Origin: Eledone cirrhosa
Lineage: Eukaryota
Assembly: GCA_964016885.1 (NCBI GenBank)
Contig: OZ024751.1
Coordinates: forward strand, 37,882,001-37,946,000
Length of the DNA: 64,000 nucleotides
Direction: 5' to 3'
Every line of letters begins with the position of its first letter. The first letter of the stretch is position 1. This document shows positions 1 to 64,000 of this stretch, one piece after another. The notes under the pieces are model-generated. The model saw only the letters and a list, made by a program, of their open reading frames with translations. It did no database searches and was not told the DNA's origin. Position numbers and translations under genes: made by a program.

Positions 1-13
1 TATATATATATAT

Positions 14-131
14 AACGAAGGAAATGTGGTAAGGAACCAGGTGGACCATAACGCACCAAAGTACTCAATACCAAGTCCAGAATTAGCCGTCGAAACGGCT
101 TGAGCTCAGCCGTCGGGGTCCTACTCGTTCC
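14..131 (-). mobile_element. Family A (TA)n-embedded PLE-like short element: 3-prime end plus inverted HHR half
   Basis: 14-71 is the reverse complement of the family 3-prime end (GTATTGAGTACTTTGG...TTCCTTCGTT). 72-131 is an inverted segment containing GAAA-CGGCT-TGAGCTC-AGCCG-TC (HHR stem III and GUC). Flanked by (TA)n; near-identical to copies at 5513, 7461, 35769 and 47390. Confidence 0.85.
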
Positions 132-144
132 TATATATATATAT

Positions 145-307
145 AACGAAAGAAGTGTGGTAAAGAACCAGGTAGACCATAACGCACCAGAGTACTCAAT
201 ACTATGGGTAGTAGAGTGGGTAATCAGAAAATGTTAAAGACCCCGACGGCAGAGCTCAACCCGTAGAAACGGGTTGAGCTCTGCCGTCGGGATCTTGAAC
301 ATTTTCC
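145..307 (-). mobile_element. Family A-related fold-back element
   Basis: Diverged family A 3-prime end, then an inverted repeat centred on CCCGT-AGAA-ACGGG, i.e. at the HHR GAAA. (TA)n on both sides. Confidence 0.8.
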
Positions 308-430
308 TATATACATATATATGTATGTAAAAGGTAAACAGAAATAACAACACAATCGGTACAGTATATGGAAGGTATATATTAAGTTAACGCTTGATAT
401 AGCAGGAAGAGGGTCTTAACGTTTAGGACG

Positions 431-511
<81 letters not shown>

Positions 512-530
512 TGTATATATATATATATAT

Positions 531-1137
531 GTCAGGTCACCAGTTGGTGCTACTGGTAACATGTATCCCAGTACAACCTGTCTCATGGTCGGGTCGTTGG
601 CGACTAAACTGGCAACCCCACCAAGGTTTCTTGGTGAGGAGGGTGACTTTGGACATCCTGCAGGACTAAAAACAAAACCTGTCAAAGGGCAAAGGAGCTC
701 TTAAGAGTCAATGGCCATCCAAAATCACCGGGAGAGATGACCCCTTAGCCTTTGTCAAGGCAGAATTCTAGGAGAAGGAAAACTCTGATATAACACCTGC
801 AACCCTGATGGTATCCAATGATGTTGACTTGTTCTTCTTTTTGGTAAATATCATCTTGGTTAAGAGAGTGGGACTGGCTTTGTGCAGTGCCTTTGCTCAC
901 TATAAAAACTTCACGGCACAGGCATTGCTTTATATCTGGAGATCTCTCTGCACTTGTCGTCACATGGTACCATGGGCCCAGCACTATGTGTCAATAATTG
1001 TCACAAGTGTAGTGTTTGTACCAGAGTTTTCAAGTCACTGGCTGAGACTAAAAAGTCACACTCGTTCAGCGCATCGGTAGGGGTTCGCCTACATGGATAT
1101 AAAGTAGTGGCCGTACTCGAAAACGAGTTGGCAGTCA

Positions 1138-1139
<2 letters not shown>
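531..1139 (+). mobile_element. Internally deleted RTE-clade LINE (5-prime UTR joined to 3-prime end) inserted in (TA)n
   Basis: RTE-UTR-like motifs (AAACTGGCAACCCC, CTAGGAGAAGGAAAACTCTGA). Frameshifted C-terminal C2H2 finger [21 protein letters not shown]-stop at 1008-1080. Terminal hairpin CTCG-AAAA-CGAG before the (TA)n. Confidence 0.7.
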
Positions 1140-1505
<366 letters not shown>

Positions 1506-2066
1506 ATAGATATAATATATATGAATGTGTTTGTGTGTATTAAGAATTCATTACATATGCATCATCTTTCTTTCTAAAGGGAGTGTATGTTACAAGTCTC
1601 GGCTAGCTGGGCATTAAGAGACTGAGTGTTTGTATGTTTGAATGAGTGTGTGTTGGTACATTAATATGCAACATCCTAGCGGTTGTAGATTTGTTCTTCC
1701 TTCAATCCTACAACAGCTACAACAATGTCCTATTATACATTATATCGTGTATATTGAAATTCGCAACACTACATATTTGTTATTTTCTCCTGAAAACTCT
1801 GGTTTTCTTGCTTCTTAAAAATGACACCTTATCACTGGGAGCCAATATAGCTGGCTTCTTTTATCGGCGAATCATTGATTGGTTGAACAGACTAATATAA
1901 CCTTCACGCACATGTATACACACACACACGTACACACACTCATACACAGAACATATACCTACACACACATACACACCCACTCATACATACACACAACATT
2001 TACCTACACGCACGTACTTACATCATACACACGCGCACATACACACAACATATATATACATGTATA

Positions 2067-2110
<44 letters not shown>

Positions 2111-3112
2111 TGTACACCACGTATACATACACCACGTACACATACATTCACACGTCCTTATACATACAAGCACATACATCTCGCAGGCACACGCACATGT
2201 ACACATGTACATATACAAACACACACAAACATGCACACATACACACGCATACTTATATCACGCACATACATAATATATTACACTAGAAACATTGAGGAAA
2301 TAAATAATCCAGAATACAGCGTAAAATCTAATTTCTTTTGAGAGATTGGCATAGATTTTGTGCGAAACTCAATCGCTACATTACAATCACGTTGACGTAA
2401 AGGTTGACGGGGGAACGCAAACTGAAAAAAAAATTAATAAAGCCATTATCTTTGAAAAAATCAATTTGTATACGTCATTTTTGTTTCTTGTGAGAATCAG
2501 TTCTTTGTTTCAGTAATGAAAAAATAAAAAAATGGGTGAAATTAAATTGGAAACAACACTATGGTATATGATCAACATTAACTAGTGCTTTGTATTTTAT
2601 AAGTTTAATTTCAAACTATTGTTTTACTTAATGACTCTCAGACAATATGCAAGCAACGTATTACATATTCAACAAGGGTAATATAAGATATACGCTTACC
2701 AGTTATGTATGTATGTATGTATGTATGTATGTATGTATGTTCTCCTGTTTTTTAAATTTTAATACTTTTTACCAATATAGAGTCGGTTTCTAACTTAGAC
2801 ACAAGATTCTTTCATTGAATGTAAACATCAACTAGGTAGATATATATGCAATGTCTGCATGCGTGCATGTGTGTGCAGGTATGGATGTTATTGTACGTGC
2901 GGATGTGGATGTTTTAAGTTATATATGTGTGCATGTGTATATATTTTGTATCTGTACCTGTGTACATGCAGTTATTACATGCAGAATGTTTGGAATAGTT
3001 TACATATTTTTACTGTTCCATTGATGGACTGTACTTGTAATTTCCTAACTAGTCGAGTTCTTTCTGTTTCTGTGAAACCCAGCGAATCTCTGTATGTATG
3101 TACGTATGTATG

Positions 3113-3303
3113 TACGAGGGGGTGCTGAAATGTTCCTGGCTGTAAGGTTATCGCAAAAGGGTAACGTTGTTACATTTACAAGCGGGGTAGGACCGCTGCA
3201 ATATGTTTGAATCTGAGAAGTGAATATGCTGAATAAAATCATAATTAACTGATCCTCCTGAATCTTTTTTATTCAAAACCAGGAACTTTTCAGCACTCTC
3301 TCT
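3113..3303. mobile_element. Mariner-type MITE
   Basis: TA + CGAGGGGGTGCTGAAATGTTCCTGG on the left and the inverted CCAGGAACTTTTCAGCACTCTC on the right; no coding capacity. Confidence 0.75.
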
Positions 3304-3535
3304 TTAACTTGGTGGGGTTTTTTATTATTAAATTCCACCAATATTCCTTTGAGCCATCAATCTTAACAAATTTGATTTGGTCTTATGAAGTGCATTCTTG
3401 ATTGTTCACCATGCCACAAAGGAGCTTATAACGAAAAGCTATTCTTTCACAGTTGTCACTAACGTGACTAAGATCTTCAGTCTTTTAGCACAACCTTCAT
3501 TTATCAAATGGCAGGGATTTCTTCTTCCTGGATTA

Positions 3536-3635
3536 TACGAGGGCCGGCTGAAAGCTTCATAGGCTGACTATGAAGGATTGTTGCTAGAGCTGTGAAATCT
3601 TGCATGCATTAATGACAACTCTTATTAATAATTGT
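3536..3635 (+). mobile_element. Second Mariner-type terminal fragment
   Basis: TA-CGAGGGCCGGCTGAAAGCTTCATAGGCTGAC resembles the TIR at 3113; no partner TIR seen. Confidence 0.45.
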
Positions 3636-3645
3636 TTCTTTCCAT

Positions 3646-3760
3646 GGCGTGTGGCTGAGTGGTTAGAGAATTGGATTCACAATCGTGAGGTTGTGAGTTC
3701 GATTCCTAAACTGGGCGAGACGTTATGTCCTTGAGCAAGACACTTTATTTCACGTTGCTG
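3646..3760 (+). mobile_element. tRNA-derived SINE with V-domain-like core, 3-prime truncated
   Basis: A box TGGCTGAGTGG, B box GAGTTCGATTCC, then TGTCCTTGAGCAAGACACTT as in V-SINE cores. Confidence 0.7.
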
Positions 3761-4413
3761 CTTCTACCTGGAGTTGCGACCGATAGATAGTATTAGCAAC
3801 TGAAAAGACCGACGAAAACATTGTTTCCTCGGTCCGATTTGACGAAAGTCGATCGATCCTTTCCATAAAGTATCTTGAAGAATTAACCCATTTGGTCATT
3901 CCATACGAGTATCTTGGTCCGCCTATGAATATTACAAGTTTTGAACTTTTCAGACGACACTCGTGTGGAGGTATCTTTCAAGGTGAGCTGTTATGAACTT
4001 ATTGGAAGTACATGCCAGATTTTGGGGTGATTTATTCCCTATATTATCTACGTTTTTCATCTCAAATAGCCATATACATCATTGAACTGGTCCATTTTGT
4101 TTTGTGTTCATCGAGGATTGAATATCATTTTCTAATGGTCTTGGGAGATAGATTTCTCCTCTCGTTCAATAGCTATTCTAACAATGTTGGAATTTTCTTT
4201 TTCAAAAACTTCGTTGCTGATCTTTCTTTTGTTGAAAATGTTGCTTAAGATTCCAGAGCCAGGTCTGATAAAATGTAAATATGAATGTTAGGCTCCGGCC
4301 ACTGTCATCCGTAAAAAATATAAAAATATAATTTATCCACATCACCGTTGCTGTGTGTGTGTATATGTATATATATATATTGTGTGTGTGTGAATGGATA
4401 AGTATATAAGTAC

Positions 4414-4481
<68 letters not shown>

Positions 4482-4493
4482 TTTTATTTGGTT

Positions 4494-4531
4494 CCTTTAC
4501 CGGTTTCGCAGCTCTTCTGCTTTTCGAAAGT
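4494..4531 (-). ncRNA. Degenerate minimal hammerhead ribozyme
   Basis: Minus strand: CTT-TCGAAAA (decayed CTGAAGA)-GCAG AAGAG CTGC-GAAA-CCGG-TA-AAG, followed by AATAAA and (TA)n. Confidence 0.5.
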
Positions 4532-5512
4532 AGAGTTGAGATGGAGGGTCTTTTAAAAATAAAACTCCAGTTGCATTTTCGATTTCATCTTTTTTTCTTT
4601 ATACTTTCACTCGTGTAGGACACCTCGGTTATTTTTCATTTTGTAAAATAACCTCACTTTCTAATATATATATATATATACATATGTATATACGTATATA
4701 TATATATATATATGTGTGTGTATGAGTGTGTGTGTGTGCCTGTGTGTGTGTATGTTAGGTGAGTGTCTGTATATATAATCACACACACACACACACAGAT
4801 ATTTAGGGAAGTTATTATGTGGTAATGGTATTTCATAAATGCTATATATCACGTCTATTCAGACATTTGGACATATTTGTATGGAAATTGGTAAATAAGT
4901 TTGCCTAATTACCAATAATTGTGATCGGCTGCTGCTTAATGTGTATGGGTAATAATCCATTAAGCTTGAACAAGTCTCCTTACCAAATTATAGTCGACTA
5001 CTGTTAGTGTTACTTGGAGTTACATCGTGGATGCCGTGGTGGGCTTTATTGTCCATTAATCAGCTATTCATCAACTTCAATGTGCATATGTTACGTACGA
5101 TATATTTCTCAACGAGGCAGCGAGCTAACATTAAACGACATGAACTCGCTTCTATGTTGTGAGAATTTCTTACAAAATCTGTACTGAATGCCTATAACAA
5201 ATATATAACGACACATGTATTTAATTTATTCCTGTTATCTTCTCAAATAAAGCATATACATTAAATAAATAATTACTAAATGTTCTCTACAATCCACGGA
5301 GACATTATAAAATGATGTAGTCATTTACAGGAGACGAATCAGTGATATATAACATAATTTCCCACTGGATACAACGACATACATTTCTTTAACATTTGTC
5401 GGTTAGATGGACGAAAACAGATTTTAATGGATATGAACACAAGACATAAAATATAGTCATTCGATATCGTATCCACAAACCAAGAGCTGTTCTCTGTATA
5501 TATATATATATA

Positions 5513-5709
5513 GGAACGAGTATATATATATATATATAGGCTGAGCTCAAGCCGTTTCGACGGCTAATTCTGTCCAGAATTAGGCGTCGAAACGGCTTCA
5601 GCTCAGCCGTCGGGGTCCTACTCGTTCCTATTACCCACTCTACTACCCTAAGTATTGAGTACTTTGGTGCGTTATGGTCCACCTGGTTCCTTACCACATT
5701 TCCTTCGTT
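5513..5709 (+). mobile_element. Family A fold-back element
   Basis: Inverted arm (interrupted by a TA run) folds back at about 5570 into CCAGAATTAGGCGTC-GAAA-CGGCTTCAGCTCAGCCG-TC-GGGGTCC...TTCGTT-(TA)n. Confidence 0.85.
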
Positions 5710-5740
5710 ATATATATATATATATCTATATATATCTATA

Positions 5741-5777
<37 letters not shown>

Positions 5778-5872
5778 GTTTGTAGCCTTATGTACAGTTT
5801 ACTGTAATAAATCTCGTATTTTCAGCTGTTAAAATATCTTTAGCTACCTTTATCTGTCTTCGTATTTGAAAA

Positions 5873-5976
<104 letters not shown>

Positions 5977-6382
5977 TCATTCTCTCTCTCGCTGTATTTA
6001 TATATATATATGTGATTGTATATATGTTTGTCTGTCTGTGTGTGGTGTTCGAGGTATGGGCACCAGTTAGACACATATTAGAGTAGTAGTCAACGCATGT
6101 CTAGGAGTTAGTAACGTAGTTGTTAAAATCCCAATACATACACACCTAAATTTCTACTCTTTATTCAATTAGTTTAATACTTGTCAAATATATAATTTGT
6201 ATAAATGAATTATTTCTAGATTTATAATTTCCTTTCACAAATAAATTTGCATATGTTTGTATTTTAATAGATATATTTTCTCCCTCTATATTAATATATA
6301 TATATATATAAATATTTATTATTATTACGATATATATATATATATATGAAAATGTATGCACACACACACACATACCTCTATC

Positions 6383-6453
<71 letters not shown>

Positions 6454-7145
6454 AGAAAGTATGCATTAACATATTCTTACAGCCTGAAAACATAAATGAT
6501 TATTATATTGAAAATCAGTTTCGTTTGGTGAACTGAGAAATCTCAATTCATTTGAATCTTAACTTTAAAACTTCCTCATATTATGCCGCAGATTGGTCTA
6601 CAGTTGTTCAGTTTGGTACACAATTGTCTGTGTATAGCACGCTTTTGTAGTTCCTCGGAGGAAAATATTCAATATTCTTAGCACTTCAGCGAGAATAAGT
6701 TTTATCTTTAAAACGTAGAGAGTCGTTACCAGTAAAATTGCTAGAAATGAATACTGGGGAAGATGGATGTGAAATTGTATATACTTAATGCTATAAGAGA
6801 CAGCGAAATATCTAACATGCAAAACCGATTATATGATGGCGGCACTGCCTCTAAAAACCGATTACGTGATGGCTGCTCAGCCACTAAAATTATTCAAGCT
6901 GTGAAATACTCTTAACTCTCTTCTTGTAGAATAATTGCCCGAAATCGTTCTCAATTTCTACACGAAAAGGAATGGACATAATTCACCTGAAAATCAATAA
7001 AATACCAACTTTGACGTTATTATCTTTAACAAGCCTCTCTTAGTTTTCTTCTTATCGAATATCTTAAATGTATGATAAATTCTTGTATATTTTAGATTTC
7101 TTTAGCATCATCATCATCATCACCACCATCATCATCATCATCATC

Positions 7146-7180
<35 letters not shown>

Positions 7181-7460
7181 TATTATTATTACACTACACT
7201 TCAGTAATATAGGCTTTATGAAATCTGCACGTTTTCAAACTGATCATTTTGTAATTCTGTTCTTCCGATAATAGTTACTACTAAGAAACACACCAACTAC
7301 ATAACTCACTACTAATGTAACTACCAATCCTACTGTAGCAAAAATTCTTCGTTTGTAACAAGACATTTAAGAGATTTATTGTAAAGCATGCATGCAGACT
7401 TATATCGAACGCACGCATGTATATTTGTATATACAGTATATTTATATATATATATATATA

Positions 7461-7577
7461 GGAACCAGTAAGACCCCGACAGCTGAGCTCAAGCCGTTTC
7501 GACGGCTAATTCTGGACTCAAGTATTGAGTACTTTGGTGCGTTATGGTCCACCTGGTTCCTTACCACATTTCCTTCG

Positions 7578-7579
<2 letters not shown>
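7461..7579 (+). mobile_element. Family A element with inversion-deletion structure
   Basis: 7461-7520 is the inverted HHR half; 7521-7579 is the family 3-prime end. Same architecture as 14-131. Confidence 0.85.
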
Positions 7580-7636
<57 letters not shown>

Positions 7637-7683
7637 TATACATATATATATATATATACACATATATATATATATATATTGTG

Positions 7684-7715
<32 letters not shown>

Positions 7716-7720
7716 TATAT

Positions 7721-7762
<42 letters not shown>

Positions 7763-7775
7763 TATATATATATAT

Positions 7776-7821
<46 letters not shown>

Positions 7822-7828
7822 TATATAT

Positions 7829-7866
<38 letters not shown>

Positions 7867-7871
7867 ATATA

Positions 7872-7903
<32 letters not shown>

Positions 7904-7952
7904 CACAATATATATATATATATATATGTGTATATATATATATATATGTATA

Positions 7953-8022
<70 letters not shown>

Positions 8023-8045
8023 TATTGTGTGTATGTATATCTATA
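7580..8045. repeat. Compound (TA)n array with internal tandem and inverted duplication
   Basis: The interruption pattern of about 7625-7735 recurs reverse-complemented at about 7855-7965. Confidence 0.85.
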
Positions 8046-8087
8046 TATATATGTGTATATTTTGTATGTATTATATACATATTCTAG

Positions 8088-8307
8088 GGCGGCGGATTGG
8101 CAGTATCGGTAGAGAGTCGGACACCATGATTTGCAGCATAGAGTCACGTCCCTTTATGGTCTGAGTTCAAATCCTGCCGAGGTTAACTTTGCCTTTCATC
8201 CTTACGGTGGGGATAAAATAAAGTACCAGTAACGTACTGGGGTCGATGTAATCGAATTTCCTCTTCCCCCAAATTACTACCCTTGTGCCTATAGTAGAAA
8301 TCATTAT
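8088..8307 (+). mobile_element. tRNA-derived SINE with Meta/MESC-like central domain (long form)
   Basis: A box TGGCAGTATCGG at 8098, B box GAGTTCAAATCC at 8163, core TTTGCCTTTCATCC...GATAAAATAAAGTACCAGT, ATT tail; many copies in the window. Confidence 0.9.
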
Positions 8308-8457
8308 ATACATAATCTATTGTTTTAGTCCACCACTGTCACCATAGCAACATCGTTCCACCATTTACAGGGTCTGTGAGATCCAGATATTTCCAATATA
8401 TTTACTGATAAAGAAATATTTCTTATCCAGGGGAATACACTACACATCCCTTTATCA

Positions 8458-8675
8458 TAATTATATTTACATTAGGTATATGGTCACTGATTTTGATGGA
8501 GGGGAAAATCGATTATATCGACCGCAGTACACGACTAATACTTTATTTCATCGACCCCGAAAGGATGAAAGACAAAGCTGACATCGGGGTGATTTGAATT
8601 CAGAAAGTAGAGGGTGATAACCAAATGCCATGAAGCGTTGTGTTTGGTGCTCTACCGACCATGCTAATCCAATGT
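8458..8675 (-). mobile_element. Same SINE family, diverged copy
   Basis: Reverse-complement core ATCGACCCCGAAAGGATGAAAGACAAAG and B box GATTTGAATTCAG. Confidence 0.8.
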
Positions 8676-9052
8676 GCTTCCACCCCTCAATCATAATAAC
8701 CACCAACGTTGCTTGGCGTACCGTGTACATATTTGCTACATCTTTGTAGCTATTACTCGCAGGGCTGTGCAAAATATTTAACATGGATAAATAACAGTAT
8801 AAATGTCATTAGATGCTCCTAAGATGCTTCATCAAACAGGACAACATTCCTTTTGAACCCGCCAGCCCACCCCACCCCCACCACAGTTACAAGTTCCATT
8901 GATGACAGTCAATACGAATTCATTTAAACTCTTTTTAACCTGACAGTAAACATCTTCGTTATCACGGAAAATGATTCCCTGTTAAACAAAGTACTTGGAA
9001 AATGTCGTATATGTTGCGTTTGCAAAGTTATTTGATTAAAATAGGTATGAGA

Positions 9053-9657
9053 ATCTATTCTACAATGTATAGCAGTACAGGGCATCTCAAAAGTTACTAT
9101 CTACTCTACACTGTATAGCAGTACAGGGCATCTCAGGAGTTACTATCTACTCTACACTGTATAGCAGTACAGGGCTTCTCAGGAGTTACTATCTACTCTA
9201 CACTGTATAGCAGTACAGGGCTTCTCAGGAGTTACTATCTACTCTACACTGTATAGCAGTACAGGGCATCTCAGGAGTTACTATCTACTCTACACTGTAT
9301 AGCAGTACAGGGCTTCTCAGGAGTTACTATCTACTCTACACTGTATAGCAGTACAGGGCATCTCAGGAGTTACTATCTACTCTACACTGTATAGCAGTAC
9401 AGGGCTTCTCAGGAGTTACTATCTACTCTACACTGTATAGCAGTACAGGGCATCTCAGGAGTTACTATCTACTCTACACTGTATAGCAGTACAGGGCTTC
9501 TCAGGAGTTACTATCTACTCTACACTGTATAGCAGTACAGGGCATCTCAGGAGTTACTATCTACTCTACACTGTATAGCAGTACAGGGCATCTCAGGAGT
9601 TACTATCTACTCTACACTGTATAGCAGTACAGGGCATCTCAAAAGTTACTATCTACT
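9053..9657. repeat. 46-bp minisatellite, about 13 copies
   Basis: Unit GTATAGCAGTACAGGGC(A/T)TCTCAGGAGTTACTATCTACTCTACACT in direct tandem with no spacers. Confidence 0.97.
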
Positions 9658-9715
9658 TTGGTTCACTTATTGTTATTCCCAATAGATATTGACTCTACAG
9701 ACACTCTGTATACTC

Positions 9716-9860
9716 ACCACTTTAGGCGCTGAGCTGGCCAGCCGCAGGTGTGAGCCTCGCGAGTTGGACTGGCTCTTCCAGCGCATCTCCCTTACCATCC
9801 TCCGGGGAAACGCCTTCTCCATTCTGTCCGCCGGGGCTGTGGGGAGGCCAGCACGTGGGA
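9716..9860 (+). pseudogene. 3-prime fragment of a CRE-clade (RLE-type) non-LTR retrotransposon ORF
   Basis: GC-rich island encoding LGAELASRRCEPRELDWLFQRISLTILRGNAFSIL, matching the C-terminal L.QRIS..i.rGNA motif of CRE-like elements. Confidence 0.65.
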
Positions 9861-10241
9861 CCCCATTTGCTCACCATACGAAGAGATGGGAAGGGTGAGA
9901 GAAATGGAGGCGATGACAGTGAGAGTTCGACTGACTAATTCTTGTAGCATTCATTTGCCGTTGCTAAAGTTTGTTACTGGTTCGAAATTTCTATATGAAT
10001 CCATTTGATTCTTTTGTATCGTTCTCTACATCTGAAAGTAAAGACACTTTAAGTGGGGACAATAGAATAAATAGGATGTTTTAACTGTTGTATTAGGATT
10101 AAGGGTGTCATTAGGAGTGAGAATGAAATCAATTAATATTGTGTGGGGATTAAAACGTTTAACTATAGGTTTATGAGATTAGATCCGTATCCTAAGTATA
10201 GATTTAGATGGAAACGGCAGCATTATTATGTTTATTGATAG

Positions 10242-10432
10242 TGCGGTGAATTGGCAGTATTGGTGGAGGGCCGGACGCCATGTTTTCCAGCATAGTTACG
10301 TCCCTTTACGGTCTTAGTTCAAATCTCGTCGCGGTTAACTTTGCTTTTCATCCTTACGGGGTCGATAAAATAAAGTACCAGTAATGTACTGGGTAATTGC
10401 TGGCCTTGTGCTAAAAGTAGAAACAATTATTA
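10242..10432 (+). mobile_element. Meta-like SINE (short form)
   Basis: A/B boxes, core and tail GTACTGGGTAATTGCTGGCCTTGTG...AGAAACAATTATT. Confidence 0.88.
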
Positions 10433-11470
10433 TGTTTATTGATGTAAGTAGGGATATCATTTATGGAAGTAGGGATATATAATATTCGAAAATATCTCGT
10501 GGTACATTAAAACAATGATACTGCTATTGTTATACGATAGATTTGTTGAAAGAAATAAAGTTGTATATTTATAAAAATTTTCCATTAACGTAGGTTACAT
10601 CACATCGAGTTTCTGCTTTGATCTTTGAAATAATTGTCTGAAAATTTGTTAACAATTATAAATGTAATTATAATTTGCCTGCAGTGCAACAAATTATCCA
10701 AAGACGATACGTTGCAAAATATGATGTCTCTGTGTAAAAAGATAGTTGTTGCATTCTATTTGTAGATGAGACACAGTCTTCACTTTGAAAATGTATTTTT
10801 GGTCTGATATCAGGTATTTTATGTAAAATAACTGGGGCCCAAATATATCAGCCTCCACAAGGGGATACTTGGAAACTGATCTCTCACCTCTGATCTCGAT
10901 TAGGAGCACGACAAAAGCTAACTCAGGCCTAAATTGAAAGATGTAAGATACATTTCCCATTTAATATAATACACTAATATACACGTTTGTGTGGTGGGGT
11001 GAGAAATTTGAAAACACTGTCATGACAAGGTAAATAATTATAATTATAGTTGTCAAATCAGGTACCTTGTCTCTTGTGACGAAGAAAATGGACTGAAATG
11101 CCGACGGTGAAACGAACCATCCTTTTATTCGTTTGGTTTCGATTTGTCTTGCAGATAATAACTTGGCATGCTTTTGTATTTTTTGCGTCTGCAGTTATCT
11201 TCAGATAAGCTATATGGTTTAGTTATTGTAGTTTTCAGAGTGAGCATGTAGCTCTAAATTGTATATTATATATTTTGAATAAATGCTTGTAGCAGTGAAA
11301 TATTGGGGTCAACTCTTGGATAAGTTCCCCCAGTCGGGCCCCATTATAATGACTGAAACCAGTAATATAATATATTGTGGAGATTACTAGAGATAGATTG
11401 TTAGATATACAGAAACAGATATTTGTAGGGGGGGGGGGATAATTCTGGTTGGTAGATACTAATACATATA

Positions 11471-11517
<47 letters not shown>

Positions 11518-11554
11518 AAAAAGATATATGTGTGTGTTTGTGTATATATATATG

Positions 11555-11594
<40 letters not shown>

Positions 11595-12719
11595 GTGTGT
11601 GTGTGTGTGTGTATAAATATATGTGTATATATATATATATATATATTGTGTGTGTCTGTGTGCGTATACGTAGGAGGAGGAGGGTGGGGGATGGGGGGTG
11701 GGCAACACGTGTTATGCTATTTCCTTCTCCGTGTATTGTACTAAAGTGGGTGAATTGATATTTCCGTTGTAACAATGTGTCAGAACTTCAGCAATCTTCC
11801 GTCACTCAAACCTGATGCAGTGGCTTGGAATCTTGGAATCGATTGAAGAAATGAAATCGTATCTCTATTCTTGCCAATATCACAAAATAAAGGAATGTAT
11901 TGCTAATATTATTTAGCATTTTAACATGCTTTCCATTTTTTTCTTTTTTTGTTTATATTTGATGTTGTTCTTTCATTTTCGAAAAGAATTTGTTTAAGCT
12001 CAGTAGTATAAATTATTTCGCCGAATTTCCTCAAAGGTCTCATGTTAATTTAAACTTTTACTTCATATAATGGAATTACCATTACGTTCTTGTACTTTCC
12101 TCTCCCAATGATTCATTGCATGTGACGCAAATACAAAATGGTTGCCAAAAGATACAAATTAAAAAGGTCACTGTGACCTACAACTGCTGTTCAACTTTGT
12201 TCATTCCATTCTGCAGTCACGTATTATTGTATAGCATATATATACATATATACATATATACATATATACATATATACACATTCATATATATAGGCTATAC
12301 TATATATATATATATATAAAAATATTATATATATATATACTTACATGTAAATGCGTATATATGTGTGTGTATGTGTCAATTATATCATATATATATATAC
12401 ATATATATATATATGTATATATATATATTATATATGTGTGTCTGTACTTGTTATGTATATACACGCAGGCACATGCTCAAACATATACATGCATAAATAC
12501 ATACGAATATATATATATTTATTCAATATATATACATACATGTGTGTGTGCATATAGTGATGCTTATTTTCATATTGTCCTTTTTTCTATCTTAGAATCA
12601 TAAATAGATTTTGCGCTTTTGATGCTAAAACATTGATTATTGTGACCCCGAAGCCAAACTCGTAAAAAATAAGAATACCTATAATAAAAATAATACCATT
12701 AATAATAGAATTAGTTATA

Positions 12720-12730
12720 CACATATATAG

Positions 12731-12820
<90 letters not shown>

Positions 12821-12963
12821 TATATATATATTATATATTCATATTTATTTAGATTTTTATATGTGTATATATATTTATATATTTATATATATATGTGTGT
12901 GTGTATATATATGTGTATATATTTATATGTATATGTGTATATATATTTATATATATATGTATA

Positions 12964-13061
<98 letters not shown>

Positions 13062-13077
13062 AATATATGTATGTATG

Positions 13078-13109
<32 letters not shown>

Positions 13110-13110
13110 G
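12720..13110. repeat. Long compound (TA)n microsatellite
   Basis: Direct inspection. Confidence 0.95.
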
Positions 13111-14634
13111 TCTATGCATACTCTCATTATATATCCTTACTCATACACAGTCAACGATTATAAATTGCATGATGCATATGGCTTTTAGAATATGTATATA
13201 AGTTTTAGAGGAAATATAAAAAATATATTCATGTGAAGAGAAAAAATGCTAGAAAACTATACATGTATTTCAACACATATATATATGTGTGCGTATGTAT
13301 ATATATATATGTACACATGCATTTGAGTATATGCGTGCGTTTGTAAGAGAACTATATTCCTGTGTCTGTCCATCAATTACGTTGTTCTCTTGGGAACGCT
13401 AATACATATACATTCATCAATTAATAGAAAACTTCTATATAGATACGTTTTTATTTTTAAAAATATTATATTACATTATTGATTTCTTGCAAATATAAGC
13501 ACAACAATTTTTCAGATTTAGAGAGGAGGTTTATGGATCAGATTTTTGTCTGTGTGCTATTCACGTCTCGCTAAAATCAATTACAATATAAGTAATAGTA
13601 TTGGTAATAATAAAAATAATAATAATAATGATAATAATTATAAAGTTGAGGAGGGGGCGGAGTATTTCTATCGAAAATATATGGCCATTTATTAATTTTT
13701 CTTCCCTGATCGTGTGGTTATATATCGACGCGTTACTTTTCGATTTTAATTAAAACGGGTACTAAACCCTGATATTGGGGGCTGGTTGGAGAAAATGTGT
13801 CTTAACATTGCTATAGATAAACCGTAACCTCACGGGGCCTAGTATTGGTTAGGGATTCAGACAGCCGATTAGAAAGTCGTGCCTATGTTTTTTTAATGAT
13901 AGGACTGAGTCGTATATCATTACAACACTCATTAGATCTCGTTAGTGGACACTAATACTTGCATAGCTGTAAACTTTAAATTCCATTTCATATAAATTAA
14001 AGGTGAATATAAACTTATAATACAGTAGAAATATTTCTTCTTTATTTTTATTTAAAGAATATGAAATTCATTTAAAAATTTCTCGGTGCTTCGAGTAAAA
14101 TACATTTCGAAACACATTCTACCTGGAGTTGATCGCGTGACGATAGTTGTAAGGTATTTTAATTTTTCATTCGGAAAACCATTCAGGATGTTTTCATAAG
14201 TCAGAATATTCTGTTGAGAAAACATTTTCTACGGTATTCTGTCTTTCGCAAATTATTCATAAGCAGCAGTCATTTGGCGCAAATATATTAACGGCTATTC
14301 TGCCTGTGGTTTAAATTAATTTCTTCTCCGTTCTGTTGTTATCGGTAAATTGAGAAATCCAATTATTTTCACGTCACCTCGGCAAGATGTGATTGCGTTG
14401 ATAGTTTTTGGGGGGGAGTTAACAGAAAATGAATTATGAAGCATTTCATGTCCCCGTCCAAAATAGATTCAAAATTATTTCAGTATTCTCTTAATTCCTA
14501 CAGTGTTGCGTCTAAGGATTCTGGTACGAAATGTCTCAACATTAAAAAGATTGTCATTCCCGATAAGAAAAAAGAAAGAAATCCTGCATTGTTAATAACG
14601 AACTGTTTCTCAGGAACTATCTCTACCCAACCTC

Positions 14635-14666
<32 letters not shown>

Positions 14667-14776
14667 TCAAAGTGTTTCGACGAACGTACAGGCACAAACG
14701 TCTACAAATAAAACTGCTCATGAATTGAAACTGCTTGTAAGTTATGTAGATATGCATGTATATGTATGTATGAATG

Positions 14777-14823
<47 letters not shown>

Positions 14824-14996
14824 CTACATGTCACTCTCTATTCTTCAGTTTCATATGTACCATTTAATGCCATATTGATGTATGTTGTTATCTATGCCTA
14901 TCTAAGTAGGGGGGGGGGGTTAAATAACAAAATATGCAGCGGTAGATTCTCTGAATTCACAGACAGATACGTGTCTTCTCAAATATATATATATAG

Positions 14997-15400
14997 TGAC
15001 GAAACATAAGTCAATTGCATGAACTCATAATCCTTTATTTACTGCTATATATATTTCGATGATAGCCATTGAGTGGCTATGACCTCATCAGGCAGTTAGT
15101 CAGTTCTTAGATATGCCAGCTCTGTGTTTATGGTGTTGATTGTTTCAGAGCCTTGGGACATATGAGCTTGTTAGGAATAATTTAATGTTGTCAGCAGGAA
15201 TAGTCTTAATTCTCATTGGTCAGTTTGTAGATGCTAGTAGGGTTGGTATTTGACCTCAAAGAGGCAGGTGGTGTTGTAAAGTTCAAACCATCAGGCAAGA
15301 TGACAATAGTTCCATATGACTGATTTTCACAAAAAGCATTCCTGGTCAGATATATATTCAATTGGGGTTTATAGTATGAAATAGATACTACAGGTCAATC
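14997..15400 (-). mobile_element. Penelope-like element 3-prime relic (GIY-YIG C-terminus, UTR, HHR, polyA signal)
   Basis: Minus strand encodes ...CENQSYGTIVILPDGLN (P.GLN end motif of PLE endonucleases, 15281-15295), followed by an intact HHR, AATAAA and a TA run. Confidence 0.65.
15041..15096 (-). ncRNA. Type I hammerhead ribozyme, intact core
   Basis: ACTGC-CTGATGA-GGTCATAGCCA CTCAA TGGCTATCATC-GAAA-TATATA-TA/GCAGT: 5-bp stem I, long stem II, palindromic stem III, AUA site. Confidence 0.9.
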
Positions 15401-15402
15401 TT

Positions 15403-15672
15403 AAATTGAGGAATTTATGGTTAGAGTAGAATACTAGAAAATTTACATATAAAAAGACTAATGTTGGTTGACTTGCACATACATTCACACCCGCCCCCAC
15501 AGACACACACACACATCCACACATACAAATTGAGGAATTTATGTGGGGTGATAATACTGAAAGTTATGGTAAGAGTCAAATACTTAGAGAGTTTAGAAAT
15601 AAAAAGAGCTATGTTGGTTGACTTGTACATACACTCACACCTACCCCCTCAGACACACATACACAGATCCAT
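15403..15672. repeat. Diverged tandem duplication of about 125-145 bp
   Basis: AAATTGAGGAATTTATG...ATGTTGGTTGACTTG.ACATACA.TCACACC occurs twice. Confidence 0.7.
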
Positions 15673-15775
15673 ACAGGTGTGTGTATATATATATATGTGT
15701 ACGCACAAATGCATACATATATACGACAGAGGCCCCCAAATCCAAGTATAGGGCAGACATAAAACTAGGTGGGTG

Positions 15776-15807
<32 letters not shown>

Positions 15808-16523
15808 TTTTATATATATATATAATGTGTGTGTATGTGTGTGTACATATGTGTGTACATGTGTGTGTACATGTATGACTGTGTGTGTGTGAGTGTGTGT
15901 GTGTACATGTGTGTGTACATGTCTGTTTGTTTACATATATGACTGTGTGTGTGTATGTGTGTGCATGTATATGTTCGAATGTGTCTGCCTATGTGTGTGT
16001 GTGTGTGTGTGAATGTATATGTAAATGTATATCTCAATGTGAGTGTGTCTCAATGTGAATATGTTCAATGCGTCGACATCAAGTGTAAAGGATAAGCTTA
16101 GTTTCTTTAAAAGAAATCTTTTCTTTGTTTTTGAGGGGAAGTGGAGAATTATTATGAAGAAGCCTCATCAATAACCAGCGTTCGGAGATAAAAATGGATA
16201 CGGGATTTCTCAATCCACTTCTTGCCGACAAAGGAACGCTTCCTTTAATCCAGGCACATATAGATATATATCGTCATGTTTGATCTTACGCCACCCCCGT
16301 CTCTCCCATCAATATCGGCGTCTCATTCCCACCATTCCCATATCCATTCTTTGCATCTCCACTCCATTTGATATAAGGAATGGTATTAAGAATCTATATG
16401 TTAGCATTAGAACCCCAGTATAATTTTATTACTTTAACCACAAGATGTTGTTAATCTGAAGAATTCCACAGTAAATGTCGCAAAAACATCAAACACTCTC
16501 GCTGCATGACATGCATGACGTGT

Positions 16524-16554
<31 letters not shown>

Positions 16555-17294
16555 AGTGTGAGTGTGTGTGTGTGTGTGAGTGTGTGTGTGTGTGAGTGTG
16601 TGTGTTTGTCTTTTTCTCTCGCTGTGTTTGTACGTTAACTTCAATTTGTAAGAGAGATTTGCTGTGTATACGCATACTTTGATTCAACAACATATATGCG
16701 CTCTATCACGCACACACCCATCCACACACACACACACACACGCACACACACACATACACACATACACACACACATTTATATATACATTCATATGTATATA
16801 GGTATGGGTATCTGTGTGTGTAGAATAAGAGAGGGATGTATGTATGGGAAAACGTGATGTGCTTGAAAGTATATATATTTGTGAGCGTATATATATATAT
16901 ATATATATATAAATATATATTGGCGGGGTAGGGGGGGGGGGGTAAGTATATACACACATACACACATACACGTACGGTACGTGAGCTTCAAAGAGAGACA
17001 GGGTTAGGATCTTGTTCCATCTCTTAATACGGAAACATCCGGATCACAGCTGTGAAGACTCGAGATCAGCTATATGATAGAAATCTATACCAGTTACAGA
17101 TTAAAAGGAAAAAAAAATATCCTTATTTCTCTCTTTTGGATATTTAATACTATTAAATTGTATAGTGTCGTACTGTAATGTAAAAGAAATTAAGTTGCCG
17201 CTATAGAGTTATTATATCATTTCCTTCCTTTATTAAAAGACCAGCTTGCAGCCATCACAGAAATATGTATAATGATACGTCAGTATATGTATCC

Positions 17295-17407
<113 letters not shown>

Positions 17408-17445
17408 CATCTATCTATCTCTCTCTCTCTCTATATATATATATA

Positions 17446-17510
17446 GGAAAAGAATAAGGACCCCGACGGCTGAGCTCCGGCCGTTTCGACATCTAGATCC
17501 GAACTGTTAT
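17446..17510 (-). mobile_element. Family A subfamily fragment (HHR 3-prime half)
   Basis: Minus strand GTC-GAAA-CGGCCGGAGCTCAGCCG-TC-GGGGTCC between TA runs; matches the 35521 copy. Confidence 0.75.
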
Positions 17511-17581
17511 TTATATATATATATATATGTATATGAGTGTGTGTGTGTGTATGTATGTGTGTGTGTGTGAGAGAGAGAGAG

Positions 17582-17734
17582 AATCACGAGTTCAATCATG
17601 CCTTACCACAGTTAGTAAGGTACTCAATAATATTAGTAGAATATCAAGTTTAATATAGAAATGGTTTATACGGGACTAGAACTGTTTCATGAAACAATTC
17701 TAGTCCTGTAAAAGCCATTTTTATATTAGATTTG

Positions 17735-17738
<4 letters not shown>
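17582..17738 (-). mobile_element. Family D fold-back element
   Basis: Inverted arms centred on TTTC-AT-GAAA (17689/17690); HHR half GAAA-CAG-TTCTAGTC-C.G-TA; homologous to 46984-47177. Confidence 0.75.
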
Positions 17739-17798
<60 letters not shown>

Positions 17799-17828
17799 AG
17801 ATCAAAAGATGGTTAAAGGAGTTCCATA

Positions 17829-17899
17829 TATTTTATTATGCGCATTTCAAAAACAAACATCATCAAGCAATAATATTTGTGTTTTCATCAGATAAAACA
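17829..17899 (-). ncRNA. Type I hammerhead ribozyme, intact core
   Basis: TGTTTTAT-CTGATGA-[36-nt hairpin, 15 of 16 pairs including GU]-GAAA-TGCGCA-TA/ATAAAATA, within a TA-flanked insert at about 17797-17956. Confidence 0.9.
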
Positions 17900-17952
17900 G
17901 GAGAACATGATATGAAGGCTAAAAAACACTTGTTGATAGTGCAGTTTTAAAT

Positions 17953-18029
<77 letters not shown>

Positions 18030-18601
18030 AAGAATTCCTCAATCATATCCGATTGGTTATTGAATGTTGCTGCAGGGTAACGTCCGAAAGGATACAATTG
18101 TAAATGCAAGCAGTCGAAATATGGTTCCTTCGAGGGATTCCTGGCTGGAGTAATGTTACAGGAATGGGTACGTAGCTCGTAGATCGAGGAATAGGTCCAG
18201 GTAAACTGGCTACGATTCGAATCTGTTAATCATAACTCCGATATTACGAACATGGGATTAGAAAGTCTAAGGAAATAATCGATGAACAGTAGTAGAAGAA
18301 AAAGAAGTTTGTTATTCGAAAGAAATAGGTAGCATGATGAAGGAAGAAGATCAAATAATTAGTATAATTGCATCCAACCCAGTTTGGGAATCAGATCCTA
18401 TTTAGTACACATACCTCAGTAATACACAATGTTAAGATATAACCAGCTTCAGTGTGTTGGATTAGTTAGGATTTAAGTATTTAAATGTGTTTATAGTGAA
18501 AGCAAAGTAACTGAAAAGTCCAATTATAGGTACTAGATAGTACTATATAGAACATACCTGAATATATGAGAGATTAAACATACAAATATATCAATACACA
18601 C

Positions 18602-18632
<31 letters not shown>

Positions 18633-18649
18633 TATAAATATCTGATTAT

Positions 18650-18695
18650 ATACTGTATATATATATGTGTATGTATATATAAATATATATATATG

Positions 18696-18767
<72 letters not shown>

Positions 18768-18853
18768 TGTATGTATGTATATATACATATATATCTGTGT
18801 GTGTATATATATATATATGTGTGTATGTATGTATATATATATATGTGTGTGTG

Positions 18854-18918
<65 letters not shown>

Positions 18919-19160
18919 ATATATATATATGTGTGTGTGTGTGTATATATATGTGTGTGTGTAAGTATAAATATATATATATATGTGTGTGTGTGTTATG
19001 TATATATATATATATGTGTGTGTGTATATATACATTATATGTGTGTATGTATATATATATGCGTTTGTCTGTGTGCGTGTGTAAAATTATATATAAGTGT
19101 ACATCTAGGCATATCTATATCGGAGTATGTATATATGTGTGTGTGTGTATATGTGTGAGT
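18650..19160. repeat. Compound (TA)n/(TG)n microsatellite
   Basis: Direct inspection. Confidence 0.95.
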
Positions 19161-19429
19161 GTGTTAATTTCTGATTTATATAAACATGAAACGAGTGTCG
19201 TCCATCTTTTTTTCATTAAATTCAGCAATCTTCTCAGCATATATTGGTTTCCAAACTAAACGAGAAAGAGGAGTCTTATCTCAGTACTGTCTTTGATGTC
19301 TCAAAGACATTCAGTAATGTAAAATAATCTTAGTTGAATCATTACCGCCAGTCTACTAACTCATTTATCATACACTAACGAAATTGCTGATGCAGAAGCA
19401 TTGTATTTTACACACATACATATATACAT

Positions 19430-19553
<124 letters not shown>

Positions 19554-20283
19554 ATTATACACATATGTAAATATACATACATAGATATAAGTAAATATAT
19601 GTACACATATATATGAATGTATGTATATATATATATATACCTACGTATATATGTAGGTGTGTGTGGGAGATGGGCAACCGTTAGCTTTAGAAACCACCGT
19701 TTATATACGTGGCCATATCTGTCCAAATCTATTATTTTTAATTAGCTAAAGAAAGACATTTTCTTCTTTTTCTAATTACTTGTTTATTTTCCAGGGGCAG
19801 AGGAGACCGCTGCGACAGCTTCAATGGTGGAATAACGTTTTCTTCTCTATATATTTTTCATTACGTTTCTCTTTGTTTTTCACTATAACACGTTATACGT
19901 TTGGAACTTAAGTACTTAGTGATGATATTGTCTAATTCTCGATTTGATACAATACTTAATATTGTTGCATCCTCTTGAGAAAATTGATATTTGTCTAATA
20001 GGGAAAAGCAATTATATATGTGTATATTCCTATGCATATATATACATATATGTGTGTGCGCGTGTGTCCTTGTTATTTGTATATGGCTATCTATATATGC
20101 ATATATTTGGACTGCTGCTATTTCTAGTGGCAGGACATTGATCTGGCCACCCTGCCTTTTGTCTTTGCACACGGCACCAAACAGAATTATTTCTTTCATC
20201 ATCCGCTCTCAATTGGGAATGGTTTTGTATGGCGTCAGTTTGTGATTTGAACTCGGGAATTTTATATTCTCCGAGGGAGAAGA

Positions 20284-20365
20284 GCCTTCTGAAGATTGGT
20301 CCCTTCTCAATGAAAATCCGCTTGGATTTTCCGATTATTCTGGAGCATGAAACCGCGGTAAAGGC
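20284..20365 (+). ncRNA. Type I hammerhead ribozyme with extended stem II
   Basis: GCCTT-CTGAAGA-[53 nt including GAAAATCC GCTT GGATTTTC hairpin]-GAAA-CCGCGG-TA/AAGGC; about 70 nt upstream of a long (TA)n. Confidence 0.85.
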
Positions 20366-20436
20366 ACATATAGTAAGTACAACGAATTTTTTTTAATTTA
20401 TTTTAAAACTTTTTCTCTATTTGCTAGTCCTCGATT

Positions 20437-20535
<99 letters not shown>

Positions 20536-20942
20536 GATAGAGAGGGAGTGGGGTGCATATATATATCCGGAAATATCAATATATATATGAGTGTGTGTGT
20601 GTGTGTGTACTTACTGTATCTCTTGAGTCTGAAACCGGCTTCTTAACAGCTGGTGTGAAATGCCGGACGGCCATAAGTTATGCGCTTGACAAAGCAACTA
20701 CGACCTTATATTTACACAAAACAATTTCAATCTTCATAACCAACACAATTCATATCCTTTCTTTTGAAAAAGTATACTTTCGCCGAAATATCGGGATATA
20801 TAAGCCAACTGTGGATACTGTTTTTTTTCTTTTCACTTATATTCTTCCTACATTTCACTTACGTGTTTCTAATTCGTATTTTACCGTCTTTTGTAAAATA
20901 TTCCTAACCACATACGACAATATGGTTTATATAAACATTATA

Positions 20943-21362
20943 TAATAACCGTTTCTGATTTAGGGACAAGGTGAACAATTTTAGTAGAGGGGGATGTCGA
21001 TTAAATCGAGTCCAGTGCATTACTGGTACTTTATTTCATCGACTCCGTAAGGAGGAAAGGCAAAGTTAACCTTGGCGGGATTTGAACACAACGTAAAATG
21101 CTGTAACTTTCTGCTGCAATGCATATTGTCCGACGCTCTACTGATACTGCCAATCCTACCCTTATCGTAATAATAATTGTTTCTACTTTTGGGACAAGGT
21201 CAGCAATTACCCAGTGCATTACTGGTACTTTATTTTATCGACCCCGTAAGGATGAAAGGCAAAGTTAACCTCGACGTGATTTGAACTCAGACCGAAAAGG
21301 GATGTAACTCTTTGCTGCAAAGGATGATGTCTGACACTCTACCGATACTGCCAATCCACCAC
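20943..21362 (-). mobile_element. Two head-to-tail Meta-like SINEs (long form 20943-21163, short form 21169-21362)
   Basis: Two reverse-complement copies of the core and A/B boxes. Confidence 0.88.
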
Positions 21363-21932
21363 AATAATCGGATATAAAGAAAAAAGAACAATGGAATAAA
21401 GAATGAAAATTATAGCTGAGAACAGGGTGGAGTAGGTTGTGAAGGAGATGATGAACATGTAACTTGAAAAAAAACGATAACATTTAACATCGTAAAATTT
21501 TCTCTTATATTTTGTTTATATATATTTCATGTCCGAGAAAAACAACAAAACATTGACTGAATATACTGATAGAGCGTAAATATGAAGTGAGGCAATATTT
21601 CTTCAGCTTCAAAAGATAAGGGCTGGAGCTGTTCTGTAGGCGAAAAGATGAGTGGGTTATAGTAGCTCTTCTGAAACAAAAACGAAGGAGATAGCAAAAA
21701 TCAGTTACTGAAGTGTTCTTGTTGCATGGAGACTTAAAAATAATGCTTTATATAATATTTCTATATTATCCAAGCTTTTATTTTTCTCATCTGCTGAAAA
21801 TAATAGAAAATAATAGAAAGACTAAAAGATAGAATGTTATATTCTTTTATATAATCAAATTTATAATAAATACTTTACTTATTGAAATATTTAATGTGGT
21901 AGTTATACACTAGATTTCTGAATAAATGTATG

Positions 21933-22030
<98 letters not shown>

Positions 22031-22193
22031 TATGTATTTATGAATGTTCGTATATAAGAATATATACCTAATATACCTATGTATACGAGTATAGGTGTAT
22101 GTATGTATGTGTATTGATGGACGAATATACAGACAGGGTGAAAAAGAAAAAATGTATAGAAATACATACATCCACACAGATGTATGTGTGGGT

Positions 22194-22255
<62 letters not shown>

Positions 22256-22553
22256 GTGCATACATATATAATCTTGAATATTCGTGAGTCAACATAATTC
22301 CATATAAAATATATGGGATGTAAGATTGTGTTTGATACATTGTGTTGATGTATATGTGTACGTGTGTGTGTGTGTGTAGGTTTCTCTATGTGTAAATTGG
22401 TGTAGGTGTACAGGTGTAAGTATGTGTTTCTATGTGTAAGTCGGTGTAGGGGTACAGGCGTAAGTATGTGTGTCTATGTAATTATAACCTTATTTCTTGA
22501 AAAACCTATTTTCGTTATCAACATGACTGTGTCAAATAATCGTAAATAACAAG

Positions 22554-22642
<89 letters not shown>

Positions 22643-22747
22643 ATATATATATATATGTATATATGCGTGTATGTATATAAGGATTTATGTGCATATATAT
22701 ATATATATATATGTATGTATATATGCGTGTATATATATAAGGATTTA

Positions 22748-22786
<39 letters not shown>

Positions 22787-24470
22787 TGATATAGTGTGTA
22801 TATGTATATATATAAGAGAAGGATAACGTGGTGTATATATATATATTGAGAGAGAGGTGGAAGAAAGTGTCGTAAAATCTATAATAAACGCATCAATAAC
22901 CATGACAGGTAATCATAATGTATTTTGTAATTTATTATCAACTCCGATTATAAATTATCTATCGTGTATAGATTTTATAACTATAACTACTTTTAATCTG
23001 ACACCGTGATAGATGGCATGCTTGATAGAAAGAGGAACTAGAGATAAATTCATCACAATAGTTCTGCAGTGACATTATATATACTCTGTCTTTTCCAGCG
23101 ACTGATTTACTATCAGTCAAATATATACTGCTGCGATATATTTTACTACGATGTTAAGCTAAAGTTAAAGGAGAGTGAGCGAATGACAATGGGAGAGACA
23201 CAAAGCGAGAGAGAGAGAGAGAGAGTGTGTGTGTGCGTGTGTGTGTGCGTGTGTGTGTGCGGGCATGTGTGTGCATGTGTGTGTGTGTATGTGTTTGTGT
23301 GGAGGAGTCTCTGGTAGAATTATTTGGAGAAAACCACATAGTAACATGCAAATGAAAGAGGTTGAACCAGGATCAATTTTATTTAGAACCTTTATTTAAT
23401 CTAGAAACAAAACGTAATGTAAGAAGTTAAGCTCAGTGAGCTTTGAACTGGGTCGTAACAACTGGGAAATGCAGGCCAAAGTAGGATCAAGTTTATTTAG
23501 AACCTTGTTTAATCGAGTAACACTCCTTGTCTTGTACATACTTCATCTAACTTCGACCTATCGAAACATATGTTGAACTCGGTGAAATTTGATCTATGAC
23601 TGTTATTGTTCGTAACACATTACAAATTTCGTAGCTAATAAAAGCTCACTCATTTTCTCCTCAGCAGATCACAAGAAAACTTTAAAACTAATGATTTGAA
23701 TTTCAAACACAACCAACTTTAGTTATGAAAGAAACGGGGCTGTTTCCTACCTCACGTTCTAAATAAGGCAAGACACATTGTAATTTGTGAAACGTGGATA
23801 GCAAATAAACACTCTAGGTGCAGATGAGTTTCATATTTATGTGCGTCCTGCTAGTTACGTGGTAATTTAAATATAATCAACAAATATAACATGACTGGTT
23901 TAGTAGCAAGAAAACTAAAGCAAAATCTAATAGTCTAAAATCTAATGTCTGACCCAGGGGGAGAGTACGTCAGTCTATCGCGGGGTTAACCCCCCCCCCC
24001 TCCATTTACAGCTGGTGCTCATCTTCAGCTGAGAATACTGGAGCCACGAGAAATAAAGCGTTTTACTTAAGAACTTAGAAACTCCTTAATAATTATTCAG
24101 GAAAAGGAAAAGGATGTTTCAAAAATATATTAAATCACTCTGAACAATAGATTGTTCGGGAAAAAATAAATAATACATAAACAAATTATATAAAAGAAAC
24201 TAGAATATATTAAAAGTCGACATGGCTCTTAAATATACATATAATGCAACCATTATTATGATGCAGAGAAATACGTCGCGCACACGTTCAAATATAGGCA
24301 ACTCACCCACAGAAATAAATAGAACGAGGTAAAATTGCAGCAGAATGTTTGGAAAATAATACAAATAGAAAGAAAATTAAACAAGAGTCTGAATTAATAA
24401 GAAGGAAAATATATGGATTAAAACAAGTAGCTGAAAACGCAACAATACATACATATATATTATATATCTA

Positions 24471-24525
<55 letters not shown>

Positions 24526-24913
24526 ATCCCATGCGATGCATTTCAACACTTTTAGTTTATTTAAGTAGCAACACTAGTTCCCTCGTGCAATCAACGAATT
24601 CCTTTTCATATAAACTGAAAACATCAAACAAACGTGCTGTAAAAGTAACATAATACTACCACTACTACAAATAATAATAATGATAATAATAACGGTAAAC
24701 ACTAAGCTTCAATGGTATATGTAGATGAGGTTCCCGAGGAACACCAAGAGAAAGAGCACAATGGAGATTTTACAAAAAAATAACAACGAACATAAGCATG
24801 AAATAGAATAATGCCTTTTCCGTACTATATATACATCTGACAAAATATATCTAATGGATTCCAGGGAAAAAAGTCGTAGCTTTTATATACTTACTTATTG
24901 TGTTTATTTTGTT

Positions 24914-24987
<74 letters not shown>

Positions 24988-25003
24988 TGTATAAGTATAT
25001 ATA

Positions 25004-25052
<49 letters not shown>

Positions 25053-25222
25053 GTGTAGTGTGTGGGTGTGTGCAAATGTATGCATATGTGTATGTATATG
25101 TATGTATATATACGTTTATATATGTGTGTGTATGTGAGTGTGTGTATAAATATATGTATGTATATACATATATGTTTGGGTACGTATGTGTATACATGCA
25201 TATGCGTATATATCTCTCTCTT

Positions 25223-25276
<54 letters not shown>

Positions 25277-25538
25277 TATGTGAGTGTGTATTTGCATTTT
25301 ACTGAATAAGTTTTGCACGTCACACTTTAAAACCTCTCTGTTGTCGAAGCAGAATTCTGATCACTTGACAGATATTTTAGTGTTAACACGTTTCCGCCGG
25401 AAATTCAGCTTTATTCGCAATCACTCTACACAGCTTGCTCTGGTCTCTTGTACATCCAAGAACTCTCCCCCCCCCCCCTCGCGCTCACTCTCAGTACATA
25501 TGCGTATATATGAATACACACACATATATAAATATATA

Positions 25539-25610
<72 letters not shown>

Positions 25611-25838
25611 TGTGCGTGTGTTTGTATATATATATATATATATATATATCAGAGAGAGAGAGAGAGGGTGATGGGGTGAGGGAGATTGTGCATGGTTATG
25701 TATGCTCGCCCTTGTAAACACATTTTCCTTGTATTACAATAATGACTTCTGAATATATCCATGATGCTCATGTCCTTACATATTCATATGGGCTTGCCAG
25801 CTTATGTATACATTGTGTGTATATATATATCAACACGT

Positions 25839-25935
<97 letters not shown>

Positions 25936-26223
25936 AATATATATATATATATATATGTGTGTATTGTGAGTATGTGTTTTCGTGTATTTGTAGGCTTTCA
26001 TGTAATAATTACGTATATTAATGTTTTATTTCGTAAATATAAGCTGGAACGACAACCCGACATACTGTGTATATATTTATATACAGAAAAACACAATTGT
26101 GTGCTGGTTTAATGTGTTATGTGTGCTTATGTGAGTGTTTAAGTGAGTGTTTAAGTGGAAATATGAGCATTCACTTGCCATATATGTAGTTACATATATT
26201 TGTACTCGATATATATGTGTATT

Positions 26224-26337
<114 letters not shown>

Positions 26338-26807
26338 TGTGTGTGTGTGTGTGTATGTATGCATGTATGAAGGGGTGAGGGAGAGGAATAATGAGATATA
26401 ATGTGTATGCATGTGTGTCTTTTACTTTTAGCTTTATACTTCTTTGCGTTTATATATATTCCCTTATACACCTTATACATACATGCATATATCCATATAT
26501 ACATATAGATATTGATACATACATATATACAGCTGCAGACACAGAAAAGCACGCACACATGCTACATAATCATTTCCATGATATATACATACATACTTTC
26601 AATCACATACATTTACTTATACGTGTACATGCACATACATACATATATACACGTACATACGTACATATATAGATACGTGCATATATACATTCGCACAAGC
26701 ACTTACATGCATAAACACATACATACTTTCAATGACGTACATGTAATTCAGCATATACATGTACATACATATATATATATATGCACATACACAGCTGCAT
26801 AATACAT

Positions 26808-27075
26808 TTATACATGCTTACACATACATGTACTTCAACATATACATGTACACACATATATACATGTATACACATATATACATGTACACACATATATACA
26901 TGCTTACACATACATGTACTTCAACATATACATGTACACACATATATACAGGTATACACATATATACATGTACACACATATATACATGCTTACACATACA
27001 TGTACTTCAACATATACATGTACACACATATATACAGGTATACACATATATACATGTACACACATATATACATGC
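26808..27075. repeat. Minisatellite built from CA/TA units, about 3 higher-order copies
   Basis: TATACATGCTTACACATACATGTACTTCAACATATACATG recurs three times. Confidence 0.85.
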
Positions 27076-28332
27076 ACATACGCAGCTGCATATTTACTTT
27101 AAAAGAAAAGCTAAATCCAGTGGATTGTCAAGAGAGTATTTAAATATAAAACAAATAGAATTTAAAAGTGGGTTACGTCTGAAAAATCACTCGCTCCAAC
27201 TCTATATTATCGATTCTGAAGCTTTTCATTGAATCATATTTGTAGTTGGCTTAATCCAATAAATAAACACCTCCGAAAAACAAGTATTTATTTCACAGTT
27301 TCACTTCGTTCATTTTCTCTTTCTTTTCCTTTCATTTTTTTATTTTTATTTTTGCTTTACTTTGTCGCATTATTAGTATTGTTGTTGTTTTGTGTGTGTT
27401 TTTTTTACTTATTTGACACAAAATCGTGGAAGTAAGAGAAAGATTCTTGATTGATGAAAGAAAGAGCAAAAATGAGAACCAAAAAAAAAGCAGAAAATAA
27501 TGTATACACTATAAAGCGCTATATTAAATTTCGCTGGTTATATATATATATATATTTATATAGGAAGCAATATTAAGCGGGGAGGGTGATGGAAGGGGTA
27601 GAGAGAGAGAGGGGGGAAGAGAAGGCGAGTGCGTGTGGTATGGATAAAATGACAGAGAGGAAATGAGAAAGTAGGGGAGTTTGAGAAAGTCTCAGGGAAT
27701 AAGTGATAGAGACAGAGAGAGAAAGAGAATGAGTGAGGGAAAGACAGAGGAAATGAGAGAACGATAGAAAATATAGTAACATGAGGAAAGTAATTGACAG
27801 AGAGACAGAGAGAGAGAGAGAGGAGGGGGAGAAAGAAAAGATATGGAGCTAAGACTACAGAAGAAATAAAAATGAGAAATGGAGAGAGAGAGAGATAGAG
27901 AGAGTGGGGGGGGGGGGGGTAGAGAGAGAGAGAGAATGGGAGGAAGGTAATATGAGAAGAGCGAGTTTGCGTAAGAAGGAAAATATGAAAATGGTGAGTT
28001 CTTTGATAAGGGCGAAACAGAACCAGATTTCTATAATGATATATTTTATTAATTCATCAATCAAATGTTTGGATCAAACTGGTTGAAGCCGATTTAATCA
28101 ATGCTAGTTATATTACATTACTTATAATATCGATCCTATATTCTTGAAAATCATCAATTTCTGCGCTATATGCTATGGGCTATGATTGCGTAAAAAAATA
28201 TGAAAGTGAAAGCTGGTGCCTTATACTGCAAAGCAAATAATCCCGATTCCATATCATATTTAAAATAATTCTATAAAATATACGTAAAAGCAAAAGAATT
28301 ATCAAACGATATCTTTATTATTAGTCTTATTC

Positions 28333-28480
28333 AGGCGTTAAGTTGGCGGATCAATAGGCTGTTCAATAAAATCCCTTACCGATTTTTCGGCTCTTTATTG
28401 ATTCAATTCCAGCTTAGAGCAATTCTGCCTTTGGTTTTGTCTGAGGTCGATAAAATATAGTACCAGTCATGTACACGAGC
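28333..28480 (+). mobile_element. Degenerate Meta-like SINE
   Basis: GAGGTCGATAAAATATAGTACCAGT core with decayed A/B boxes. Confidence 0.55.
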
Positions 28481-28764
28481 CATTACAATTTGCTGTTCTC
28501 GTCCCTCGAGTGTTTTGTCTGTAGCTATTTTAGATATTTTGAGTGGTTATATAATATATGTTTTGAGGGATCCAGCTCAGAACAACGTTGCTCCCCCACC
28601 ACAGGGTTTATTATATAAAGTAACAGTCACGTACTGGTGTCATGATCGACTGTTTCTGGTCTTATTCCTATGTTATAAATGTTTATTATCACATGTATTT
28701 TGATTGGGCATGTGTATCCCTCTTCATTGGAATATTCCATAGCCTTTACTGTAATAAATCTGCA

Positions 28765-28905
28765 ATTCCTAATTTAGGATCAAGACTACCAAATCTGAGG
28801 GAAGAGAAAAATTGATGTAATAAAAACCTGCACTTAATGAATACTTTATTTCATCGATGAAAGGTAAAATAGTCCTATGAGAAATTTGAACTCAGGATAT
28901 AAAGA
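28765..28905 (-). mobile_element. Degenerate Meta-like SINE
   Basis: TACTTTATTTCATCGATGAAAGGTAAA...ATTTGAACTCAG. Confidence 0.55.
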
Positions 28906-31423
28906 ACAAGAACAAAATATATTAATGGAATTTTGATATACCAGTAATATTGCAAATCCTAATTATTGTTTTATGTTTGTGTTCTTTGACAAACCAGTTT
29001 TTAATATAAAGCCTCTGGCATAAAGCAATATAGAGATCTTTAATCTTAGTTATACTTATGAATATGTTTTCTTTCTTGTGTTATTTTGCTAAAGCTTTAA
29101 CATGAATCAATAGCTAACCACGTCCATTTTTATTAGACTATTTATTCTGTTTTGTATCCCATGAAAGATCCAGAGTAGTTTTAGAAACCTGCTTTGAGAG
29201 AGACAATGGCAAATGTGTATTTATAATATATCTACATGATTTTTAGATTAATTCAACAGGTTTGACATATTTCAAATCGTTTTAAAAATTCTGCTTTATT
29301 GGGTTTTTTTTTGTTTGTTTGCTGTTTTGCATTTTTCATCATATAAATTATCCATTTATCATATCATAAATTATTCTCTTCTGCAGCCTTACGTTTCTGA
29401 CTATAGCAGACCGTGCTTAATCAAGTATAAATATGTTTTGTTTGTATATTTTTAGATCATATTATTTTAAAAATAATTTAGTTCAGAATGTTTTTCTGCT
29501 AGTTTTACTGGTTGATAAAGTACATATGATCTGTTTATTGTCATAGGTCAGCAAATATTAAACAGTGGGTTAAAATACTTATGCTATTCCATCATATTCC
29601 ACAGATATAATAATTGAGTTTCGGCTGTTTGTAAAATGGAATTGAAAACTCTTCAGACGAACATCAAAACATGTCATAGACTCGCACATATGAAACTAAA
29701 AGTTTGGCTGTCAATAGTTCCCCGTTTTGACTTTTCTAATACTAATTGTTTTAGACAAGTTTTAAGATATGTTTGTAGCAGAATGCAACATAATGTTGGG
29801 ACGTAGAAAGATAATCCATGTAATAATAGAGGGTTAATTGGGGTAAATTGTTTGTTTTTATCTGAGATTAAATATCAGTTCGCTATATTGGTTCATCGGG
29901 AACACCCCTGTTTTCGAACGAATCTTACCATCCCAACGTATATCATATGAGAGCAGAATATCCGATATACTAAATCCAAGTACATTGTTAATGATTATTT
30001 TCATGACAAAAGCTCGTCTCCTTATATATAAGTAATGTATTGTGTTTACTTTGAATTCAGCACGGCTGGATGCTTAAGAAATTCACATCGCAAACATAAA
30101 GCGGCGTCTTGGACAATTGTAATTTACCATAACATTGATTCGACAGAAATCGTTTGAATGAAACTGTGTGACACACTAAAAAATGGGAGGGGGTGTCTCT
30201 AATTCAAAATATGGCACAGAATAGTCATGAGAATTATATTAAACTTATACACATCTGTGCAATGCGGAGCAACTTAGACGTTAATTTTATGACTATGATT
30301 ACGATTAGGTTTCTTTCTTTGATCAAGCTGGTGGAATTCTCGACGAACCGGACGGAGATCCATTCCTTTGCCTTTAGTCGAGAGATTTTGATATGTTACA
30401 ATTACTTAACTAACTATACTTAATCAATATTATATCGATTTTTGTTCTATTGTCTTTTTTAAGCCTAACGTCTTTCATATCTTAAATATATTAGCATGTT
30501 TGTTGTAATTGATCGAATGTTTGTTATTCAGGAACCAAAAATTGATTGATTCACATTGTTGAACGCACGGCATATTCATGACTTAGAAAATATCGAATCG
30601 TTATTTCATAAGAATAAAATCCATATTTTGTAGAAATGGGTGTGGATCCAATTTCATGGAAGCCAGTTCCATCTATATTGATGTTACTTTAACGGTTATA
30701 TCGAAGGAAGAATGGTCACCATGTTATTTGATGTTAGAGTGTTTATAAACAAACCTGATTCTTGTGATATTGAAATATTCGAAATTTCTGGAGGAACGAC
30801 TGCATTGTGTTTACTTTATTCTTCTTCAAAACACCCGAATATGTTAAAACACAACGGACTATTCGATTATTTGCAGTTAGTTTGCTTGTTTCCATCATTG
30901 ATTTATTCTTCTTTGGTTTGTTTTTGTTTCTTGTTTTCGAAGGGAAGAGTTATCGCCTTGCTCAACTTTCGTGTTAGTTTCCATGTAAAGGTTTTCCCAT
31001 AAACGGAAAAAGCTTAACAATAAACCCCATAATTTATTGTAATTCATAGTATATACAATATAATCTAGATTTCTGATTTCGTATTCTACTTTAGAATCGT
31101 AAATAACAAAGTTTTAGGGAGATTTTTGAAAGCCTAAATATGTTTGATATCTGTTAACTTATTGTGAGAAGTTACAAAGGAGTCATTTTGCAAAGGGAGG
31201 AAACTCTGGTAAAGACTATCGGAGGGACTATACTCGTAATTCCTTGATGAAGACAAGTGACATCGGGTAGCAATGGTTTTACTTGATAATTAGTTTAAGG
31301 GTACAATTGTGTGAGGAACACTTGGCCACTTTGCTCGTAGATAGTTCAGGTTTTCGAAAATCTAGACGTTTATACGTCGCTCACGACGGGCGACACCACA
31401 ACACACACAAACATGTGTGTGTG

Positions 31424-31520
<97 letters not shown>

Positions 31521-32104
31521 TAGAGACATACATACATGCAAATGTGCGTGTTTATAAGTATACGCATCGATATATATATTCATGTCTGGTTACTTATGTA
31601 CATGCATGCATATATAAATATATTCATATCTACGTATATATATATAAATACGCACATACACGCATATATATATATATCCTTATATACATATTTATGTATG
31701 CATATTATATTCATGTATATTTAATGGATTATTTCCAGTCGACAGAAAATTAAAGACCATCGTCACAGTTAACTATATTCGGCATTTTTCTTCTTCCATT
31801 CTTCCAAAGAATTTCCTTGGAATGCTTTTCTATGGAATACGTGTTCTTTATACTGGAATAATAAATACATTATTTAATAGAATAGCCTTGCTACTATCGG
31901 GAAAATCGTGCCATTCCCGAATTCTTATCAGAGATCGAATTACAAGGAAAACTGTTCTCTGATAAATGCACCACGATATTTGTTAGTAGCTAGAATATGA
32001 ATTGCCAATCTTTATCACGTTCTGTGATATTGGGACGGCTATGAAAGAAATCTTGAAGTCAATATAACTCACTCTTTCCCCCCCCCCCCACCTCTCTCTC
32101 TCTC

Positions 32105-32221
32105 TATATATATATATATAAAGATTGTATATATATATAGAGAGAGAGAGATTGTATATATATATATAAAGATTGTATATATATATATAGAGAGAGAGAG
32201 ATTGTATATATATATATAAAG

Positions 32222-32271
<50 letters not shown>

Positions 32272-32465
32272 TTGTATATATATATATATATATAAAGATT
32301 GTATATATATATAGAGAGAGAGATTGTATATATATATATGTATATATATATATGTATATATATATATTATTATTACTATATATATATATATAAAGATTGT
32401 ATATATATATATGAAAAGATTGTATATATATATATATATATATAATATATATATATATATATACA
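32105..32465. repeat. Minisatellite of AAGATTG/(GA)nTTG units separated by (TA)n
   Basis: About 10 recurrences of GATTG-(TA)n. Confidence 0.85.
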
Positions 32466-32771
32466 ATCTTTCATTTTTACTCTTTCTTTTTCTCTCTCTC
32501 CTCACTTCTCTCTCTCCTCACCTCTCTCTCTCTCTCCTCACCTCTCTCTCTCTCTCTGCTGTCTTTCTTTCTTTCTCACAATATTTCATACAAACAACGT
32601 GTCATGCTGCTGTTATTATTGTTGCTGTTATTATTGTTGCTGCTATTGTGGTATCTAATATTTCTCATACGAGCACCTACATCACCAACAAAACTATCAC
32701 ATCCTCAAATCCATCTACCAATCATACTGCTGCTGCTGCTGCTACTGCTACTACTACTACTACTGCTGCTG

Positions 32772-32816
<45 letters not shown>

Positions 32817-33242
32817 GAGTAATATTATATAAAATATGTAGTTCATTTACTCTTTATATTTTACTTTTGTTGTATATTTTATCATGCTATATTACGAGAT
32901 ATTACCACGAGCTAAATCTGATCCAATTTGGCTGGAAGAAACCAAATGTGTGAGAGGGGTGAGGGGTCATATTAATATTAGTTTCTATCAGCAATTCCAG
33001 GAGGTGGGATGGCCTGGAGCTAAGCACAACAGCAATAACTATATTAAAAGTTCGAAATTTACTTCCAATAAATCTCGCATATACATATATATATACTTAC
33101 ATACATAGATACATAGATACATAGATACATAGAATATATTTCTAACGATTATTCTACTCTTTAACGATCAGATGTTTTAAATTTCAAAGCATTTGAGTAA
33201 GTATAGTAAAATATATATTTATATTAAATGTATGGATCATGG

Positions 33243-33293
<51 letters not shown>

Positions 33294-33345
33294 TAATAAA
33301 AACAATGCATAAAAACAAAGCCAAGTTCCTTATATTAAAAAATCA

Positions 33346-33477
33346 TCATTTTACGATCGTTTCAAGGATATATATGTGTGTTGGTATGTATATCATATAG
33401 ATCTATGTAAAAATTATTTTACAAACTATCAGAGGAAATATACATACCTTCACATATACATGCTGTCTTCAGAAATA

Positions 33478-33478
<1 letters not shown>
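33346..33478 (-). ncRNA. Type I hammerhead with 102-nt stem II domain (family of 60228)
   Basis: TTATTT-CTGAAGA-CAGCATGTATATGTG...CACATATATATCCTT-GAAA-CGATCG-TA/AAATGA, within a TA-flanked insert at about 33288-33478. Confidence 0.82.
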
Positions 33479-33511
<33 letters not shown>

Positions 33512-35350
33512 CCTGATACTTACATTTAATATATATATATATACGCGCGTGTGTGTATGCATATATGTAGCTGTTTCTCTCTCTGTTAAACATGTCGTGT
33601 TTCTGAGACTAATACTTCTGCGTGTGTTTACGTCAGAAGCTGAATTATCTTTTACAAAATTACACAGACATATTTCTTGGTGATTTCAAAGAGATAACAC
33701 TGCCAAACAACAACAGCAACAAACACCAAAGATAGAATATATAGCGATGCGTCATTAAAATCTAAACTGATAGCTACAAGTAAACAAAAAAGTTGAAAGC
33801 ATGGATTTAATTAATTCATTTATTGTTCATAGAAAAACGATTTTTCTTTGTATAAGGTATTATCCTTTATTATAGTGCCATCGATTTTATCTGACTACCA
33901 TATGATCTTATGGAAAGAACAAATATTTTCTATAGCAGAAATTTCGGTGATTCAATCTCGTGTTTTGTAAAAAAAATGATTAAAAAAAGATTTTGTATTT
34001 TGTTGGATTAAATATATTACATAACGTTTATATTAATTTTAGTTTAATTGAGGGTTTCTCCATTAAATTATAAATGATATACAGGGATTAAACTCTGCTG
34101 CTGAAGAACAATTGTGAATTAAACTACTTGTATCAGTTGATATAAGTGTGGAAAATTCAAATGTTGCAAGGTAAAAATATGTCTTAATGGTCACCTTCTC
34201 TTTCAATCGGTCAGTTTTAATTAAGATAACACATACGAGATAACACATACTCGTACATTAACAAATCGAGAAAATAAGTAGCAAAAGAATTAAATGAGAT
34301 AAATGTTTTCAGGTGATTTAATGCAAGACGTTATAATTATATATGTCTTATAACCCCGGAGTGACTCTTGACTCAAATTTAGGTACTCCTTCTATAAAGT
34401 ATCATTTGCAGGGCTTGCCTCTTTAAACAATCTTAGAATTACTTCTAAATAGATACGACATGATGTTAACAGTTAAGGGTCTTATTCCTACGAATAATCC
34501 AAATTGATATCTGTTCTGTTTTCTTTCTTTTTTTCTTGTTATTTTTCTTTACCATCATTACATATTTGATAAATTGTATATTATATAACTATTTTCATAG
34601 AATGGAGAGAAAAGGGTTTTCAAAAAGTTTTAAGATAATATTGTAAATGAAAATGGAGAACTAATGAATCTGAGTTGGTTTTGAAGTTGAGTATGTGAAA
34701 TCGCGTGTATTTGGTTCAGGACTCCCCAGATACTTGTATTTGCAGTGTAATTTCCAGGTAGATTCAGCATGATATAATATATGAGCCTTTAAATATATAT
34801 ATATAATCCATCCACTCAACTTCCGTAAAATCTCCTTCTACCAAAGTTATTAAACATTCGGCCATACTTCAAATATAAATAACTCTGGAATCAATGCAAA
34901 GACTGTGATAGGATTCTTGAAGTAGTTATTTCACTATTTCCCAACATAATATATATAGACAACATATAAACGTAAGGAAGGTTGTATTAATGCTGACATT
35001 TCGATACGAAGTTCACCAAATAACTAGAAACATTACGCCTCACGTATGGCTATATAATTTTGTTAACTTAGTCTAGGCTTCTATAATAATTTCCTTCTTT
35101 ATTTAATAACAATAATTTCTGTGTCTGGGTCTTTCTCTTCTAAGTCAATTATTTGTTTGATTGGTCAATTCATCTTTGAACCATCTGCGCCAATGAATTA
35201 CTGTTTAAAATGTAATCATGTGAAAATTGAGGGTGAAAAAAGTATGTATTTTTTCAGGAGGGTGAAAATAACGAAGGAGGCTTCTTTCAGAAAAAGAAAA
35301 AGAAATTGTACATACACACACGTGTGTTTGTGTGTTTGTATATGTATATA

Positions 35351-35426
<76 letters not shown>

Positions 35427-35520
35427 ATTAAAGTTACTAGGATGCGTCCATAGGCGCTATGCCGGTTTAGCATATATAATGTATATATATATATATATAT
35501 ATACATATAATGTATATATA

Positions 35521-35730
35521 ACACAACGAAGGTGTGGTAAGATACCAGATGGACCATAACGCACCAGAGTACTCGATACTTAGGGTAGTAGAGTGGGTAA
35601 TAGGAAAGGAATCAGGAACCCGACGTTTCGACAGCTAGATCAGAACAGTTCGGGTCTAGCTGTCGAATAGTTCTGATCTCGCTTTCGAAACGGCCGGAGC
35701 TCAGCCGTCGGAGTCCTGATTCTTTCCCTA
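35521..35730 (-). mobile_element. Family A subfamily fold-back element with rearranged centre
   Basis: Family 3-prime end plus multiply inverted stem II/III segments; TA flanks. Confidence 0.8.
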
Positions 35731-35768
35731 ATGTATATATATGAATATATATATATATATATATATAT

Positions 35769-35957
35769 AACGAAGGAAATGTGGTAAGGAACCAGGTGGA
35801 CCATAACGCACCAAAGTACTCAATACTTAGGGTAGTAGAGTGGGTAATAGGAACGAGTAGGACCCCGACGGCTGAGCTGAAGCCGTTACGACGGCTAATT
35901 CTGGACAGAATTAGCCGTCGAAAAGGCTGGAGCTCAGCCGCCGGGGTCCTACTCGTT

Positions 35958-35959
<2 letters not shown>
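35769..35959 (-). mobile_element. Family A fold-back element
   Basis: Nearly the reverse complement of 5513-5709 with the same fold-back centre (CTGGACAG). Confidence 0.85.
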
Positions 35960-36002
<43 letters not shown>

Positions 36003-36294
36003 CCCGATGCATGTATAAATAGGCCGTAGTGTATATCGTTGTACGTGATTCAGTGTTCTCTCCGAGTGAACAGCCCATTGAATAAAAGTTCTCTTTTATT
36101 TCGGGGAATCTTCCAACGCCATGGGTGTGAAATCTTTAAGATGCAAACAGCTGAACCCTATCGTATATATATATATACGTATATACATATATATAAATGT
36201 GTGTCTGTATACATGGATGTGTATAAGTGTATTCGTATGTGTGTGATGATATGTAAATATGTGTCTACATATCTGTTTATGACTCATAACTTAC

Positions 36295-36410
36295 CGGTCT
36301 GATTTGAACAACGTAAGTTCTGGAATCGATATTATCGATGAAATCCCTGTACAGCGGCGCACCAGCCTGGCCGCAGTCTAATGACTGGAACCAGTAAAAG
36401 AATAAAAGTA
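36295..36410 (+). mobile_element. 3-prime tail of another SINE/LINE family
   Basis: GGCGCACCAGCCTGGCCGCAGTCTAATGACTGGAACCAGTAAAAGAATAAAAG; weaker match at about 11327-11366. Confidence 0.5.
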
Positions 36411-36957
36411 TCAGAATTGATTACTTTCTAAAATCCTAATAGACGGACCAGTGTAGAAATAAAACAATATCTTGTCACGTGTTCAAGCATGAGATTTTAC
36501 ATTCTTTCAAATTCTGTCACATTTTTGTTTTATTCTATTTTATTTTATTTTATTTTATTTTATTTTATTTTATTTTATTGTTATTCATTGTTTTTTTTTC
36601 CTTTTCTTTTCTCTTCTTATCTTGTGTTCTAAGAAATCTTTGCATTACAGCAAATTACATAGAATAACTTCGTTGTTTAGATCCACTTTCACTAATGGAC
36701 ATGTCTTGTTACCATTCCAGAATGCAGAAGGAAAGAGACAAAGAACGAAAGAGAACGAGAGAGAACGAGAGAGAACGAGAGAGAATAAGAGAGACAGAGA
36801 TTGTGAGACTGCAAGCGTTATAGCATACATATATTGAGAGCATCGATAGCTTGTTGCCATTTAAATTTAAATGAATTCAGGCAGTTCAGCTCAGTTTGGG
36901 TATATATTAAGTATGCTAATAAAACATTTCTACATTTCTACGCTATTACTATTTAGC

Positions 36958-37048
<91 letters not shown>

Positions 37049-37095
37049 CATATATATACATATGTATATTTATACATATATATACATATATATTG

Positions 37096-37199
<104 letters not shown>

Positions 37200-38577
37200 T
37201 AGTATAATCCTCATTGAATGATAACACTTTTCGTTTTTAAAATCGTGTTCGATGTGATGTCTTCAGATAAAAAAAGAAGTTTAATTTATATTTCAGTTTC
37301 GCAGCGTCTGTTCAAACGGCGCTGTCTTATTGTTGTTCTTAAATATCCACTACCTCTCTATACTTGCTATGATAGAATTTAAATACAGTGCAATTTATAT
37401 GTGGTGTAATGATGTCATAGATTGTAGTAGAATACAAAGAATCTTCCCATCTTATATTCTACTATATAAGATATGGGGTGAAATTCTATACAACAGCCAG
37501 AAATACATTATATGAGCATCCAACCAGTACACATACATACATTCAAACATATATACATACATACATTCATATATACATACATATATACATACATATATAG
37601 ATACATACATATACATACACACACACACACACACATCCATATATATATATATATATATATATAAATGAGAAAATTCATCGCTTTAAAACACCTATATATA
37701 TACATTATATATACATTATATATACATTAAAATAGAGAGGTAGAAGTTTCAGTTTCACCTATCTTATTCGTAACCTCGTGTAACACGTGTTTATCAATTC
37801 ACCAGCTCGGAGCCTTAATCGATTACAATCTGCCTCGTTACTTTATAGGGGGATACACCCCATTGATATTTCCTTCCAATAAATTCTTACTGAACTTTGG
37901 TAAAAAAAAAAAAATACTTCCTATTTCTGGTTTAAAAATTGCGACTCATTTATGAAAAATGGAATGAGTCGACCAATCAAAGTAATTCTTCTAACTCTGC
38001 AGACATTGTTGGATTTAGACCGGGTGAGTGGGGGTGCGGTTTTCAGGTTTGGGGGAGCCCTCATGCGCAAAACATTTAGAATACAAAGTACCACCATGTC
38101 CCAAATTACATATCAAAGTTAGCTTTACGCAAGTACTTGGAATTAAGTTAAAAAATTGTAAATATCCTAAAACTAAAAAGCCCAGCTGGGTGCAGAAATA
38201 AATTGCTACGGCCGTCATAGATGGGGCACTCCATTGCATAGGGCCTGGGGCAACAATGTTGACTTTAATCCAGCCCTCTCTGCAGATATTGTACCTTCCA
38301 AAAATGCCAGATACTTAACCAAATATTGTCAACTGTAACAAATTCTAAGGATACTAACATATAACAATGTTGACAAAAGTAGAATAAATTAAATAAAAAT
38401 GTACTTTCGGAATTTCTCTGATAAAATCCACTCCATAAGTCAAATTGATTTAGTTTTAATTTAGTAAAGGTTTGCAGCAATAATGTACGTAAGATAAAGA
38501 AAATAATTCTATTCTAGCGTTGCCAAATATAATTACCGTAACAGTACAGAAACACTGAATAGAAAAGGTTTTGGATC

Positions 38578-38627
<50 letters not shown>

Positions 38628-38828
38628 GTCTTTAAATTTGAAAAGGAGCACACACACATTCTCTCTCTCTCTCTCCCCCTACCCCCCTCTTTCTCTCTTT
38701 TTTCTCTCACTCGCACACTCACACACTCAAACACACTATGTTGTCAGGGAAAAGAAGTTCAGGAATTTAGAAAGAAAGAACTCAAAGGGAAGTTGCTTAA
38801 AATAAAATATAATATAACGTTTAACACA

Positions 38829-38860
<32 letters not shown>

Positions 38861-38901
38861 CTTATCTTTCTTTTTCTTTCTTTCGCTTTCTCTTTCTCTC
38901 A

Positions 38902-38979
<78 letters not shown>

Positions 38980-39144
38980 TTCTCTCTCTCTCACATGTGT
39001 GTGTCTGTGTGTATACATATATATATATTATATATACATTTATAGGGGTGATGGTACGTTTATCTGTGTGTGTGACTGCGTAAGTGTAGAAGGGTGAAAA
39101 CAGATATTGTTAGCTTCAGATTTTAATCTGCACTTACTTTTATA

Positions 39145-39243
<99 letters not shown>

Positions 39244-39689
39244 TATGAGGGTTTGTTTTATAACGATTTGATTTTAATTAATTACAATTTAGCTAATCTA
39301 TTTTGAAACCTTAATATTGGGAACCAAGAATCTTCTGAGATGGATATGTCTCAAAGGTGCAACCGAATTCGGAATACGGTAATTACATGTAATCTCTTTG
39401 GAATTATAAAATAGAAATTGATAGAGATAGGTTGGAATGCACTGGCGAATATATTTGTGAGAAATTAATACAGAAATGTTGTTGCATGCTTCAGTATACT
39501 TGGGCATTAATGTGAGGTGGAGTTAAGGATGGAGATATGCTCTGATATTTGCTTTCGTTGTGGCCTTTGTAGATGGCGAATCTATTATATTGAGGGATAT
39601 ACCAGTATATATTGATTCTCGTTGTTTTCAATCAAGTCTTTAAATACACTAAATTCAAAAGAAAGATAGGTAGATAGATACATAGATAT

Positions 39690-39808
39690 ATAATTGTTTC
39701 TACATTTGGTACAAGGCCAGCAATTATCCCAGTGTATTGCTGGTACTTTATTTAATCGACTCCGTAAGGATGAAAGGCAAAGTTAACCTCGGCGGGATTT
39801 GAACTCAG
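39690..39808 (-). mobile_element. Meta-like SINE (short form), 5-prime truncated
   Basis: Tail, core and B box; ends at a TA run. Confidence 0.85.
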
Positions 39809-39831
39809 ATATATAGATATATAATTATATA

Positions 39832-40576
39832 TATATAAGTATGTATACGTACATACATATATGTATACAGACGTACAGTAGTATGTATATATATATACAT
39901 ACATGCACACATATATATATGTACGTATGGATTCACCGTATATTTATTATAATGCTCGGTGTGTTTGTAAACAAACATCCCGAATTAAGCCGTACAGTGT
40001 CTAGCAACCATCGTTACTCGTTTGTTCAACACTGACAAAAGAACGCTGTATACTTATATGTATGTACGTATACATACTTATATTTAAGTAACAGCCGTAC
40101 TAAGAGTGAGAAATGAAATTTCGTTTCATTTTTTCCGTTTATCGTCTTCGGTGCGACCGGCCGATTAACTCACTCGATATGCAAATTAGGCTGCTCAGTC
40201 GTTAATATGCATAAGGAAAGTATATACTTTCAGACGTTCAATCATCTGGCAGGAAGGTATACGTTGCTGACGATAGCAAATGAGCTTGAAACTAGTACAG
40301 CGTTCCTTTGTCAGTGTTGAACAAATGAGCAACGATGGTTGCTAGACACTGTACGGCTTAATTCGGGATGTTTGTTTACAAACACACCGAGCATTATAAT
40401 AATTGTTCGGTGTATCCATATGTACATATATATATATGAGTGCATGTATGTATATATATATATACATACTACTGTACGTCTGTATACATATATGTATGTA
40501 CGTATACATACTTATATTTAAGTAACAGCCGTACTAAGAGTGAGAAATGAAATTTCGTTTCATTTTTTTCGGTTTA
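39832..40576 (+). mobile_element. Retrozyme-like / non-autonomous PLE-like element: 1.2 copies of a 434-nt unit plus an inverted arm
   Basis: 40055-40141 is directly repeated at 40489-40576 (offset 434). 39832-40050 is the inverse of 40296-40517. Contains an intact HHR; TA flanks. Confidence 0.85.
40261..40303 (+). ncRNA. Minimal type I hammerhead ribozyme, intact core
   Basis: ACGTTG-CTGACGA-TAGC AAATGA GCTT-GAAA-CTAG-TA/CAGCGT: 6-bp stem I, palindromic ACTAGT stem III, predicted cut after 40297. Confidence 0.9.
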
Positions 40577-40593
40577 TATATATGAGAGAGAGA

Positions 40594-40639
<46 letters not shown>

Positions 40640-40642
40640 CAG

Positions 40643-40702
<60 letters not shown>

Positions 40703-41199
40703 ACTGCAGTTACCAGTTTAGTTTAGTAAGACCTTGTTCTGCTAAGTATCTGATACTTGCGAAAGTATACTGTATGTATAGTGCAAAGTTATATATATAT
40801 ATATATATATATATTTATGTGTATGTGAGTGTGTGTGTGTGTGTGTGTGCAGATAAGTGGACAAAAAGATAGATGGATACATATATAAATGCATATGTTA
40901 CATTCGTACATATGCTTATATCTAGATATTGGAACAAAAACAAATATATATATACGTACATGGAGAGTGATTGTAAATGTACGTATAAATGCATTATATG
41001 TATAAATGCATAGTCATGTACACGTTGAATAAAAAGTATTGCTGGAAGAATGTGTTCTTGTGTGTCTGTGTGTCTTAACAGCATTAGTTCATTCTAATGT
41101 TATTATATTTTACCTTCCGAAAGTCTTTTATGCCGATGTATGTACAAACACATGAATAAACATAGAGGCATGTTGCACATGTATATATTAGGGTGCGTG

Positions 41200-41775
<576 letters not shown>

Positions 41776-42199
41776 GCGTGCGTATAAGTGTGTTGGAGAG
41801 GGGCCTATGTGTTTGAATTTTACTGTATCTTACGGCAACGCAAATATGATGTAATTTATCCTGTTAATATTTTTTTCAATCTAAATTCGAGGTTCACATA
41901 TTTATATTATTTTTTCTCTCACTAGATTCATTTTCCGAGTGACATGACATCAAAAATTTAGAAAAAATATATATTTTCACATCTTAGATATATTTTCAGA
42001 TAAGATTTATAATATAGTTAGAGATAAAGAAAATTATGGTGCAGTGCCAATAATAATATCTCTTTAACAAATTCATCTAAGTGGTAATAAACGAATCTCG
42101 ATCTACTGCGTCATTTATAATAAATGATGTGGGTGTCTCTCTTTTTGCTAATGATAACAACAGTAATACACACAAATAATGACAGAAGGAATACTAATA

Positions 42200-42375
42200 A
42201 TAATGATGGTTTCTGATTTATAAACAAGGTCACAAATTTTTTTTTTGGGGGGGGGGGCGATTAAATTGACCCAAGTACGTTACTGGTACTTTATTTTATA
42301 AGCTCCGTAAGAATGAAAGGCAAAGCTAACCTCGGCGGGATTTGAACTTAGAACGTAAAGTGCCATAACTCTATA
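42200..42375 (-). mobile_element. Meta-like SINE (long form), partial
   Basis: Core and B box in reverse complement. Confidence 0.8.
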
Positions 42376-42829
42376 CTACAAAGAATAGTAAATATTAACG
42401 ATTTATTTTATTGTCCAGATAGCCGCATAAAGTTAGGGACTGGACAATAACAATACAATGACGAAAAGCAGCAGATGGGAGAGTCAACAGAAGAAGAGGA
42501 ATTGAGGGCACAATAAATATGATAAATAGCGATAAAAACAAAATATATATATGATAAATGTCAACAAAGAAAGTTCCCAAATATCATGGATGACTTGCTC
42601 ATGTAAATGCAGAGACCAACACGCACCTTTAAAAAGTCCCGATTACTGTACCCTTTGAAGGGCAGTTTAATGGCTCTATCCGGTTGTTTTCTATTGTTTA
42701 CAAAAGTAGAGTGAGAGTAGGTTCATTTCTCTAGATTCTGTTGCTAATGGCTACATTAATGACAGAAAGGCCGCTCAGGTATGTAGTCTCTATATTGCGT
42801 TTAGATGACATCGATATTCTGAAAGTAAA

Positions 42830-43010
42830 CTTGATATGATGCGTAGTATCCTATGCATAAGAATGTATGTGGTTTGTTCGAAATGCCAGTGAGGTCTCCA
42901 TCTAGTCTGACCTTAAATTCTAACATTTATTTTAACCTAATAATACTTTCATTTGATATGTTGTATGAAAACATCGTTTGAAAGTGATATTCGACAGTAA
43001 AATTCGTAAT
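42830..43010 (-). pseudogene. Highly decayed PLE reverse-transcriptase fragment
   Basis: Minus translation HFQTMFSYNISNESI...LEFKVRLDGDLTGISNKPHTFLCIGYYASY resembles the PLE RT thumb region (kFT.E.....FLD...T.vy.KPT...Y.S.H); contains a stop. Confidence 0.4.
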
Positions 43011-43427
43011 TCTGATAAATTCATTTCGATATATCCCGTGAAAGATCGTGTTTAGTTAGAGAATTCTAGACTTCTGATGAGACCTTATCGAGTATCCATC
43101 TCGGGGTCTTCTCTTACATGTTGCCTAATTTTCGGGCGTTCCCTGTTTATGAAGATATGACCTTGTTTGTTCTGTGTTGCTGTAAGTTATCTAAGTTGAC
43201 CTACCTTAGGAGTATTTCTTACATGTGACCTAGTTTGGTGGCAGCTGTAGTACACGACCTACATTCAGTGTATCTATTGTTAGATATGAACTAATTCAAG
43301 ATGTGGTCTAAATCTAGTGGAATGTACATTAGGTGACCTCGCTTGTTTTTATTCTTTATAAAATAAATAATCATATTTCATAAACCAAATCTAATTTCCT
43401 GTTGTTTCTATTTCTCATTATTTTTCA

Positions 43428-43570
43428 ACCTTTGAGTTCAAATCTCGCCAAGATCAACTTTGCCTTTCATCCTTCCGTGGTTCATAAAATAAAGTACAAG
43501 GCAATTATTGTGGTTCGATTTAATCAACTTTCCTCCTCCCCCATCGTATTGCTGGACTTGTGTCTAAGAT
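43428..43570 (+). mobile_element. Meta-like SINE, partial
   Basis: GAGTTCAAATC...TTTGCCTTTCATCCTTCC...ATAAAATAAAGTAC. Confidence 0.75.
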
Positions 43571-44476
43571 ATTTCACAAGCTCTGTAACAACCATTATAA
43601 CTGAAAACAGAATATTCATTTTTTCACTTTATTTATTTAATCAATTTAACTGTCCGTGTAGAGCTGGTAAGCCATGACAGACTGGGAAAAGCATCTAATA
43701 TCACTTATATGACCAAGAAAAAAAAATAAGGAGAAAGTAGTACAGATACAAACCAACTAAATGGTTCTGGGTTGTTTTTTTTATTATTCTATTGTAGTCT
43801 TCATGAATTGGCAGAAATGACTGGTGGAATCTTTAAAACATTATTTCCTTTCCAGCCAGCGAAGTCTTTCAAGAATCATATTTAAAATGTCCCCCCCAGA
43901 TAAGCCATGTCAGACAGAAAAAAAGTTTAGTACTGTTTCTTATATGTAAAACGAAATAAAATAATGAGAGAAAATAAAAATTAGAAGAAAAACTTTTAAG
44001 GTGAAAAAACAGGACAAATAATGAAAAATAAATGTTTCTGATTTTTCTTATATTCCTCTTAAATATTTTTGAAGCCTTTCTGAACGCGAAGACCTTATTT
44101 AAGGGTGATGAATCCTTAAAAATATATTGCAGCTCCAACCTTGCTTGGTAGCTTTTATAAATGACCAATATCTCTAATAAATAATTAGGATTGGTCTACT
44201 AAACACATACAAGGATTAGAACAGCATTGTATTCAGCTTGCAAACACGTGGTTATAGATTGTTAATGTCACAGGGTATAATTACAGAGAGTATTTCCATA
44301 ATAAAAGTTCATTGATATTTCCTTCCCAGCACGATGTCGTGATCTGTTAAGGTCACAGAGTATAATTATTTATCGGGGTATTATGTATTACTGTATTAGG
44401 GACCTAATTGAAAGAGTTGAACATGTAAACGCTGAATGTCATACTGCATATATAAATATAAAAGTATTAAAACATT

Positions 44477-44523
<47 letters not shown>

Positions 44524-44632
44524 TTAAGGATACTATTTATGGTTATGTATATACTAAAACTTTTTATAGTTATATATATTTTAAACCCTAAACAGTGAAA
44601 GACAGTAATTTATTACTACCTTATTACCAGTA

Positions 44633-44717
<85 letters not shown>

Positions 44718-45195
44718 CATGCCTGACTTGGTATGAAGATACAGGCACACACACGTATATATATAAATATGTTTGTAAATATATATATATATAAGTGTGT
44801 GTGTGGGGCAGGGTTGTATGTATGTATTTCTATCTATATATTTTTTTCATAAGTGTTTTATATGTATATATACATATATGTGTGCGTGTGTGTCTAAGTG
44901 TGTATATATAGATGTATAATAGAGATAGAGAGACAAATGCGGGGTTTGAATTATTCAGTAAGCTAAGACACGTGTGGTATATTTTGTGCGCATGTGTGTG
45001 AAGAGATTATAATAAAATTTAACTTATAGAAAAACTAATCAAACGTAATTAACTTGATTTCCGATAAGAAAATATTTACTTCTTCAGCAGTACTGTGTAG
45101 TTCCATTATATCAGAGACTCGCATTAGATTATGCAATCAAACACAAGATATATGTCTTTCTAAACACACACCCACATGTATATATATACACACAA

Positions 45196-45230
<35 letters not shown>

Positions 45231-45312
45231 CAAATATAGTGTATAATTTGATTAAGAAGTCGCACGAGCATATCGTTAACTCGTCGATAAGTATATTATA
45301 GCATTGTAATAG

Positions 45313-45826
<514 letters not shown>

Positions 45827-46361
45827 CAAACATTTATAAGCTTACTTATGTGTATTGATATTGATCATTAAGTGTGTAAGTAGGTAAAAGTTGTTTCGGT
45901 ATGCATCTGTATAATACATCTCTTCTAGCTAGCTTGCTATATTGATTCATTTATATATAAATTGACATGTCCTAATGCATGGATGTAAGTTTTCAGTCGT
46001 CCTACATGCAATGTGAAAATATATAGTGATGTGGTAGAATGGAGAATGAGATGAAAGGCAGAGAACGAGTGGAAGGAGAGAGAGGGACAGGTGATAAGGT
46101 GACAGAGAGGGAATGGAAAGTATATGATAGAAAATGGTAGAGGAAGAGGCAAAGGATAAGGAAATTGGAAGAAATGGCGGTACATTTAGAGTAGGGTATG
46201 ACGACATTGAGGAAAAGAGCTACATTAGAACATATCTGATTGTTAAAGAGACTGCGGAAATATATGGAGAGCTGGTAAGTGAGAGAAAATGGTGGAGAGC
46301 TATATACAGGAATATATTACTGGGTAATACATACATATATATGTATATATATATATATATA

Positions 46362-46944
46362 AAATAATTAAGTCAGATATTTAAAATTTGGCTTCGTTTA
46401 TTAAAGGTGTACTGCTATATATATTTCGGTGACAACCATCCTTGGCTGTGACCTATTCAGGCAGTACGAATTGATGTGGTAGAGACAGGTACACATGTTG
46501 TTGAAGTGTTTAACTCCGTCAATACTCCGATATGCACAGTTCCTGGTTGGGTTGTTATTTCTCTGAGGAACTGGAATCATATGATGCCAGTTCCCCAGAA
46601 AAATAACAACCCAACCAGGAACTGGGCATTGATTCCAGTTCCTCAGAGAAATAACAACACAACCAGGAACTGGGCATATCGGAGTATTGACGGAATTAAA
46701 CACTTCAACAACACGTGTACCTGTCTCTACCACACCAATTCGGACTGCCTGAATAGGACACAGCCAAGGATGGCTGTCACCGAAATATATATAGCAGTAC
46801 ACCTTTAATAAACGAAGCCAAATTTTAAATATTTGCCTTAATTATTTCATTTTACATTACTCCGGAGTAACCAAACCAACCTTCGCACTTCGTCGAGCGC
46901 TCCAATCTGCATACTAAGGTGTCGGTGAACAACCAACATATACT

Positions 46945-46947
<3 letters not shown>
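46362..46947 (+). mobile_element. PLE-like fold-back element with about 218-bp inverted arms, each holding an HHR
   Basis: 46362-46579 is the inverse of 46630-46847 (about 10 mismatches). The spacer is an extra copy of a 46-48-bp hairpin unit. Unique 3-prime part 46848-46947, then (TA)n. Confidence 0.88.
46744..46798 (+). ncRNA. Type I hammerhead with core variant CUGAAUA (mirror copy at 46409-46467, minus)
   Basis: ACTGC-CTGAATA-GGACACAGCCA AGGA TGGCTGTCACC-GAAA-TATATA-TA/GCAGT, then AATAAA; related to the 15041 HHR. Confidence 0.8.
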
Positions 46948-46983
<36 letters not shown>

Positions 46984-46984
<1 letters not shown>

Positions 46985-47173
46985 GTTATTCCGGGTTGAA
47001 TCGGAGGTAACCACAGTAAGTAAGGTACTCAATACATAGCAGAGTATAAAAGTTTTAATGTAGATGAGATTCTACAGGACTAGAACTGTTTCATTCTTTA
47101 GAAATCATCAGGAATCTGATTCTGATGATTTCTAAAGAATGAAACAGTTCTAGTCCTGTAGAATCTCATCTAC

Positions 47174-47177
<4 letters not shown>
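46984..47177 (-). mobile_element. Family D fold-back element
   Basis: Arms 47056-47116 and 47118-47177 are near-perfect inverses; 3-prime end 46984-47055 carries the TTGAGTACC motif; TA flanks. Confidence 0.88.
47067..47117 (-). ncRNA. Type I hammerhead ribozyme, intact core
   Basis: AGATTC-CTGATGA-TTTC TAAA GAAT-GAAA-CAG TTCTAGTC CTG-TA/GAATCT. Confidence 0.85.
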
Positions 47178-47243
<66 letters not shown>

Positions 47244-47249
<6 letters not shown>

Positions 47250-47377
47250 TAATAGATTAAAGTTTAAGCAAAGAATCGCTGCTTTCACCCTTAACGGGAC
47301 CTTCTGATATAAATAAATTTATTTATCCTTATCGAGCTCTCTTTAGATTTTAGTCTTCAAATATATTATTATTACTA
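47244..47377 (+). mobile_element. Old inversion-deletion element with a decayed inverted HHR
   Basis: Minus strand CAGAAGG-TCCC GTTAA GGGT-GAAA at about 47283-47306; plus strand TCGAGCTCT motif at 47332; TA flanks. Confidence 0.45.
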
Positions 47378-47389
47378 TATATATATATA

Positions 47390-47572
47390 GGAACGAGTAG
47401 GACCCCGATGGCTGAGCTCAAGCCGTTTCGACGGCTAATTCTGGACTAAATGATTTAGTCCAGAATTAGCTCAGAATTAGCTCAGCCGTCGGGGTCCTAC
47501 TCGTTCCTCTTACCCACTCTACTACCCTAGTTATGGTTATGGTCCATCTGGTTCCTTACCACATTTCCTTCG

Positions 47573-47574
<2 letters not shown>
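47390..47574 (+). mobile_element. Family A fold-back element with internal deletions
   Basis: Centre CTGGACTAAA-TGA-TTTAGTCCAG; family 3-prime end TTCCTTCGTT. Confidence 0.85.
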
Positions 47575-47647
<73 letters not shown>

Positions 47648-47649
<2 letters not shown>

Positions 47650-47674
47650 AACGAGTAGGACCCCAGAATTCGTT
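47648..47674 (+). mobile_element. 27-bp minimal family A insertion
   Basis: GGAACGAGTAGGACCCC (inverse of the 17 nt after the GUC site) + AGAA + TTCGTT (family 3-prime terminus), within (TA)n. Confidence 0.8.
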
Positions 47675-47879
47675 ATATATATATATACAAAAAGTTATGA
47701 AACGAAAGGAGCTGTGTGGTTACTAAAAAGAAGGTTTAGGATGGTGGTTGGGACGGAACAGGAGGAGAAATATATATATATATATATACATCTATGTATA
47801 CAATATAAGGCATAGAAATTGCGGAGCTGTTAGAAGGTTGAATGCTTTGCGGTATTTGTTCTAGCTTTCTGTACTCCTA

Positions 47880-47986
47880 GGATCTCTTTTGAATGAAACT
47901 TTTCTAGTCCTATTAAATATGATGTTTACACTTTACTAATGTATTGAGTACCTTACTAAATGTGGTTACCCCCGATTGAACCCGGG
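47880..47986 (+). mobile_element. Family D diverged copy
   Basis: GAATGAAACTTTTCTAGTCC...GTATTGAGTACCTTAC...GGTTACCCCCGATTGAACCCGG. Confidence 0.7.
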
Positions 47987-48002
47987 TCTCTCTCACACAC
48001 AC

Positions 48003-48112
48003 ACAGAGTCGGGCCAGATCGATGCTGATCGAACCTTGAGCTGATCAATAGCGAAACACACGTCACAAATCTATAAAAGTAATGAAGACTTAACAAATCG
48101 TCCTTGTATTAT
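48003..48112 (+). mobile_element. Fragment of the 63421 family (HHR 3-prime half)
   Basis: CAGAGTCGGG..AGATCGAT...ATCGAACCTTGAGCTGATCA.TAGC-GAAA-CACACG-TC aligns with 63455-63560. Confidence 0.75.
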
Positions 48113-48123
48113 TATATATATAT

Positions 48124-48166
<43 letters not shown>

Positions 48167-48246
48167 AAAAAAAGGGAAATAATGATTACACTTGTAGTTC
48201 TAAATAATTTGATTTAATTTTATGATATTATAATATTATGAGTTGG

Positions 48247-48278
<32 letters not shown>

Positions 48279-49144
48279 AAGGTGTGTAGAATATTCTGAA
48301 GCTTGTTGTTTAGCCGTTGGAAGTTTAACATTCTAGGTTTCGGCAATCAGTCTTAGCCACACGTTACTGCTGTAGTGGATTATAGTTGTAAAAGCTATCT
48401 GTGGAATATGATATATCATAATGTTTCAAAATTCTGTAAGGTAATTGTCGTTCTATGAAGTGATTAGCTAAGAGGTTTAATATCTCAACCTGTGAAGAAT
48501 AACAAACAGATTGCTCTGTAATACTTGCAAGTAAATATACTAGACATCGAAGACTATCTTCTTTAGAAAATAGGACAAATGCAAATAATCTGTCGGATAA
48601 TATACCTTGGTCTAAATTTAGGTGAAAGGTTAGAATGTATTTCATTATAGACATCTAGGTTAGGGTTTGACCTGCCATTAATCAGTGACGAAGGCAACTT
48701 CACAACAATGGTTTGAATTGTGTATAGAGCTTGCCAAAAAATATTTAGAATCTCTTATACGAGCGTGGGAGAAATTGATCTCATACACTCACACACATAC
48801 ACACACACACATACATACATACACAGACACAGACAGACACAGACAGACACACACAGACACACACAGATACACACACAGACACACACATATATGTGTGTGT
48901 GTGTGTGTGTGGTCGAATGAGGGAGAATGACAAGAATGATGAGTGACAGATAATGAATGAGAGAGACGAAGACAAAAATAAAGCGAGAGTAAGAGAGTGA
49001 GAGAGTGAGAGAGTGGTCAATTGAGGGAGAGAGAAAGAGGGATGAGAATGACAAGACAGATTACGAATGAGAGTGAAAAAATGGAGCGAGTAAAAAGGGT
49101 TAAGGGGCAGATTTTGACAGAAAGAGCAGAAAGAATGAGGGATA

Positions 49145-49523
49145 AATAATTGTTTCTCCTTTTGGCACAAGGCCAGCAATTATCTCAGTGTATTACTGGT
49201 ACTTTATTTTATCGATCCGTTAAGGATGAAAGACAAAGTTAACTTCGGCGGGATTTGAACTCAGACCATAAAGGCCCGTAACTCTTTGCTGCAAAGTATG
49301 GCGTCCGACTCTCTACCGATACAGCCAATTAAATAATTGTTTCTACTTTTGGCACAAGGCCAGCAATTATCCCAGTGTATTACTGGTACTTTATTTCATC
49401 GACCCCGTAAAGATGAAAGGCAAAGTTAACCTTGGCGGGATTTGAACTCAGAACGTTAAGGGACGTAACTCTGCTGTAAAGGGTGACGTCCGACCCTCTA
49501 CCGATACTGCCAATCCACCGCCT
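49145..49523 (-). mobile_element. Two head-to-tail Meta-like SINEs (short form)
   Basis: Two reverse-complement copies, 49145-49330 and 49332-49523. Confidence 0.9.
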
Positions 49524-49924
49524 TTTAAGATTAAATAATGAGTGTTTAAATGAGAGAAAGAGTTATAGAAAGACAGACTTATTGTGCCTGAGAGGTGGAG
49601 GGATAAGAAAGGTATAAGATAAAAAATTGAAAGTATGTATGTGTATATATGTGTGCAGGTAGATATAGATAGATACACGGAAGAGAACAAGCATAAAGAA
49701 ATACGTTGGAATATATAAATAGGAAATGCTTCAAAATTAAGGTGAAAACTAGTTGGAGAGAGAGGGAGATGGGTTATTGAGAGACAGATAGAGAAAGAGA
49801 GAGAGAGACAGAGAGACAGATAGATAGAGAGAGAGAAGAGAGAACTACATAGGGTTAAAGTGAATGTGAGACAGTCAGAAGCATAAGGAGTGTTGTTAGA
49901 TAGTGAGATTGATAAATAGTGAGG

Positions 49925-49992
49925 TAGGTAGATAGATAGATGGATAGATAGATAGATAGGTAGATAGATAGGTAGATAGAGAGATAGATAGG

Positions 49993-50043
<51 letters not shown>

Positions 50044-50209
50044 GTAGGTAGGTAGATAGATAGATCGATAGTGAGGTAGAAAGATATGAAGATTGATGGA
50101 TAGATGGGAAGATATATATTTATATATAGAGAGAGAGATAGAGGGGGAGGGAGACAGACAGAGAAACAGATTGATAGATAGATAGATTGATATATATATA
50201 TATATATAT

Positions 50210-50290
<81 letters not shown>
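49925..50290. repeat. (GATA)n/(GGTA)n/(GA)n microsatellites
   Basis: Direct inspection. Confidence 0.9.
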
Positions 50291-52229
50291 CAAGTGTACT
50301 TGAGTGGAAACACAATGGACTTCGTTCCGTCATTAGCTTGAATCTTGAGAGAATATATTTCTAGAACATTAAGAGTCTTCAAATGGAGATTGATGGGACA
50401 TTTACTGAACACTAATGATGAATGCCAGACGTTAAGAGAGAGAAGGCGAGAGAGCGAGAGGCAGGTGGGAGAGGGATTGGAGAGAGTGAGAGTGTGAGCG
50501 AGAGAGAGGATGGAGAAAGATAGAGCGAAGGAGTGGAGAAAGAACGGGTCCAGAGAGATAGAGAGAGAAAGAGAGTTAAGGAGAGAGAACGGAGGTTGAG
50601 TGAGAGAGTACGGGGGTTGAGTGAGAGAGAACGAGGAGAGAGTAAGAGGAGGGGCGATGTCGTCTGCGACGGATTAGAGCATGCTGCACAAGGAAGATGG
50701 CCGCCCTTAAACCTGTTTAATCTTCTTGACAGTTGATATGTGAACCGTTCAAGATGAAGACTCCCTCATTAGTTATTCACACTGTTAACCAGGGCAGCCA
50801 TTGAAGCAGCTTTTCTTAGTTCTACTCTGCTGCTGTTGCTGTTGCTGTTGCTGCTGCTGTTGATGTTGATGTTGATGTTGTTGTTGTTGTTTGTATTGTT
50901 GTTGTTGTTTTTTTGTTTCTGTTTGTTGTTGTTGTTGTTGTTGTTGTTGCTGTGATGGCTTCTGTTGTTGGTACTGTTGTTGATGTCTTCATTTGTTTGT
51001 TGCTCTTGTTATAATGGTTGTTTTTGTTGTTACTGTTGCTGTTTTTGTTGCTATTTTCATTGTTGCAATGTCTGATTTTGTTTTGTTGTTGTTATTGCTG
51101 TTGTTGTCTTTGTTGTTGTTGTTGTTGGTGTTGTTGTTGTTGTTGTTGTTTTCTTTTTGTTGCTGTAATGACTGCTTCTTTTGCTGCTGGTGTTGCTGTG
51201 TCTAGCTATGATATAGCTGTTGTTTCTGCTGTCACAATGTCTGCTTTCGCCACTGTTGCTGATGTTGCTGCTGCTGCTGCAGCTCTTGTTGTTATGGCTA
51301 GCCATGTTGTCTCGATTGGTATTGTCTTCCTTTCGTTGTTATTGCTGCTGTTGTTGCTGTTGTTATTGCTGTTGTTGTTATTGCTGCTGTTGTCGCTGTT
51401 GTTATTGCCGTTGTTGTCGCTGTTGTTGTCGCTGTTGTTGTTATTGTTGCTGTTCGTATTTCTCTCTGTTCCTATTGTGGAAGGTTTGTTCCTATTGTGG
51501 AAGGTCTGTTCCTATTGTTTATGGTAAAATCGTTAGAGTGTTGCTGGATATTTCTTTCGGTTCTCTGCGTTCTGAGTTCTAATCCTGCCTTACTCTACTC
51601 CGCCTCTCACCCACATTGCAATCCTCTCTCATCCTTCCATCTCTCACAACCTAAAAGTTCCGCTGAAACAAAGGAATCTGGATCAAGATGTCGCAATGTC
51701 TGCTCCTGATTGCAGGAGTTCCTGAAACTCTTAACGAAAGCTTGATATATACGACTAAGTCGTACTCGATTGCGAGAGTCGGCTGTAGTTTGTAGTTTTA
51801 CTCATTCTTGCTGTTTTGATGTTGATGCTATTGTGATGTTGATGGTGTTGTTGTCGCTGTTGTCATATTGATGTTGTTGTTGATACTGTTGTGGCGCTGA
51901 TGTTGTTGATGTTGTTGTGAGGCTGAAGTTTATTTTGTGGATGCTGTTGTTGTTGCTGATGCTGTTGTTGTTGATACTGATGTCACTATTGTGATGCTGA
52001 TACTGATGATGTTATTGTGATGCTTGTGTTATTGTGATGCTGGTGTTATTGTGATGCTGGTGTTATTTTTGATGATGTTGATGTTGTTGTTGCTTATGTT
52101 GTTGTTGCTTATGTTGTTGATGCTGATACTATTGTTGTTGCTGTTGTTGTGTTGATGTTGTTGTTGCTTATGTTGTTGTTGCTTATGTTGTTGATGCTGA
52201 TACTATTGTTGTTGCTGTTGTTGTGTTGA

Positions 52230-52262
<33 letters not shown>

Positions 52263-52696
52263 GTTGATGTTTCATTAACGTTGTCTTTGTTGCTGCTTTT
52301 TCTGTTGTTTTCATTGTTTTCATTTTGTTGTTTATGTCAATGTTGTTGTTGTTATTGCTGTAGTTACTGTATTGCCGTTTTTTATATGTGTTGTTTATGT
52401 TAGTGTTTTTCTTGTTGTTTTTAATGTTGTTGTTGTTGTATCGTCTTTGTATACCGCTGCTGCTGCTGCTGCTGTTTGTGCTGCTGCAGTTGTTGTTTTT
52501 CCTGCTGCTGCTAATGCACGTATTGCTGCTGCAGTTGTTTTTCCTGCTGCTGGTATTGCAAGTATTGCTGCTGATATTTTCATTGTATTGCTGCTGCAAT
52601 TGTCATTGTTTCAGCTGATGCTGGTGATGATGATGTCATTATTATTGTCATTTCTATTGATCTTCCTATTATAGGTGCACTTAAAGTCCTTATTAT

Positions 52697-53070
52697 TGCT
52701 GCTGCAGTTGGTGTTGTTGCTGCAGTCGGTGTTGCTGCTGCAGTTGGTGTTGTTGCTGCAGTCGGTGTTGCTGCTGCAGTTGGTGTTGCTGCTGCATTTG
52801 GTGTTGCTGCTGCATTTGGTGTTGCCGCTGTAGTTGGTGTTGCTGCTGCAGTTGGTGTGCTGCTGCAGTTGGTGTTGTTGCTGCAGTCGGTGTTGCTGCT
52901 GCAGTTGGTGTTGCTGCTGCAGTTGGTGTTGCTGCTGCATTTGGTGTTGCTGCTGCAGTTGGTGTGCTGCTGAAGTTGGTGTTGTTACTTCAGTTGTTTT
53001 TATGGCTGCAGTTGTTGTTCCTGCTGCAGTTGATGTGCTGCTGCAGTTGGTGTTGTTGCTGCAGTTGTTA
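52697..53070. repeat. 18-21-bp minisatellite GTTGGTGTTGCTGCTGCA
   Basis: About 15 or more tandem copies. Confidence 0.9.
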
Positions 53071-53195
53071 TTGCTGTAGTAGTAGTAGTAGTGGTGGTGG
53101 TGGTGGTGGTGGTGGTGGTGGTGGTGGTGGTGGTGGTGGTGGTGGTGGTGGCGGTAGTGGTAGTAGTAGTAGTAGTAGTGGTGGCGGTAGTGGTA

Positions 53196-53232
<37 letters not shown>

Positions 53233-53319
53233 CAGAAGTAGCAGTAGTGGTAGTAGTGGTGGTGGTAGTGGTGCTGGTAGTAGTAGCAGTAGCAGTAGTA
53301 GTAGCAGTATAGTAGTAGC

Positions 53320-53454
<135 letters not shown>

Positions 53455-53501
53455 TGTAGTAATAGTAGTAGTGGTAGTAGTAGTAGTAGTAGTAGTAGTA
53501 A

Positions 53502-53532
<31 letters not shown>

Positions 53533-53694
53533 TGTTGTTTTTGTTTTTGTTGTTGTTGCAGTTGCTGTTGTTGTTATTGATTTTGTTTCAATTGTTGTTG
53601 TTGTTGTCGTTGTTATATATGGTGATAATATTGTTGCTGCTGCTGTTGCTGTTGTCGTTATTATCAATGCTGCTGATGTTATTAAGGATGATGC

Positions 53695-54074
53695 TGTTGT
53701 TGTTGTTGCTGTAGTTATTATTTATGTTGTTGTTGTTGTTGCTGCTGTAGTTATTATTTATGTTGTTGTTGTTGTTGTTGTTGCTGTAGTTATTATTTAT
53801 ATTGTTGTTGTTGTTGTTGTTGTTGTTGCTGCTGTAGTTATTATTTATATTGTTGTTGTTGTTGTTGCTGTAGTTATTATTTATATTGTTGTTGTTGTTG
53901 CTGTAGTTATTATTTATATTGTTGTTGTTGTTGCTGTAGTTATTATTTATGTTGTTGTTGTTGTTGTTGTTGTTGCTGTAGTTATTATTTATTTATTTAT
54001 GTTGTTGTTGTTGTTGTTGCTGCAGTTATTATTTATGTTGTTGTTGTTGTTGTTGTTGCTGTAGTTATTATTTA

Positions 54075-54105
<31 letters not shown>

Positions 54106-54215
54106 GCTGTAGTTATTATTTATGTTGTTGTTGTTGTTGTTGCTGTAGTTATTATTTATGTTGTTGTTGTTGTTGTTGTTGCTGTAGTTATTATTTATTT
54201 ATGTTGTTGTTGTTG
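53695..54215. repeat. Minisatellite GCTGTAGTTATTATTTAT-(GTT)n
   Basis: About 13 copies with variable GTT number. Confidence 0.9.
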
Positions 54216-54309
54216 TAGATATTGCTGATGTTGTTCTACTACTATTTACCTCATCTACGTATTTTTCTGTTCTTGTCATTCTTACTGCTGCACCTGCAAC
54301 TACAGAGCT

Positions 54310-54360
54310 TGTTGTCGTTGTTGTTGTTGTTACTGCTGTTGTTGTTGTTGTTGTTACTGA

Positions 54361-54445
<85 letters not shown>

Positions 54446-57400
54446 ATTGTTGTTGTTACTGATGTTGTTGTTGTTGTTGTTACTGCTGTTGTTGTTAGTG
54501 CTGTTGTTGTTAGTGCTGTTGTTGTTACTGCTGTTGTTGTTACTGCTGTTGTTGTTGTTGTTGTTACTGATGTTGTTGTTGTTGTTGTTGTTACTGCTGT
54601 TGTTGTTAGTGCTGTTGTTGTTACTGCTGTTGTTGTTACTGCTGCTGTTGTTGTTGTTGTTGTTGTTGTTACTGCTGTTGTTGTTACTGCTGTTGTTGTT
54701 ACTGCTGTTGTTGTTACTGCTGTTGTTGTTACTGCTGTTGTTGTTGTTGTTACTTCTGTTGCTGTTGTTGTTACTGCTGTTGTTGTTACTGCTGTTGTTG
54801 TTGTTGTTACTTCTGTTGTTGTTGTTGTTGTTACTGTTATTGTTGTTTCTGCTGTTGTTGTTACTGCTGTTGTTGTTACTGCTGTTGTTGTTACTGCTGT
54901 TGTTGTTACTGCTGTTGTTGTTGTTGTTACTGCTGTTATTGTTACTGCTGTTGTTGTTACTGTTGTTGTTGTTACTGCTGTTGTTGTTACTGCTGTTGTT
55001 GTTGTTGTTGTTACTGTTTTTGTTGTTACTGTTGTTGTTGTTACTGCTGTTGTTGCTGTTGTTACTGCTGTTGTTGTTGTTGTTACTGTTGTTGTTGTTA
55101 CTGTTGTTGTTGTTACTGTTGTTGTTGTTACTGTTGTTGTTGTTACTGCTGTTGTTGTTGTTGTTGTTACTGTTGTTGTTGTTACTGTTGTTGTTGTTAC
55201 TGCTGTTGTTGCTGTTGTTACTGCTGTTGTTGTTGTTGTTACTGTTGTTGTTGTTGTTGTTACTGTTGTTGTTGTTACTGTTGTTGTTGTTACTGCTGTT
55301 GTTGTTGTTGTTGTTACTGTTGTTGTTGTTACTGTTGTTGTTGCTGTTGTTACTGCTGTTGTTGTTGTTGTTACTGTTGTTGTTGTTACTGTTGTTGTTG
55401 TTGTTGTTACTGTTGTTGTTGTTACTGTTGTTGTTGTTACTGTTGTTGTTGTGACTGTTGTTGTTGTTACTGCTGTTGTTGTTACTGTTGTTGTTGTTAC
55501 TGCTATTGTTGTTGTTGTTGTTGTTGTTACTGTTGTTGTTGTTGTTACTGTTGTTGTTGTTACTGTTGTTGTTGTTACTGCTGTTGTTGTTACTGCTGTT
55601 GTTGTTACTGCTATTGTTGTTGTTGTTGTTGTTACTGTTGTTGTTGTTACTGTTGTTGTTGTTACTGTTGTTGTTGTTACTGTTGTTGTTGCTGTTGTTA
55701 CTGCTGTTGTTGTTGTTGTTACTGTTGTTGTTGTTACTGTTGTTGTTGTTGTTGTTGTTACTGTTGTTGTTGTTACTGTTGTTGTTGTTACTGTTGTTGT
55801 TGTTACTGTTGTTGTTGTTACTGTTGTTGTTGCTGTTGTTACTGCTGTTGTTGTTGTTGTTACTGTTGTTGTTGTTACTGTTGTTGTTGTTGTTGTTGTT
55901 ACTGCTGTTGTTGTTACTGCTGTTGTTGTTACTGCTGTTGTTGTTACTGCTGTTGTTGTTACTGCTGTTGTTGTTGTTGTTACTTCTGTTGCTGTTGTTG
56001 TTACTGCTGTTGTTGTTACTGCTGTTGTTGTTGTTGTTACTTCTGTTGTTGTTGTTGTTGTTACTGTTATTGTTGTTTCTGCTGTTGTTGTTACTGCTGT
56101 TGTTGTTACTGCTGTTGTTGTTACTGCTGTTGTTGTTACTGCTGTTGTTGTTGTTGTTACTGCTGTTATTGTTACTGCTGTTGTTGTTACTGTTGTTGTT
56201 GTTACTGCTGTTGTTGTTACTGCTGTTGTTGTTGTTGTTGTTACTGTTTTTGTTGTTACTGTTGTTGTTGTTACTGCTGTTGTTGCTGTTGTTACTGCTG
56301 TTGTTGTTGTTGTTACTGTTGTTGTTGTTACTGTTGTTGTTGTTACTGTTGTTGTTGTTACTGTTGTTGTTGTTACTGCTGTTGTTGTTGTTGTTGTTAC
56401 TGTTGTTGTTGTTACTGTTGTTGTTGTTACTGCTGTTGTTGCTGTTGTTACTGCTGTTGTTGTTGTTGTTACTGTTGTTGTTGTTGTTGTTACTGTTGTT
56501 GTTGTTACTGTTGTTGTTGTTACTGCTGTTGTTGTTGTTGTTGTTACTGTTGTTGTTGTTACTGTTGTTGTTGCTGTTGTTACTGCTGTTGTTGTTGTTG
56601 TTACTGTTGTTGTTGTTACTGTTGTTGTTGTTGTTGTTACTGTTGTTGTTGTTACTGTTGTTGTTGTTACTGTTGTTGTTGTTACTGTTGTTGTTGTTAC
56701 TGCTGTTGTTGTTACTGTTGTTGTTGTTACTGCTATTGTTGTTGTTGTTGTTGTTGTTACTGTTGTTGTTGTTGTTACTGTTGTTGTTGTTACTGTTGTT
56801 GTTGTTACTGCTGTTGTTGTTACTGCTGTTGTTGTTACTGCTATTGTTGTTGTTGTTGTTGTTACTGTTGTTGTTGTTACTGTTGTTGTTGTTACTGTTG
56901 TTGTTGTTACTGTTGTTGTTGCTGTTGTTACTGCTGTTGTTGTTGTTGTTACTGTTGTTGTTGTTACTGTTGTTGTTGTTGTTGTTACTGTTGTTGTTGT
57001 TACTGTTGTTGTTGTTACTGTTGTTGTTGTTACTGTTGTTGTTGTTATTGCTGTTGTTGTTACTGCTGTTGTTGTTACTGCTATTGTTGTTGTTGTTGTT
57101 GTTACTGTTGTTGTTGTTACTGTTGTTGTTGTTACTGTTGTTGTTGTTACTGCTGTTGTTGTTACTGCTGTTGTTGTTACTGCTATTGTTGTTGTTGTTG
57201 TTGTTACTGTTGTTGTTGTTACTGTTGTTGTTGTTACTGTTGTTGTTGTTACTGTTGTTGTTGTTACTGCTGTTGTTGTTACTGCTGTTGTTGTTACTGC
57301 TATTGTTGTTGTTACTGTTGTTGTTGCTGTTGTTGTTGTTGTTACTGCTGTTGTTGTTGTTGTTGTTGTTACTGTTGTTGTTGTTACTGTTGTTGTTGTT

Positions 57401-57925
57401 ACTGCTATTGTTGTTGTTGTTGTTGTTACTGTTGTTGTTGTTACTGTTGTTGTTGTTACTGTTGTTGTTGTTACTGTTGTTGTTGTTACTGTTGTTGTTG
57501 TTACTGCTGTTGTTGTTGTTGTTACTGTTGTTGTTACTGTTGTTGTTGTTACTGCTGTTGTTGTTGTTGTTGTTACTGTTGTTGTTGTTGTTGTTACTGC
57601 TATTGTTGCTGTTGTTACTGTTGTTGTTGTTACTGCTATTGTTGTTGTTGTTACTGCTATTGTTGTTGTTGTTACTGTTGTTGTTGTTACTGCTATTGTT
57701 GTTGTTGTTACTGCTATTGTTGTTGTTGTTACTGTTGTTGTTGTTACTGCTATTGTTGTTGTTGTTACTGTTGTTGTTGTTGTTGTTACTGTTGTTGTTG
57801 TTGCTGTTGTTGTTGTTACTGCTATTGTTGTTGTTGTTACTGCTGTTGTTGTTGTTGTTACTGCTGTTATTGTTGTTATTGATGTTGTTGTTGTTACTGA
57901 TGTTGTTGTTGTTGTTACTGCTATT
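54310..57925. repeat. (GTT)n array punctuated by ACT/GCT/ATT, with a 1230-bp higher-order duplication
   Basis: Rare markers recur at offset 1230: 54751/55981, 54841/56071, 55011/56241. Confidence 0.92.
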
Positions 57926-58679
57926 CTTCTATGTATTGCTATAGATACTTCTTTTGTTGCTGTTATTGTTGTTAATGATGCAGCTGCTAATATTGCTGCT
58001 GGTATTTCTGATGTAGTTGCTGCTGCTGCTGCTGCTACTACTGCTGCTGCTACTGCTGTTTCAGTGTGTGGTGGCGGTGGTGGCGGCGGTGGCGGCGGCG
58101 GCCGTGGTGTTTCAATTAACTCTGCTGCTTTTGATACTGGTGATGATGATGCTGGAGGTGGTGGTGGTGGTGGTGGTGGTGGTGGTGGTGGTGGTGGTGG
58201 TGGTGGTGGGTGATCGTTATGATGCCGTTGATTACAAGGATGATGATGATGATGAATGTGATGTTGAGAAGGAAGAGGGGGGAGAAGGATAATGACGATA
58301 AAGATGATACAATGATGATGATGATCATCGTGAAGATGAGGACGATGACGAAAAAGATGATATAAATGATATTTATGATGATGATGATGACATGGACGAT
58401 AATGATGACTGTTAGGAGGGGGTGGGGGATCTGGACTGTGACGTTGATGGTGATGGTAGATGATGATGACGATAATGATAACGATGGTGATGATGATGAC
58501 GATAGTGATGATGAGGAGGATAGTGATAATGATGACGATGGTAATGACGATGGTGATGATGATGGTGATGATGATGACGATGGTGATGACGATGATAATA
58601 ATGATGATGGTGTTGAGGATAATAATGACTATGACGATGATGAAGATGACGAAGACGATAATCAGGATGAGGAGGAGGT

Positions 58680-58795
58680 GGATGAGTAGGAGGAAGAAGA
58701 GTAGGAGGTGGGTGAGTAGGAGGTGGAAGAGTAGAAGGTGGATGAGTAGGAGGTGGAAGAGTAGGAGGTGGATGAGTAGGAGGAAGAAGAGTACA
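58680..58795. repeat. 15-bp purine-rich tandem repeat GAGTAGGAGGTGGA(A/T)
   Basis: About 7 copies. Confidence 0.85.
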
Positions 58796-59327
58796 AGAAG
58801 AATGATGATGCTTTAAAGAAATACTTAAGTAAAGTACTTGATGAAAAAGAAAAAGAGTGTGTGACATATTCCAGCATTGTGATGGCACACAAGAATACCA
58901 AGTTGTAGAATAAATTAATTCCATTTATAATAGTTTATTTTATTCCCCATTCTTTACTTTAATTTTATTTTATTTTATTTTATTTTATTTTATTTTATTT
59001 TATTTTATTTACAATTATTTTCTAATTGAATTTTTCAACTTTTCTTTAACAGCTTTTGTGTTTGTCTTTTGATTTTTAGTATTTTGTTTATTATTTTAGT
59101 TTGTTTTTTGTGCTTGTTATTTTTTTAATTTCCTTGGTTTAATTAAGTTCGGCAACCATGACACAGTTGCCTAGACTCATGCGATGACGTGTTTTTAGTT
59201 ATTTTCTATTGTTATTTTGTATTATCGTTTCATTTTATTTATTTCTTATTTTTGCCTTTTTTGGAGAGGGGGGGGGGGCTATTTCTGATATCCTTATATT
59301 CTATAACGGGCCGTATATTCTGTTAGA

Positions 59328-59403
<76 letters not shown>

Positions 59404-59733
59404 GTGTGGGTGTGTAACTAGAGGAAACAGCTTAAAGCTACTGATAAAAAAATGTTATGGTTAACAGGCGCTAATTTTCTCATTTGCATATTTGTATATT
59501 TAGCTGGCAGCGCATACAAACTAAAAATATAGACAAATAAATATACTACTGGAACAGCGTGTATGGGGATACATTTTGAATAATTTTGCTTAGTAAACAT
59601 TTAGTACGTTTAGTAAACATGCACTCAGCATATTCTGGTAAAAGATCATGAAGTTATATATATAAATATTTTTACGTGCCTAAATATTTATCTTTTATTA
59701 GTCTCACTGCTTCTTTCCCCTTCCCATTCTCTC

Positions 59734-59823
<90 letters not shown>

Positions 59824-59827
<4 letters not shown>

Positions 59828-59978
59828 AAAAGTGAAGAATAACATGGTCGGCTGTACAAAAAGGGTTTTATTTACAGTATCAACAATTGTTTCATTTTTC
59901 AGGTGAATCTAAAACCGCTAATCACTCGAAATTGTGAGTACAGAGTACTCACAACCTCTAACTGGATTACCTGTTATC

Positions 59979-59980
<2 letters not shown>
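59824..59980 (+). mobile_element. TA-flanked inversion-type element with a decayed HHR half
   Basis: Minus strand CTGAAAA-AT-GAAA-CAATTG-TT then AATAAA; plus strand GTGAGTAC-AGA-GTACTCAC hairpin near the 3-prime end. Confidence 0.45.
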
Positions 59981-60014
<34 letters not shown>

Positions 60015-60023
<9 letters not shown>

Positions 60024-60571
60024 TAAAAAAATAATGAATAAAACAATGAAACAGTTCCTTATATTAAACAAAAAAAGTTCATTATTTAACGATCGTTTCT
60101 GGGATATATATGTGTTAGAATTGGCATGTATATTTAACAGATCTATGTACAAAATTATACAAAATTATACAAACTATCAAAATTAAATATTCATAACAAC
60201 TCATATATATGCCGTCTTCAGAAATAATTATTTCTGAAGACGGCATATATATGAGTTGTTATGTATATTTAATTTTGATAGTTTGTATAATTTTGTATAA
60301 TTTTGTACATAGATCTGTTAAATATACATGCCAATTCTAACACATATATATCCCAGAAACGATCGTTAAATAATGAACTTTTTTTGTTTAATATAAGGAA
60401 CTGTTTCATTGTTTTATTCATTATTTTTTAAATATTTTATCTTGACTCTGTATTCCGTTTGTCTTTCACCGAAAGTGATTTTTCATTGCATCTCTTCTTT
60501 CCATGATATCCGGATTACATTGAGTTCTTCATACGGATTGAACACTACCGTGAACTCTTGGTAGATTTATC

Positions 60572-60575
<4 letters not shown>
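60015..60575 (+). mobile_element. PLE-like element with a 426-bp spacerless palindrome
   Basis: 60015-60227 is the inverse of 60228-60440 (about 2 mismatches). Unique 3-prime part ends GGTAGATTTATCTAC-(AT)n. Confidence 0.92.
60228..60373 (+). ncRNA. Type I hammerhead with 115-nt stem II domain (mirror copy at 60082-60227, minus)
   Basis: TTATTT-CTGAAGA-CGGCATATATATG...CATATATATCCCA-GAAA-CGATCG-TT/AAATAA. Confidence 0.85.
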
Positions 60576-60658
<83 letters not shown>

Positions 60659-61139
60659 CGTTTGTACTTGTCTGACAATGACTTGGTCTGAGAGTGTCAT
60701 GAGATGAAAGTAATAACAGCGTCAAAAGTTCATTTCACCCATTTGAACACACACAAACTCTTATCTTTACCTTGAATTTCGCATTTACTCTTTAAATGTT
60801 TAACATAGAGCTTTCATTCATAAATACCCCAATATATAAGGACTCCTCCACGACATGAAATATATACTTCGGTGGGGAAATAATATACATTAAATATGCC
60901 ATGTACCCAATAGAGTTAATGTAGTATTCTAGTCGTAAACAGTCTATTTATAATATTGATGCGTGTAATTCAATGAACAGGATGTTGCTCAAAGGATCGA
61001 AGAGCTGAATATTCATCGTCAAAAACAATGACCAGCTATCTACTTCACAACAGCATCTGCTCCTTTAACCTAACACACTGTACTAAATTCACCCATTTAA
61101 TTTACACACGAACTAGTTTTCTACTTGTAGGTACATGGT

Positions 61140-61230
61140 CTGTTTGGCAGAGTCATTGGAGCGTTCGGGTCTTTGTTACGGGTATCTGAGTTATGAGATT
61201 AAATCCCGCTTCAATCCACTTTACCTTCAT
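61140..61230 (+). mobile_element. Degenerate SINE head
   Basis: TGGCAGAGTCATTGG...GAGATTAAATCCCGC...CTTTACCTTCAT. Confidence 0.4.
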
Positions 61231-61904
61231 TCAAGAAAGTAACAACCCGTTATTGATTCAGGCCTCTCTTCTACCAGCTGTCAGATTCTGGATTTTCCAT
61301 TGGATCAGGGGAGGGTTTGTCAAGTGAATATAGGTGTCTGCTCATGACTGTTAGGCACCTAAAACCCTTAACAAAACCATTGTACACACTACCAAATCAT
61401 ACGTGATTGTGAGTGATTTCTTCATTAGTACAAGCCTAAGATTCTGTCATAATTCATTTACTTCTCATACCAAAGTCATTCAGTCATTGTTATATCACAC
61501 GTGTTTCCTATACAGGTCCACCATCAGAAACATAAACTCTAACTCCTTGTACTCCTCTTTGAAGCTTCTTCACGTCTGACTCAGAATAATTAAGAAAGAA
61601 AATACTTTCTCTTCATTAATATCACACTGTTCTATTGACGCTTGAAAGAATTTATATTGTTTTATGGAAGAAATAAATATTTGTGAATATTAAAAAAAGA
61701 TATTATTGTTGTATTAATTTAATATTAGCTGTAGCTTTATTAGGTATTTATCTACATATAAAATGGTGGAATGTCTGCCTGCTCCTGCTGCTTCATGTAA
61801 GGCTTGTGTGTATATATATGTTGTATGTATGTACGTACATATGTATGTATGCATATGTGTGTATATATGCATATAGATGTATATATACACATACATACAT
61901 ATTT

Positions 61905-62210
<306 letters not shown>

Positions 62211-62685
62211 TCATACATATGCATATATAGAAATTATACATATAACGTATATGTATGTCTGCGAGTGCATATTTTGTATACAACATATACAACATTTATA
62301 TATTTTTTCATGAGAAAGATTCCATAATTTATCTGGCATGTATAGGAAGAAAATTAACCACAATAACAAGTATCTCGCTTTGAACTCCACTGCCCCTCAT
62401 TCTGCCAAATATCAACCAATACAACGCGTTCTTTGATGCTATTTTCTTTTGATAGCTTAAATCAGATTCATTGACTTTTTCAAAATATGAGACTTGTTGT
62501 TTTTCATTTCGTGTTGTTGTTGCTGTTGTTGTTGTTGTTGTTGTTGTTTTTGCTTATTTCTTTTTACGCTCTTCTATTAACTAATATAATCTACATACAT
62601 AATATGGCCGCCAAAGTTTTCTGCTACAATCCAACAGCAACAACCTTTTATATATTAACATATGAAAAATAAATAAATAATACAT

Positions 62686-62730
<45 letters not shown>

Positions 62731-62952
62731 CAATATAATATATAATATACACATGTATGTATGTATATATAAAGTATGTACTTGTTTTCCTCGCCGACAC
62801 TCCAGTATATAATTAGGGTCATAGGGTCTGTTAAGTTGACGGAGGTTAAATAATAAATATGTAATTTAGTTTTTATTTCCAACTCACAACGTTTTCCGTG
62901 TTGAATTGTTTTACATGAAAATTAATAACAAATATATATGTGTGTGTGTGTG

Positions 62953-63065
<113 letters not shown>

Positions 63066-63095
63066 TGAGTGCGTATCTGTTTGTGCGTGTGTGTT

Positions 63096-63145
<50 letters not shown>

Positions 63146-63420
63146 TTGTTTGTATGTGTATGCAAATACACATACACAAGTGTATATCTGCTTGTATGCA
63201 TATCTATTTCTATGTAGGGTTGTATAGATACCATGCTTTCTATAATGCTGTTTACTGCTTTTTTTTTCGAACATAAAAATGTGAATATACAGAATATCCT
63301 CAAAAACTGAAATATTTCCAAATATTCAGAATATATATTTTAAAGGGATATACACATAGACAAACATACACGTGCTAAACACCCACCTACGTATATATAT
63401 ATATATATTTTTTTTTTCCA

Positions 63421-63720
63421 TTACCATCGAAAGGCGTCTGACGAGCCGCGGATTACAGAGTCGGGATAGATCGATACACATCGAACCTTGAGCTGATCAG
63501 TGGCGAAACGCGCGTCGCGAACCAATGAAAGTAATGAAGGAGTAACCAATCGTCCTTGTTATTTTATTTCACTATAATACACTCTGTATAGCTCTACACC
63601 TTGACACTGAAGTGAACCTAAACATCGAGTGCTCACCCGGGTGAACCTACAGTAACTCCAAGTTACACTCCCTGGTGGATTTATCTGGATATATCTGGAT
63701 ATATCTGGATATATCTGGAT
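63421..63720 (+). mobile_element. PLE pseudo-LTR-like element
   Basis: HHR, then TCGAGTGCT motif at 63625, 3-prime end GGTGGATTTATCTGG with tandem ATATATCTGG repeats running into (TA)n. Confidence 0.78.
63433..63523 (+). ncRNA. Type I hammerhead ribozyme with about 50-nt loop II
   Basis: GGCGT-CTGACGA-GCCGC...GTGGC-GAAA-CGCGCG-TC/GCGAACC; palindromic ACGCGCGT; stem I is short (3 bp plus a bulged extension). Confidence 0.78.
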
Positions 63721-63835
63721 ATATATATATATAATATTATATAATATTTATGTTAAATGTGTCCTCTTACATTAGATTAAGCGTTGTTTTACTTGATCTT
63801 TTATCTACGGATATTCTGTACACACACACACACAC

Positions 63836-63882
<47 letters not shown>

Positions 63883-64000
63883 TTTCGTGTGTTTGATGAG
63901 TATGAGTTCTAAATTGCATACCTTTACAAAATCCTTCTATCAATGTTCCTATATATATCGATGCTGCGGATAAAGCTCAGGGAAAAATATATTAGTAGGG

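Follow-up and report, generated by a model that had tools for sequence, protein, structure and literature searches.

At positions 39830-40577 of the stretch of octopus DNA analysed here, a 434-nt unit with a hammerhead ribozyme has been copied more than once around in one direction and is joined head to head with an inverted, shortened copy of itself. The locus thus raises the question of what enzyme placed it there and what kind of RNA, circular or linear, whole or self-cleaved, served as its template. The original prediction saw in this arrangement the signature of a circular or multimeric RNA, with one cDNA running off the 5' end of a self-cleaved molecule. Our preferred reading, to which we give a probability of about 70%, is that of a somewhat aged insertion of an abundant non-coding hammerhead repeat, of the non-LTR retrozyme type, made in a TA-rich target by a Penelope-like RT-endonuclease acting in trans.

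Layout of the insertion

The window, that is, the whole 64-kb stretch that was analysed, is made up of microsatellite-rich non-coding DNA of animal type. The parts of the insertion, its flanks and the two dispersed families mentioned below are the following.

39685-39829, plus strand: left flank, a common dispersed repeat truncated at its end (to 39809), followed by a TA run
39830-40050, minus strand: inverted unit copy truncated at its 5' end, spanning unit places 40296-40520, tail-less, its 3' end at the left flank
40046-40050, no strand: head-to-head junction with 5-nt microhomology, from the comparison of arm and forward copy
40046-40142, plus strand: upstream partial unit (98-bp direct repeat), comprising the last 41 nt of the TA-rich segment and the tail sequence
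40046-40577, plus strand: forward part, 1.23 units of a 434-nt non-coding unit, from self-comparison
40236-40322, plus strand: helix I in its extended form, interrupted by internal loops and surrounding the ribozyme, from the MFE fold
40261-40303, plus strand: type I hammerhead from a descriptor scan, with 6-bp helix I, complete core and predicted cut at 40297/40298
40412-40520, plus strand: TA-rich degenerate segment inside the unit, carried by both arms
40521-40577, plus strand: 57-nt tail, at the right end only, with a hairpin fold (z -2.79, 2 of 200 shuffles)
40578-40700, plus strand: right flank, TA, then a (GA)n microsatellite
15-306, 5539-5708, 7461-7578, 35525-35727, 35770-35962, 47387-47574: third palindromic family
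8085-8604, 10239-10433, 20939-21366, 39685-39809, 42200-42387, 43433-43543, 49141-49522: common dispersed SINE-like repeat

In self-comparison, the inverted arm is the reverse complement of 40296-40520 (93.8% over 225 columns, E 8e-95), and the two differ by 10 substitutions and two 2-nt gaps. The direct repeats, 40046-40142 and 40480-40577, align over 98 columns (96.9%, 3 changes) at an offset of 434. The forward part had been described as 1.2 units at 40055-40576 with a terminal direct repeat of 87 bp; the repeat is real and its offset stands, but it measures 98 bp, and self-comparison sets the bounds of the forward part at 40046-40577, giving 532 nt or 1.23 units with a GC content of 36%. 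The two 3' ends point outward into TA runs, and the 57 nt at the right end (40521-40577) are missing from the left one. Arm and forward copy carry identical letters at 10 of 12 family-variable places, the exceptions being 40326, a likely CpG change, and 40403, which is private to the forward copy. Self-comparison revealed no further copy of the unit within the 64-kb window, and no target-site duplication can be defined between the TA runs on either side of the insertion.

Five bases, 40046-40050, match arm and forward copy alike and constitute a microhomology of 5 nt. Because they fit both sources, the end of the arm is ambiguous over unit places 40296-40301. That the arm ends within 2 nt of the predicted cut is hence true, but the end may lie anywhere in this interval: the microhomology allows for the exact cleavage site, so that the earlier discrepancy of 2 nt vanishes, and it widens the target to six places.

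The absence of credible coding capacity is borne out. The longest ATG frames of the unit, including those that run round the unit junction, have 37 codons on the plus strand and 55 on the minus strand, and no ORF begins near the ribozyme in this copy. Among the 91 complex frames of at least 55 aa in the window, no match to the RT or GIY-YIG families of Pfam was found, and neither these frames nor the insertion contain the combined RT and GIY-YIG ORF of an autonomous Penelope-like element; a weak Pfam match to PF13225 (E 0.003) fell below the cut-off and was disregarded. The lack of a partner Penelope ORF in the window counts against mobilisation in trans.

The layout itself speaks for it. Partial tandems with an adjacent inverted truncated copy and a one-sided tail of 30-40 bp are typical of Penelope-like insertions (PMC8557442, PMC3846280), and the present one agrees with the published arrangement in its partial tandem, its inverted 5'-truncated copy, its one-sided tail and its microsatellite target. 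With endonuclease-bearing Penelope-like elements it shares, besides the tandem, the head-to-head inverted copy and the tail, an AT-rich or microsatellite target (here TA runs to the left and right), a 5' junction with microhomology and a hammerhead near the 3' end (PMC8557442, PMC3846280, PMC11167929). It departs from them in having no ORF, in a tail of 57 nt that exceeds the published 30-40, and in outer ends whose distances downstream of the ribozyme cut are 223 and 280 nt. The match in layout supports the proposal that a non-coding hammerhead unit was mobilised by a Penelope-like RT. The non-autonomous Chlamys elements, such as MRC1, are likewise non-coding Penelope derivatives with pLTRs and head-to-tail copies, but they are green algal and belong to a clade without canonical hammerheads (PMC8557442).

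Several other elements populate the window, in which 10 local inverted pairs were found, 7 of them other short palindromes. The descriptor gives four hits in the window and none in 30 shuffles of it. A second hammerhead family, at 46984-47177, has a minus-strand core at 47111, a U-U base of helix II and a longer helix III; its segment 47056-47177 is a 122-nt palindrome between TA runs with a tail of about 72 nt. A diverged relative of the 47056 element (80.7%) lies at 17605-17737, with its palindrome centred in the ribozyme at GAAA. Two hammerhead-like motifs with a long helix II and palindromic helix III loops, at 17837-17891 and 15046-15091, both on the minus strand, resemble the minimal ribozymes of pLTRs. 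A third family consists of short palindromic insertions with a one-sided extension, set in TA runs and present in at least 6 copies in the 64 kb; a short word, TATTGAGTAC, occurs both in its extension and in the tail of the 47056 family and may mark a common RT start signal. A long near-perfect palindrome at 60011-60444, which adjoins a TA run and in which 60077-60244 and 60211-60378 are 99.4% identical over 168 nt, has a relative at 33344-33477. The SINE-like repeat that flanks the insertion, and which presumably resembles octopod repeats, occurs as a tandem of two at 49143-49514 (period about 187 nt), and its copy left of the insertion stops at 39809. Positions 9053-9657 hold a tandem array with a period of 92 nt (95-98% identical), and 52600-58800 a very long trinucleotide-derived repeat, probably a satellite, with Thr/Val-rich open frames of more than 1,000 codons.

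The ribozyme and its family

The hammerhead shows the complete type I core (CUGANGA / GAAA / UH, with helix I open), with CUGACGA at 40267-40273, GAAA at 40288-40291 and UA at 40296-40297. The call rests on our own descriptor and on folding, since Rfam gives no hammerhead match either at the gathering threshold or at E values up to 10; low-scoring Rfam matches to miRNAs, far below gathering scores, fell on TA-rich segments and were set aside. Of 2000 dinucleotide shuffles made from the 532-nt forward part, 1 matched the descriptor. Folded in isolation, the 43-nt motif does no better than shuffles; within the extended helix I, the pairs of 40256-40306 and 40247-40313 have probabilities of 0.86-1.0. 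Helix III consists of 1 bp with a palindromic tetraloop as its cap, and the base of helix II is a U-U at 40274/40287, leaving 10.1-11.1 unpaired. In shape the ribozyme resembles those of salamander retrozymes: helix III is as in HHR_Amex1 of the axolotl and the U-U base of helix II as in HHR_Amex2, and this U-U variant is known to be active in the axolotl (PMC7229834). Salamander retrozyme ribozymes are also reported to cut poorly as monomers and well as dimers (PMC7229834).

Part of the stretch is present in 16 of the 20 sequencing runs listed for it, four of which (X1, X4, X9 and X18) were compared with the unit; X1 and X18 bear the label of the best-matching species and X4 that of another organism, none of the runs listed as carrying the stretch is identified as RNA, and X9, whose kind is not recorded, has no bearing on expression. 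The comparison covers about 270 nt, 40144-40411; the segment 40412-40577, the tandem junction, both 3' ends and joints of the 40298-to-40480 type lie beyond that part, and the 434-nt period is known from this copy alone, other copies having been compared over 40144-40411. Matches were obtained in 6,967 X1 contigs and in 35,195 of the 12,467,656 X18 reads, numbers that are not a measure of copy number, and only 475 of those 35,195 reads are at least 99% like this copy. The family is very abundant and diverse, with the many genomic copies expected of a non-LTR retrozyme, and the supposition that the unit is not single-copy is upheld by these thousands of contigs and reads. In X4, the same variant letters recur in 34 contigs, and the matches in this run may stem from a related species or from carried DNA.

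Five places, 40156, 40199, 40278, 40282 and 40403, distinguish this copy from nearly all reads; they amount to about 2% of the compared part and agree with the 10 substitutions between the arms, a sign that the copy aged where it stands. Of these five, two fall in helix or loop II: 40278 and 40282 differ from about 99% of family reads, and with them the fourth pair of helix II is lost and loop II is altered. No variant of the U-U at 40274/40287 appears among the family positions listed in reads, and the U-U is probably a family trait. The ribozyme of this copy, originally called intact, is so in its core, but not in helix II, given the U-U base and the changes private to it at 40278 and 40282. 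The 37 variable places listed (15 more lie outside that list) include none of the 12 conserved core places, a result that, with a chance of about 0.17 as calculated by hand, supports the core weakly, and the free N7 varies. At the helix I pair 40264/40300, change rates match in X18 (94/93% and 45/47%) and X9 (85/86%) and are unequal in X1 (23/52%) and X4 (40/78%), all of these being unphased rates.

The tail sequence stands before 40144 in 2,228 X18 reads and 103 X1 contigs, and the tail-to-body join is therefore general, not private to this copy. X18 further contains a diverged subfamily at unit places 40210-40325 that shares the ribozyme region and carries several linked-looking changes in the extended helix I; it parts from the reference near 40210 and, in 11,070 reads, at 40325, and could be a sister family or the end of an autonomous partner. 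An octamer-like motif (40179-40186) and a TATA-like palindrome (40216-40231) were considered as an internal promoter, for which we make no claim; the palindrome is altered or partly deleted in subfamilies. A scan of metagenome contigs, viral contigs and prokaryote genomes with the ribozyme pattern returned 0 loci.

Taken as a unit, the sequence is like animal non-LTR retrozymes in being a non-coding, low-GC stretch of a few hundred nt (434 nt, GC 0.36) at high copy number, with one canonical type I hammerhead per unit and a stable predicted circular fold (PMC7229834; 10.64898/2026.07.22.740005). The fold of the circular unit has a z of -7.0, to which the TA-rich segment contributes in part, and 40144-40411 alone has a z of -3.3; the ribozyme remains foldable inside the predicted circle. 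Having only one ribozyme, the locus is unable to release a 434-nt monomer or circle, and circles probably do not originate from this copy. If the entire locus were transcribed by read-through, the inverted arm is predicted to pair with the 3' strand of the ribozyme, with a helix I probability of 0.0. With its 1.23 units, inverted arm and single ribozyme, the locus corresponds to a 'monomer', not to an active dimer, under the definition of a 2026 preprint that argues for animal retrozymes being non-autonomous Penelope derivatives (10.64898/2026.07.22.740005).

The template and its ends

Reasoning from the Penelope mechanism, we infer mobilisation in trans, two primed cDNAs and their joining through microhomology. 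Nicks on both strands of the target would prime the two cDNAs, two internal start sites, one at 40577 and the other 57 nt away at about 40520, would leave the one-sided tail, and the truncated 5' ends would join head to head through the 5 nt that they share. An anole Penelope protein, studied in vitro, cuts AT-rich DNA on both strands and extends each of them, and its reverse transcription starts at two internal sites whose spacing equals the tail (PMC11167929). To make the 532 nt of the forward cDNA, copying would have crossed a ribozyme site that was uncut or re-joined, so the template must have been longer than one unit; to this extent, the expectation that it passed an intact or ligated junction on a tandem or, loosely, circular template is upheld. 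The locus requires nothing beyond such a template, and a circle is a possible one. The simplest candidate would be a linear RNA transcribed from a tandem donor at another genomic location, left uncut at that site by a ribozyme presumably weakened by its 1-bp helix III and the U-U in helix II. We incline slightly towards a linear tandem RNA as the template, tentatively in uncleaved form; cleavage at its 5' end is the less probable variant, and templates of any other kind are rather improbable.

A circle combined with a linear monomer is possible but doubtful. The forward cDNA would then have made 1.23 turns of a ligated 434-nt circle, and the inverted one would have run off the 5' end of a self-cleaved monomer, the two templates being used on a dimeric enzyme; the Penelope protein is indeed predicted to be a dimer (PMC11167929). 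The idea that circles serve as templates for more-than-unit copies has been in print since 2014 (PMC4209133, PMC7229834). Circular RNAs have been demonstrated for coral, mussel and axolotl retrozymes, and a circle remains plausible because circles are the main RNA form of retrozymes in the mussel (PMC7229834). The unit size, the low GC and the stable circular fold all fit, as does a ribozyme that can fold within the circle, a property published for animal retrozymes (PMC7229834). The end of the arm brackets the cleavage site, moreover, which would be a 6-in-430 coincidence if ends were uniform, and cleavage may have had some role in setting it. Nonetheless, no feature of the locus requires a circle, and a ligated circle does not explain why one cDNA should end at a place that the other went through, unless a second molecule, a linear one, took part. 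The view of the layout as the signature of a circle is not supported, partial tandem, inverted copy and tail being ordinary for Penelope-like insertions.

Other copies of the family allow the inner ends to be set against the cleavage site. The joints listed include 12 opposite-strand ones, and thus 24 ends, a count that omits 3 same-strand rows and 5 further rows; the direction of the join is visible only in these last five, where the letters between the ends fit a head-to-head join. No end lies at 40298, one of the 24 listed lies in 40296-40301 (0.54 expected, P 0.42) and two in 40296-40306 (1.0 expected). For the 9 partner ends, which are the least biased by library cut sites, the corresponding counts are one (0.20 expected, P 0.19) and two (0.37 expected, P 0.051, for an interval chosen after seeing the data), and 5 of the 9 partner arms run upstream past the cleavage site. 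At the upper 95% bound, the interval 40296-40301 would take 21% of all 24 ends and 48% of the 9 partner ends, and a minority hotspot may exist there. No place in 40296-40301 appears among the 3 pile-ups and the 22 loose-end rows listed of 409, the weakest X18 loose-end row listed having 813 reads against a depth near 23,000, and the summed depth of X1 is about equal across the site (1.65-1.87 million at 40174-40233 versus 1.77-1.82 million at 40294-40323). The three pile-ups, which lie at 40184, 40187 and 40363, fall on AATT sites, were read as library cut sites and were rejected as biological ends; 40147-40175, where 9 of the 12 joints have one of their ends, was rejected as a natural 5' end, AATT library cut sites probably explaining the clustering. 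In the palindromes at 47056-47177 and 17642-17737, both arms cross the predicted cut.

With a single end of 24 in 40296-40301 and the others scattered, the reading of the arm end as the signature of a cDNA that ran off a self-cleaved RNA is not supported. The low count at the site, the partner arms that extend upstream of it, its absence from the pile-ups and loose ends listed and an X1 depth as high upstream as downstream all weigh against the combination of circle and monomer. So do the in vitro results, in which uncleaved RNA is the dominant template, the available text of the study recording no RNA ends at the cut site, and ribozyme mutants insert normally, making cleavage dispensable (PMC11167929).

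A special case of the preferred reading, and an unlikely one, derives both inner ends from one molecule. A linear tandem RNA of about 714 nt (1.65 units) would have begun at the upstream cut, kept its second ribozyme uncut and served two primings, one in the second unit at 40577 and one in the first at 40086, the equivalent of 40520; the second cDNA would have run off the cleaved 5' end and the first would have stopped 41 nt past the second priming site. Twin priming is known from L1. The forward end at 40046 does lie only 41 nt beyond 40086, the segment 40046-40086 matches the outer end of the arm, and arm and forward copy agree at 10 of the 12 variable places. We rate it low because its two coincidences (about 6/430 and 82/434) were noticed after the fact and because the short palindromes of the window do not fit, the arms of 47056-47177 and 17642-17737 overlapping fully in a way that a twice-primed linear RNA leaves unexplained. 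Other copies, moreover, show no pile-up of ends at 40298 among the rows listed, and the direct pLTR is copied whole in rotifer Penelope copies (PMC3846280).

It is rather improbable that the 434-nt period is private to this copy or to a small lineage, the insertion being an internally deleted Penelope-like end and the family the pLTR of a longer element whose ORF was lost in or near 40412-40520, or which captured target microsatellite. The comparison of other copies over 40144-40411, without 40412-40577, is compatible with this, numerous reads depart from the reference at 40325, 40210 and 40256, and 61% of X18 reads continue unlike the stretch, so that related forms with other flanks exist. 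The ribozyme, however, is shaped like a canonical retrozyme one, with a tetraloop helix III, a short helix II and an extended helix I, whereas pLTRs typically carry a minimal ribozyme with a long helix II (PMC4209133); the loose consensus at 40325 is a diverged version of the same sequence, and the generality of the tail-to-body join and the lack of an ORF near the ribozyme of this copy also argue against it. An assembly artefact, or a local duplication and inversion at the DNA level, is very improbable: the region is microsatellite-rich and complex Penelope insertions trouble assemblies (PMC8557442), but 10 substitutions and 2 gaps separate the arms and 3 changes the direct repeats, raw reads contain opposite-strand joints from the same family, and the ends match a known transposition layout.

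Retrozymes and Penelope-like integration

As judged from its sequence, the locus adds an abundant retrozyme-type family, of the non-LTR retrozyme or non-autonomous Penelope kind. We found no literature on this family, on truncation ends at hammerhead cuts or on Penelope twin priming in a search that covered subscription journals thinly, and the family may already have been named. The published link between retrozymes and Penelope-like elements draws on shared ribozymes, co-occurrence and pLTR similarity, and makes no use of insertion anatomy in the accounts available; the main texts of PMC7229834 and 10.64898/2026.07.22.740005 describe neither inverted arms nor tails of retrozymes. Here, one locus shows a retrozyme-type unit together with Penelope-like marks of integration, namely the inverted arm, the tail and the TA target.

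It is conceivable, if unlikely, that ribozyme cleavage sets the 5' end of some germ-line templates of the Penelope RT, and that one linear tandem RNA left its fossil in this insertion; on the same unlikely premise, that RNA would have been cut at its first ribozyme, left uncut at its second and primed once per unit. Shaping of the template by the ribozyme is absent from the findings of the one in vitro study, as far as its available text goes (PMC11167929), and a genome-wide pile-up of ends at the cleavage site would be in vivo evidence for it. If the idea were true, the thousands of 5' ends in this family would report genome-wide on the type of template, be it a circle, a cut linear RNA or an uncut one, and would hence speak to a question that in vitro work has left open.
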